Shown here: positions 1 to 64,000 of the stretch, in pieces
Numbering within the stretch: position 1 is the first letter of the stretch
Layout: every line of letters begins with the position of its first letter
Assembly (NCBI RefSeq): GCF_036588685.1
Contig: NC_086377.1
Coordinates: 5,394,001 to 5,458,000 of the forward strand
Length of the DNA stretch: 64,000 bases
Direction: 5' to 3'
DNA from: Mytilus trossulus
Taxonomy: Eukaryota
Program-made: the position numbers and the translations under genes
Notes under the pieces: model-generated
Told to the model about the DNA's origin: nothing
Databases searched by the model: none
What the model saw: the letters and a program-made list of their open reading frames with translations, nothing else

Positions 1-375
1 TGAAACAAAAAATGACTTGTTAGTTTTTGCTCTTTGCTTGTCCCTGACTTTTGATCCCTCGAACTTTCTTTGTTTCTTTGATGATGTACAAATTGTTCTT
101 TGTCATCGTTATTTAGTTCTCCTCGCTGTTTGTTTCTCATAATAAACAATACATACAGAACATTGATCTTTCTTTGGTCTATGGAAGGCTAAGTTGTAAT
201 CTCTACAAAAGATATCCCTGTAGATATTTATCTTACATGGTTTCTTTCCTTTTTTCTTACACAGCTCTTCATACAAGTAGAACATCTTTCTCAGAGATAA
301 ATTTGCACTGAGATACTGCCTGTTAGAATCTTTTCTGGTGTAATGTGATGGAACTGTTGGGAAGGACTTTATATA

Positions 376-1678
376 CAGTCCGCTAAAAGTTAAGCACCAC
401 CTACTTTTATTGCATCGATTTTTTTTCAAATTTAAAAAATCAATTATTCCTCGAAAAATAGAAAACAATCATATAGCAATTGTGCTAATGTATACCATAA
501 ACAAACCACAAATATAATTTTGGTCACTTATGGAGGTTCTATGCATGTAGGTTTTTCGTTCATAGAAATAGTGTAAATTACACAATTTAGAAATGGAATT
601 TAAGTTCCACTGTGATCTTATTTTTTTACAACAATTAATTACCCAATATCATTAAAAATTTCTACACGTAATCTTTGGTATGGTCGACAAATTGATTGTC
701 AACATTTGAGTCAATAGCATGTGTAGCAACCTCATTTCCGGTACAGTTTCATAACACGACGTATCTTTCTCGGTACAAGCCTTCAAAACTTTAGTTGGGG
801 AAATCTGGTGCATTAAACAACAAATGCCACTTTTAAATCGACAAACTTTTGTAAAGGTGAATATCTGCGATTGAGATTTCCGACAATGGCATCTCAGACA
901 TGTTTTATAGGGTTTATGTATGGAGTCAAGGAAGGCCAAAAATTAGTGTAAATGGCTAGTTGCTCTTTGGACTCGGTTAAAATTTCTGCTCTGTGTGGTA
1001 TAGCGTTGTTATTCAGGTACAAGGGTCTTGACAATGTTGACGCAAGTGGGGGATTATTAAAATGACGGACTACAACGTGTTAAGGCACCAAATCTCTGTA
1101 TGTCTCTCCGTTTATAATACCCTGCAGAATCTGCATACCCACCTTATAACGGTATACGAAGCAACCCCGTACTTGAACACAACCAGCATTGAATGCAGTC
1201 CTTGTGCACACATTGTTTTTGGTCATAGGCCGTTTTTTCCTTTGCGAAATTCGTATTATGGCGTCTACTGGCAGTAAAGGAAACTGACTCCCATCTGACC
1301 AATGAGTGTTTTGTCAGGTTCTTATGTTCAAGCATTGATGGTCATTATCCCATTTAAACCTTACGGTAGAGTACCTGCTTGAAGGTACAGGTCTCTGTAC
1401 ACCACGACTTGCTCTTCGTTTGCCTCTATGAAGTCGACCGACCAATGTACGAACACTTACACGACCACCTGGCGAAACAGTGTACTTGTAAACGCACAGA
1501 TGATCTTTGGTAAAAGGTTGCTTGGCTGGTTTATTGGAGTTCAATCTTTTTGGTCGTAATGAATTCAATTAGTGTATGTTAAAGGTAATTTATAACACTA
1601 AACATTAATATTTTTTTTGCAATAGTTAAAAAAGTATTGCCAGTTATATTTCGGTGGTGCTTAACTTTTGGCGGACTG
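376..1678 (+). mobile_element. Tc1/mariner element, internally degenerate, nested in the Sola-like transposase
   Basis: 26-bp TIRs CAGTCCGCTAAAAGTTAAGCACCACC / GGTGGTGCTTAACTTTTGGCGGACTG flanked by TA (374-375 and 1679-1680). Removing it restores the host frame REHIKSFPTVPSHY. Weak Tc1-like N-terminal remnant (MPLLNRQ...) at ~824. Confidence 0.85.
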
Positions 1679-2324
1679 TATATGTTCCCTTATATAATTT
1701 ATGTCAATCTCTGGAGTTTTGTTTACAGATGGACTTTTTCCACGATTATCTATACCGACAAAGACTCCATGTTGTTTCTTTTTCAATGCATACTGTACAT
1801 TTTTTTGGCTGATGTCTAAAGCTCCAAGAAAGAATGTTTTACAGATTCTTTCCCTTTTTTCATTAACTGTAAGGTGATAGGAATTTGAGTTCTCTTTCCT
1901 ATTTGTTGTAGTTTTTGGGCCTTCTCTTGGTCTACATGTTGACAAAGAAAAGCCCGTTGTTTTTCATAGGAACCCATTGGGTAGTAAGTAGAAATATTTT
2001 ATACGCATCGTCTTTTGAAATTTTATTAGAGTAACGAAATTTGCATCTAGAACAATCACGATACTTTACGGTCTTTTGAGCTTGCTGTTTTCCTGTTCTA
2101 CCAATGTACGGTAAACCATGTACTCTGTTATGCTTTCTCTTATTTTTTATCCAGGCTTGTGGATTGCATTTCATCTTTCGGGAAAGTTGCTTCTTTACCG
2201 GACTTTTATAGTTCGCTCTTTTTCTAGGAGTGAAAATACTTCTTCTCTTGGAAACTTATGTTTTTCTTGATGGTGTTTTATTTAAGTTTTCATTTGTTGT
2301 TGAATTTTGTGTTTCCATCATTTT

Positions 2325-2771
2325 AACTGCATCATAATGTTCCTGACCAGTTATTCAGAAAAGTGCTACTTTTAGGAAATCTGTTCATGTACTATACTCG
2401 CCAAGATCTGGTAAAATGTCATACACAGAATTTGAAACTTTACTTGAATTGACACGTATTGGGTGTTTGTAGATGTTTGATAATGCTAAAGGCGTCATAT
2501 CTGCTAAATCAGAATTTCAGTGGCCATTATAACTGAGATCATGCAGATTGTCATCATAACGTTTTGTCTTCTCTTCTTCTGATAATTGTTCATCAAAACT
2601 TAAAACAAATGCTGTAATGTACTCTCTCATGTTGAAGGTGTTCAACTGAATCTGTCCGTATCTTTCAACATTTAATTCAGAATTTCCTTCTTGTAATCCA
2701 TGTAAAACTGCTTTTAAGAAGCAATTTCCATCAGCTGATATTGGTACTCTCTTCAAGTTGTTACTTAACAA
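2325..2771 (-). pseudogene. OTU-like cysteine protease (deubiquitinase) domain within the transposon ORF, disrupted
   Basis: LKRVPISADGNCFLKAV (DGNC codons 2732-2721), a W-x-S-D-L-A-D-like segment near 2520, and GQEHYDAV (HY at 2339-2334) match the OTU Cys and His loops. Confidence 0.7.
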
Positions 2772-4494
2772 AGGATTGTTCAGTCGGAAAGTATGATCAG
2801 TTTTATCTGTATATTCAAGACATCGTTTTGTCTTTTTTCTCTCTAAACGAGTAATTAATCTTACTATGATAATTGATATGGCTGTTTTTGGTGGACAAAC
2901 AACCCTTTCTCTTTACCTGGCTTGATCTCAATGAATTTGAACCTGTTGACAATCGTAAAGCTGCATTATTTTTCAACTTCTTGGAAATGGTTTTTAGAGG
3001 CTGTTTCTGCAATATTTTCTTGTTTTTTGTAACATTAATCAATGGAATATTATCATCTGGGTCGTCTTTTGTTCTCTGTTTCTTATTCTTTAAATTTGAA
3101 CCAGTAGACAAACTTTGTTAACGTTTTTTTCAGAATGGCGTTATAAGCTTGTAATCGCTCCTTATTTTTTGTTACATTAATCTAAGGTATACTGTCGTCT
3201 GGATCCGACTCCTCGGATGATTTATCACAGACTGTTGATGGTTTCTTCTTGTTACAGACTGCAGTATCAGCTGTTGATGTAGTGAATATCGATATAACAA
3301 TCGTGTCATGTGTGTCAGTGCTGTTTTCAGTTGTTGGTGAAGTTTCTGTTTCTTCTGTGTCTTGATCAATGGTCTCTGAAATTGCTTTAAGATCTATATC
3401 TGACCAGTCTGACCAATCTATGTCAGAATCCATCTGAAATAATTTTAAAATTTCAAATCAATATTAATCTTATACATATTATGCAACTTAATAGAAGTTA
3501 TATCCATGCTTAATTGTATTTATTTGTAAATATAAAAGTAATGATTTAGATGAAAATATCTGTATGCTTTGTTTTCAAATGCTTAATAGCAATCTTGTAA
3601 GTCTGGGATAATAATAAATAAACAAATAGGATGCTGACAGCAAGCATCTACTTCTTCAATATATTCATCATAAAAGCTTTTTAGATATCATTGCCTTTCC
3701 AATTTATGATCAATGTTATTATAAATATATACCCAATTTTTTCTAAAGACCCTCTTAATAAAATATATATTTTAGATACCTGTAAGCTTTTAGTCTGTTT
3801 ATTTTATAATACTGAAATCTTCAATGTGTAATCTTCACAGTAACATAAATGAATTTAGGTTATTAAAAATAGACTACCCAATGAAGACCCTCATTACCTA
3901 TTACAATATTATTCCAGTTAATTATTATTATATTAATCAATGAAATATCATATGCATATTATATTTTACATATATATTAATAAATTGAAAATGTATACAT
4001 ATTTATACATATTCATATAACTTTGATATAAATCTGTGAAACAAACTTACTTGTAAATTATATTTATTATTTTGTCTTCTAACATGTGTTTACTGGCGTA
4101 ATTATGTGTGTTAATACTGAAACTGGTTCACATTCTACAGATAAGATTATCAAAATAAAAAAACTAGAAGTGGAATGAAATATAATCTCATATCCAAAAA
4201 TATCACAGTATGTTTATCTTAATTATCTGTCTAATCTGTAGAGCAAAATGGTACTATCTGGCAGATAGAACCTTTTTGCACTTATGTCAATATAGATAAA
4301 ACCTTTTTGCACAAATCAAACTTGACATTTGTAGATAAAACCTTTGAACATATTACTTTTTTCAATCTTATTATTTACTATATGACTTCAATATTTTTAC
4401 AGATGATAAAAATTATAATTTCACTTATTTCTGCATATAAAACTGAAAAATTATGAGAAATACAGATAGAACCTTTTTGCTCTGAACCCTCGAT

Positions 4495-5250
4495 GCGGTA
4501 CCCATCGTGTTGCGTATGTCATTACACATTGGGAAATAGTCTAATTGGGTAGGTCACATTCGTAAAAAGAGAAAGGGTATTGTAGTTACGACAAAAGGGA
4601 CATATCAGATATCAACTAATATCAGCGGTTATTCCATAACAGTCAACCAACTCGTAATGGTGTCCGTAAAATTTACGAAGGGATATTTCAAGGTCACCAT
4701 TTGGAACTCAAGCCCGAGAATATCGTATCAATTGGGAGATATATACTCCGTATGTATGCGCTGCTGCAATGTTGCTACATAGAAATGGAACATTCACAAT
4801 TGGGGAGCTGATATCATCTCTTTTGTCGTAAAGTGTTGTTTTCAACCAACCCTCATTGTCAATTGCTAGATGTAAGTCAATATACGAGACACATCTAGCT
4901 GTATCTGTAGTATCCTTTATCTTTAGTTCGATGGGATAGATTCGATTAAAACAGTCACCAAATTTTGTATTATTTAGTCAGAAAACATTATTCATATAGC
5001 AAAACGTAAAGTTAAAGGATATTGCAATCTTCTCATCTATCTTCCTCAGATGTTCCTGTATGAAGTCAGCCACATAATAATAAAGAAACAAGTCGACAAG
5101 AAGAGGAACACATTTGGTTTCAATTGGAATTCCAACAGTCTGTTGAAAAACACGTCCTCCGAACGTAACAAATATGTTGTCAATCAAGAAATCAAGCATC
5201 ATGATCATTTCAGTTTAAAAGAATTCTTGGTTGGAATCAGAGTGAAAAAT
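4495..5250 (-). mobile_element. Penelope-like (Naiad-type) retroelement, 3' RT fragment
   Basis: MLDFLIDNIFVTFGGRVFQQTVGIPIETKCVPLLVDLFLY, followed by degenerate YDKRDD and YISQLIR motifs; near-identical to the 55.5-57 kb copy. Confidence 0.8.
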
Positions 5251-5700
5251 GTCCCTCGTTGATAGTATTTCAAATAAAACTTGTTATTACGTGTTTTATG
5301 CTGTATAATACAATTCAGTTATATTCTGTAAATTTACTTCAGGTACACCGACAAATCACTTCACTTCATATAATTTTCACCTCCGCATAGATTTATTAAA
5401 TCGAAATTGAAATCAATATGTATATGTTTAAATGAATTCATTCACATCTCTTTTTTTTAAACGGAGGCAACTGGTATTGTATAACAAATTATAAACTACT
5501 CTGAATAGACAGAATAAAAGTTGAAGTTTCCAATAGGATAGTCCAATGTACAAATCATAAGTGAACGGTAAATTATATATCAGTTGATTTGACAGTCATG
5601 TTCAGTCTTCAACAGACTAAGACAGTCTTAAAACAACTGTTAATGGTATGGACAGTTGTTTTCTTAACAAGTATTAAAGGGTAATTAGTCGCATTTACAG

Positions 5701-7737
5701 TGGAGTTAAAATAAAAGGGACAAGTGAAGCTGGATGTAATGATGCAGCTTGATATGGTGAAAGAGATATATAAGAAGGTTAAGGTCAAGTTACAGTAAAT
5801 GGGCTATGTCACAGATTTCAGTAAAATTTGGCATACATCTCTGGCTCGATGAATTTCAACTGAAAATCGAAATATTAATGCATTTTTTTCAATTATCATT
5901 ATAAATATTACTGATTGAATTCTTACAAAATTGGTGAACATTTGTATAGAAAGCACATAAAATCGGCGAACCCCCTTATAAAATGTGTCTTAAAATCGCA
6001 AAATCTCTAATTATACTCCATAGATTTTTTTTTTAAAACTATATGTTGTTGATACATAAATTTCCGTTATAATGATGCAAAATAAAGATAGGGTCACCGA
6101 CTTCATTTTTACGGTATACATCATTATAAGTTGCGTTCCTTGTGGAAAAATCCATCAAAACGTCCAAATAATCGTAACGTTATCGCGTTGCAGGCCGTAA
6201 AACGTTGATTTTTGACGTTTTTCACTACCAACAAGGTAACAAATTGATAATTAGACTAAAAACGAAGTCGGTGACCCTATGAATATTTTATATCATTAAA
6301 ACAGAAATTTATGTGTCAACAATATATAGTTTTTTTTAAGAAAAGTCTATGGAGTAGAGATTTGACGATTTGAAGACAAATTTAAGAATTTTTTTGCCGA
6401 TTGTATGTGCTTTCTATACAAATATTCACCCATAATAACAAAAAATCAATCTGCAATTTTTCAGAAAATTAAAGAGATAAATGTATTATTTTTTCGATTT
6501 TCAGTTGTAGTTCAACGTGCCAAGGTGGTTTGCAAATGTTTAGAAAAATCTGCAACATAGCCCATTTACTGTTCCTTGACCTTAACCTGATTATGGAGTC
6601 GAATCTGGATATGGAGGTGAATGTGGATATGGAAGTGAATGTGGATATTGAGGTGAATCTTGATATGGATGTGAATCTGGATATGGAAGAGAATCTGGAT
6701 ATGGATGTGAATGTGGAGATGGAAGTAAATCTGGATATGGAGGTGAATGTGAATATGGAAGAAAATCTGGATATGGAGGTGAATGTGATATGGCAGAAAA
6801 TCTGGATATTGAGGTGAATGTGGATATGGAGGTGAATGTGGATATGGAGGTGAATCTGGATATGGAGGTGAATCTGGATATGGAAGAGAATCTGGATATG
6901 GAGGTGAATATGGTGATGGAAGTGAATCTGGATATGGAGGTGAATGTGGATATGGAATTAAATCTGGATATGGAGGTGAATGTGATACAGCAGAAAATAT
7001 GGATATGGAGGTGAATGTGGATATGGCGGTGAATGTGGATATGGAGGTGAATGTGGATATTGAGGTGAATGTGGATATGGAAGTGAATCTGGATATGGAA
7101 GTAAATCTGAATATGAAGGTGAATGTGGATACGGAGGTGAATCTGGATATGGAGGTGAATGTGGATATGGAGGTGAATGTTGATATGTAAGTAAATGTGA
7201 TTATGGAGGTGAATGTGGATATGGAGGTGAATATGGATATGGAGGTCAATATTGATATGGAGGTGAATGTTGATATGGAGGTGAATCTGGATTTGGAGGT
7301 GAATGTGGATATGGAAGTAAATCTGGATATGGAGGTGAATGTGGATATGGAGGTGAATCTGGATATGGAGGTGAATTTGAATATGGAGGTGAATGTGGAT
7401 ATGGAGCTGAATGAGGATATGGAAGTAAATCTGGATATGGAGGCGAATGTGGATATGAAAGTGAATCTGGATATGTAGGTGAATGTGAAGTAAATCTTGA
7501 TATGGAGGTGAATGTGGATATGGAAGGAAATGTGGATATGGAGGTGAATGCGGATATGGAGGTGAATATGTATATGGAAGTAAATCTAGATATGGAGGTG
7601 AATGTGGATATGAAAGTGAATCTGGATATGAAAGTGAATCTGCATATAGAGGTGAATCTTGATATGGAAGTTAATCTGGATATGGCGAAAGAAAATTCAA
7701 AAGTCTTTTCCTTTTATCTTTAAACATTATCTTCTAG
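5701..7737 (+). pseudogene. Pseudogene exon of a Gly/Tyr-rich repeat protein, (GYGGE[S/C])n hexapeptides, interrupted by a MITE
   Basis: Acceptor tttacag|5701. After excising 5783-6585, the frame runs GVKIKGTSEAGCNDAA*YGERDI*EG*PDYGVESGYGGECGY... into an 18-bp repeat array (GGATATGGAGGTGAATGT/TCT) ending GYGERKFK.... It has many GGA>TGA stops and frameshifts. Confidence 0.7.
5783..6581. mobile_element. Non-autonomous palindromic DNA transposon (MITE) with TTAA TSD, Kolobok-like
   Basis: TTAA at 5779-5782 and 6582-6585; termini GGTCAAG...CTTGACC; imperfect inverted repeats over ~300 bp (e.g. GGGTCACCGACTTC at ~6091 vs GAAGTCGGTGACCC at ~6265). GG..CC ends with TTAA fit Kolobok rather than piggyBac (CCC..GGG). 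Confidence 0.8.
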
Positions 7738-7869
7738 ACTTGCTCTTAATTATCCTCATTTAAAGCATCTTTATACTTACATGAGGTGTGACTTACTCGT
7801 GACTTGTGATTTAAAATATAATTGTAGACTTTAAGCACTCATAAACTGCTCTGAAATACTTTTATTAAT

Positions 7870-9296
7870 ATGCATATTTTTTTCGATTTTCAGTTGTAGT
7901 TCAACGTGCCAAGGTGGTTTGCAAATTTTTTGAAAAATCTGCAACATAGCCCATTTACTGTTCCTTGACCCTAACCTGATTATGGAGTCGAATCTGGATA
8001 TGGAGGTGAATGTGGATATGGAAGTGAATGTGGATATTGAGGTGAATATTGATATGGATGTGAATCTGGATATGGAAGAGAATTTGGATATGGATGTGAA
8101 TGTGGAGATGGAAGTAAATCTGGATATGGAGGTGAATGTGAATATGGAAGTAAATCTGGATATGGAGGTGAATGTGATATGGCAGAAAATCTGGATATTG
8201 AGGTGATTGTGGATATGAAGGTGAATGTGGATATGGAGGTGAATCTGGATTTGGAGGTGAATCTGGATATGGAGGTGAATCTGGATATGGAAGAGAATCT
8301 GGATATGGAAGAGAATCTGGATATGGAGGTGAATATGGTGATGGAAGTGAATCTGGATATGGAGGTGAATGTGGATATGGAATTAAATCTGGATATGGAG
8401 GTGAATGTGATACAGCAGAAAATATGGACATGGAGTTGAATGTGGATATGGAGGTGAATGTGGATATGGAGGTGAATGTGGATATGGCAGTGAAATTGGA
8501 TATGGAAGTAAATCTGAATATGAAGGTGAATGTGGATACGGAGGTGAATCTGGATATGGAGGCGAATGTGGATATGGAGGTGAATGTTGATATGGAAGTG
8601 AATGTGGATATGGAGGTGAATGTGGATATGGAGGTGAATATGGATATGGAGGTCAATCTTGATATGGAGGTGAATGTTGATATGGAGGTGAATCTGGATA
8701 TGGAGGTGAATGTGGATATGGAGGTGAATGTGGATATGAAAGTAAATCTGGATATGGAGGTGAATGTGGATATGGAGGTGAATCTGGATATGGAGGTGAA
8801 TTTGAATATGGCGGTGAATGTGGATATGGAGCTGAATGAGGATATGGAACTAAATCTGGATATGGAGGCGAATGTGGATATGAAAGTGAATCTGGATATG
8901 TAGGTGAATGTGAAGTAAATCTTGATATGGAGGTGAATGTGGATATGGAAGGAAATGTGGATATGGAGGTGAATGCGGATATGGAGGTGAATATGTATAT
9001 GGAAGTAAATCTAGATATGGAGGTGAATGTGGATATGAAAGTGAATCTGGATATGAAAGTGAATCTGCATATAGAGGTGAATCTGGATATGGAAGTTAAT
9101 CTGGATATGGCGAAAGAAAATTAAAAAGTCTTGTCCTTTTATCTTTAAACATTATCTTCTAGACTTGCTCTTAATTATCCTCATTTAAAGCATTTTTATA
9201 CTTACATGAGGTGTGACTTACTCGTGACTTGTGATTTAAAATATAATTGTAGACTTTAAGCACTCATAAACTGCTCTGAAATACTTTTATTAAAAT
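7870..9296 (+). repeat. ~1.4-kb tandem duplicate of ~6481-7869 (MITE right end + GYGGE[S/C] array + 3' flank)
   Basis: Near-identical sequence with the same frameshifts. Junction microhomology ATG(C/T)AT(T)ATTTTTT at ~6481, ~7870 and ~9296. Confidence 0.9.
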
Positions 9297-10139
9297 GCAT
9301 ATTTTTTTCCTTTTAAAAAAATGAAGACCAATAAGAGATTATTCGCAACTTCAAGATTATAAACCATTTCAATAATGTTCCATTGTTTTAGGCTTTTATA
9401 ATAACCGTAGAACTTGCATGAACTCAATGAGACAATATGTATTCTTTTAAAGTTTTATCATGCAATGATTGCAACACATTTCCTTTTATTTCAAATTATG
9501 ATGACTTTACATTCAGAGTTTCTCGCTGCATTGAAGACCTATTGGTGACTTTCTGCTGTTGTATGTTGTGTATGGTCGGGTTGTTGTATCTTTGACACAT
9601 TCCCTATTTCAATTCTCAATTTTATAGTAAAAATAATACACAGTCTATTAGCTTTAGTATCAAAATATAGTCAGTAAAAGTATGAGGAATTATTTTGATA
9701 ATTTTCACTTGTAAATATTATAATGTAGTGCTTAAAGTAATAATAAGATATAGGATAGTTTGTACATGTAAAGTGTCAACAAAGGGAGTTAACTCGTAGA
9801 TAATTATCGGCAACGCTTCGTCAGAAATATCTACATATGGAAGTATTACATTTGCGTATTACTCATCAAATATTTTAACTTTCTACTAGAGAACAAATGA
9901 TATGTTACATTCAAGGATATGATTTTCGTTCAATACTTCATAGTAAAAATGGTACAGTTTTAGCTCTTAAACAAGTTCTTTTGGAAAATTGCATCGTTAA
10001 TATTAACAGAAATGCAACCTATAAATAAGCTGTCTGACGGCAATTTGATTATTATATTCATGTGTACATATCTATCAGCTGTCTCACAGAAGTTTATCTT
10101 ATATCGTTATGTTTACATATAGTATTAGAATGCCGACAG

Positions 10140-11335
10140 TTTGATGAAAACCCCGTTCTCCGAAGGTAACACATATGTTGTCAATCAAGAAATCAAGCAT
10201 CTGGATAAGTTTTAATCAAATAGTTTTTTTGTTTGAATCAGAGAGATACTTTACAAAAAAGATCTATCCATCCATATGACAAGATACTTGTATCTACATT
10301 GGCTATTTATACATGAAACAAAGCAATACCGACTCTTTCAATTTTTTAGTATCCACATCTGATTCATTCAACCTCTATAATAGTCAGCTTCCCAATAACT
10401 TTGAAGCCCGGCTCAATGGTTGCTGATAAAATAGATATTTGTACTGTATAAAGAGATTTCATGGAGCACTTAGAAGACCCAGCAATATGTTGTTGTTTGT
10501 AAGGACACTTACGTAGTTTAGGAATCCAATACAGCGCAGAAAGATCCAGTTCTTCATATGTGGCTGAAATTCCAAAGGAACATAGAAAAGATCTATGATT
10601 TTCATGTTTATTTCTTTGGTAAGTGTCGTGATGGTATATGTTGAGTTTCCAAGTGAATTGTCAATAACTCATTTGTTTATCAAGCAGTCAATATAATGAG
10701 TTTTACTCACAAAAACGATATTGTTTTGTGTGTTATCTGCGGGTATAACAACATACTTTTCACTTTCTTTTAAGATTGACGTAGCATAGGCATTGATAGA
10801 CCCATTCAGTTTATCAATTCTAATTTGTATCAATGACCTAACAGACTTGATACATTTTGAAAGAGTGTCTACGTCTTCCCTCTAACGCTAAGCCCATTGT
10901 CTGGTATAATTCTCGACTGAATCCATCAAAATTGTGAAGTTGTATTTCCAAATGATAGATTTAGGCCCACGATATGTCGGACCTTTCCAGAAAAAAATAC
11001 TCAGAGAAGTGTTATTGACAATGTTAAGGCCACCGGTAATAACGTGACCAGCCGGATTATATGTGAATTACGAACTAGCACAGGTGCATTAAGGAGATTT
11101 ATACTTGAAGTTATTCATTTTAAATTTTAGTTGCAATATGTTTTATATAGGGAAACAGAATGGTTTGTACAGACTGATCTTTGAAATAAATGCGGTTGAA
11201 CTAATTTAAGATGAGGGATATTGCCTAAATTGACGCCCTCGATACCTTTGTTGGCAAAGGAAAGATTTAGAAAAGATCTTTTCTCTTTTTCATCTTTTCC
11301 AAACTGGTTTGAAAAGTCAGTGACTTGCAATATTT
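10140..11335 (-). mobile_element. Penelope-like (Naiad-type) fragments, deleted and degenerate
   Basis: SFLNLSFANKGIEGVNLGN, a CTC (CxC) motif then NPAGHVITG at ~11085-11035, and LYWIPKL / MLDFLIDNI segments homologous to 55.5-57 kb. Confidence 0.75.
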
Positions 11336-12876
11336 GAAATTATAGCTGTAAGTTTGTATTGGTTTGAATAAGGGTCTTTTAAAGTGGTTTACAAACATAA
11401 ATTAAACAGATAATGAAGTGTAAAGGGGCAATGTTTAAGTTGTATGTGAATATGATGAATACCTAACGGCTTTTGTATAAAGGGCAACACGTCAATAATA
11501 GAGACACCATGCATTCTACGCCAAGGAGTAGAGTAACAACATGTTCACCACATTTACCGAGCTACACGAAGGAGTACAAAGAATACATATACCATCATTT
11601 ATTTCACTGTGATCATATGGTCTCACAGTGCCCAGTCCTTTTTCTCTCCGGAGAGGAATTGCAAGATCAGGTTGAATGGAATTCTAGGAAATAATTTCGT
11701 TTGCATTCAGGTTAAATCTGATATATGACCGCAATAACGTTTGTTTAGCCTTCCTTTCGTTTCACCGAAGTACAACAATCCGCAAAGGTTACTCTCTAAT
11801 TAATGTTAACATTTACATATATTTGTATTTTACAGTGGAAACAGCTGTCCACACTATCAAATCTTGTGCCATTGATACATTTTCCTGTCCTGATAATGCT
11901 TATGTTGCGTTTTAAGAATCCATTTAAAACCTTTACATTTAAATATGATAATATAATGTGTATGTAAGCACTTCTGTAAACTTATTACAGTACTGGTTCG
12001 AAGTTAACTTATATCAATAGCGGAAATGTTTCCAAGTTATTTTTTTGGCAGACATAAAAAAAACAATCCTAGGACCAAGATAACTAGATTTTGGTCCTAG
12101 GACTGGTCAGAACAGTCCTAAATCCGGTCACAGGTTACCTTTGACCATTCCAAATATCAAGTTAACTTACTGTGCATATTAGGACTGCACCTATCTGTAG
12201 TGATACACTGGATGACTCGTCAATCTTCGTATCATTCAATTAGGGTCATTATCATTCTTCTTTAAAAGGACACGCTGGTGGTTATGTTACACACCGTTTT
12301 CTTTTAATATCAGAACATTAAATGGCAATCTGTCACATTGTGATTGTCAAAAGTGACAAATGCATTATTTTTTTATTTGATTAAGGAAATGCAATTGGTT
12401 TTGAAAGGTATGAGATATACTGGTATGTAGATATATATATTCTGGGGGAAAATATTGAACGGGGAATGTCAAGGAAACCTTACTTCACTATGCTGTGACA
12501 AATATGCAACTGATCATTAAAACGTTCAATTCCGCTGCAAATGTTTGCACCTGTCATAAGTCAGTAATATAGTGTACATCAGCTGTCGTCCTCTCATGTA
12601 CTTGTTTAAGGCCGTACCTTGACCTTTAAAGGTTTACTTTTATAAATTGTTACTTGGATGGAGAGTTGTCGCATTAGCACTCATATCACATCTTCCTATA
12701 TATATGACAGTTGCATCAACTTCCATCATATTGCCAAACAATAATTAAAATACAAAATAAAGATTTAAATAGAAAAAAATTGAAAATAGTTGTATGACAG
12801 TCAACATATTTTAAGGAGTCTCAGAGTTACTCATTTATTCGGAGTTGTTTGTGTAGAAAATTGATTGCATTGGTAT

Positions 12877-12946
12877 TGATTGTCACGGTTTGATGATTGT
12901 CACGGTTTGATGATTGTCACGGTTTGATGATTGTCAGGGTTTGATA
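12877..12946. repeat. 17-bp minisatellite, 4 copies
   Basis: TGATTGTCACGGTTTGA repeated in tandem. Confidence 0.85.
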
Positions 12947-14309
12947 GTGAGACGAGTGTCGTTAATTGGGTTGCAATATATTGACAATTCTTATTGGATG
13001 TTTTCTATACAGCTACCATAGCATCACATACGTTTGTATTGAAATTATATCTCAGAATTTGACAATAATCACCAAGTTTATATGTGCATTTCACAAAAAG
13101 ACAAGTTGAGGTTATAGTGACAGACATTGTTTGGACAAAAATGGTGAAACACACTAAATTAAATTGAGAAGTGATTGGGAGGTTTGTATTAATGTCAATA
13201 TTGCGACTGGATTGGTATAGCAATATCATGAAATATGAATCGAAAATCGTTATAATTAACACGCTTTTTTTTTAAATGCACTAAGAAATGCCCGCAATAT
13301 ATCTGAATTTACAGTTACTTATTATTTTTCTTTATATGACGTTAGTATCATGTTACAAACTGATATATTTTTCAAAATGGAAAACAAAATTACAAAAAGA
13401 AATATTTATCATTTTCTTTTATACTAAAAGCCAATCGCTCTTAAATATCCAAAACGTGTGTTTTTAACATCCTTATTTCGCAATACTTATTCTACGAGTA
13501 AATCAGAAAGTTTAATTTGCGGATTTGGCATAATTGATTTAATTCGTTTTTCCCCTACAATTTTGTTAATAACTCCCAGCATTCATCGTTTGTTGTTCGA
13601 AACAACCAGTCACTATTCAAATTGCAGGAGAGTAAAATATAAAAAAAACAAGTGTATTTACTCAGTAAGAGGTGTATTCTAAGGTTATATATAAAAAAAA
13701 TCGCACGTGCATATTTAATTATAAGAAAACATTAGCATTTCATTGGTCAACCAAATCGCTCTGATTGTTTTTAGATATGTGTAATAGTGATACGGCACAC
13801 GAGTTAATATAATCAAGTATAGATATTCGTACGGCCTTAAACAATGAACAAAGCCCATACCGCATAGTTAGCTATAAAAGGCTCCGAAATTACAATGTAA
13901 AATAAGTCAAAAGAGAAAACAGACGGCCGAATATATGTATTAAAAATGAACGAAAACCACACATAACATATAAACATACGCCAATCAATGAATTGCAAGC
14001 TTAAGTTGTTAAACTACAAAAGGATCATACATTAACCTCACTGTACATAGTCATGCAAGTTAAATGTTAACAATACTAATGTGAAAGAGTTTCTTTCTTG
14101 TTATATCGATTATCACGGATTGACTTTAAACTTTGAAATAAGATGTCCGTTAATCAGGAAAACTTGTCTTGGTACTATAATTCGTGTTTGGCACTGATAA
14201 TTTGAGAGAATAATGAGTGAATATGTTTTTATTTGAGTTTTGTTACCAGCTATATTAAAAAATAGTCAACTTTATAAAATCATAAACAGTACTGTATGGC
14301 TGTACAAAT

Positions 14310-16459
14310 TTAGTATGGAGTACTTTTTTTCCTATATCCACCGCCATTACGAGCGTATCCGTTTCCATATCCAACTCCATTTCCACCTCCATTTCCAGCT
14401 CCTCCGCCATTTCCATAACTACCATAACCAACTTTTGAACCTCCGTATCCATATCCGCCTACATGTCCATAACCACCATAATCTACTTTTGATCCTCCGT
14501 TTCCATTTCCGCCTCCATTTCCATTTCCGCCACCATTTCCATTTCCACCTCCATTTCCATTTCCGCCTCCATTTCCATTTCCGCCTCCATTTCCATTTCC
14601 GCCACCATTTCCATTTCCGCCTCCATTTCCATTTCCGCCTCCATTTCCATTTCCGCCTCCATTTCCATTTCCACCTCCATTTCCAGCTCTTCCGCCATAT
14701 CCTACTTTTGATCCTCTGTATCCGTATCCGCCTGTATGTCCATAACCACCATAATCTACTTTTGATCCTCCGTTTCCATTTACGCCTCCATTTCCATTTC
14801 CGCCACCATTTCCATTTCCACCTCCATTTCCATTTCCGCCTCCATTTCCATTTCCGCCACCATTTCCATTTCCTCCTCCGTTTCCATTTCCGCCTCCATT
14901 TCCATTTCCGCCACCATTTCCATTTCCACCTCCATTTCCATTTCCGCCTCCATTTCCATTTCCGCCACCATTTCCATTTCCGCCTCCATTTCCATTTCCA
15001 GCTCCTCCACCATTTGCAGCTCCTCCGCCATTTACATAACAAACAAAACCTCCTCCATTTCCATTTCCAACTCCATTTCCAGCACCACCGCCATTTCCAG
15101 CTCCTCCGCCATTTCCAGCTCCGCCGCCATATCCTACTTTTGATCCTCCGTATCCATATCCATCTCCATTTCCATAACCGCCATAACTATTTTTTGATCC
15201 TCCGTTGCCATTTCCGCCTCCATTTCCATTTCCACCTCCGTTGCCATTTCCGCCTCCATTTCCATTTCCGCCTCCATTTCCGTCTCCATTTCCATTTCCT
15301 CCTCCATTTCCATTTCCACCTCCGTTGCCATTTCCGCCTCCATTTCCGCCTCCATTTCCATTTCCGCCTCCATTTCCATTTCCGCCTCCATTTGCAGCAA
15401 CTCCGCCATTTCCAGCTCCTCCACCATTTCCAGCTCCTCCTCCTCCATTTCCAGCTCCGCCGCCATATCCTGCTTTTGATCCTCCATATCCATATCCGCC
15501 TCCATTTCCATAACTGCCATAACTATTTTTTGATCCTCCGTTTCCATTTCCGCCTCCATTTCCATTTCCGCCTGCATTTCCATTTCCGCCTGCATTTCCA
15601 TTTCCACCCCCATTTCCATTTCCACCTCCATTTCCAGCTCCTCCACCATTTCCAGCTCCTGCACCATTTCCGCCTGCATTTCCATTTCCACCCCCATTTC
15701 CATTTCCACCTCCATTTCCAGCTCCTCCACCATTTCCAGCTCCTCCACCATTTCCAGCTCCTCCACCATTTCCAGCTCCGCCGCCGTATCCATAACTACC
15801 ATAACTACCATAACCTAATTTTGATCCTCCATAGCCATATCCGCCCCCATTTCCATAACCACCATAACCTACTATTGATCCTCCGTTTCCATTTCCGCCT
15901 CCATTTCCATTTCCGCCTCCATTTCCAGTTCCGCCACCATTTCCATTTCCATTTCCATTTCCATTTCCACCTCCATTTCCATTTCCGCCCTCATTCCCAT
16001 TTACACCTCCATTTACAGCATCACCGCCATTTCCAGCTACACCACCATAACCTACTTTTGATCCTCCGTATCCATATCCGCCTCCACTTCCATAACCACC
16101 ATAACCTACTGTTGATCCTCCATTTCCATTTCCGCCTCCATTTACATTTCCGCCTCCATTTCCATTTCCGCCTCCATTTCCATTTCCGCCTCCATTTCCA
16201 TTTCCGCCTCCATTTCCATTTCCGCCTCCATTTCCATTTCCGCCTCCATCTCCATTTCCATTTCCACCTCCATTTACAGCTTCTCCGCCACTTCCAGCTC
16301 CTCCGCCATTTCCAGCTCCTCCGCCATTTCCAGCTCCGCCGCCATTTCCAGCTGCTTCGCCATAACCTACTTTTGATCCTCCGTATCCATAGCCGCTGCG
16401 ACCGCCATACTCAACAATATAACTGCCGCTGTGTCCATTCCCATATCCTGTGCCATAAC
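14310..16459 (-). CDS. Exon 2 of a secreted Gly/Asn/Tyr-rich structural protein (shematrin-like shell/periostracum-type glycine-rich protein)
   Basis: Uninterrupted 2.15-kb frame of (GNGNGG/GAGNGG)n blocks separated by seven GGSKVGYGGYG...GYGYGGSK blocks, ending YRKKSTPY*. Phase-1 acceptor ttcaag|16459; AATAAA at 14233-14228. Confidence 0.85.
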
Positions 16460-16962
16460 CTTGAAGTGTAAACGCTAAAATTTCAAATTTCAGGGAAACA
16501 TAGAAACGATTCATCAAAAACAGGCGCTGATGAATACATTTTAGACAAACGTTTTATGTTTGCTCACTTACATTACAAAAAATATTGTTTTAATGTTGTA
16601 AATACACATGATGCATGAAATCAAATTATCAGGATTATTGGTCCTGTTATACATGCTACTCCATAGAGTAACTTTTCTTGTTATGCAACAGACTATTAAT
16701 TAAGTTCGGACATTTAAAAAAAAGAATAACTATAATTTGATCGTGCATTCTTTTCCGTCTCCTACTCCTCTTTCAGACGTGTGTCTGGTGCAGATACAAA
16801 TTTAATCCTGGAATCTATGATAAGTTTATTTACAACCACTAGGTCGATGTCTCTGCTTGTTGCGTTTAATTATGTGCTGACATGAATTATCAATGATGTG
16901 GTCATATTTATAAATTAACTATTTACACTACTTTAAATCCTGGTATATATGATGAGCTTGTT

Positions 16963-17039
16963 TCTAGTGCCCCTCCCACTGACTCCATACTAAACGCTAT
17001 CACCTTTGTCGCTTCCATCATCATATCCTGGGCCATAAC
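16963..17039 (-). pseudogene. Relic pseudo-exon paralogous to the start of exon 2
   Basis: GYGPGYDDGSDKGDSV*YGVSGRG aligns to GYGTGYGNGHSGSYIVEYGGRSG. It is preceded by tttacg (broken acceptor) and has an in-frame TAG. Confidence 0.6.
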
Positions 17040-17079
17040 CGTAAATCATATATTACTGTGTTTAGTTTAAACATATTTA

Positions 17080-17410
17080 TTTATAGTGGATTGGGAAACA
17101 AGTTTTGCAACTTATATTAATCCCTTTCCACTTTGCAGGTGCGAGTTCTATTCTGCCTTGTAGCGGCATTAGCCTACACTTTTTCGAAATCAACAAGGGT
17201 GTATTTAACGTGCAAGAGATATGTCTCTCTCTCTTTTAACACGGGTCAGCCATTTATCGTCCCCTTCCGACGGACTATCATCGTTTCCTCAAGACCATAC
17301 TCGCAAATGGTGTCGAGGGAGAGCCGAAATTTGAGTTCCTTAAATTTTCTTCCCAAACGGGAATCGAACCAGGAACCTTTGTGATAGGAGTCCGATGCCA
17401 TTACTGCGTA
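17080..17410 (-). mobile_element. tRNA-derived SINE in the intron
   Basis: Minus-strand head ...GGCATCGGACTCCTATCACAAAGGTTCCTGGTTCGATTCCC with a B-box; body contains TGCACGTTAAA, resembling a MetaSINE-type core. Confidence 0.7.
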
Positions 17411-17466
17411 ATATGGTGGTAACATAAAAAAAAGTTTAAAACAAAAATACTGTAATATTCACAAAC

Positions 17467-17617
17467 CTCCACCACTACCGCCAGATCCAGATCCTCCGCC
17501 ACCGACACTTGCACCACCGGCGCCATACACAACACTGTACCCTCTACCGTTTCCATATGGGCCATGGCAAAATGTAGCTCCCACAAAACTCAACAGCAGA
17601 AAAGTAAACATAGTCAT
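17467..17617 (-). CDS. Exon 1 of the Gly-rich protein (signal peptide + Gly-rich start)
   Basis: ACCATG context; MTMFTFLLLSFVGATFC-HGPYGNGRGYSVVYGAGG.... Phase-1 donor GGAG|gtttgt at 17467/17466 matches the exon 2 acceptor; the spliced CDS is 2301 nt (766 aa). Confidence 0.8.
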
Positions 17618-17649
17618 GGTGACTGAGGTTTGACGATTGTAACTATGTG

Positions 17650-17690
17650 TGCTGATACGACGGCTGCGATCTGTATTTATACTCATTGGT
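17650..17690 (-). promoter_or_regulatory. Core promoter of the Gly-rich gene (TATA box + Inr-like site)
   Basis: TATAAATA at 17681-17674; TCAGC initiator-like site ~28 nt downstream (~17653); CCAAT at 17689-17685. Confidence 0.65.
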
Positions 17691-20600
17691 GTAGAAGTGA
17701 TGTATGCAGAACAATTAAACTTGATTGAGCATGCGCAATTTAGCATGACTTATGACAGCCATTCGTTTAAAGAAAAATAAAAAATGAGCTCTTCTAATTA
17801 AATATTTTTCTACTTTTTTTTTAATCCTTTGAAGAAATTATATTGTTACTGTATTGTATCACATAATGATTCTAAATATAAACCTACTGGCCTTATGGTA
17901 TTAAATCGTTCACGTGGTTCTTTGAACAACACCGTCGTTGTCTGATTAAAAGATTGATGAATCAAGGTTAACCAAAGAGGATCTTTGTTTCTTACAAAAA
18001 GTGTATCCAATTTTTATTCAGCCCTGATGGATAATATTCATAGGATAGTTCACATAAAATACTAAAGTGATTACATGTTTTATTCGATATCAACAGTTTA
18101 GACAGTGATATTTTCAATTGTTGAACTGACTTTACATCTAGCTTACTATGCACTTCACCGAGAAGATATATACAATATAATGCATGTACTGTCAACTACT
18201 GTGAATGTATTTATTTTTGAGAGTATCAATTTTGATGTATACCTGAAATCTGGAATATTCGTGGATATTTAATTTCGTTGTCTTGTCAATCTCTGTACAC
18301 AGAGCCTATTGAAAATTTGCTATTCGTTTAACATTTGAATTCGTGGTTCATCTTTACCCACATAAACCACGAACATTAGTATCCAACGAATACTAATGAA
18401 TCCACATTATTAATAGTTAGTATTGACGTCTTTATCAGGTTTGCAGGTTTACAGGGACATCTTAGTTAGTTGCTTTGTTTTATGCGTTTGTATATTTGAT
18501 TTTCTTTTGTAAAAACACTGGTGTTGAATATCTGGAATATAATTCTCAAATCAGGTTTAACTCGACATGCCTGTACAAAGTTAGAAATGTGATAATTGTT
18601 TCATGTTCATTTCGGATACTTTCATGATCAAGTTATATATAGATATCATGTATACAACTGCAATACAATTGTATTGATCTATTTGATTATCTCACAATTT
18701 CTTCAATAAAAACAGCACTTGTAATTCTTTAGATATTAAGAAGCCTATTGCTCATTTTCATTTTGTTTACCTTCATAATAATTTTAAACTTCTAGTTATT
18801 AGTATTTGTCTGATATTAGAATCATTTTTTTTTATTATATTAAACTCAGAGAAACAGACAATGATGACTCTTTTGGTATTTGAACCAATATTAAGAATTC
18901 TAATAAATGAAGTCTCTTTGACACATTATCAATTTTAATGCTTTAACCTATTTTACATCAATCATATAATTAATTTCAAAACAATGTTCAAATAAATTGA
19001 ACACAAATAAAAGAGTTCATTTTGATAATCGTAGTTTAGCAAATTTTCATGTGTTTCCTCTGTCTGGTGCTACCACAATTCGCCGTTTCAGAATCTAATG
19101 CATTTTGGATAATATTTTCAAAAGCGTACACCAAAACGTTTTGATTGGTTTAAAACGTAATACACAATGGAAATTCAACCAATGACGTAACGTTATTTCC
19201 CTTTAGGGGTACGAACAATGAAATTACCCATGATGCTTTAGATTATGAAACGGCGAATTTTTTGTATACTTATTAAAATATATGAATGTGACAGTACATT
19301 CCTATGAGAGACGAAAAATACCAGAGAGACAGTAAAACTAATAAACCGAATATAAACTGACAACGCCATGGCTAAAAATGAAAAATACAAACAGACACAC
19401 AATAGTACACTAAACTGAGGAGCCAAACAAAACAATATTTAACCTTCTTTTTAAAACCAAGAATATGTGATATGATTGAGAATGAGACAACTACTCATAC
19501 AGGAAAAACGACATAATGAATAACGAACAAAAATGATCACAAAAACAACGTCTGCATTACAGGTTTTAACTTTGAACATCTCATAAAACAATTACAAAAT
19601 GTTTAAAATACCCACCGATCCCTCAATCCTTGGAGGGTGATGTTACAATACATCATAAGGACACCTTAACAAAAAGTTGAAAAAGGATACCGATATAATT
19701 GCATCAACACAGAGTTGTCGTGGTAGGGTAACACAGACAAGAAAGACAGATATGCGAGTACTCACAGTTACTGACATTCAGTTCAAGGTCACATGAAAAC
19801 CATGTTACTTTGGACACAATATCAATCAGTACACATTCGTCATCAGCATTCAGACAAAAACATAAAGGTATGCATTGGCAGAGCCAAGGACTTCCATATA
19901 TATAAAGGAAGATGTGGTATGAGTTTTAATGAGACAACTCACCATTCAAGTCACAATATGTAAAAGAAAAACCATTATAGGTCAAAGAATGGCTCACACC
20001 GAAAAAAAAGATACATAGTTTAGAATGAACATCCAATTTGACATAGCGGTCATCTTAGTTGAACAATCTATGGCAAACTAGATGATTCTAATTTTGATTT
20101 TTTTTAATTTCCAACACATCAGTAGCAATATATCAACTTCATCTTCATTTGGGATATTCTGCATGTTGGAGCTTTCAATTAATACTTATATTTTGTAAAT
20201 CGTCATCAGTCTCTGAGGATTATGTTGATGGTGCGTATCAACTTCACAAACAATACACAATGGAATTGAGTTTGATCTTGGTATTGACGTTGTTTATAAT
20301 ATTGCTATAATCTTCATTTATCTGTGTTAATTGTATGATTGACGTGGCTCGGTTCTAATACAGCATTGTGCTATGGAAATGTTTTGTATTGTCTTTCGTT
20401 TTTGTGCTTGTGTGCTTAGTGTCAATTTATTCATTTTTGTGTTACTTTGTTGACATATTTTATTCATAATTAAGATTAATATTAGAATAATAACATCATG
20501 TTGACTGATGCACTCTTATTTTTGACATTTTCACCTAAAAAGTTTTTAACCTATTGTTGTCAATCAAATGGAATTTTATGCCACTGTCATACAAGTGAGA

Positions 20601-23600
20601 AGTTAATGAAGCTATGCCACCAGGTATAATCTACCACTTTATAAGTTAACATATGCAATTTCTAAAGGTTTTGGTTCGCTTTTGAAGTGAATTGATACAT
20701 TTGGAACTTACGTTGCCTTTAGATAATAGTTGCGAGGATTATGAGTAATTTATGATTATTATAACTTGAAACGTTACTTGGTATATCTTGACAGTGTGTA
20801 TGCCATGTAAACCCTTTATTTGAATAACTACACTCATGTCATTTTGCTGAGTTGTCAATGGTTACCGGTCTCATAAACGTATGCTCATCATTTAAATATT
20901 CATAAGAAGGGTTGATAAATCAAATAACAAAACACAAATAGTTTATACACGCGTTACCTATTAAACCATTTACGAAAAATGTACATTTGAATATACACTT
21001 TCACTCTGTTAAACGATCAATAACTTTAATATGTTAAAAACTTAAATAGCAGAACCATACATCAATTGTAATTATAATTCACTTAACAAGTATGTCTGTA
21101 TACCAAGTTCTTTAACTAAAACAAATTCAGAAATGTTTAACCAACATATCTTTACAAGGACATAGTGTTCCTCTTGTATCAAGTGGAAGAAAACAAATAC
21201 ATATTGATCCGGATCTGTCGACGATGACCTGTTATATCTTATTTGTCTGAAAACTACTGTCCGTTTCAACAGGCAATACTGAAAAAAACCAGTATCAACA
21301 TAATAAAAGAAAAAATAATGATCTTTAGGAGTTGATGCATTTGGATGCAACCCCCCCTAAACAAATCCCAAACCTAACAAAAACTGTCGTATATCTAAAT
21401 ACTACATGTTTATGCATTCGTGTATGCATTGATAATGCGTAATTAGTGCTGCAAAAAGTAAAGAATGCGTGGAAACCTTGAGTTTCAAAACTTATATTTT
21501 CACTGATTTAGTCATTAAAAAAAGCTCCATTTCAAGCTCAAACATGAAAAATCTATCAAATATGCCAAAAATGTTACTTTTGAGCTCGATTTTGTCAAAA
21601 ATGAATGTGGCTGCATCCGTGTTCATCCTCAACTTTTAAGCATGTTATGTATTATCATCAAATACAACGTATCTTTCAATATTATGAATGAACGCGAATG
21701 CGGCTACTTTCATTAAACACGGAAACCGTCTAAAATTTAGCTAAACTGCTATAATTGTGAAGATTTCAGTAAAATGGATGCTAGTACCCAATATATTGTG
21801 CATTGCATAGTAAAAACAGACCATATTTATGTAGCAGAAGCATACTACTTTAAAAAAAAGAATAAAAGATTGCATTTTCACAATTGTGTAACACTGCTAT
21901 ATTTTGGGGCCAAAAAGGGGTCTTACTGAACCTACTCCTTTTGAAAATATACTAACGTTTACCATCTGAGAACAATATGAATATTTCAAAGAAAGTGAAC
22001 CACAAAATCGGAAAGGTGTCATTGGATTCATAGAAGTTCATCACACAATAGTTTTATTATTGAAACACTTTATATTCTTATTGATAATAGAAGATGATTA
22101 AAACAGTTGGCAGATTTTATAGTTATCTCCCTGTAGTGTTATGTACCACAGTAATAATATCATCTCATGTACACCGTGATTTTATTAGACTTTTGACCAG
22201 CAGAAAAATTACATGTCATACATCATATTTTTTTAATAATCAACTTAATTTAGTGTAGCTTTGAAGGTATATTTATAGATTATGTCCTATTACTTTAACA
22301 CATGCAACCAAGGAACATGCTATCAATCTTCTCATGGACATATTGGTTTAGTTGCTCTCTTGCGGTTACGATTTTAAATAGAATAGTGATCGGTCAGGCA
22401 TATATTTAGTTTCTGAAGTATGCAAGGTATCTGTTTCCTTAAATTTTAAACTAGAATAAAAACAATTATGTGTTGCTAAAATATTTCACTGTTTTTTTTT
22501 ATTTCAATTTCTATAATCAATCGTATACATATATGTATAATTGGTACTGAATAACAAAAATATTCATTGTTCACTGTTCTACTTCTTATCACCATTGTTC
22601 CCCAATTGAAACAGGAAACAAAATTGTCCACGTACTTTCTTAACCGAACAGCATAGTCTTCAGAACCTGCATGTAACCACGATGAATACAGATATGATGT
22701 TCATACTCAAGTCGAACTAAAACTAACACATCACAGACGACAAACAGTTCAAAGAATCATCAAAAGATAAAAAAATATACAAAATACAACAAATAAGTAA
22801 CCAGATAATGACCACCATAATTCGGTAATATCAGATGCAAATGTTAGAATAGCAGGAGATGGTTACCAGGATTATAATTTGATACGACAGACGCGCGTGT
22901 AGTCTACGTAAGACACATAAAGTGAAGCTCAGATCAAAATCAAAACTTAAAAAGCCAAACAATTATAAAGTTGGAAACTATTAAGGACCGAAAATAACAA
23001 AACGTTGTGTCAAAGACGGCTCAGGCAATCTACTTCTGGGATAAGAAAATCGTTAGTTTTCCAAATATTCAACGTTTTGTTAACTGGTAATTTTTAAAAA
23101 TTACCATATTTAAAAATTACCATATAATTGATATTCGTGTTAACACCAAAGTGCTGACTACTGGTATGGTGATACTGCATGTGTAAACATAAAACGGATA
23201 AGTAATCGATAGCAAACGATCTATAAATTCGTAAATAATTTGCTAACCATTAAGATTCTTAAGTCATGTGTGATTAGGTCTAGATATAGTTATAGCTTAA
23301 TGTTTTAAATAAATTTTAGATTGTGTTAACTTAAAAGTTATGAAAAATATGAAAACATCAAATTCATTGCATCTCATTCGGGTAACACAAATGACTGAAT
23401 TACAATACCGCTATTAATCGAATATAACACTTGTAATGACCGAATAACACTTGAAATGTAATATAAGAACATATCGGTGACTTTTAAAGTCACAAGAAAC
23501 CTGAAATATGCATATGTTTTTTTTTATAACTAAATGGATAGTTTTCAGTATACAACTTATGAAGATATACTTTTTCTGAGGAAAATTTCTTCAATTTGTC

Positions 23601-23849
23601 AACATTTTAAAGAAGTTTACTTATTTTCAATTGCTTGCTTCTAGGACGCAATTCGCCGACATATTTTCCGTATGCAAAGTGACCCGATCGTAACCCTCCT
23701 CGTAAAGATCCGGTGATCGCAATACGCATGGATCTGTCATTAAAATAAACCAATATCTCATTATACATGTTAAACACGTGCTCAATACCCATGCTGTTTG
23801 TGATTTGTTTACTATAACGTAACAATCGGTAGAACTCGGCTTGAAAACA

Positions 23850-24350
23850 CTGCAGTAATTTGTGCTGGAAGCAACTCCGAAAATGTATTACCTTTCCAAT
23901 CTTCCGTCTGAAATCTTACGGCCATTTCGGTTTTTAAAAAGTCAACAACATGGAAGCGCAATACTTCGACGGAAGTATTCCTCTGTATTTTCACTTTCTG
24001 TAATTTGCTCTAGGCCTCTGTCAACCTGTTATTCTAGGTCTTGTAATTTCGGTACCAATATGCTCTGCGACCTTTTCTGAATCTTTAAGCCACACAGAAC
24101 TTTCTTCTTCAATGTTATTTTTATTTAATATTGTTAAAGGCAGTTTAAATATCTTGGTCTCTTTTCTGTAATTTAATAGAGAGAGGTTTGATTGTTTCTA
24201 AGCAGATTTTAACAGCTATAAATGCACTTATAAATGATGATGTCTTTACTGTACTCAAAATGCCTTGAGCTTTTGTTCTTGTTTCCCTGTCCCAACTCCA
24301 TGGGCCATTTTGTAATTCTACTAAGTCAATTTCCACGGGGTTCAGCATAT
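23850..24350 (-). mobile_element. hAT transposase fragments (ZMYM1/THAP12-like), degenerate
   Basis: SFISAFIAVKICLETIKPLSIKLQKRDQDI and FLKTEMAVRF; homologous to 44.1-44.4 kb and 46.3-46.8 kb. Confidence 0.7.
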
Positions 24351-27300
24351 CTATAATTTACATATAAACAATGAAAACAAACAATGACAACACTTTGATT
24401 GAACTATTTAGATCAAATATCTTAATTTATCCTAAAATAACTTTTATATTTACCACCAAGTCACCACGAAATCACTTTTTGAGACTGATCTGAATGAAAG
24501 CCAGCATATATTACTTATTCACGGTCACACATTCATTTTTTTAACAATTCATAATTTTATTGTATTAAACATTATTATATTATTCAAAGACATTAGCGGA
24601 CTTTTACATTGTCAATACTGATATTATTTTTGTCATTGCACCCGCGTTTCTTTTCCATTCGATTTTTATGCGTTTTGTTATTTGTTTTTACCATGTGATA
24701 ATGGACTTTCGAATTGATTTTCCTTTAAGTTCAGTATTTTTGTGATTTTACATTTTACTCTTTGCGTGATTGGAAATAATTCATGTAATGAAAAAAGGGG
24801 GTTGCCCTGGCAGTAGGGTGAAACGACGTGGCGTCTGTCTAGCCATTTTATCATAAACGAAAAAAAGAACTAAACTGATGTCTCCATTGACATACTATTG
24901 TATAGGCAGTTCCCATTTCCCCTGGTTTTAATTGCAATACAGGTATAATCATCTGGTGTTAATGCACTTGATAAAGTGTCTAACAAAAACCATTAAAGGA
25001 GGTACAATGTATTCGCCGACGTACTCCTGTCTTGTAATACCGTTTTACATTCTTGAAACATATTTTCTATTTCATTGTCACTTTAAAAACTTATCAAACA
25101 TCGTAAGTTTTGCAAGTCATCCGCAAATGGCAAACGGACTAAGTTTAAATTCCGTAATATTGACTTTCACGATAATGCATACTGTTTTTTTTTTTAAAGA
25201 ATGGTTAATATGTTAATACGATTATTAAAATTAACCTGTGAAAAAGAAAAAACGAAACAAACAAAATTCGTCAAAAAAGAATTCGTCAAAAAATATTATC
25301 TCCCTTTGGTGCCAAATTTCATTTATTTGACATTAAAATTGATATATGTTTTTTTAACACATCGGTGACCTATAATTTGTATATCAACTTAATGATTGTA
25401 AAATTTCAGCAATGTTTGTAGTTATGTTATTTTTTAATTTCGATATTACTCTATTTCTACTATTAGTTCATCAGAAACGAAGGACATTTACAAATGTGCA
25501 TGCTTTTTTCGGAGGCAGATTGTGAGCTTCATTGAACGGTGACCCCACTTTTTTTCTTTTTTATTCCATTTTTCTATTTAGTATATGATAAATTTCATGT
25601 ATAACAAAAATATAGCGAAATTCTATATTTTAACAAAATTATACCCGCTACCCCCCCCCCCCTTCTTTAAACATATTTAAGATTTAGAATTTAATATATT
25701 CTAAGTTCTTAGGATACACAGTTTTTTAAATTTGTTTAAAAAAAAACAATGCTTAAAATACTTTGCTGGAACTTTACTTATACAAACGCATAAACGATTC
25801 AAAGAAAGGTATCCTAGAACCAAATTATATTCTCTTAAAAAGAATTCGTTTACGGACAAATTATCGCCAATTATTTGAAAATTAAGTCTTATAGTCAGAT
25901 ATGAGTGAAGACTTTATTGTGAATGCGTCTTGCCTAATCTATTGATAAGACTTATACTAATTGCATATGCGTGAAATGATGTGTGTTGTAGGGCAGGTTC
26001 GCATGAAATCCTTTCAAAATTTTGATTAGTTTCATGTTAATAAACATTTTAAGTTTCAAGTTGTAATTTGATAGTGTTTTTTGTATTTTAGTGGCTTTTT
26101 CTTGCTTTTGTTTCTTTGTTTTGTTTTTGTGTTTGTTGCTTTATTTTTTTTGTTTGTGATGCTTTGTTTTTTTTTTTCTTAAATTTGTCTGTTCTTCTTC
26201 GTTTTTTTTTTTTGTTGCTTTTTTTGGTTTGGTTGCTTTATTTTGTTTGTGTAACTTTGTTTTGCTTAGTTTTGCTATGTTTTGATTTTATTGCTGTGAC
26301 GTTGTAGGAGCTAACCACTATAAACAAAATTGATGACAAATCAGACAACTCTCCACAAGAATCCAAATGACAGAAATATTTAACAACTATAGGTCACCGT
26401 ACGGGCTTCAACAGTGAGCAAAGCTTTTACCGCATAGTCAGCTATATACAAGTCCCCCAATAAAAAAAATGTAAAACAATTCAAAAGAGAAAACGAACTA
26501 CATAATGTATGTAGTATGTTTTTTAATATCCTTTTGGTTTCTTAACTAACATGTATGTAGACGAGTTTAACCAATCTTAACTTGTCATAAATGTAACCAA
26601 ACATATACACATGAAAGAAACAAACACCTCAACTAAAGACTATTTGACTCGTTGAATTTTTATCAAATTTTAAAAATGAATCAACTGTTACCGTGTGAAA
26701 ATAATATTAACATTTCAAAGAATGTGAACTACACACTTTATCGGAATAGTGTCATTCAATACATAGCATTTGAAATACAGTGTTTTTATTATTGGAAAAC
26801 TTTATATTTTCATTAATGATAAAAGGTAATTATAACGGTCGGCATATTTTATAGTTATCGCCCTGCAGTGCCATGCACAACCGTAATGATATACTTTTCT
26901 GCAAACCTTGATTTTTTTTTACTTTAGACCAGCCGAAAAAAATACAGGTGATACGTTTTTTCTTTTAATAATTAACTTACTTAAGTATATCTTTGAAGGT
27001 ATATTTATAGATTCTGTCCTATTACTATGACACATTCAACCAAGGAAAATGCCATCAATCTTCTCATGGACATATTGGTTTGATTGCACTTTCGCGGTTA
27101 CGATGTAAAATAGAATAGTGAGCGGTCAGTCATATATTAGGATTCTGACGTTTGTAAGGTATCTGTTTCCTTAAATTTATATATTAGAACACAAACAATT
27201 GTCTGGTGTTGGAATACTGCTTTTTTTTTTATTACATTTCAATACATCAATCGTATATAATTGGTACTGAATAACAAAAGTATGTATTGTTTACTATCCT

Positions 27301-28429
27301 ACTACTTGTCATCATTGTTCTCCCAATGAAACAGGAAACAAATTGTGCACGTGTTATCTTAACTGAACAGCATAGTCTTCAAAACCTGCATGTAATCACG
27401 ACGGATACATATATTATTGTCATACTCAAGTCGAACTAAAACTAACACATCACAGACGGCAAACAGTTAAAAGAATTATCATAAGATAAACAATATACAA
27501 AATACAAAACAACAAGTAACCAGGAAATGACCACCATATATCGGTGATATCAGATGCTAATGTTAGAATAGCAGTAGTTGGTTATCAAGGTACCAGGGTA
27601 ATAATTTTTAAAGGGAATTAAAGTACAAATGGAAACGGCTGTATCAAAAATATACAAGTGGTGTTCCCATATAAAATAATACACTTGCTGTCATTATATC
27701 TATCGTAAATTAAGAAAAACAAAATTATCATAAAAGCTTGAAACAGCAAAAAGTTAAGACAGACAAAATATGTGCACTCTCAACTATCATGCCAAATAAT
27801 TCCACAACATATCATTTTGCATTTGTAGTACATGTAGTAACATCCCATCTCAATGTAAAAAGTCAATCTTAAAATTGGTTTGTTGGGTGGAATCATAAAA
27901 CAATACTTATACCAAATGTGAGACTTTGCCTTTGTGGTATGGAAACTTGTGGTATAATTTCAAAGAGATTCATACACCATTCCATGCGTTATTGTGAGTA
28001 AACTAGAAGAATGCTTATGTGTGCATTCCCTCCCCTCCCCCCCCCCCCCCCAATTCCTAATCTGTTTGGACCATAACGCCCAAAATAAATCCCAACATTT
28101 TTTGTGTCATAAATCTAAAGTTTAAATTTCATATATTTCTATTTACTTATACTAAAGTTAGGTTTATAGCCTTATGCTTTAAATAAATTCTAAATTTTGT
28201 TAACTGAAAAGTTATGAAAAGTATTAAAACATCAAATATATTGCATCTCATTCGGGTAAAACGATTGATTGAATTACAATACCGCTATTAATCGAGTATA
28301 ACACTTGTAATGATAGAATAACACTTGCAATGTAATATAAGATGACTTTTTAACATCGATTTACGACGATTATCAAATAATATAATACTATAAATGGTTT
28401 TTTTTATATAAAAAAAGATTAACAGTTTG

Positions 28430-29790
28430 CAGGTTATAATTCAACAACACTTACCGTTATCTTGATGATATTTTTTTCGTTAAATAATCAAGAATTTTCT
28501 AAATATACTGCTGCAATTAACCCCAAGGAACTTACTTTAAATAATTCATATTTATTCGGTAATAACTGTCCTCTCCTGGATTTAGATATTTCGGTTTTTA
28601 ACGGAAAACTCCACACTAAAATTTACGACAAAAGAGACGATTTGTTGTTCCCTATTGTTAATTTTCCATTTTTAGAGTGTGGTGTTCCTTTGGCACCATC
28701 CTACGGTGTTTACATTTCACAACTTGTTCGCTATGCCCGTGTCTGTTGTGACGTTTTTTATTTTAACGAACGCAAACTGTGTATTACTGGTAAATTATTA
28801 AACCAGGAATATTGTTACCATAAATTACTTAAAACCTTTACTATTTTTTTCCATAGATATAAAGATTTGGTTTTGAAGTTTTGTTGTACCGGTAGAAAAA
28901 TTATTTCAAACGGGATAGCACATGCTTGTTTTACGGAAATGTTGTTAACCGTATCCGGTCATTTAGAAATGATCCATGTAAACTTGTCGCTCCTTTAAAT
29001 AAACTTATTCTAAAAGGTTACCTATTCAACACAGTAATACGATCATTGAATTTTTTTTTTTGGTATAAATATTGATTTCGTTCTCAGTAAATTAAAAGCT
29101 AACTAAATATAACAAGTATTTTATAGACAAATGCATATTCATGGATCTACAGTCTGTCGATACCTGTAACTTGGCATTGCACAAGGTCGTGTTTTTTTCT
29201 GGCTGTTTATAAAGTATTTCTGAATCCTTTGGATGTTGGATATGCACGGATTGATAGTTTTTTTATTAGTTGTAAGTGGCTTTGAACTAACTGTCAGGTA
29301 ACTGCGAGTATTCTCAGATCTGCTCATTTGTGTCGGGATGTATAAGTACCCGTCCACGTCTACTTGTATTTTTGTCCATCTGACGAGTTAAGCCTTTTCA
29401 ACTGATTTGTATGGTTCGTTCTTATGTTGTACTGTTATACCACTGTCCCAGGTTAGGGGAAGGGTTGGGATCCCACTAACATGTTTAAGCCCGCCACATT
29501 AGTTATGTGCCTGTCCCAATTCAGGAGCCTGTAAATCAGTGGTTGTCGTTTGTGTGTGTGTTACGTATTTGTTTTTCGTTCATTTTCATTATATAAATAA
29601 GGCCGTTAGTTTTCTCGTTTATATTGTTTTACATTGTCTATTTGGGGCCTTTTTAGCTGACTATGCGGTATAGGCTTTGCTCATTGTTGAAGGGCGTACG
29701 GTGACCTATAGTTGTTAATGTCTGTGTCATCTTGCTCTTTTGTGGATAGTTGTCTCATTGGCCATCATACCACATTTTCTTTTTTATAGT
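28430..29790 (+). mobile_element. Penelope-like RT 3' fragment (second family) plus 3' non-coding repeat tail
   Basis: CPLLDLDISVFNGKLHTKIYDKRDD..FPIVNFPFL...PSYGVYISQLVRYARVC; the ORF ends without a C-terminal GIY-YIG. Duplicate at ~48230-49590. Confidence 0.75.
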
Positions 29791-30049
29791 TCATAAAGAT
29801 TATTATATATATAGTGTGTAAATCCAACATGCCAGCCATTGTGCTTTGTTACCATTATTGTTTGTACAAACTATATTTATAATGATCTAAATGAACGAAC
29901 CTGCTTTCTACATACCTCTGTAAACTTATAAAATACACTATTACATAATCAATTTTTAAAAATCATTAATAAGTATGTTTTTATATTAAAATTATAAGTG
30001 TTATTCGGTCATTTGAGGCACCGACGCCATTGACAGGAAAATATCGTCA

Positions 30050-30650
30050 AAATATGTGTTGTAGGGCAGACTTATTCTAATTGTTTATGCGTGAAATGAT
30101 ATGGGTTGTAGGACAGGCTCGTATGAGATCATTATGAGTAAAATGATATGTGGTGTAAGACAGGATCGTATGAGATCCTTATAGGTAAAATCATATGTCT
30201 TGTAGGGTAGGCTCGTATAAGATATGTATGGGTCCAATTGTATGTATTGTAGGGCAGGCTCGACTGAAATCATTATGAGTATAATGATGTGCGTTGTATG
30301 GTAGGCTCGTACGAGATCATTATGAGTAAAATTATATGTGTTGTAGGGCAGGCTAGTATGAGATCGTTATGGGTAAAATTATATGTGTTGTAGGACGGGG
30401 TCGTATGAGATGATTTGGGGTAAAATTATATGTGTTGTAGGACAGGCGCGTATGAGATCATTATGAGTAAAATTATATGTGATGTAGGGTAGGCTCCTAT
30501 GTTATCACTATGAGTAAAATGATATGTGTTGTAAGGCAGGCTAGTATGAGATCATTATGGGTAAAATTATATGTGTTGTAGGACAGACTCGTATGAGATC
30601 ACGATGGGTAAAATGATATGTTTTGTAGAACTGGTTCGTATGAGGTCATT
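30050..30650 (+). repeat. 47-bp tandem repeat array (~12 units)
   Basis: Approximate unit GTATGAGATCATTATGAGTAAAATGATATGTGTTGTAGGGCAGGCTC. Confidence 0.9.
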
Positions 30651-32483
30651 CGCATATTTTAGTTAGTGTCATGTTAGTAAAAATTCTAAATTTCAAGTTG
30701 TGATTTGACTGTGTTGTTGTATTTGGGAACTTTGTTTTTTTTGTTGTTGCTTTGATTTGCTTTTGCTGCTGCGACGTTGTGGGATTGTCGTATAACCATT
30801 TTGAAAACAGAATATGTCGTATGATGCAAATGAGGTAACTCTCCTCAAGAGAGCAAATGATAGACTAAAATAACAAGTGTAGGTCACCGTTCGACCTATA
30901 ACGGTGTACTAAACCCATGCTAAAAAAAATCGAAATCATAAAATGTAAAACAATTCAAGCGAGAAAACTAATAAACTAGTTTTGAATATCCCATTGGTTT
31001 CCAACCTCTAATGTATGAAGACGAAATAAACCACTCTGAACAAAAATGTACCTATAAAAGAAACTTAAGGTGGTAAGAAAAACCTTAACTTAAATATATT
31101 TGGCTTGTTTAATTTTCAGAATATTTTGAAAATGTATCAACTTTGACCCATTTAATTTTTTTTTTAAATAACGTAAACCATACACTTAATCTGAAACAAA
31201 GTATAATAAGCCATACAAGTAATCAACAGCAAGATATCAACACATGTTTTAATAATTTGCTAACCCTTACGTTTGATTAAATAGGAAATGAGAAAAGAAA
31301 AACGTGTTTTAACATATTTTCATACATATTTTTTTATAAAATTTTAACATTCAAACATTTTCTTTAAATGGTCCTATACCTTTATTGGGATTTCATTGAT
31401 ACAATATATTCGATTGTGATTATTAAATGTAAAAAAAAGGAAATAATTTTTATGTGATTTTCTTGGTTTGTATTTAAAAAAAAACATTAACACAGAAATT
31501 AGTTATGAGATTGTAATACACAATTTCAATGCAAAGTAAAGTGACGAAGTCGCAAGTCGATATTGTTAATGAATACATTACTCGTCTAGATAACAGAAAC
31601 AATTAAAAGATCGATCTATGTTCATTTAATCAAACCACTAAAAATGTATTTTGTCTACGAGCAGCTCATCAATTGCGCTTGCATGTGAGTTTGTAAGTAA
31701 GGCCATGAAATATACCCACGAATGATGATTAATGCAAGGACAACATACAATCAGCTGTGCAAAAAACCTGGTAAACCAAAGTCATCGATAGTTTGTAGAT
31801 CCATGAATGTGTATATGTATATTACAATAATATTAAGTTTGCTTTTAATTTACTAATAACACAATCAATATTAATACTAATGAAAATAATATTCAGTGAA
31901 CTTACTACCGTGTTGAATTAGTAACCTTTTATGATTAGTTTACTTATAAGATCGATAAGATTACTAGGAACGTTTCTAAATTTCCGCGCACTGTAAACAT
32001 AATTTCCGTAAGGATGAGATTGTGCTCTCTCGTTTGGAAGGTACGACAAAACTTCATAACCAAATCTTTATATCTAGGGAAGAATTAAGTAAAAAGTAAT
32101 TTGCGGAAACGAAGTCCCTGGCTCAATAATTAAGCAGTTACCCTTGGAATACATTCGTTAAAATGCAAAACATCAAAACAAATACGGGCATAACAAATAA
32201 GTTGTAAAATATAAACACCATAAGAAGGTGCCAAATAATACTGTTCAACCTCCATTACCGTTGGTCCTTCAATTTGTTTAGTTTGAGCGACACTGATAAG
32301 GCTTGTGAAGATAAAACGCGTATGGCGTGATAATAGTGACATCATTAAGATTTTAGAAATTAACCATACCAGACGTATGTTCTTATCTGATACTATTTTA
32401 AACACGCCAAAATATTCAACATTTTAATTAAATCAAAATAAATTCAAATCAAAGTTTTCAAGTTGAATAACGGTTATTTTCAT

Positions 32484-32801
32484 TTAATGTTTATTGTCAC
32501 AAGAAAAATCCAAATTCGACAAGCTACTACAAGCGGAGGGTCTAGATCCATGCAATGTGCCATGGTGACACTGGCACTGCATTGCTGTGTCTGATAGAAA
32601 ACAATCGGAATGAACTTCGTGGCAAGAACCACCGGACTTTCCTTTGCACTTGCAACATGTATTACAGTCAAGCCATAGGTGTCCAGTTGCAGCAGAACTC
32701 CATCCAGTGCATCTCGACCATGTTTCCCAACAACCACCTTTGGTCTGCTTCAATTCAAGCACAAAAACCAGCAAGCAAAGTGAATATACAAACAACTTCA
32801 T
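32484..32801 (-). CDS. Macin-family antimicrobial peptide precursor, 12-Cys (mytimacin-5-like), copy A
   Basis: Predicted 22-aa signal peptide, then GCWETWSRCTGWSSAATGHLWLDCNTCCKC...C..C..QCQC..C..C. This is the theromacin/hydramacin pattern (CxExWSRC, TGxLWxxC, QCxC) with 12 Cys. Acceptor tttcag 3 nt before the ATG. Confidence 0.93.
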   Translation of the reverse strand: MKLFVYSLCLLVFVLELKQTKGGCWETWSRCTGWSSAATGHLWLDCNTCCKCKGKSGGSCHEVHSDCFLSDTAMQCQCHHGTLHGSRPSACSSLSNLDFSCDNKH

Positions 32802-33546
32802 TCTCTGAAATAGATTAAGAATATAGGATACATTTATTTATTTACTACTGTATAAAATAAGCATGGTCATGTTAAATTATAAAGATCTGTTAATCATGTA
32901 CCCTATACATTACCGGACGCATATTTTAGACATACAGTCAATTACTCATAAAAATTAGATTATGTTATCCTATATTTACCCAGCAATATCTTCAAGTTAC
33001 ATGTACAACATGTCATATGTAAATTTACAAACTTGAAAACACTAGTAAAATTTATACATTGTTATCAATTAGGAATATCTACAATGTTTTCATGTATTTG
33101 CAACTTTTCAATTTCACACCAGTATACTGTTTTCTAGTGAGGCACATTGTAAACTTCCTGTCTATTATAGTTACGGAGGTTTCAAACTGCCAGTTTAACA
33201 TTCTAAATATAAAGTGCAAACATATCTAAGCCCACTTAAATGACGGCAATACCCCACTGGTATTCAATGTCCAAAACGTTCGATGAAAGTTAAGATTAAC
33301 GGTATCCCAAAAAAATCCTAGAAAAATATCATCCTCGATACAGACGGAGGCTTAAATTATCATTGTTTAGCTAAATATCGTCAAAAACATCAGATCTCTA
33401 AATATAATATTTTGCAGATAGTTAATTCATTTAAAGATATGAAACGAAACCAAAAGGACGGTTTTACAATACATTTATAATACCTAACTGGCACTCTGGG
33501 CCCTGCGTGAACATAGAGTACAGGAAATGTACCCAAATTCCGTAAG

Positions 33547-33578
<32 letters not shown>

Positions 33579-34663
33579 ATATTTCTATTGATATTTGTAA
33601 ACTTTTTTCGAGTGATCGATCTTTGAAATATAATATATAAAATTTCATCTTTGATGTCGTTCATTGATAAAAAAATATATGTTTCATAAAGACAACTATG
33701 CCACTTTCATAAGGGTTTATTTTCGAGAGCAACTAGAATTTCGATAGATTGACGGGTCATACAAAGATTTCCTGCTTAAATGTGCACTCCTCTGAGCTAA
33801 TGTTACCAGATAATTTTGTTTATGATGTTCAACTTAATTTGAGTATCCAACCGACAGCTTGCAGCCCGTAAGATATTTAATATTGAATATATCTAATATC
33901 GAACCGGCCGCTAACTTATCATGTATACGTAAATATGTGGGTGTGAATTAAATAATTACTCAGAAAACCAGCAACGTAATTAAATGTTCTTTTGCTGATT
34001 TTTTTTAATCTATCAAAACATTTTGACAAGATAGTTTTTAATGTTGTTTTTTTATTCAATCATACTTATTATTTACACACTCTTCACTAATTATACAAAA
34101 TTGTCTAGTATAATATCGCAGTTTTCAAATATTCCCTACAATATCACACTTATAAAGTTAATTCTTTCAACATATTGACTTCTCACTCTGATTACATTTA
34201 ATTAAAATCAAAATTTACAGATTGTTTCCATCCAAACAAAACTAATAATTCTTATAAATACAGATATGCTTAAATGAAAACAAAGATTTTTTTATTCGAA
34301 TAGATTCCAATGTATTGACACATTCAATTTAATTTTAGCATTGTGAGTTAATACATCTTAGACTTTTTTTTGTCTAAATTGAACATCAAACTATAATGTC
34401 AAGTCATGGAATAGTCGAAATTAAAAAAAAAGTAAAAAAGCTTACTCATATATAAATTAGATCATTTTTGTGAAGTATGTATGTTAGTCACATTTACATT
34501 GAGTTCACATATTAAGATATGTTTCGTCTTTTATTTTGCAGGAGAACATGTAAACTCGCATATTTTTTTATTCAAAAGATGCATGAGTTTGATGGTACCG
34601 GCATTATACATTTGAAAGGCTACATATACGTTTATATAAAGCATTTGAAAAAGACACACTTAC

Positions 34664-34795
34664 CGTTTAAAGTATCACTGCAGAGTTTTAGTTAGATAGG
34701 TTACATAAAGCTGCCCGTGCAATGTTTATATATGTTTATATATAATCCTTATCTCATGAAGTCTAAATAATGATCGTGCTTATCATGTAATAGTT
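34664..34795 (-). promoter_or_regulatory. Putative non-coding exon 1 and promoter of macin copy A
   Basis: Donor G|GTAAGT at 34664/34663 (intron 32805-34663); two TATATAAA at 34732-34725 and 34742-34735; GATAAG motifs at ~34750 and ~34780. All are conserved in copy B. Confidence 0.6.
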
Positions 34796-35049
34796 TTGCG
34801 TCTTAACAAAACAACAAGCACCTGTTACATAGATATGCAAATATTTAAAGTTGAATCAGTTTGATTAAATTGAAATCTAGTTTTGTACCGCTATTCATAT
34901 TGCATTTATTTAGGATTTTCTGATTCTAATTTTCCTCCGAGTTCTTTTTTTTTTGATATTTTACTTTAATTCTTTTTTATTCATTACCCCTTTCAAAACT
35001 TCATTTTCTGTTCAATGTAAGTTTGGAAACCACTTCCACAAACCCTATT

Positions 35050-36145
35050 TAAACCGATACAAACTTACAGCTATCAGTTCAGATATTGCAAACCAGTGCG
35101 CAGAGGGAAAAGAGAAAAGATATTTTCTAAAAAAATCTAATGACAGCAAAGGTCTCGATGTGGTCAATATCCTTCTTCATAAATCAATTCTATCAAAAAT
35201 ATGTAAGGATCAATCTGTACCTATCATTTCTTAACCCTATAACAACTAAAATATTCAATTAAAAATACGTTTTGCCGGATCTCAATATTGACGACTTCAA
35301 GTCTTAACCTCCTGATTGCACCTGTTCTAGTTCCTTTTCACATATTTTCAGGTAGGCCACGTTATTACCGGTGACCTCAAAATTGTCATTAACACTTCAC
35401 TGCAAATTATTTCATCAAAAGGACCGAAACATCGTGAGCTTAAATCCATCAATTTGAAATACAACTCTACTATAATGATGGATTAAGCCGAAGATAATGC
35501 CGATCATTGTTAATTAACGCGAGAAAGAAGACATAGATACTCTTTCTGAATGGATTGAGGCTATATTGTCGTTGATATAAATCAGGATTATAAAACTGAA
35601 TGGGTCTATGACAAAAACCGTGCTACGTTAAAGTGTCCAAACCCGATTGTAGCAAATTACTTGTCCTACATCCATGACAAATATGTTGTTGTCTTAGATG
35701 CCTCTCAGATAAAAAAGCAACTAACAACATTTTTTCGCATTCAAATCGCATTACAAAAACTTGCTTAAAAAAAAACCAATGTATGGAAAGTTCACTTGTA
35801 AACACAACGTATACCCTCACCATGGAGTTGACATGTCGGTTCTATTTTCTTTTGAAATGCAACCAATGAGGAAACACTGTTTCTACCATCATTGTGTTGG
35901 ATACCTAAACTACATAATTGTCCTTATAAACAACGGTATATTGCTGGGTCTTCCAAGTGCTACACAGTTATTCTTTCTTAATTATCAACATCTTGTTTGA
36001 ACAGCGGTATACTACTGTTGCCTTTATTTATCTGCAATTCAAGGCGGTCTTCGGATTTATGGTGAATATGCCTATTCAAGAGGTTGCGTCAGTCAAATGT
36101 GGATACTTAAAAATTCCAAAGAGTACATACAATCCAAGATTATTA
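35050..36145 (+). mobile_element. Naiad-type Penelope-like fragment (plus strand), CxC linker to early RT, degenerate
   Basis: PPDCTCSS (CxC) at ~35308-35331, GHVITGDL, KGPKHRE, HDKYVVV and WIPKLH. Shorter duplicate at ~54865-55522. Confidence 0.75.
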
Positions 36146-36409
36146 TAGCCCATTGCCTGGCATAATCCTCGACCGAATCCGTCAAAATTTTAAAGTTGTA
36201 TTTCCTATTGATGGATTGAGGCTCACGATATTTCGGACCTTTCGATAACACAATTCGTAGAGAAGTGTTATTAACAATGTTAAAGTCACCGGTAATAACG
36301 TGGCCATTATCTAAGGGAAGGATTCATCATACTTTGTAAAAAATCATTCTGATCGATTTTGATCGACGTGTTTTTTTACCGACTTGTATATATTTGGTTG
36401 ATGTATAAG

Positions 36410-39350
36410 CTCTCAATTATGACGACTTTCTATGTATACCAAGGACATTTATCCTGTTGAACTTAATTTAGATAAAACTAATACTAACAATGACCACTGC
36501 CCTTTCCTCGATCTTGATATTTATATCATTAACGGAAAGCTTAATACAAAAATTCATGATAAAAGAGATGATTTTTCATTTTCTATTGTTAATTATCCAT
36601 TTTTAGATGGTGTTATATATCTCAACTTGTACGATTCGCTAATATATGTAACAACGTATTATATTTTACCGAGATAAATTTATGTATTACTGAAAAATTA
36701 TTACACCAGGGTTTTCGATATTACAAACTAGTCAAAACATTTATTAAATTTTATCATCGGTATTAGGAAATAATTCGTAAATATAACTCAGCATATAGAC
36801 ATCTTATACGTTCAAGTATTTCATATCCAATCTTTTATTGTAATATTCTTTACAAGGCACACAATTGTCAGTATTGACCTCAAAAGCTTACATAACCTTT
36901 AAACATAATTATAACGTATAATTCGGAGTTTAGTATGACATCAATTATCACTCTACAAGTATACATATTTTTGAAGGGGCCAGCTGAAGGACGCCTCCGA
37001 GTACAGGAGTTTCTCGCTACATTGAAGACCCATTGGTAGCCATCGGACGTTGTCTGCTCTATGGTCGGGTTGTTGTCGCTTTGATATATAACCCATTTCC
37101 TTTCTCATTTTTATTGTAACTTAATCATTATGATAACAATCGAGAATGGAAATGGGGAATGTATCAAAGAGACAACAACCCGACCATAGAAAAAAAACCT
37201 GGTGTAATAATTTTTCAGTAATACATACATTCCTCTCGTTAAAATCTTAAACATTGTTACATACACAAGCGAATCGTACAAGTTGAGATATATAAACACC
37301 GTAAGATGGTGATAATGTTTACCCATAATGAAAGCATACGAGCCTACTCAACACCACATATCATTTCACGCATATGCAATTAGTAAAAAGCAAAAAGTCA
37401 TATCAATTGATATCAAAGGGACAGTCAAACTTATAGATAAAAAATAAACTAGGAACGCCATGACGAAAACGGAAAGACAAACAGACTTATAATAGTACAC
37501 AAGAAACAACAAAGAACACGAATCCCACCAAAAGCTCGGGGTTATCTTATATGTACTGTACCGGATGGTTAATTATATACTGCTCCATATGTCTCTTTAT
37601 TACAAACCCGAAAAATAGTCTACTTCGGTAGTTCACATGGGTATTGTAGTTACATTTAAAGGAACATCCATTGTATATGATATCATCTGTGACACGGTTA
37701 TTCCATAGTAGTCAACCAACTCGTAATGGCGTACGTAAAGTTTACCAATGGATGATTTCAACTTCAACATTGAGAACTCTTAATGTTATTGCTTCCTTGT
37801 GATCAGCTATTTGTAATAAAGGAAACTATGATCGAACATACTAGCCCAGGAATATCGTATCAATTTGGAGATATATACTCTGTATGCAAGCGCTGCTGGA
37901 ATGTTGTTAAATAGAAACGGAAAGTTCACAATTAGGAAGTATAAAGTAATCTCTTTTGTCAAAAAGTATTGTTTCAACCGACGTGCATTGTCATTTCTAG
38001 ATATAAGTCAAGATAAGAGACATAAGTAGCTGTATCTGTTGTATCCTTTATCTCTAGTTCGATGGGATAGATGCATTAACAAAGTCACAAAATTTATATA
38101 GTAGAAAGTGAAGTTAAATAATATTGCTAACTTCTTATCTTCCTTCACGTCAGCCTCATTATGATAAAAATTTATGATAAAAGAGATGATTTTTCATTTC
38201 CTATCGTTAATTATCCATTGTTAGATGGTGACGTTCCCTTGTCACCATCTTACGGTGTTTATATATCTCAATTTGTAAGATTCGCTCGTGTATTTTTTTT
38301 TTAAATTGTTATTTGGATGGAGAGCTGTCTCATTGGCACTCACACCACATCTTCCTATATCTATGTAACAATGTTTTAGATTTTAAAGAGGGAAATGTAT
38401 GTACTAAAATTATTACACCAGGGTTTTCGATATCACAAACTTGTCTAAACATTCACTAAATTTTATTATTGGTATAGGGACAGCATTCGTAGATATAGCT
38501 CAACATGCAGACTTCTTATACGTTTAGGTATTTCACATTCAATTTTTATGGAAATATTCTTTATAAAGCACAAACATGTCAGTATTCACCGCAGAAACTA
38601 ACTAAACCTTTAAATACACTTATTAAGAAGGGATATAGTTACGATACTATTGTCAGGTCATTAAAGATTGCTTATGTTGGCGTTAATATTGATTCACTTA
38701 TAGGGTCTTAACGTCGGAACTAAACACATTTATTCAAAGTCCAGTTGTTGACATGACACGGGCTATGATCTTCTCATATATGTTATGATGGTATGATACT
38801 AAACCCCTAGCGGAAAGGATTTTGCCTGATATTCATCATGTTCATCAGTTTAATTGAAGTCTGGAGCTGGCATGTCAGTTAACTACTGGTAGTCTGTTGT
38901 TATTTATGTATAATTGTCATTTTGTTTATTTTCTTTGGTTACATCTTCTGACATCGGACTCGGACCTCTCTTGAACTGAATTGTAATGTGCGTATTTGTA
39001 TGCGTTTACTTTTCTACATTGGTTAGAGGTATAGGGGGAGGGTTGAGATCTCACAAACATGTTTAACCCCGCCGCATTTTTGCGCCTGTTCAAAGTCAGA
39101 AGCCTCTGGCCTTTGTTAGTCTTATATTATTTTTATTTTGGTTTCGTGTGTACAATTTGTAAATTAGTATTGCGTTCATTATCACTGAACTAGTATATAT
39201 TTGTTTAGGAGCCAGCTGAAGGACGCCTCTGGGTGCGGGAATTTTTCGCTACATTGAAGACCTGTTGGTGACCTTCTGCTGTTGTTTTTTTATTTGATCG
39301 GGTTGTTGTCTCTTTGACACATTCCCCATGTCCATTCTTAATTTCATTTT
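36410..39350. mobile_element. Cluster of nested and inverted Penelope-like 3' fragments and their tails (duplicate ~57185-61130)
   Basis: Repeated CPFLDLD/DKRDDFSF/YGVYISQ fragments on both strands; tail-to-tail junction at ~37060-37190; shared tail TTGAAGACC...CATTCCCCATT. Confidence 0.7.
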
Positions 39351-41296
39351 GAATATACTTTGGTTTCCTAACTCGCATGTATAAAGGCGACTTTAATTGA
39401 TTTTAACTTGTCATCAAAATGAATATGCCAAGGAACGTGAACCACACACTGTATCGGAAAATTGTCATTGGATGCATGGCATTTTGAAAAACAATAATTT
39501 TATTATTGAAATACATTATATTTTTATTAATTATCGAAGGTGATTTAAACGGTCGGCAGATTTTATAATTATTTTCCTCTAGTGTATTGCACCACTTTAA
39601 AGGTATACTCTCCTGTAAACCTTGATTTTTATTAGACTTTTGACCATCAGACAGATACAAGTCATACATCATATTGTTTTTTAATAATTAACTTAATTTA
39701 GTATAACTTTTAAGGTATATTTATAGATGCTGTCCTATTACTATAACACATTCAACAAGGAATATGCAATCAATCTTCTCATGGACATATTGGTTTGCTT
39801 GCACTTTTGCGGTTACGATGTAAAATAGAATAGTGATCGGTCAGTCATATATTTAGTTTCTGAAGTCTGTAAGATTTCTGTTCCCTTCAATATATTAACT
39901 ATATAGAATGAAAACAATTGTATGGTGTTAAAATATAGCACTGTTTTTTTTAATTCAATTTCTATAAATTATTCGTATATAAAAAAGTAAAATCACAAAA
40001 ATACTGAACTCAGAGGAAAATCATTTTAGAAAGTCCATAATCACATGGCAAAATCAAAAAAACAAAACGCATTAAAACGAATGGACAAGAACTGTCATAA
40101 TTGGTACTGAATACAAAAAAGTAGGTACTGAGTTCAGTTTTTTTGTGATTTTACTTTTTACTATCCTACTACTTATCATCATAGTTCTCCAACTGAAACA
40201 GGAAACAAAATTGTGCACGTATTATCTTAACTGAACAGCATAGTCTTCATAACATGCATGATATCACGATGGATACAGATATAATTGTCATACTCAAGTG
40301 ATGCTCAAGTCGAACGTAAACTAACACATCACGGACGACAAACAATTCGAAAAATTATCATATGATAAACAATATACAAAATACAACAAATAAATAACCA
40401 GGAAATGATCACCATATTTCGGTGATATCAGATGCTAATGTTAGAATGGATAAAAAAATTAAGGAATTATTTCGATTCTAATAGGACAATAAAGTATTTT
40501 AATACATGTAGGTCGAAGCGTACGAAAATACCGTAAAAATGTTTGGCTTTTTCCGTTTCCTCCCCGAGGAGTTTCTGCATTACATTTCATATTTGATAAG
40601 TTTAAAAACTATGAGCAGGGTAAATATATGTTGTTTTATAAAATTGTAATAATAAAAATGTATGCTAGCTGCTTAAATGTATACATTTTAAAGGATAGCG
40701 ATGGAAATAACGTAAATATACACAGTAAGTTCGTGCTCATGTGTCAAACATATTTTTTAATGCTCATTAGAACACGGCTTTGTTTACAAAGCGTAATAAG
40801 GACGTCATATTAGAATCCGTAGTTGATTTATGTACAAAGTTTTGTTAACAGGAAATTTATAAAAACGATCATACAATTGATATTCGTGTCAACACAAACG
40901 TGCTGATTATTGGGCTGGTGAAACCCTTGGGGACGAAATGGACAGATCCTGCGCGTGTAAACATAAAATGATATAACATATAAGTAATCGACAGCAAACG
41001 ATCAATACATTCGAAAAGAAGAATGTGTGTTAAGCTAAGGCATTTGTGATTAAGTTTATATATAGTTATTGCTTAATGCTTTGAATAAATTCTAAATTTC
41101 GTCAACTGAAAAGTCATGGAAAATATTAAAACATCAAATATATTGCATCTCATTCGGGTTACACGATTGACTGAATTACAATACCGCTATTAATGGAACA
41201 TAACCAGTTTAATGACGGAATAACACTTGAAAGTTTATATAAGAATATATTGGTGACTTTTATACATCGATTCACGACGATTGTCCAGTAATATTT

Positions 41297-41590
41297 ATAG
41301 ATTATTACATGGCATTTTCCATATGGCCCTGGTATCAGCCCTAGACTCCCATATCAAGCCAGAGGGCTTTAGCCCGAAAGCTTGATATGGGTCGTGGGCT
41401 AATACCATGGACCATATGGAAAATGACATGTAATAATCTATTTATCACATATTTTCAAGCAGGAGAAAACAAATAGCTTTCACCAAATTATGTTTGATAT
41501 TTCATCAAAAATCAAAAAGATATTTAACGAAAAAAATAAATAAATGTATCACTGTGAGTTAGTTAAAAGAAAGTTCGTATCACAATATGT
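41297..41590. mobile_element. Truncated copy of a hairpin-ended non-autonomous element
   Basis: ~145-bp palindrome TAGATTATTACATGGCATTTTCCATATGG...CCATATGGAAAATGACATGTAATAATCTA; cut at the duplication boundary. Confidence 0.65.
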
Positions 41591-43719
41591 TAACACGTTT
41601 CACCTGTCAAACAGATGACGAGAAATGTATATTTGAAAATAAACGTTCTCTCTGTTAACTGATCTATAACTGTAACATGCATACAACTTGATTAACTATA
41701 TTCACACCATACATCAATTGTAATTATAATTCATTTCCCAAGTATGCATATAATATGTCCTTTAACTAAATCAAATTCAGCAATGTTTAACCGACATATC
41801 TTTATAAGGACACATTGTTCCTCTTGTATTTTCTGGATGAAAACAGATATATAGTGAACTTGATCTGTCGACGATGATCTGTTGCCTATCATTTGCCTGT
41901 GCACCACTGGCTTAAATGTCCTGTTTCCAAAGTCCAGTAAATTGTCCATGTATACAGGTTATACTGAAGTAACATTATATAATGGCAACATTATCAAGGA
42001 AAAGAATAAAAAAACTATATCCCAATTAAATCCTGTAGAGCTGATTTGTTTAAGGAGGAAACCGTGATACCAAGAAAGAAAAAAGCATCCGACCCTTGTT
42101 AGAAATGTGAATAATGTCCACACGTTGTAATCGTTTTTAAATATAATTCAGTGACCTTGTTAGACTGAATACTAACTCATAAAAGCTTTAGAAAGAAAAT
42201 GTCAGTTAACATGCGAACGTGAACATTTTAACGTTGTTGTTTTTTAGATATTGTCGCTTTTCAACATCAAACTAGATTGCCAATGACCTTTCTAGATGAA
42301 ATAAAAAGATTGAGATAATGAAATTAAAAACTTTTTTATTTCATTGTTTCTATGTTTAGTTATCAAGTACACGAATTTAAAGATTTTTTGTTCTTATTTA
42401 AACTACTGCGTCACATATTTCTCTTTACAAGAAAATGCTATAAAGTAAGATGATTTGGTGTGATTGCCAAAGTAGACATCTGAATATATATTGTTTAGTA
42501 TATTTCGTCAACGTTGTGATTATTTAAAATTATAACTATTTTAATATAAGCATCACTGATGGGTCTTATGTAGATGAAACGCGCGTCCGGAGTATTAAAT
42601 TTTAATTCTGGTACCTTTCATAACTATATTCATATATACATATCTAACATAACCCAAATGACGCAAATGTTTCCAATTAGAGGTCACCGTATGACTGCCA
42701 ACATCGGAACCAAGCTCCAAAAAAAAAAGCTTAAAGATCCGCCATGACAATTCAATTATTTTAGATAGATATGATATAAACGGACGGTTTGAATAAAGAT
42801 GAATGTAGAGCATCGGATGTAATTTAATGGCAGAATTTTTTGTATTCATTTATTTTGGTGCTTTTATAGATTTTCCTTGTAGTCGTTCAACATCATAGTA
42901 AGAAATGAGAAACATCAAGCTTAAAAATTAATCATGAAACAATGTAAATTTTTGAATAATGATCGTGTTGTTTTGCTGGATTGTCGCCCGTGAATTGAAA
43001 AATAAATTTTAACAATTTTATTGTTTAAAAAACATCCCAACATTATCTAACAAACCAATACAGGTAACGTTAATGAATAAGTATATGTACTCTTCTACAT
43101 GGTCCTCATTACATTATTAGTTATAACTGTATTATGTTTATGGTATGGTACATCAAATGCATATCCAGCCATTTTCAAAAGGGGGTTCCAGAACTCAATA
43201 ATTTGAAAACATGGGGGCTCCAAGAAATTCAATTAGCTATGTTCGGGAAAATCTGTTAATGTACAAGCAGTGTCAAATTGTGCTTGCAGCAACTTAAATA
43301 AACCTTGTTTCCAGGTCCTTCCGGTGAAAAATTAATGCACGACATACAAATGCAACCTAAAATCAAGAACAATTTCTCTTATGTAAAGACAATTACGTTT
43401 ACGTGGAAATTTCGTAAACTGAGTCATTTACTGGTCGTAGATTAACTTTAAATATACTAGTAAATTCAACTTGAACATGAATCATATAAGATTTCTAATA
43501 CACAACACAAAATTCAATGCCAACTTCAACAAGCATATACACTACATAACACAAACGTTTTAATGATTTCATAAATGGTAGATAGTTTAAACAATATTAT
43601 TTTCTTAATTTTCCTTTTGAAAAAAAACTGACTGAGCCACAATCTCAATAATATCGTGTTTTAAAAATGTAAAATTGTTCATTTTTTTTTTGTCTCTATC
43701 ATCATGATCATATGCTTAT

Positions 43720-44480
43720 GCTTTATTTCTGTTAAAAAATACATTTCTCAAACATCCTTCTTGAATTTTTGAAATGAAAAGTTGGAAGATCTCCCCATCA
43801 TCGATTTTAAAATCCTGATAGTGAACATTCATCATAACCTTCCCTGACAGGCATTCTTTGCCCATAGTGTTGCATAAGTATGTTTTTGTTCTCCGGAGAG
43901 TTGAAAAAAAAACGCTCGGCTTCATAAGACGATATGGGCAAGATGCATGCTACGGTTAGAAGACGTTTCTTATTAGGGAGAACGTATTCATCTATTGTTT
44001 TCAAACAATCATGTAGACTCCCTGGATAGGCATACTCAAATGTCATCCCATAATCTCTTCTACAACAATATCTTATCCCTAGGTGCAGATGGTGTAGGTA
44101 AATCGACCCCAAAGCATAAGACTTGTGACAAAATCATCTGCACATTCTAACTGTGTAATTTGTGCTGGAAGAAACTCAAAAAATGTATTACCTTTCCGAT
44201 CTTCCGTCTGAAATCTTACGGCCATTTCGGATTTTAAAAAGTCACAAAATGGAATCGCAATATTTCGACGGAAGCATTCCTCTGTATTGTCACTTTCTGC
44301 ATTTCCTCTATGACTCAGTCGACCTGTTATTCTAGGTATTGTAATGTCGGTACCAATATGCCCGGCAGTCTTTTCTGAATCTCTAAGCCACACAGAAAAT
44401 TCTTCTTCCATGTTCTGGCGCAAGTTTGCAATTGATTCTTGTATTTTATCAATGCTGTTATCCTCGGGGTTCAGCATACC
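43720..44480 (-). mobile_element. hAT transposase C-terminal fragment including the dimerisation domain, frameshifted
   Basis: IPRITGR..HRGN..., ECFRRNIAIPFCDFLKSEMAVRF, ILPISSYEAERFF / STLRRTKTYLCNTMG (hAT C-terminal motif). Confidence 0.8.
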
Positions 44481-46284
44481 TTCAAATGTTTTGCATTGAC
44501 ATTAATATATCAACGTTTACCCTCTTAGAAAAATATGAATATTTCAAAGAACACAAACTAAACACTGTATTTGAAAAGTGTCATTGGATACATAGCAGTT
44601 TGAAATACAATAGTTTTATTATTGAAACACTTTATATTCTTATTGATAATAGAAGGTAATTAAAACAGTTGCCAGATTTTATAGTTATCTCCCTGTAGTG
44701 TTATGTACCACAGTAATGATATCATCTCATGTACACCTTGATTTTATTAGACTTTTGACCAGCAGAAAAATTACATGTCATACATCATAATTTTTTAATA
44801 ATTAACTTAATTTAGTGTAGCTTTGAAGGTATATTTATAGATTCTGTCCTAATACTTTAACACATTCAACCAAGGAACATGCTATCAATCTTCTCATGGA
44901 CATATTGGTTTAATTGCTCTCTTGTGGTTACGATTTTAAATAGAATAGTGATCCTACTTCTTATTACCATTGTTCTCCAATTGAAACAGGAAACAAAATT
45001 GTGCACTTAACTAAACAGTATAGTCTTCAGAACCTGCATGTAACCACGATGAATACAGATATGATTTTCATACTCAAGTCGAACTAAAACTAACACATCA
45101 CAAACGACAAACAGTTCAAAGAATCATGATAAGATAAAACATATACAAAATACAACAAATAAGTAACCAGATATTGACCACCATAATTCGGTGATATCAG
45201 ATGCAAATGTAAGAATATCAGTAGATGGTTATCAAGGTACCAGGATTATAATTTGATACGACAGACGCACGTATCAAGGTACCAGGATTATAATTTGATA
45301 CGACAGACGCACGTGTAGTCTACGTAAGACACATAAAGTGAAGCTCAGATCAAAATCAAAACTTAAAAAGCCAAACAATTATAAAGTTGGAGACCATTAA
45401 GGACCGAAAATAACAAAACGTCGTGTCAAAGACGGCTCAGGCAATCTACTTCTGGGATAAGAAAATCGTTAGTTTTCCAAATATTTAACGTTTTGTTAAC
45501 TGGTATTTTTTAAAAATTACCATATTTAAAAGTTACCATATAAATGATATTCGTGTAATCACCAAAGTGCTGACTACTGGTCTGGTGATACTGCATGTGT
45601 AAACATAAAACGGATAAGTAATCGATCTATAAATTCGTAAATAATTTGCTAACCATTAAGATTGATTAAGTAGGAAGAATGTGTTTTCAGCTTAAGTCAT
45701 GTGTGATTAGGTCTAGATATAGTTATATCTTAATGTATTAAATGAATGTTAGATTGTGTTTACTTAAAAGTTATGAAAAATATTAAAACATCAAATTCAT
45801 TGCATCTCATTCGGGTAACACAAATGACTGAATTACAATACCGCTATTAATCGAATATAACACTTGTAATGACCGAATAACACTTGAAATTTAATATAAG
45901 AACATATCGGTGACTTTTAAAGTCATAAGAAACCTCAAATATGCATATGTTTTTTTTTTATAACTAAATGGATAGTTTTCATTATACAACTTATGTAGAT
46001 ATCCTTTTTTTGAGGAAAATTCTTCAATTTGTCAACATTTTAAAGAAGTTTACTTATTTTCAATTGCTTGCTTCTAGGAAGCAATTCGCCGACATATTTT
46101 CCGTATGCATAGTGACCCGATCGTAACCCTCCTCGTAAAGATCCGGTGATCGCAATACGCATGGATCTGTCATTGAAATAAACCAATATCTCATTATACA
46201 TGTTAAACACGTGCTCAATACCCATGCTTTTTGTGATTTGTTTACTATAAGGTAACAATCGCTAGAACTCGGCTTCAAAACACT

Positions 46285-46810
46285 GCAGTAATTTGTGCTG
46301 GAAGCAACTCCGAAAATGTATTACCTTTCCAATCTTCCGTCTGAAATCTTACGGCCATTTCGGTTTTTAAAAAGTCACAACATGGAATCGCAATATTTCG
46401 ACGGAAGTATTCCTCTGTATTGTCACTTTCTGTAATTTGCTTTAAGCCTCTGTCAACCTGTTATTCTAGGTCTTGTAATTTCGGTACCAATATGCTCTGC
46501 GATCTTTTCTGAATCTTTAAGCCACACAGAACATCCTTCTTCAATGTTAAGGGTCAAGTTTGCAATTGATTCTTTTATTTTTTTTTAATATTGTTAAAGG
46601 CAGTATAAATACCTTTGTCTCTTTTTTGTAATTTAATAGAGAGAGGTTTGATTGTTTCTAAGCAGATTTTAACAGTTATAAATGCACTTATAAATGACGA
46701 TGTCTTTACTGTACTCAAAATGTCTTGAGCTTTTGTTCTTGTTTCCCTTTCCCAAATCCATGGGCCATTTTGTAATTCTACTAAGTCCACTTCCACGGTG
46801 TTCAGCATAT
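46285..46810 (-). mobile_element. hAT transposase fragments (duplicate of 23850-24350)
   Basis: Same motifs as the copy A fragment. Confidence 0.7.
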
Positions 46811-48229
46811 CTATAATTAACATACAAACAATGAAAACAAACAATGAAAACACTTTGATTGAACTATTTAGATCAAATATCTTAATTTATACTAAAATAA
46901 CTTTTATATTTACCACCAAGTCACCAGGAAAAAACTTTTTGAGACTGATCTGAATAAAAGCCAGCATATATGACTTATTCACAGTGACACATTCATTTTT
47001 TTCAACAGTTCATAATTTTATTATATTAAACATTATTATATTATTCAAAGACATTAGCGGACTTAAATTTACATTGTCAATACTGATATATTTTTTGTCA
47101 TTGCACCCGCGTTTCTTTTCCATTCGATTTTTATGCGTTTTGTTATTTGTTTTTACCATGTGATAATGGACTTTCGAATTGATTTTCCTTTAAGTTCAGT
47201 ATTTTTGTGATTTTACCTTTTACTCTTTGTGTGATTGGAAATAATTCATGTAATGAAAAAAGGGGGTTGCCCTGGCAGTAGGGTGAAACGACGTGGCGCC
47301 TGTCTAGCCATTTTATCATAAACGAAAAAAAGAACTAAACTGATGTATCCATTGACATACTATTGTATAGGCAGTTCCCATTTCCCCTGGTTTTAATTGT
47401 AATACAGGTATAATCATCTGGTGTTAATGCACTTGATAAAGTGTCTATCAAAAACCATTAAAGGAGGAATAATGTATTCGCCGACGTTCTCTTGTCTTTC
47501 AATAAAGTTTTACATTCTTGAAACATATTTTCTATTTCATTGTCCCTTTAAAAACTTATCAAACATCGTAAGTTTTGCAAATCATCCGCAAATGGCAAAC
47601 GGACTAAGTTAAAATTCCGTAATATTGACTTTTACAATAATGCATACTGTATTTTTTAAAGAATAGTTAATATGTTAATACGATTAATTAAATTAAACTG
47701 TGAAAAATAAAAACGAAACAAACAAAATTCGTCAAAAAAAAATTTCGTCAAAAAATATTATCTCCCTTTGGTGTCAAATTCCATTTATTTGACATTAAAA
47801 TTGATATATGTTTTTTTTAACACATCGGTGACCTATCATTTGTATATCAACTTAATGATTGTAAAATTTCAGCAATGTTTGTAGTTATGTTATTTTATAA
47901 TTTCGATATTACTCTATTTCTACTATTAGTTTAACAGAAACGAAGGACATTGACAAATGTGTATGCTTCTTTCGGAGGCAGATTGTGAGCTTCATTGAAC
48001 GGTGACCCCATTTTTTTAAAACATCAAATATATTGCATCTCATTCGGGTAATACGATTGTTTGAATTACAATACCGCTATTAATCGAGTATAACACTTGT
48101 AATGATAGAATAACACTTGCAATGTAATATAAGAACATATCGGTGACTTTTTAACATCGATTTACGACGATTATCAAATAATATAATACTATAAATGTTT
48201 TTTTTTTATATTAAAAAAGATTAACAGTT

Positions 48230-49590
48230 AGCAGGTTATAATTCAACAACTCTTACCGTTATCTTGAGGATATTTTTTTCGTTAAATAATCAAGAATTTT
48301 TCTCAATATACTGCTGAAATTAACCCCAAGGAACTTACTTCAAATAAATCAAATTTATTCGGTAATAACTGTCCTCTCCTGGATTTAGATATTTCTGTTT
48401 TTAACGGAAAACTCCACACTAAAATTTACGACAAAAGAGACGATTTGTTGTTCCCTATTGTTAATTTTCCATTTTTAGAGTGTGGTGTTCCTTTGGCACC
48501 ATCTTACGGTGTTTACATTTCACAACTTGTTCGCTATGCCCGTGTCTGTTGTGACGTTTTTGATTTTAACGAACGCAAACTGTGTATTACTGGTAAATTA
48601 TTAAACCAGGAATACTGTTAGCATAAATAACTTAAAACCTTTACTATTTTTTTCCATAGATATAAAGATTTGGTTTTAAAGTTTTATTGTACCTGTAGAA
48701 AATTTATTTCAAACGGGATAGCACATGCCCGTTTTACGGAAATGTTGTTAACCGTACCCGGTCATTTAGAAATGATCCATGTAAACTCGTCGCTCCTTTA
48801 AATAAACTTATTCTAAAAGGTTACCTATTCAACACATTAATACGATCATTGAATATTTTTTTTGGTATAAATATTGATTTCGTTATCAGTAAATTAAAAG
48901 CTAACTAACTATAACAAGTATTTTATAGACAAATACATATTCATGGATCTACAGTCCGTCGATACCTGTAACTTGGCATTGCACAAGGTCGTGTTTTTTT
49001 CTGGCTGTTTATAAAGTCTTTCTAAATCCTTTGGATGTTGGATATGCACGGATTGATAGTTTTTGTATTAGTTGTTAGTGGCTTTGAAATAACTGTCAGG
49101 TAACTGCGAGTATTCTCAGATCTGCTCATTTGTGTCGGGATGTATAAGTACCCGTCCACGTCTACTTGTATTTTGGTCCATCTGACGAGTTAAGCCTTTT
49201 CAACCTATTTATATGGTTCGTTCTTATGTTGTACTGTTATACCACTGTCCCAGGTTAGGGGAAGGGTTGGGATCCCGCTAACATTTTTAAGCCCGCCACA
49301 TTAGTTATGTGCCTGTCCCAAATCAGGAGCCTGTAATTCAGTGGTTGTCGTTTGTGTATGTGTTACGTATTTGTGTTTCGTTCATTTTCATTATATAAAT
49401 AAGGCCGTTAGTTTTTTCGTTTATATTGTTTAACATTGTCTATTTGGGGCCTTTTTAGCTGACTATGCGATATAGGCTTTGCTCATTGTTGAAGGGCATA
49501 CGGTGACCTTTAGTTGTTAATGTCTGTGTCATCTTGCTCTTTTGTGGATAGTTGTCTCATTGGTCATCATACCACATCTTCTTTTTTATA
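48230..49590 (+). mobile_element. Duplicate Penelope-like RT 3' fragment and tail
   Basis: Colinear with 28430-29790, with additional stops. Confidence 0.7.
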
Positions 49591-49864
49591 GTTCATAAAG
49601 ATTATAATATATATAGTGTGTAAATCCAACATGCCAGCCATTGTGCTTAGTTACCGTTATTGGTTGTACACACTATATTTATAATTATCTAAATGAACGA
49701 ACCTGCTTTCTACATACCTCTTTTAAGTTATAAAATACACTATTATATAATATTATTACATAATCAATTTTTAAAAATCATTAATAAGTATGTTTTTATA
49801 TTAAAATTATAAGTGTTATTCGGTCATTTGAGGCACCGCCGCCATTGACAGGAAAATCTCGTTA

Positions 49865-50465
49865 AAATATGTGTTGAAGGGAAGACTTATTCTAATTGTT
49901 TATGCGTGAAATCATATGGGTTGTAGGACAGGCTCGTATGAGATCATTATGAGTAAAATGATATGCGGTGTAGGACAGGATCGTATGAGATCCTTATAGG
50001 TAAAATTGTATGTGTTGTAGGGTAGGCTCGTATAAGATAATTACGGGTATAATTGTATGTGTTGTAGGGCAGGCTCGACTGAAATCATTATGAGTATAAT
50101 GATGTGCGTTGTAGGGTAGGCTCGTACGAGATCATTATGAGTAAAATGATATGTGTTGTAGGGCAGGCTAGTATGAGATCATTATGGGTAAAATTATATG
50201 TGTTGTAGGACGGGGTCGTATGAGATAATTAGGGGTAAAATTATATGTGTTGTAGGACAGGCTATTATGAGATCATTATGAGTAAAATTATATGTGTTGT
50301 AGGGTAGGCTCGTATGTTATCACTATGATTAAAATGATATGTGTTGTAAGGTAGGCTAGTATGAGATCATTATGGGTTAAATTATATGTGTTGTAGGACA
50401 GACTCGTATGAGATCACGATGGGTAAAATGATATGTTTTGTAGAACTGGTTCGTTTGAGGTCATT
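49865..50465 (+). repeat. 47-bp tandem repeat array (duplicate)
   Basis: Same unit as 30050-30650. Confidence 0.9.
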
Positions 50466-52307
50466 CGCATATTTTAGTTAGTGTCATGTTAGTAAAAATT
50501 CAAAATGTCAAGTTGTGATTTGACTGTGTTATTGTATTTTGGGTACTTTGGGTTTTTTGTTGTTGCTTTTGCTGCTGCGACGTTGTGGGATTGTCGTATA
50601 ACCACTTTGAAAACAGAATATGTCGTATGATGCAAATGAGGTAACTCTCCTCAAGAGAGCAAATGATAGACTAAAATAACAATTATAGGTCACCGTTCGA
50701 CCTATAACGGTGTATTAAACCCATGCTAAAAAAAATCGAAATCATAAAATGTAAAACAATTCAAGCGAGAAAACTAATAACCTAGTTTTGAATATCCCAT
50801 TGGTTTCCAACCTCTAATGTATGAAGACGACTTAAACCACCCTGAACAAAAATGAACATATAAAAGAAACTTAAGGTGGTAAGAAAAACCTTAACTTAAA
50901 TATATTTGGCTTGTTTAGTTTTCAGAATATTTTGAAAATGTATCAACTTTGACCCATGTAATTTTTTTTTTAAATAACGTTAACCATACACTTAATCTGA
51001 AACAAAACATAATAAGTCATACAAGTAATCGCCAGCAAGAGATCAACACATGTTTTAATAATTTGCTAACCCTTACGTTTGATTCAATGGGAAATGAGAA
51101 AAGAAAAACGTGTTTTAACACATTTTCATACAATGTGAAACTATTTTTTTTTTATAAAATTTTAACATTTAAACATTTTCTATAACTTCTCCTATACCTT
51201 TATTGGGATCGCATTGATACAATATATTCGATTGTGATTATTTAATGTATAAAAAAGGAAATAATTTGTATGTAATTTTCTTGATTTGTATTTAATAAAA
51301 AACCATTAACACAGAAATTAGTTATGAGATTGTAATACACATTTTCAATGCAAAGTAAAGTGACGAAGTCGCAAGTCGATATTGTTAATGAATACATTAC
51401 TCGTCTAGATAACAGAAACAATTAAAAGATCGATCTATGTTCATTTAATCAAACCACTAAAAATGTATTTTGTCTACGAACAGCTCCTCAATTGCGCTTG
51501 CATGTGAGTTTGTAAGTAAAGCCATGGAATATACCCACGAATGATGATTAATGCAAGGACAACATACAATAAGCTGTGCAAAAAACCTGGTAAACCAAAG
51601 TCATCGATAGTTTGTAGATCCATGAATGTGTATATGTATATTACAATACTATTAAGTTTGCTTTTAATTTACTGATAACACAATCAATATTAATACTAAT
51701 GAAAACAATATTCAGTGAACTTACTTCCGTGTTGAATTGGTAACCTTTTATGATTAGTTTACTTAGAAGATCGATAAGATTACCAGGAACGTTTCTAAAT
51801 TTCCGTGCACTGTAAACATAATTTCCGTAAGGATGAGATTGTGCTCTCTCGTTTGGAAGGTACGAAAAAACTTCATAACCAAATCTTTATATCTAGGGAA
51901 GAATTAAGTAAAAAGTAATTTGCGGAAACGAAGTCCCTGGCTCAATTATTAAGCAGTTACCCTTGGAATACATTCGTTAAAATCCAAAACATCAAAACAA
52001 ATACGGGCATAACAAACAAATTGTAAAATATAAACACCATAAGAAGGTGCCAATTAATACTGTTCAACCTCCATTACCGTTGGTCTTTCAATTGGTTTAG
52101 TTTGAGCGACAATGGTAAGGCTTGTGAAGATAAAACGCGCATGGCGTGATAAATTAAAAGTGACATCATTAAGATTTTAGAAATTAACCATACCAGATGT
52201 ATGTTCTTATCTGATACTATTTAAAACACGCCAAAATATTCAACCTTTTAATTCAATCAAAATAAATTCAAATCAAAGTTTTCAAGTTGAATAACGGTTA
52301 TTTTCAT

Positions 52308-52625
52308 TTAATGTTTATTGTCACAAGAAAAATCCAAATTCGACAAGCTACTACAAGCAGAGGGTCTAGATCCATGCAATGTGCCATGGTGACACTGGCA
52401 CTGCATTGCTGTGTCTGATAGAAAACAATCGGAATGAACTTCGTGGCAAGAACCACCGGACTTTCCTTTGCACTTGCAACATGTATTACAGTCAAGCCAT
52501 AGGTGTCCAGTTGCAGCAGAACTCCATCCAGTGCATCTCGACCATGTTTCCCAACAACCACCTTTGGTCTGCTTCAATTCGAGCACAAAAACCAGCAAGC
52601 AAAGTGAATATACAAACAACTTCAT
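52308..52625 (-). CDS. Macin-family antimicrobial peptide precursor (mytimacin-5-like), copy B
   Basis: Protein identical to copy A; two synonymous differences (52359, 52581). Confidence 0.93.
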   Translation of the reverse strand: MKLFVYSLCLLVFVLELKQTKGGCWETWSRCTGWSSAATGHLWLDCNTCCKCKGKSGGSCHEVHSDCFLSDTAMQCQCHHGTLHGSRPSACSSLSNLDFSCDNKH

Positions 52626-54480
52626 TCTCTGAAATAGATTAAGAATATAGGATACATTTATTTATTCACTACTGTATAAAATAAACATGGTCATGTTAAA
52701 TTATAAAGATCTGTTAACCATGTACCCTATACATTACCGGACTCATATTTTAGACATACAGTCAATTATTGTATCCTATATTTACCCAGCAATTTCTTCA
52801 AGTTACATGTACAACATGTCATATGTTAATTTACAAACTTGAAAACACTAGTAATATTTATACATTGTTATCAATTAGGAATGTCTACAATGTTTTCATG
52901 TATTTGCAACTTTTCAATTTCACACCAGTATACTGTTTTCTAGTGAGGCAAATTGTAAACTTCCTGTCTATTATAGTTACGGAGGTTTCAAACTGCCAGT
53001 TTAACATTCTAAATATAAAGTGCAAACATATCTAAGCCCACTCAAATGACGACAATACCCCACTGGTATTCAATGTCCAAAACGTTCGATGAAAGTTAAG
53101 ATTAACGGTATACAAAAAAAATCCTAGAAAAATATCATCCTCGATACAGACTGAGGCTTAAATTATCATTGTTTAGCTAAATATCGTCAAAAACATCAGA
53201 TTTCTAAATATAATATTATGCAGATAGTTAATTAATTTAAAGATATGAAACGAAACCAAAAGGACGGTTTTTACAATACATTTCTAATACGTAACTGGCA
53301 CTCTGGGCCCTGCGTGAACATAGAGACAGGAAATGTACCCAAATTCCGTAAGGTGTTTTTTGTGGTTTTTTTTTATAAATATTTCTATTGATATTTGTAA
53401 ACTTTATCTCGAGTGATCGATCTTTGACATATTATATATAAAATTTCATCTTTGATGTCGTTCATTGATAAAAAAAAATATATGTTTCATAAAGACAACT
53501 ATGCCACTTTCATAAGGGTTTACTTTCGAGAGCAACTAGAATGTACGATAGATTGACGGGTCATACAAAGATTTCCTGCTTAAATGTGCACTCCTCTGAG
53601 CTATTTAATGCTTTAAATGTTACCAGATAATTTTGTTTATGATGTTCAACTTAATTTGAGTATCCAACCGACTGCTTGCAGCCCGTAAGCTATTGAATAT
53701 TGAATATATCTAATATCGAACCGGCCGCTAACTTATCATGTATACGTAAATATGTGGGTGTGAATTAAATCATTACTCAGAAAACCAGCAACGTAATTGA
53801 ATGTTCTTTTGCTGATTTTTTTTAATCTATCAAAACATTTTGACCAGATAGTTTTTAATGTTTTTTTTTTTTATTCAATCATACTTATCATTTACACACT
53901 ATACACTAATTATACTAAATTGTCTAGTATAATATCGCAGTTTTCAAATATTCCCTACAATATCACACCTATAAAGTTAATTCTTTAAACATATTGACTT
54001 CTCACTCTGATTACATTTAATTAAAATCAAAATTTACAGATTGTTTCCATCCAAACAAAACTAATAATTCTTATCAATACAGATATGCTTAAATGAAAAC
54101 AAAGATTTTTTCAAACGAATAGATTCAAACATGTCAAATGCATTGACACATTCAATTTAATTTTAGCATTGTGAGTCAATACATCTTAGACTTTTTTTTT
54201 GTCTAAATTGAACATAAAACTATAATTTAAAGCAACGAAATTAAAAAAAAACTAAAAAAGCTTACTCATATACAAATTAGATCATTTTTGTGAAGTATGT
54301 ATTAGTCACATTCACATTGAGTTCACATATTAAGATATGTTTCGTCTTTTATTTTGCCGGAGAACATATAAACTCGCATATTTTTTTTTCAAAAGATGCA
54401 TGAGTTTGATGGTTCCGGCATTATACATTTGAAAGGCTAAATATACGTTTATATAAAGCATTCGAAAAAGACACACTTAC

Positions 54481-54610
54481 CGTTTAAAGTATCACTGCAG
54501 AGTTTTAGTTAGATAGGTTACCTAAAGCTGCTCGTGCAATGTTTATATATGTTTATATATAATCCTTATCTCATGAAGTCTAAATAATGATCGTGCTTAT
54601 CATGTAAAAG
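54481..54610 (-). promoter_or_regulatory. Putative non-coding exon 1 and promoter of macin copy B
   Basis: Donor at 54481/54480; tandem TATATAAA at 54549-54542 and 54559-54552; GATA motifs upstream. Confidence 0.6.
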
Positions 54611-55522
54611 TTTTGCGTCTTAACAAAACAACGAGCACCTGTTACATAGATATGCAAATATTTAAAGTTGAATCAGTTTGATTAAATTGAAATGTAGTTT
54701 TGTACCGCTATCCATATTGCATTTGGTTAGGACTTTCTGATTCTAATTTTCCTCCGATTTCTGTTTTTTTATATTTTACTTTAATTCTTTTTTATTCATT
54801 ACCCCTTTCAAAACTTCATTTTCTGTTCAATATATGTTTGAAAACCACTTCCACAAACCCTATTTAAACCGATACAAACTTACAGCTATCAGTTCAGATA
54901 TTGCAAACCAGTGCGCATTTGAAAAGAGGAAAAAGAGAAAAGACATTTTCTAAAAAATTCTAATGACAGCAATTTCCTTCTTCATAAATCAATTCTATCG
55001 AAAATACCTCCTTATGTAAGGTTCAATCTGTACCTATCATTTCTTAACCTTATAACAACTAAAATATTCAATTAAAAATACGTTTTGCCGGATCTCAATA
55101 TTGACGACTTCAAGTCTTAACCTCCTGATTGCACCTGTTCTAGTTCCTTTTCACATATTTTCAGGTAGGCCACGTTATTACCGGTGACCTCAAAATTGTC
55201 ATTAACACTTCACTGCAAATTATTTCATCAAAAGGACCGAAACATCGTGAGCTTAAATCCATCAATTTGAAATACAACTCTACTATATTGATGGATTAAG
55301 TCGAAGATTATGCCGATCATTGTAATAAACGCGAGAAAGAAGACATAGATACTCTTTCTGAATGGATTGAGGCTATATTGTCGTTGATATAAATCAGGAT
55401 TATAAAACTGAATGGGTCTATGAAAAAAAACGTGCTACGTTAAAGTGTCAAAACCCGATTGTAGCAAATTACTTGTCCTACCTCCATGACAAATATGTTG
55501 TTGTCTTAGATGCCTCTCAGAT

Positions 55523-57095
55523 GAATCTATTTGGAACTCTTAATTTAATAGCTTCCTTGTCAGTAGTAACCCTCTATCAAGAAAATCATGATAGGAAATG
55601 CAAGCACAGGAATATCGTATCAATTGGGAGAAATATACCCCGTATGCAGGTGCTGCTGGAATGTTGCTACTTAGAATTAGAAAGTTCACAATTGGAAAGC
55701 TGACATCATCTCTTTTGTCGTAAAGTTTTGTTTTCAACCGATCCTCATTGTCAATTTCTAGATGAAAGTCAAGCTATGAAGCCGACTTAACTGTATCTGT
55801 AGTATCCTTTATCTCCAATTCGACTGGATATATGCGTTCCACATAGTCACCAAATTTTGAATTGTTAAGTGAAAGAACGTCATCTATATAGCGGAAAGAG
55901 TTAAAGGATATTGCTAACTTCTTATCTTTCTTCCTAAGAACTTCCTGCATGAAGTCAGCCTCATAATAATAAAGAAACAAGTCGGCAAGTAGAGGGGCAC
56001 AGTTTGTTCCAATTGGGATGCCGACAGTCGGTTGAAAAACACGTCCTCCGAACGTAACAAATATGTTGTCAATTAAGAAATCAAGCATCTTCATAATATC
56101 GGTTTCAGAGAATTTATTTTTGAATCAGAGTGATTATTTACAAAGTAAGATTTATCCCTTCCTAAGACTAGATACTTGTATCTACGTTGGCCATTCTTTT
56201 TTATGAAGCAAAGTAATACTAACTCTTTCAATTTGTCTTTCAGTTTGGAATGTGGAATACTTGTGTAAAGAGTAGAAAAGTCAAATGGTTTAATACTGTT
56301 AAAAGATGAAAGAGAGTTAAATTGTATGTACCCTAAAAGATCTTTGGAATTTTTAAGTATCGTATCCACATCTGATTCACCCAACCTCTAGAATAGGCAG
56401 TTTCACAATAACTTTGAAGCCCGTCTTTGATAGCTGATAAAATAGATGTTAATAATTTAGAAAGATGTTTCGTGGAGCACTTGGAAGACCCAGCAATATA
56501 CCGTTGTGTGTAAGGAAACTTATGTAGTTTAGGTATCCAATACAGTGATGGAAGATCCAGTTCTTCTTCTTTGGTTGAAATATCAAAAGAACAAAGAACA
56601 GACCTATGATTATCCAGGATTTTCTTTATGGTACCTGTCGTGAGGGTTAATGTTGAGTTTCCAAATGAATTGTCTATACCTAATTCGTTTATCAAGCAAT
56701 TAATGTAATTACTTTTACAGACAAAAACGATGTTATTTGGGGCTTTGTCTGCGGGGACAACAACATATTTATCATGGAGGTCGGATAGGAATTTAGCAAC
56801 ATTTGGGTCTTTAAAGATTGACGGAGCATGGGCATTGATTGACCAATTTAGTTTTTTTTAATTCTGATTTGTATCAACGACCTCACTGCCTTAATCCATT
56901 CGGATAGAGTGTCTACGTCTTCCTTCTTGCGCTTAGCCCATTGCCTGGCATAATCCGCGACTGAATCCATCAAAATTTTAAAGTTGGATTTCCAATTGAT
57001 TGATTTAGGCTCACGATATTTCGGACCTTTCGATAACACATTTCGTAGAGAAGTGTTATTAACAATGTTAAAGTGACCGGTAATAACGTGGCCAT
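55523..57095 (-). mobile_element. Naiad-type Penelope-like retroelement RT, longest copy, frameshifted
   Basis: KGPKYREP, LYWIPKLHK, FDFSTLYTSIPH, GIPIGTNCAPLLADLFL, FRYIDDVLSLNN, YDKRDD and AYGVYFSQLIRYS in RT order. Confidence 0.88.
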
Positions 57096-58289
57096 TATCT
57101 AAGGGAAGGATACATCATACATAAATTTCTGATCGATTTTGATCGACGTGTTTTTTTACCGACTTGTATATATTTGGTTGATGTATAAGCTCTCAATTAT
57201 GACGACTTTCTACGTATACCAAAGACATTTATCCTGTTGAACTTAATTCAAATAAAACTAATACTAACAATGACCACTGCCCTTTCCTCGATCTTGATAT
57301 TTATATCATTAACGGAAAGCTTAATACAAAAAATTATGATAAAAGAGATGATTTTTCATTTTCTATCGTTAATTATCCATTTTTAAATGGTGAAGTTCCC
57401 TTGTCGTCACCATCTTATAATGTTATATATCTCAACTTGTACGATTCGCTATTATATGTAACAACGTATTATATAAATTTATGTACTACTGAAAAATTAT
57501 TACACCAGGGTTTTCGATATTACAAACTAGTCAAAACATTCACTAAATTTTATCATCGGTATTAGGAAATAATTCGTAAATATAACTCAGCATGCAGACA
57601 TCTTATACGTTCAAGTATTTCATATCCAATCTTTTATTGTAATATTATTTACAAGGCATAAAATTGTCAGTATTGACCTCAAAAGCTTACATAATCTTTA
57701 AACATAATTATAACGTATAATTCGGAGTTATTTTTGAAGGGGGCATCTGAATGACGCCTCCGAGTACGGGAGTTTCTCGCTACATTGAAGACCCATTGGT
57801 GGCCATCGGACGTTGTCTGCTCTATGGTCGGGTTGTTGTCGCTTTGATATATTACCCATTTCCTTTCTCATTTTTATTGTAACTTAATCATTATGATAAA
57901 ACTCAGAATGGAAATGGGGAATGTATCAAAGAGACAACAACCCGACCATAGAAAAAAAACCTGGTGTAATAATTTTTCAGTAATACATACATTCCTCTCG
58001 TTAAAATCTAAAACATTGTTACATACACGAGCGAATCGTACAAGTTGAGATATATAAACACCGTAAGATGGTGACAAGGGAACTTCACCATCTAAAAACG
58101 GATTAATTAACGATAGTAAATGAAAAATGACCCCTTTTATCATAAATTTTAGTATTCAGCTTTCCATTAGGGATATACTACACAAATTAGGTCGTTAGTG
58201 TTCTCGTTTGAATTGTTTTACTTTTGTCTTTTCGGGGCCTTGTATATAGTTGATTATGCATTGAGGGCTTTACTCATTGTTTAAGGCAG

Positions 58290-59205
58290 TACCCATAATG
58301 ATATCATACAAACCTGCCCTACAACAAATATAACTTTACGCATAATCATCTCATACGAGCCTGCCATACAATACATATCATTTTACCCAAAATGATCTCA
58401 TACGAGCCTGTCCTACAACGCATATAATTGTATGCATAATCATCACATACGAGCCTGTCCTACAACACATATAATTTTACTCATAATCATCTTATTCGAG
58501 CCATCCCTTCAACAAATATTGTTTTACCCATAATGATCTCATACGAGCCTGCCCGTCAACACGTATAATTTTACTCATAATCATTTTATACGAGTCTGCC
58601 CAACAACACATATATAATTGTTCTCTTAATGAGATCATACGAGCCTACACTACAACACATGTAATTTTACTCATAATGATCTAATACGAGCCAGTCCTAC
58701 AACACATAGAATTTTACCCATTATGATCTCAAAAGAGGGACGAAAGATACCAAAGGGACAGTAAAACTCGCAAATCTAAAACAAACTGACAACGCCATGG
58801 CTAAAAATGAAAAAGACAAACAGAAAAACAATAGTACACATGACACAACATAGAAAACTAAAGAATAAACAACACGAACCCCACCAAAAACTAGGGGTGA
58901 TCTCAGGTGCTCCGGAAGGGTAAGCAGATCTAGCCTATTCTACAACACGTATTATTTTACCCATAATAAACTCAAACGAACCTGTTCGACAACACATATC
59001 ATTTGACCCATAACGAGCTCATACGAACCTGTCCTACAACACATATCATTTTACTCATAATGATCACATACGAGCCTGCCCTACAATGCATATTATTTTA
59101 CCCATAATGATCTCATACGAGCCACTCCTACAACTCATATAATTTTACCCATAATGAAAGCATACGAGCCTACTCAACACCACATATCATTTCACACATA
59201 TACAA
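58290..59205 (-). repeat. 47-bp tandem array in reverse orientation, interrupted by a ~200-bp retroelement-tail insertion (58731-58930)
   Basis: Reverse-complement units CATACGAGCCTGTCCTACAACACATAT...; the insertion AAAAGAGGGACGAAAGATACC...GGTAAGCAGATC is related to 19300-19420 and 59235-59400. Confidence 0.85.
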
Positions 59206-62200
59206 TTAGTAAAAAGCAAAAAGTCATATCAATTGATATCAAAGGGACAGTCAAACTTATAGATAAAACATAAACTAGGAACGCCATGACGAAAACGGGA
59301 AGACAAACAGACTTTTAATAGTACACAAGAAACAGCAAAGAACACGAATCCCACCAAAAGTTCGGGGTTATCTTTTATGTACTGTACCGGATGGTTAGTT
59401 ATATACTGCTCCATATGTCTCTTTATTACAAACCCGAAAATAGTCTACTTCGGTAGTTCACATGGGTATTGTAGACACATTTAAAGGAACATCCATTGTA
59501 TATGATATCATCTGTGAAACGGTTATTCCATAGTAGTCAACCAACCCGTAATGGCGTACGTAAAGTTTACAAAGGGATGATTTCAACTTCAACATTGAGA
59601 ACTCTTAATGTTATTGCTTCCTTGTGATCAGCTATTTGTAATAAAGGAAACTATGACAGAACATACTAGCCCAGGAATATCGTATCAATTTGGAGATATA
59701 TACTATGTATGCAAGCGCTGCTGGAATGTTGTTAAATAGAAATGGAAAGTTCACAATTAGGAAGTATAAAGTAATCTCTTTTGTCAAAAAGTATTGTTTC
59801 AACCGACGTGCATTGTCATTTCTAGATATAAGTCAAGATAAGAGACATAAGTAGCTGTACCTGTTGTATCCTTTATCTCTAGTTCGATGGGATAGATGCA
59901 TTAACAAAGTCACAAAATTTATATAGTAGAAAATGAAGTTAAATAATATTGCTAACTTCTTATCTTCCTTCACGTCAGCCTCATTATGATAAAAATTTAT
60001 GATAAAAAGAGATGATTTTTCATTTCCTATCGTTAATTATCCATTGTTAGATGGTGACGTTCCCTTGTCACCATCTTACGGTGTTTATATATCTCAATTT
60101 GTCTCAAGATTCGCTCGTGTATTTTCTTTAAAAATTGTTATTTGGATGGAGAGCTGTCTCATTGGCACTCACACCACATCTTCCTATATCTATGTAACAA
60201 TGTTTTAGATTTTAAAGAGGGAAATTTATGTACTAAAATTATTACACCAGGGTTTTCGATATCACAAACTAGTCAAAACATTCACTAAATTTTATCATTG
60301 GTATAAGGACATCATTCGTAGATATAGCTCAACATGCAGACTTCTTATACGTTTAGGTATTTCACATCCAATTTTTATGGAAATATTCTTTATAAAGCAC
60401 AAACATGTCAGTATTCACCGCGAAACTAACTAAACCTTTAAATACACTTATTAAGAAGGGATATAGTTACGATACTATTGTCAGGTCATTAAAAATTGCT
60501 TATGTTGGCGTTAATATTGATTCACTTATAGGGTCTTAACGTCGGAACTATCTTCTCATATATGTTATGATGGTATGATACTAAACCCCTAGCGGGAAGG
60601 ATTTTGCCTGATATTCATCATGTTCATCAGTTTAATTGAAGTCTGGAGCTGGCATGTCAGTTAACTACTGGTAGTCTGTTGTTATTTATGTATAATTGTC
60701 ATTTTGTTTATTTTCGTTGGTTACATCTTCTTACATCGGACTCGGACTTCTCTTGAACTGAATTTTAATGTGCGTATTGGTATGCGTTTACTTTTCTACA
60801 TTGGTTAGAGGTATAGGGGGAGGGTTGAGATCTCACAAACATGTTTAACCCCGCCGCATTTTTGCGCCTGTTCAAAGTCAGGAGCCTCTGGCCTTTGTTA
60901 GTCTTGTATTTTTTTTTTTTAGTTTCTTGTGTACAATTTGTAAATTAGTATGGCGTTCATTATCACTGAACTAGTATATATTTGTTCAGGGGCCAGCTGA
61001 AGGACGCCTCTGGGTGCGGGAATTTTTCGCTACATTGAAGATCTGTTGGTGACCTTCTGCTGTTGTTTTTTTATTTGATCGGGTTGTTGTCTCTTTGACA
61101 CATTCCCCATTTCAATTCTTAATTTCATTTTGAATATACTTTGGTTTCCTAACTCGCATGTATAAAGACGACTTTAATTGATTTTAACTTGTCATCAAAA
61201 TGAATATGCCAAGGAACGTGAACCACACACTGTATCGGAAAATTTAATTGGATGCATGGCATTTTGAAAAAAAAAAAAATTTATTATTGAAATACATTAT
61301 ATTTTTATTAATTATCGAAGGTGATTTAAACGGTTGGCAGATCTTATAATTATTTTCCTGTAGTGTATTGCACCACTTTAAAGGTATACTCTCCTGTAAA
61401 CCTTGATTTTTATTAGACTTTTGACCATCAGACAGATACAAGTCATACATCATAATTTTTTTTAATAATTAACTTAATTTAGTATAACTTTCAAGGTATA
61501 TTTATAGATGCTGTCCTATTACTATAACACATTCAAAAAGGAATATGCAATCAATCTTCTCATGGACATATTGGTTTGCTTGCACTTTTGCGGTTACAAT
61601 GTTAAATAGAATAGTGATCGGTCAGTCATATATTTAGTTTCTGAAGTTTGTAAGATTTCTGTTTCCTTCAATATATTAACTATATAGAATGAAAACAATT
61701 ATATGGTGTTAAAATATAGCACTGTTTTTTTTTATTCAATTTCTATAAATTATTCGTATATAAAAAAGTAAAATCACAAAAATACTGAACTCAGAGGAAA
61801 ATCATTTTAGAAAGTCCATAATCACATGGCAAAATCAAAAAACAAAACGCATCAAAAACGAATGGACAAGAACTGTCATAATTGGTACTGAATAAAAAAA
61901 AAGTAGGTACAGAGTTCAGTATTTTTGTGATTTTACTTTTTACTATCCTACTACTTATCATAATAGTTCTCCAACTGAAACAGGAAACAAAATTGTGCAC
62001 GTATTATCTTAACTGAACAGCATAGTCTTCATAACATGCATGATATCACGATGGATACAGATAGAATTGTCATACTCAAGTCATGCTCAAGTCGAACGTA
62101 AACTAACACATCACGGACGACAAACAATTCGAAAAATTATCATATGATAAACAATATACAAAATACAACAAATAAATAACCAGGAAATGATCACCATATT

Positions 62201-63044
62201 TCGGTGATATCAGATGCTAATGTTAGAATGGATAAAAAAAATTAAGGAATTATATCGATTCTAATAGGACAATAAAGTATTTTTTATAGGTCGAAGCGTA
62301 CGAAAATACCGTAAAAATGTTTGGCTTTTCCCGTTTCCTCCCCGAGGAGTTTCTGCATTACATTTCATATTTGATAAGTTTAAAAACTATGACCAGGGTA
62401 AATATATGTTGTTTTATAAAATTGTAATAATAAAAATTTATGCTAGCTGCTTAGATGTAAACATTTTAAAGGATAGCGATGGAAATAACCTTTATATATA
62501 CAGTAAGTTTGTGCGCATGTGTCAAACATATTTTTTATGCTCATTAGAACACGGCTTTGTTTACAAAGCGTAATAAGGACGTCATGTGTTGTTAACAGGA
62601 AATTTATAAAAACGACCATACAATTGATATTCGTGTCAACACAAACGTGCTGATTATTGGGCTGGTGAAACCCTTGGGGACGAAACGGACAGATCCTGCG
62701 CGTGTAAACATAAAATGATATAACATATAAGTAATCGACAGCAAACGATCAATACATCCGAAAAGAAGAATGTGTTTTAAACTAAGGCATTTGTGATTAG
62801 GTTTAGATATAGTAGTTGCTTAATGCTTTAAATAAATTCTAAATTTCGTCAACTGAAAAGTCATGAAAAATATTAAAACATCAAATATATTGCATCTCAT
62901 TCGGGTAACACGATTGACTGAATTACAATACCGCTATTAATGGAATATAACAAGTTTAATGACGGAATAACACTTGAAAGTTTATATAAGAATATATTGG
63001 TGACTTTTATACATCGATTCACGACGATTGTCCAATAATATTTA

Positions 63045-63800
63045 TAGATTATTACATGGCATTTTCCATATGGCCCTGGTATCAGCCCTAGACTCCCATA
63101 TCAAGCCAGAGGGCTTTAGCCCGAGGGCTTGATATGGGTCGTGGGCTGATACCATGGACCATATGGAAAATGACATGTAGTAATCTATTTATCACATATT
63201 TTCAAGCCGGAGAAAACAAATAGCTTTCACCATATTATGTTTGATATTTCATCAAAAATCAAAAAGATATTTAACGAAAAAAATAAATAAATGTATCACT
63301 GTGAGTTAGTTCAAAGAAAGTTCGTATCACAATATGTTTACAAAGTTTTGTGAAAAGTTTCAGAAATACAAATGTAATTAACAATAAATATGTTAATTCT
63401 AAGAATTGCAAATATTAAACCACTTTAAAGTGTTACATTACAAATGTAAAAAAATGCGTAGCAAGAATCCTATATCGCTACTCATTCCAGTGTGGCGTCA
63501 TATAATTTCTAAATTCCTCATGACGTCAAAATTTCACGGGAACTTTTGTGATTTTCACTGTTGATTTATACTTTTTTCTTCTACAGCACATTTGTAACTT
63601 TCTAAATTTCTTTTCATTGTGTTCAACTTATTTACAAATAGCCTTTGATTGACAGGTTACCGGAAGTTAAACTGGGGGGCTTGATATGGATTTCGAGGGC
63701 TGATATCGATATCGGCCCCGAGGGCTGATAACCAACCTTGACTTCCGGCTAATATTTGCCATGCAAAAACATACATATCAGTACAAAATATGTGATAAAA
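63045..63800. mobile_element. Hairpin-ended non-autonomous element with asymmetric subterminal inverted repeats
   Basis: Same palindrome at 63045-63187, then TTTATCACATATTTT (63188), which is inverted as AAAATATGTGATAAA at ~63785; partial arm copies at 63678-63735. Confidence 0.65.
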
Positions 63801-64000
63801 TATTATAAATGTATTTTTGTATATTGAAAATGATTTATAGTAAGCAGGTTAGTTCGTAAAGATCATTATAAACATATAAATATAGAGTGTTTAAATCCAA
63901 CATGGCAGCCATTGTGTTTAACTTAGTCATCATTATTGGATGTACGCACTTTATTTATAATGACCTATATGGATGTACGCACTTTATTTATAATGACCTA

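What the first reader, a model, noticed from the sequence alone, without database searches (positions are those of the whole stretch)
14310..17690. Complete gene for a block-copolymer Gly/Asn/Tyr secreted protein combining GN-type repeats with a shematrin-like basic tail
Seen: TATA/Inr, signal-peptide exon, phase-matched 1007-bp intron, 2.15-kb exon and poly(A) signal give a 766-aa protein, longer than and differing at the N-terminus from the 735-aa ORF-track entry. Seven Tyr/Lys-rich blocks (GGSKxxYGxYGxGGGYGYGGSKVGY) alternate with uncharged (GNGNGG)n/(GAGNGG)n blocks, and the protein ends RKKSTPY. Known: shematrins are Gly-rich shell proteins ending in RKKKY-type tails, and GN repeats occur in nacrein-like N66. 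Inference: a cross-link-block/spacer-block material protein (Tyr or DOPA plus Lys quinone tanning) for shell, periostracum or byssus, possibly uncharacterised.
Basis: partly seen in the sequence, partly recalled or inferred. Interest (0 to 1): 0.7.

Follow-up and report, generated by a model that had tools for sequence, protein, structure and literature searches.

The report
Mussel Gly/Asn/Tyr block-copolymer matrix protein
This is a real, spliced mussel gene for a 766-residue protein in which tyrosine-rich blocks alternate with glycine-asparagine spacers; it belongs to an unnamed gene family with relatives found in mussel shells, so it is likely a secreted building block of the shell's organic framework, though its tissue and cross-linking are untested.

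Summary
The gene model is right. Two exons give 766 aa, and public contigs skip the 1007-bp GT-AG intron in 3 of 6 runs laid (one study). Six full Tyr blocks (30 of 30 Tyr invariant) and one half block alternate with GN/GA spacers.

It fails the defining tests for shematrin, KRMP, nacrein and byssal TMP-1. It is instead the longest member seen of an unnamed mytilid family (at least 29 loci). Most members carry a six-cysteine domain, weakly alpha-defensin-like, that this gene lacks. Relatives were found by peptides in Mytilus and Perna nacre, which favours a shell-framework role (0.6) over byssus (0.2).

The scan noted other Gly-rich mussel clusters before, none at this place. The class is ordinary; the family is undescribed in my searches.

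The parts
17674..17681 (-). TATA box, 64 nt upstream of the ATG
   Evidence: Sequence; a TATA lies 54-65 nt upstream of the ATG in 22 of 26 family signal exons found
17467..17617 (-). Exon 1 coding part (151 nt, phase 1): signal-peptide-like start, HGPYG motif, short Gly/Ser tract
   Evidence: covered by contigs in X1, X20 and X21
17567..17617 (-). Predicted signal peptide, about 17 aa (cleavage site inferred)
   Evidence: Hydropathy; 67-81% DNA identity to 12 paralogous signal exons of the same clade; SignalP not available
16460..17466 (-). Intron, 1007 nt, GT..AG; holds multi-copy repeat DNA near 16780-16930 and 17060-17400
   Evidence: skipped by contig in X1, junction letters in X2 and X3; many unrelated contigs pile on the repeat parts
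14310..16459 (-). Exon 2 coding part (2150 nt) with all repeats and the stop
   Evidence: Open frame; 62 hexad-like units show 48 synonymous against 25 non-synonymous differences from consensus, pN/pS 0.18
16359..16457 (-). Exon-2 start (family motif GYGxGxxxxxxGxYxVxYG) and half Tyr block
   Evidence: 74-79% DNA identity to second exons of HGPYG-type paralogues; 9 of 16 identical to nacre Gly-rich protein 1
16044..16121 (-). Tyr block 1 (aa 164-189)
15807..15884 (-). Tyr block 2 (aa 243-268)
15462..15539 (-). Tyr block 3 (aa 358-383)
15126..15203 (-). Tyr block 4 (aa 470-495)
15039..15041 (-). Lone cysteine of the mature chain (Cys524, in GFVCYV)
   Evidence: the letters of this motif recur in contigs of 4 of 4 runs laid
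14694..14771 (-). Tyr block 5 (aa 614-639)
14421..14498 (-). Tyr block 6 (aa 705-730)
14310..14333 (-). Basic tail RKKSTPY and stop; resembles the family's RKGSTY ending
14228..14233 (-). Poly(A) signal AATAAA, 76 nt after the stop; the 40 nt around it match the two GN-type paralogues best
   Evidence: use as a poly(A) site not shown
16245..16534 (-). Minimal segment missing in runs X20 and X21 (old acceptor plus at least 72 codons); probable deletion allele with a new in-frame acceptor
   Evidence: repeat side of each junction only 16-25 letters

Best explanation
This spliced mussel gene encodes a 766-aa Gly/Asn/Tyr block protein that is likely secreted by the mantle into the shell's organic framework, where its tyrosine blocks would act as chitin-binding or cross-linking stickers and its Gly-Asn blocks as flexible spacers. 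Shown: gene structure, splicing, block architecture, purifying selection on the repeats, descent from a tandem family, and absence of the family's cysteine domain. From established knowledge: Gly/Tyr regions of KRMP-3 bind chitin and are proposed to be quinone-tanned, and NG-repeat domains of nacrein/N66 modulate calcium carbonate growth. Inferred: secretion, mantle expression, shell or periostracum location, tyrosine oxidation, and a network whose mesh is set by the 53-118 aa spacers. The gene likely arose by joining the 5' part of an HGPYG-type paralogue to the 3' part of a GN-type paralogue, dropping the cysteine domain between them (about 55%).
For: Splicing in 3 of 6 runs laid. 30 of 30 Tyr and 6 of 6 second Lys invariant in six blocks; pN/pS 0.42 in blocks and 0.18 in hexads. 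Family link independent of low complexity: TATA/5'UTR DNA is 72-79% identical to the 8 HGPYG/TGPYG-type paralogues aligned. A family member, nacre Gly-rich protein 1 (AKQ70859, P0034; its cluster representative scores E 1.3e-12 against the family profile), was found by one peptide in M. galloprovincialis nacre. It aligns with this gene's exon 1 at 42% over 55 columns. Two Perna viridis shell proteins show the same six-cysteine pattern (read by eye in supplement rows). GN-repeat transcripts were reported from M. edulis mantle. Chitin binding by Gly/Tyr regions; NG-domain effects. Mosaic signal: 5' non-coding identity 72-79% to the HGPYG type against 67% to the GN neighbour; 3'UTR score 49 and 48 to the two GN genes against 20-38 for 13 others, shuffle maxima 26-38.
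Against: No tissue is known for any run, and none is on record as RNA. This protein's own motifs were found in 0 of 3 shell-proteome supplements searched, although it offers 7 tryptic peptides of 7-30 aa; those studies used incomplete transcript databases. It lacks the cysteine domain that all three shell-found relatives carry, so their location need not be its own. The orthologue of the nacre protein was not found in this genome (best 57-59%). The similarity to P0034 outside the domain is short and Gly-rich (E 0.001 and 0.004). Mass and pI (61.7 kDa, 9.1) are close to byssal TMP-1 (56.5 kDa, 9.5). The tree fork that separates it from the GN neighbour has only 86/88 support, and one HGPYG-type 3'UTR also scores above its shuffles (38).
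Confidence: 0.6

Rival explanations
1. It is a byssal thread-matrix protein working like TMP-1: a Gly/Tyr/Asn-rich viscoelastic filler made in the foot and laid between collagen fibres.
For: Same three dominant residues, similar mass and pI. TMPs are described as a viscoelastic matrix whose Asn deamidates, and this protein has 140 Asn-Gly sites.
Against: The TMP-1 consensus GYGYGNYGYGY is absent: best match 7 of 11, no Asn-Tyr pair in the protein. The family relatives with a known location are from shell. The TMP sequence itself could not be obtained, so homology was not tested directly.
Confidence: 0.2
2. The Gly-Asn blocks are a timed charge switch rather than inert spacers: the protein is secreted basic, then Asn-Gly deamidation makes it a calcium-binding polyanion. 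This can hold together with the shell or the byssus reading.
For: 140 of 147 Asn are followed by Gly, the fastest-deamidating pair (established chemistry, recalled). Computed pI falls from 9.1 to 5.1 when 14 of the 140 sites convert. Deamidation is reported for mussel TMP, and NG repeats are reported to interact with calcium. The GN neighbour has 110 of 114.
Against: Asn-Gly pairs follow automatically from an alternating GN repeat, so the count is no sign of selection for deamidation. Rates in cold seawater and in a cross-linked solid are unknown. No measurement exists for this protein.
Confidence: 0.2
3. It serves another extracellular material (hinge ligament, larval shell or cuticle, egg coat, gill support).
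For: Gly-rich low-complexity proteins occur in many animal materials (PMC4944945 passages). Some depth differences between studies are large, which would fit a narrow tissue or stage, but contig depth is a poor measure.
Against: No positive evidence; located relatives are in adult nacre and myostracum.
Confidence: 0.12
4. It is a surface-defence protein: a Gly-rich cationic member of a family built round a defensin-like domain.
For: The family domain's best structural matches in both searches are alpha-defensins (Z 3.4-3.8, rmsd 1.3-1.8 over 31-33 residues; Foldseek E 0.92 and above).
Against: This gene lacks the domain. Net charge is only +9 over 748 aa. The fold matches are below the tools' own trust levels, and the model has pLDDT 69.
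Confidence: 0.06

Closest known systems
Nacre Gly-rich protein 1 / GRS-rich protein of Mytilus galloprovincialis (AKQ70859, P0034; PMC4517812) and Perna viridis Unigene240 and Unigene35334 (PMC6641155)
   Same: Same unnamed family. P0034 shares the signal-peptide type and the GYG...Y-x-V-E-YG motif; all are secreted-type and Gly-rich; Unigene240 has GGN repeats.
   Different: They carry the six-cysteine domain; P0034 is 158 aa. This protein lacks the domain, is 766 aa and has six Tyr blocks with GN hexad spacers.
Shematrins (Pinctada)
   Same: Signal peptide, Gly-rich, basic Tyr-ending tail, tandem gene cluster. One family relative is auto-named 'shematrin-like protein 3'.
   Different: Gly runs are followed mostly by Asn (52 of 106), not by a hydrophobic residue; the tail matches none of the five listed signatures. 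Described as Pinctada-lineage genes.
KRMPs (Pinctada)
   Same: Gly/Tyr region, the part shown to bind chitin in KRMP-3; basic Tyr-ending tail.
   Different: No Lys/Trp domain after the signal peptide (no Trp at all); six times larger than the roughly 10 kDa KRMPs.
Nacrein / N66 NG-repeat domain; N16/pearlin GN repeat
   Same: Long Gly-Asn repeats (136 GN pairs).
   Different: No carbonic anhydrase or other Pfam domain; no Gly-(Asp/Asn/Glu)-Asn unit (0). Recalled and untested: N16/pearlin pairs a cysteine-rich part with GN repeats, as the neighbouring gene does.
Byssal thread matrix protein TMP-1 (Mytilus)
   Same: Gly/Tyr/Asn-rich, basic, about 60 kDa, deamidation-prone.
   Different: TMP-1 consensus repeat absent; here Tyr and Asn are segregated into separate blocks.

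Membership tests
Shematrin | C-terminal RKKKY, RRKKY, RRRKY, IRRKK or PRKKY signature (PMC3896809 section 16) | tested here: not met
   Ends RKKSTPY; 0 of 5 signatures in the last 15 aa
Shematrin | Gly runs followed by Tyr or a hydrophobic residue as the dominant repeat | tested here: not met
   Of 106 Gly runs: Asn 52, Ala 18, Ser 14, Tyr 12, Val 4, other 6
Shematrin | Signal peptide and Gly-rich body | tested here: met
   Hydrophobic N-terminus, 55% Gly; signal peptide inferred without SignalP
Shematrin | Mantle expression and prismatic-layer location | not testable with these tools
   Runs are coded, with no tissue
KRMP | Lys/Trp-rich domain directly after the signal peptide | tested here: not met
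   No Trp; no Lys in the first 50 aa
KRMP | Gly/Tyr-rich region | tested here: met
   Six blocks with 5 Tyr each
Nacrein / N66 | Carbonic anhydrase domain | tested here: not met
   No Pfam family at E up to 1 on the exon-2 frame; exon 1 is 50 aa
Nacrein / N66 | Gly-X-Asn repeat with X = Asp, Asn or Glu | tested here: not met
   0 such triplets; the unit is GNGNGG (45 copies) and GAGNGG (14)
Byssal TMP-1 | Consensus repeat GYGYGNYGYGY | tested here: not met
   Best window 7 of 11; no Asn-Tyr pair
Byssal TMP-1 | Gly/Tyr/Asn-rich, basic, about 56 kDa | tested here: met
   Gly 56%, Asn 20%, Tyr 6.6%, 61.7 kDa, pI 9.1 against 56.5 kDa, pI 9.5
Byssal TMP-1 | Made in the foot core gland; sequence homology to TMP-1 | not testable with these tools
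   Primary paper not held; no TMP sequence obtained
Unnamed mytilid six-cysteine Gly-rich family (includes nacre Gly-rich protein 1) | Homologous TATA/5'UTR/signal exon | tested here: met
   E down to 8e-36; non-coding identity 68-79% to 12 paralogues
Unnamed mytilid six-cysteine Gly-rich family (includes nacre Gly-rich protein 1) | Domain WCxC-x(3-4)-C-x10-C-x(11-12)-CC | tested here: not met
   No remnant in the window: best protein-HMM E 0.44, no DNA-HMM hit under E 2. Four other cluster genes lack it too
Unnamed mytilid six-cysteine Gly-rich family (includes nacre Gly-rich protein 1) | Short Lys/Tyr C-terminal tail | tested here: met
   RKKSTPY against RKGSTY, GKKSY, GKGYY in paralogues
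Alpha-defensin fold (for the paralogues' domain only) | Three-stranded disulfide fold with CxC...C...C...CC spacing | tested here: inconclusive
   Six invariant Cys; alpha-defensins rank first in both searches but Z is at most 3.8 and E at least 0.92; no PDB sequence hit; disulfide pairing not checked

The most novel reading that the evidence does not exclude
The protein is a self-acidifying shell-matrix precursor: secreted as a basic, chitin-anchored, tyrosine-cross-linked gel, it turns by spontaneous deamidation of up to 140 Asn-Gly sites into an Asp-rich calcium-binding polyanion. That would explain how uncharged GN repeats act on mineral. It would belong to an overlooked mussel family, of about 30 genes, that co-opted a defensin-like fold for shell building.
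Probability: 0.15. Interest if true: 0.75.

Novelty: new variant of a known kind. Interest (0 to 1): 0.4.

Why it matters
As a class, secreted Gly-rich low-complexity proteins of bivalves are common and expected. The value here is narrower. First, it ties scattered 'no homologue' entries of two shell proteomes to one gene family with a shared domain and promoter, which can now be named and tested. Second, it offers a very regular natural sticker-spacer polymer as a material template. Third, it is an extreme test case for whether Asn-Gly deamidation gives GN repeats their effect on calcium carbonate. Fourth, the probable deletion allele shows how such genes can lose blocks and a splice site yet stay in frame.

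Tried and rejected
Pfam on the exon-2 frame and two paralogue frames: 0 families in 3 of 3. On 16 domain copies: 1 weak hit, E 0.36. Single-sequence homologue searches with two domain-bearing frames found nothing; only the alignment query worked. The full 766-aa protein was never searched against the protein collections, so a public gene model for it is not excluded. The exon-2 ATG frame is not in the collection as an exact sequence. PDB sequence search: 0. ESM Atlas: no usable hit for the domain. AlphaFold on aa 243-495, single sequence: pLDDT 31, uninformative, so a polyglycine-II bundle idea stays untested. X4 covered neither exon 1 nor the junction. Motif searches of paper full texts found no mussel paper. 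Shell-proteome supplements had none of this protein's own motifs. The GN isotig alignments in PMC3896809 were in files without readable text, so identity with isotigs 26479, 26749 or 48548 is open. Rejected: shematrin, KRMP, nacrein and TMP-1 membership; a hidden cysteine-domain exon in the intron; the 735-aa unspliced frame as the product (TTG start in the intron, no signal peptide); plain alternative splicing as the cause of the X20/X21 junction, because the intron contig itself runs into the same repeat letters.
Full report
1. The observation. The minus strand has a TATA box at 17681, an ATG at 17617, a 151-nt first coding exon, a 1007-nt GT..AG intron (17466-16460) and a 2150-nt second exon ending at 14310. 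Of six donor/acceptor pairs that kept frame, only this one has GT and AG ends; it gives 766 aa. One AATAAA lies 76 nt after the stop. The 735-aa entry is the exon-2 frame read from an intronic TTG. I laid 6 of 21 listed runs. X1 has a contig that skips exactly 1007 nt, and X2 and X3 pass from exon 2 into exon-1 letters; these three are one study. X20 and X21 show another junction (section 4). X4 covers neither. No run is on record as RNA and none has a tissue, but an intron-skipping contig with GT..AG ends is spliced RNA.

2. The protein. After about 17-18 signal-like residues, the chain (748 aa, 61.7 kDa, pI 9.1) is 56% Gly, 20% Asn, 6.6% Tyr and 1.7% Lys. Six 26-aa blocks of consensus GGSKVGYGGYGNGGGYGYGGSKVGYG and one half block alternate with spacers of 53-118 aa made of GNGNGG and GAGNGG. 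All 30 Tyr positions and the second Lys are invariant. Differences from consensus are biased to synonymous sites: pN/pS 0.42 in blocks, 0.18 in 62 hexad-like units, a few of which overlap blocks. Of 49 Tyr, 48 lie in blocks or termini, against 10 of 147 Asn (the boundaries were drawn by me). There is no Trp and one Cys in the mature chain. Pfam finds nothing, and a single-sequence fold is uninformative.

3. The family. The genome has 8 myticin matches, so it is a mytilid mussel. The promoter/exon-1 DNA gives 21 matches, which I read as 16 first-exon-like loci including this one and 5 second-exon matches. In C5:5.17-5.50 Mb I count by hand 15 genes with an intact-looking signal exon. Ten are followed by a six-cysteine domain; five, including this gene, are not. 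The domain has 30 matches in the genome, two of them halves of one split copy, a lower bound. Further clusters at C5:5.65-5.74 and 12.6-12.7 Mb encode signal peptide, Gly-rich part, domain and Gly-rich tail. A 16-sequence profile finds 20 proteins, 18 named and all Mytilus, and 15 representatives among 1.84 billion. One of these clusters holds 'nacre Gly-rich protein 1' of M. galloprovincialis, identified by one peptide in acid-soluble nacre with no homologue given. Two Perna viridis shell proteins, also listed without homologue, show the same cysteine pattern by eye. A predicted model of the domain (pLDDT 69) ranks alpha-defensins first in two searches, but weakly.

The gene looks mosaic. Its TATA/5'UTR is 72-79% identical to 8 HGPYG/TGPYG-type genes and 67% to the GN-type neighbour at C5:5493304, and its exon-2 start matches HGPYG-type second exons. 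Its GN hexads, half Tyr block and the 40 nt round the poly(A) signal match the GN neighbour and a broken GN gene at C5:5472.7 kb best. A crossover between Gly-rich tracts would join these halves and drop the domain. Against this: tree support is only 86/88 (22 of 26 signal exons, those with a TATA hit), one HGPYG-type 3'UTR also beats its shuffles, and the tail resembles the HGPYG-type RKGSTY. I give it about 55%.

4. A second form. In X20 and X21 (one study) exon 1 is matched with no differences over the parts covered, at contig depth 1333-1620, but continues into GN-repeat letters. A low-depth intron contig (6-8) leaves the window at 16535 into the same letters, and 16399-16534 has no cover. 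The simplest reading is a deletion of at least 16534-16245 that removes the acceptor and at least 72 codons and leaves a new AG in front of a repeat. All 18 possible landing places are in frame, and the longest product would be 694 aa. Caveat: the repeat side is only 16-25 letters, under the tool's 31-letter bridging rule, and the runs may be another species.

5. How it likely works. The Gly/Tyr region of KRMP-3 binds chitin and is proposed to be quinone-tanned. NG-repeat domains are reported to modulate calcification. By analogy the Tyr blocks would anchor and cross-link, and the spacers would give a loose hydrated mesh in the shell's organic framework (0.6). A byssal TMP-like role is the main rival (0.2): composition, mass and pI fit but the TMP-1 consensus does not. 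Separately, 140 of 147 Asn precede Gly, and converting a tenth would drop the pI to 5.1. Deamidation is reported for TMP, but the Asn-Gly count follows from the repeat itself, so a functional switch is only a hypothesis (0.2). Results against my reading: this protein's motifs are in 0 of 3 shell-proteome supplements, it lacks the domain of the shell-found relatives, and the nacre protein's orthologue was not found in this genome.

6. Known or new. It fails defining tests for shematrin, KRMP, nacrein/N66 and TMP-1, while working like a blend of them. I found no description of this protein or of the family in 10 full-text searches; the library lacks most subscription journals. GN-repeat isotigs from M. 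edulis mantle were reported and may be fragments of this gene or its neighbour; their alignments were not readable.

What I saw of each paper. PMC3896809: passages, section 16, supplements 14 and 15, and a supplement search that skipped several files. PMC6641155 and PMC4517812: passages and supplement rows. PMC5854119: supplement search only. PMC4498902, PMC6599672, PMC9999432, PMC6474901, PMC12817120, PMC4759782, PMC8194122, PMC4944945, PMC13198611, PMC6359903: passages. Sagert and Waite 2009, DeMartini 2017 and McDougall 2013: not held, recalled only. The subfamily labels HGPYG-type, TKGGY-type and GN-type are mine. The N16/pearlin resemblance, Asn-Gly deamidation speed and defensin disulfide pairing are recalled.

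7. Earlier scan notes. None at this place or for the domain sequence. Several note other Gly-rich secreted clusters in this genome (8 of 72 shown), which shows the class is common here.

Verdict: a real gene, ordinary in class, unusual in regularity, inside an apparently undescribed shell-linked family. New variant of a known kind; interest 0.4.

Noticed in passing
G000:C5:5.17-5.74 Mb, 12.6-12.7 Mb, 3.08 and 4.10 Mb; C10:71.1 Mb (L009-L071): An unnamed family of at least 29 loci with a six-cysteine domain, mostly flanked by Gly-rich tracts. No Pfam family; named homologues only in Mytilus; weak alpha-defensin fold match; members in two shell proteomes. Probably more interesting than the gene in hand.
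   Followed up: partly
L035:3335-5304 (G000:C5:5491335-5493304, minus): Intact-looking 493-aa paralogue joining GAGNGGGANG repeats, the cysteine domain and long GN repeats with half Tyr blocks; architecture recalls N16/pearlin (recalled, untested).
   Followed up: partly
G000:C5:5472663-5473790 (plus): Broken GN-type paralogue with a stop inside the cysteine domain and frameshifts.
   Followed up: partly
window 6469-9330 (plus): Two tandem copies of about 1.4 kb (93% identical) of a frameshifted YGGECG/YGGESG array, each preceded by a short Cys stretch that recalls a thrombospondin-1 motif (motif recalled). A decayed Gly/Tyr gene or an assembly-damaged repeat.
   Followed up: partly
G000:C5:5501907-5504550 (plus): Exon-1-like fragment followed by a stop-ridden array of a GGGSGYGGWIWRCILVR-like unit; probable pseudogene.
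   Followed up: partly
P0034 / P0025 against G000: The orthologue of nacre Gly-rich protein 1 was not found in this assembly (best 57-59%); possible presence-absence variation or a search miss.
   Followed up: no
L070:5898-6161; P0017, P0018, P0020, P0026: A divergent branch pairs the same cysteine domain with Pro/Met/Gln/Tyr-rich instead of Gly-rich tracts.
   Followed up: no
window 30085-30650, 49900-50465, 58290-59200: Arrays of one 47-bp unit at several places, likely part of a dispersed mobile element.
   Followed up: no
window 28423-28998 and 56333-56857: ORF fragments that look like retroelement reverse-transcriptase remnants (resemblance recalled, not tested).
   Followed up: no
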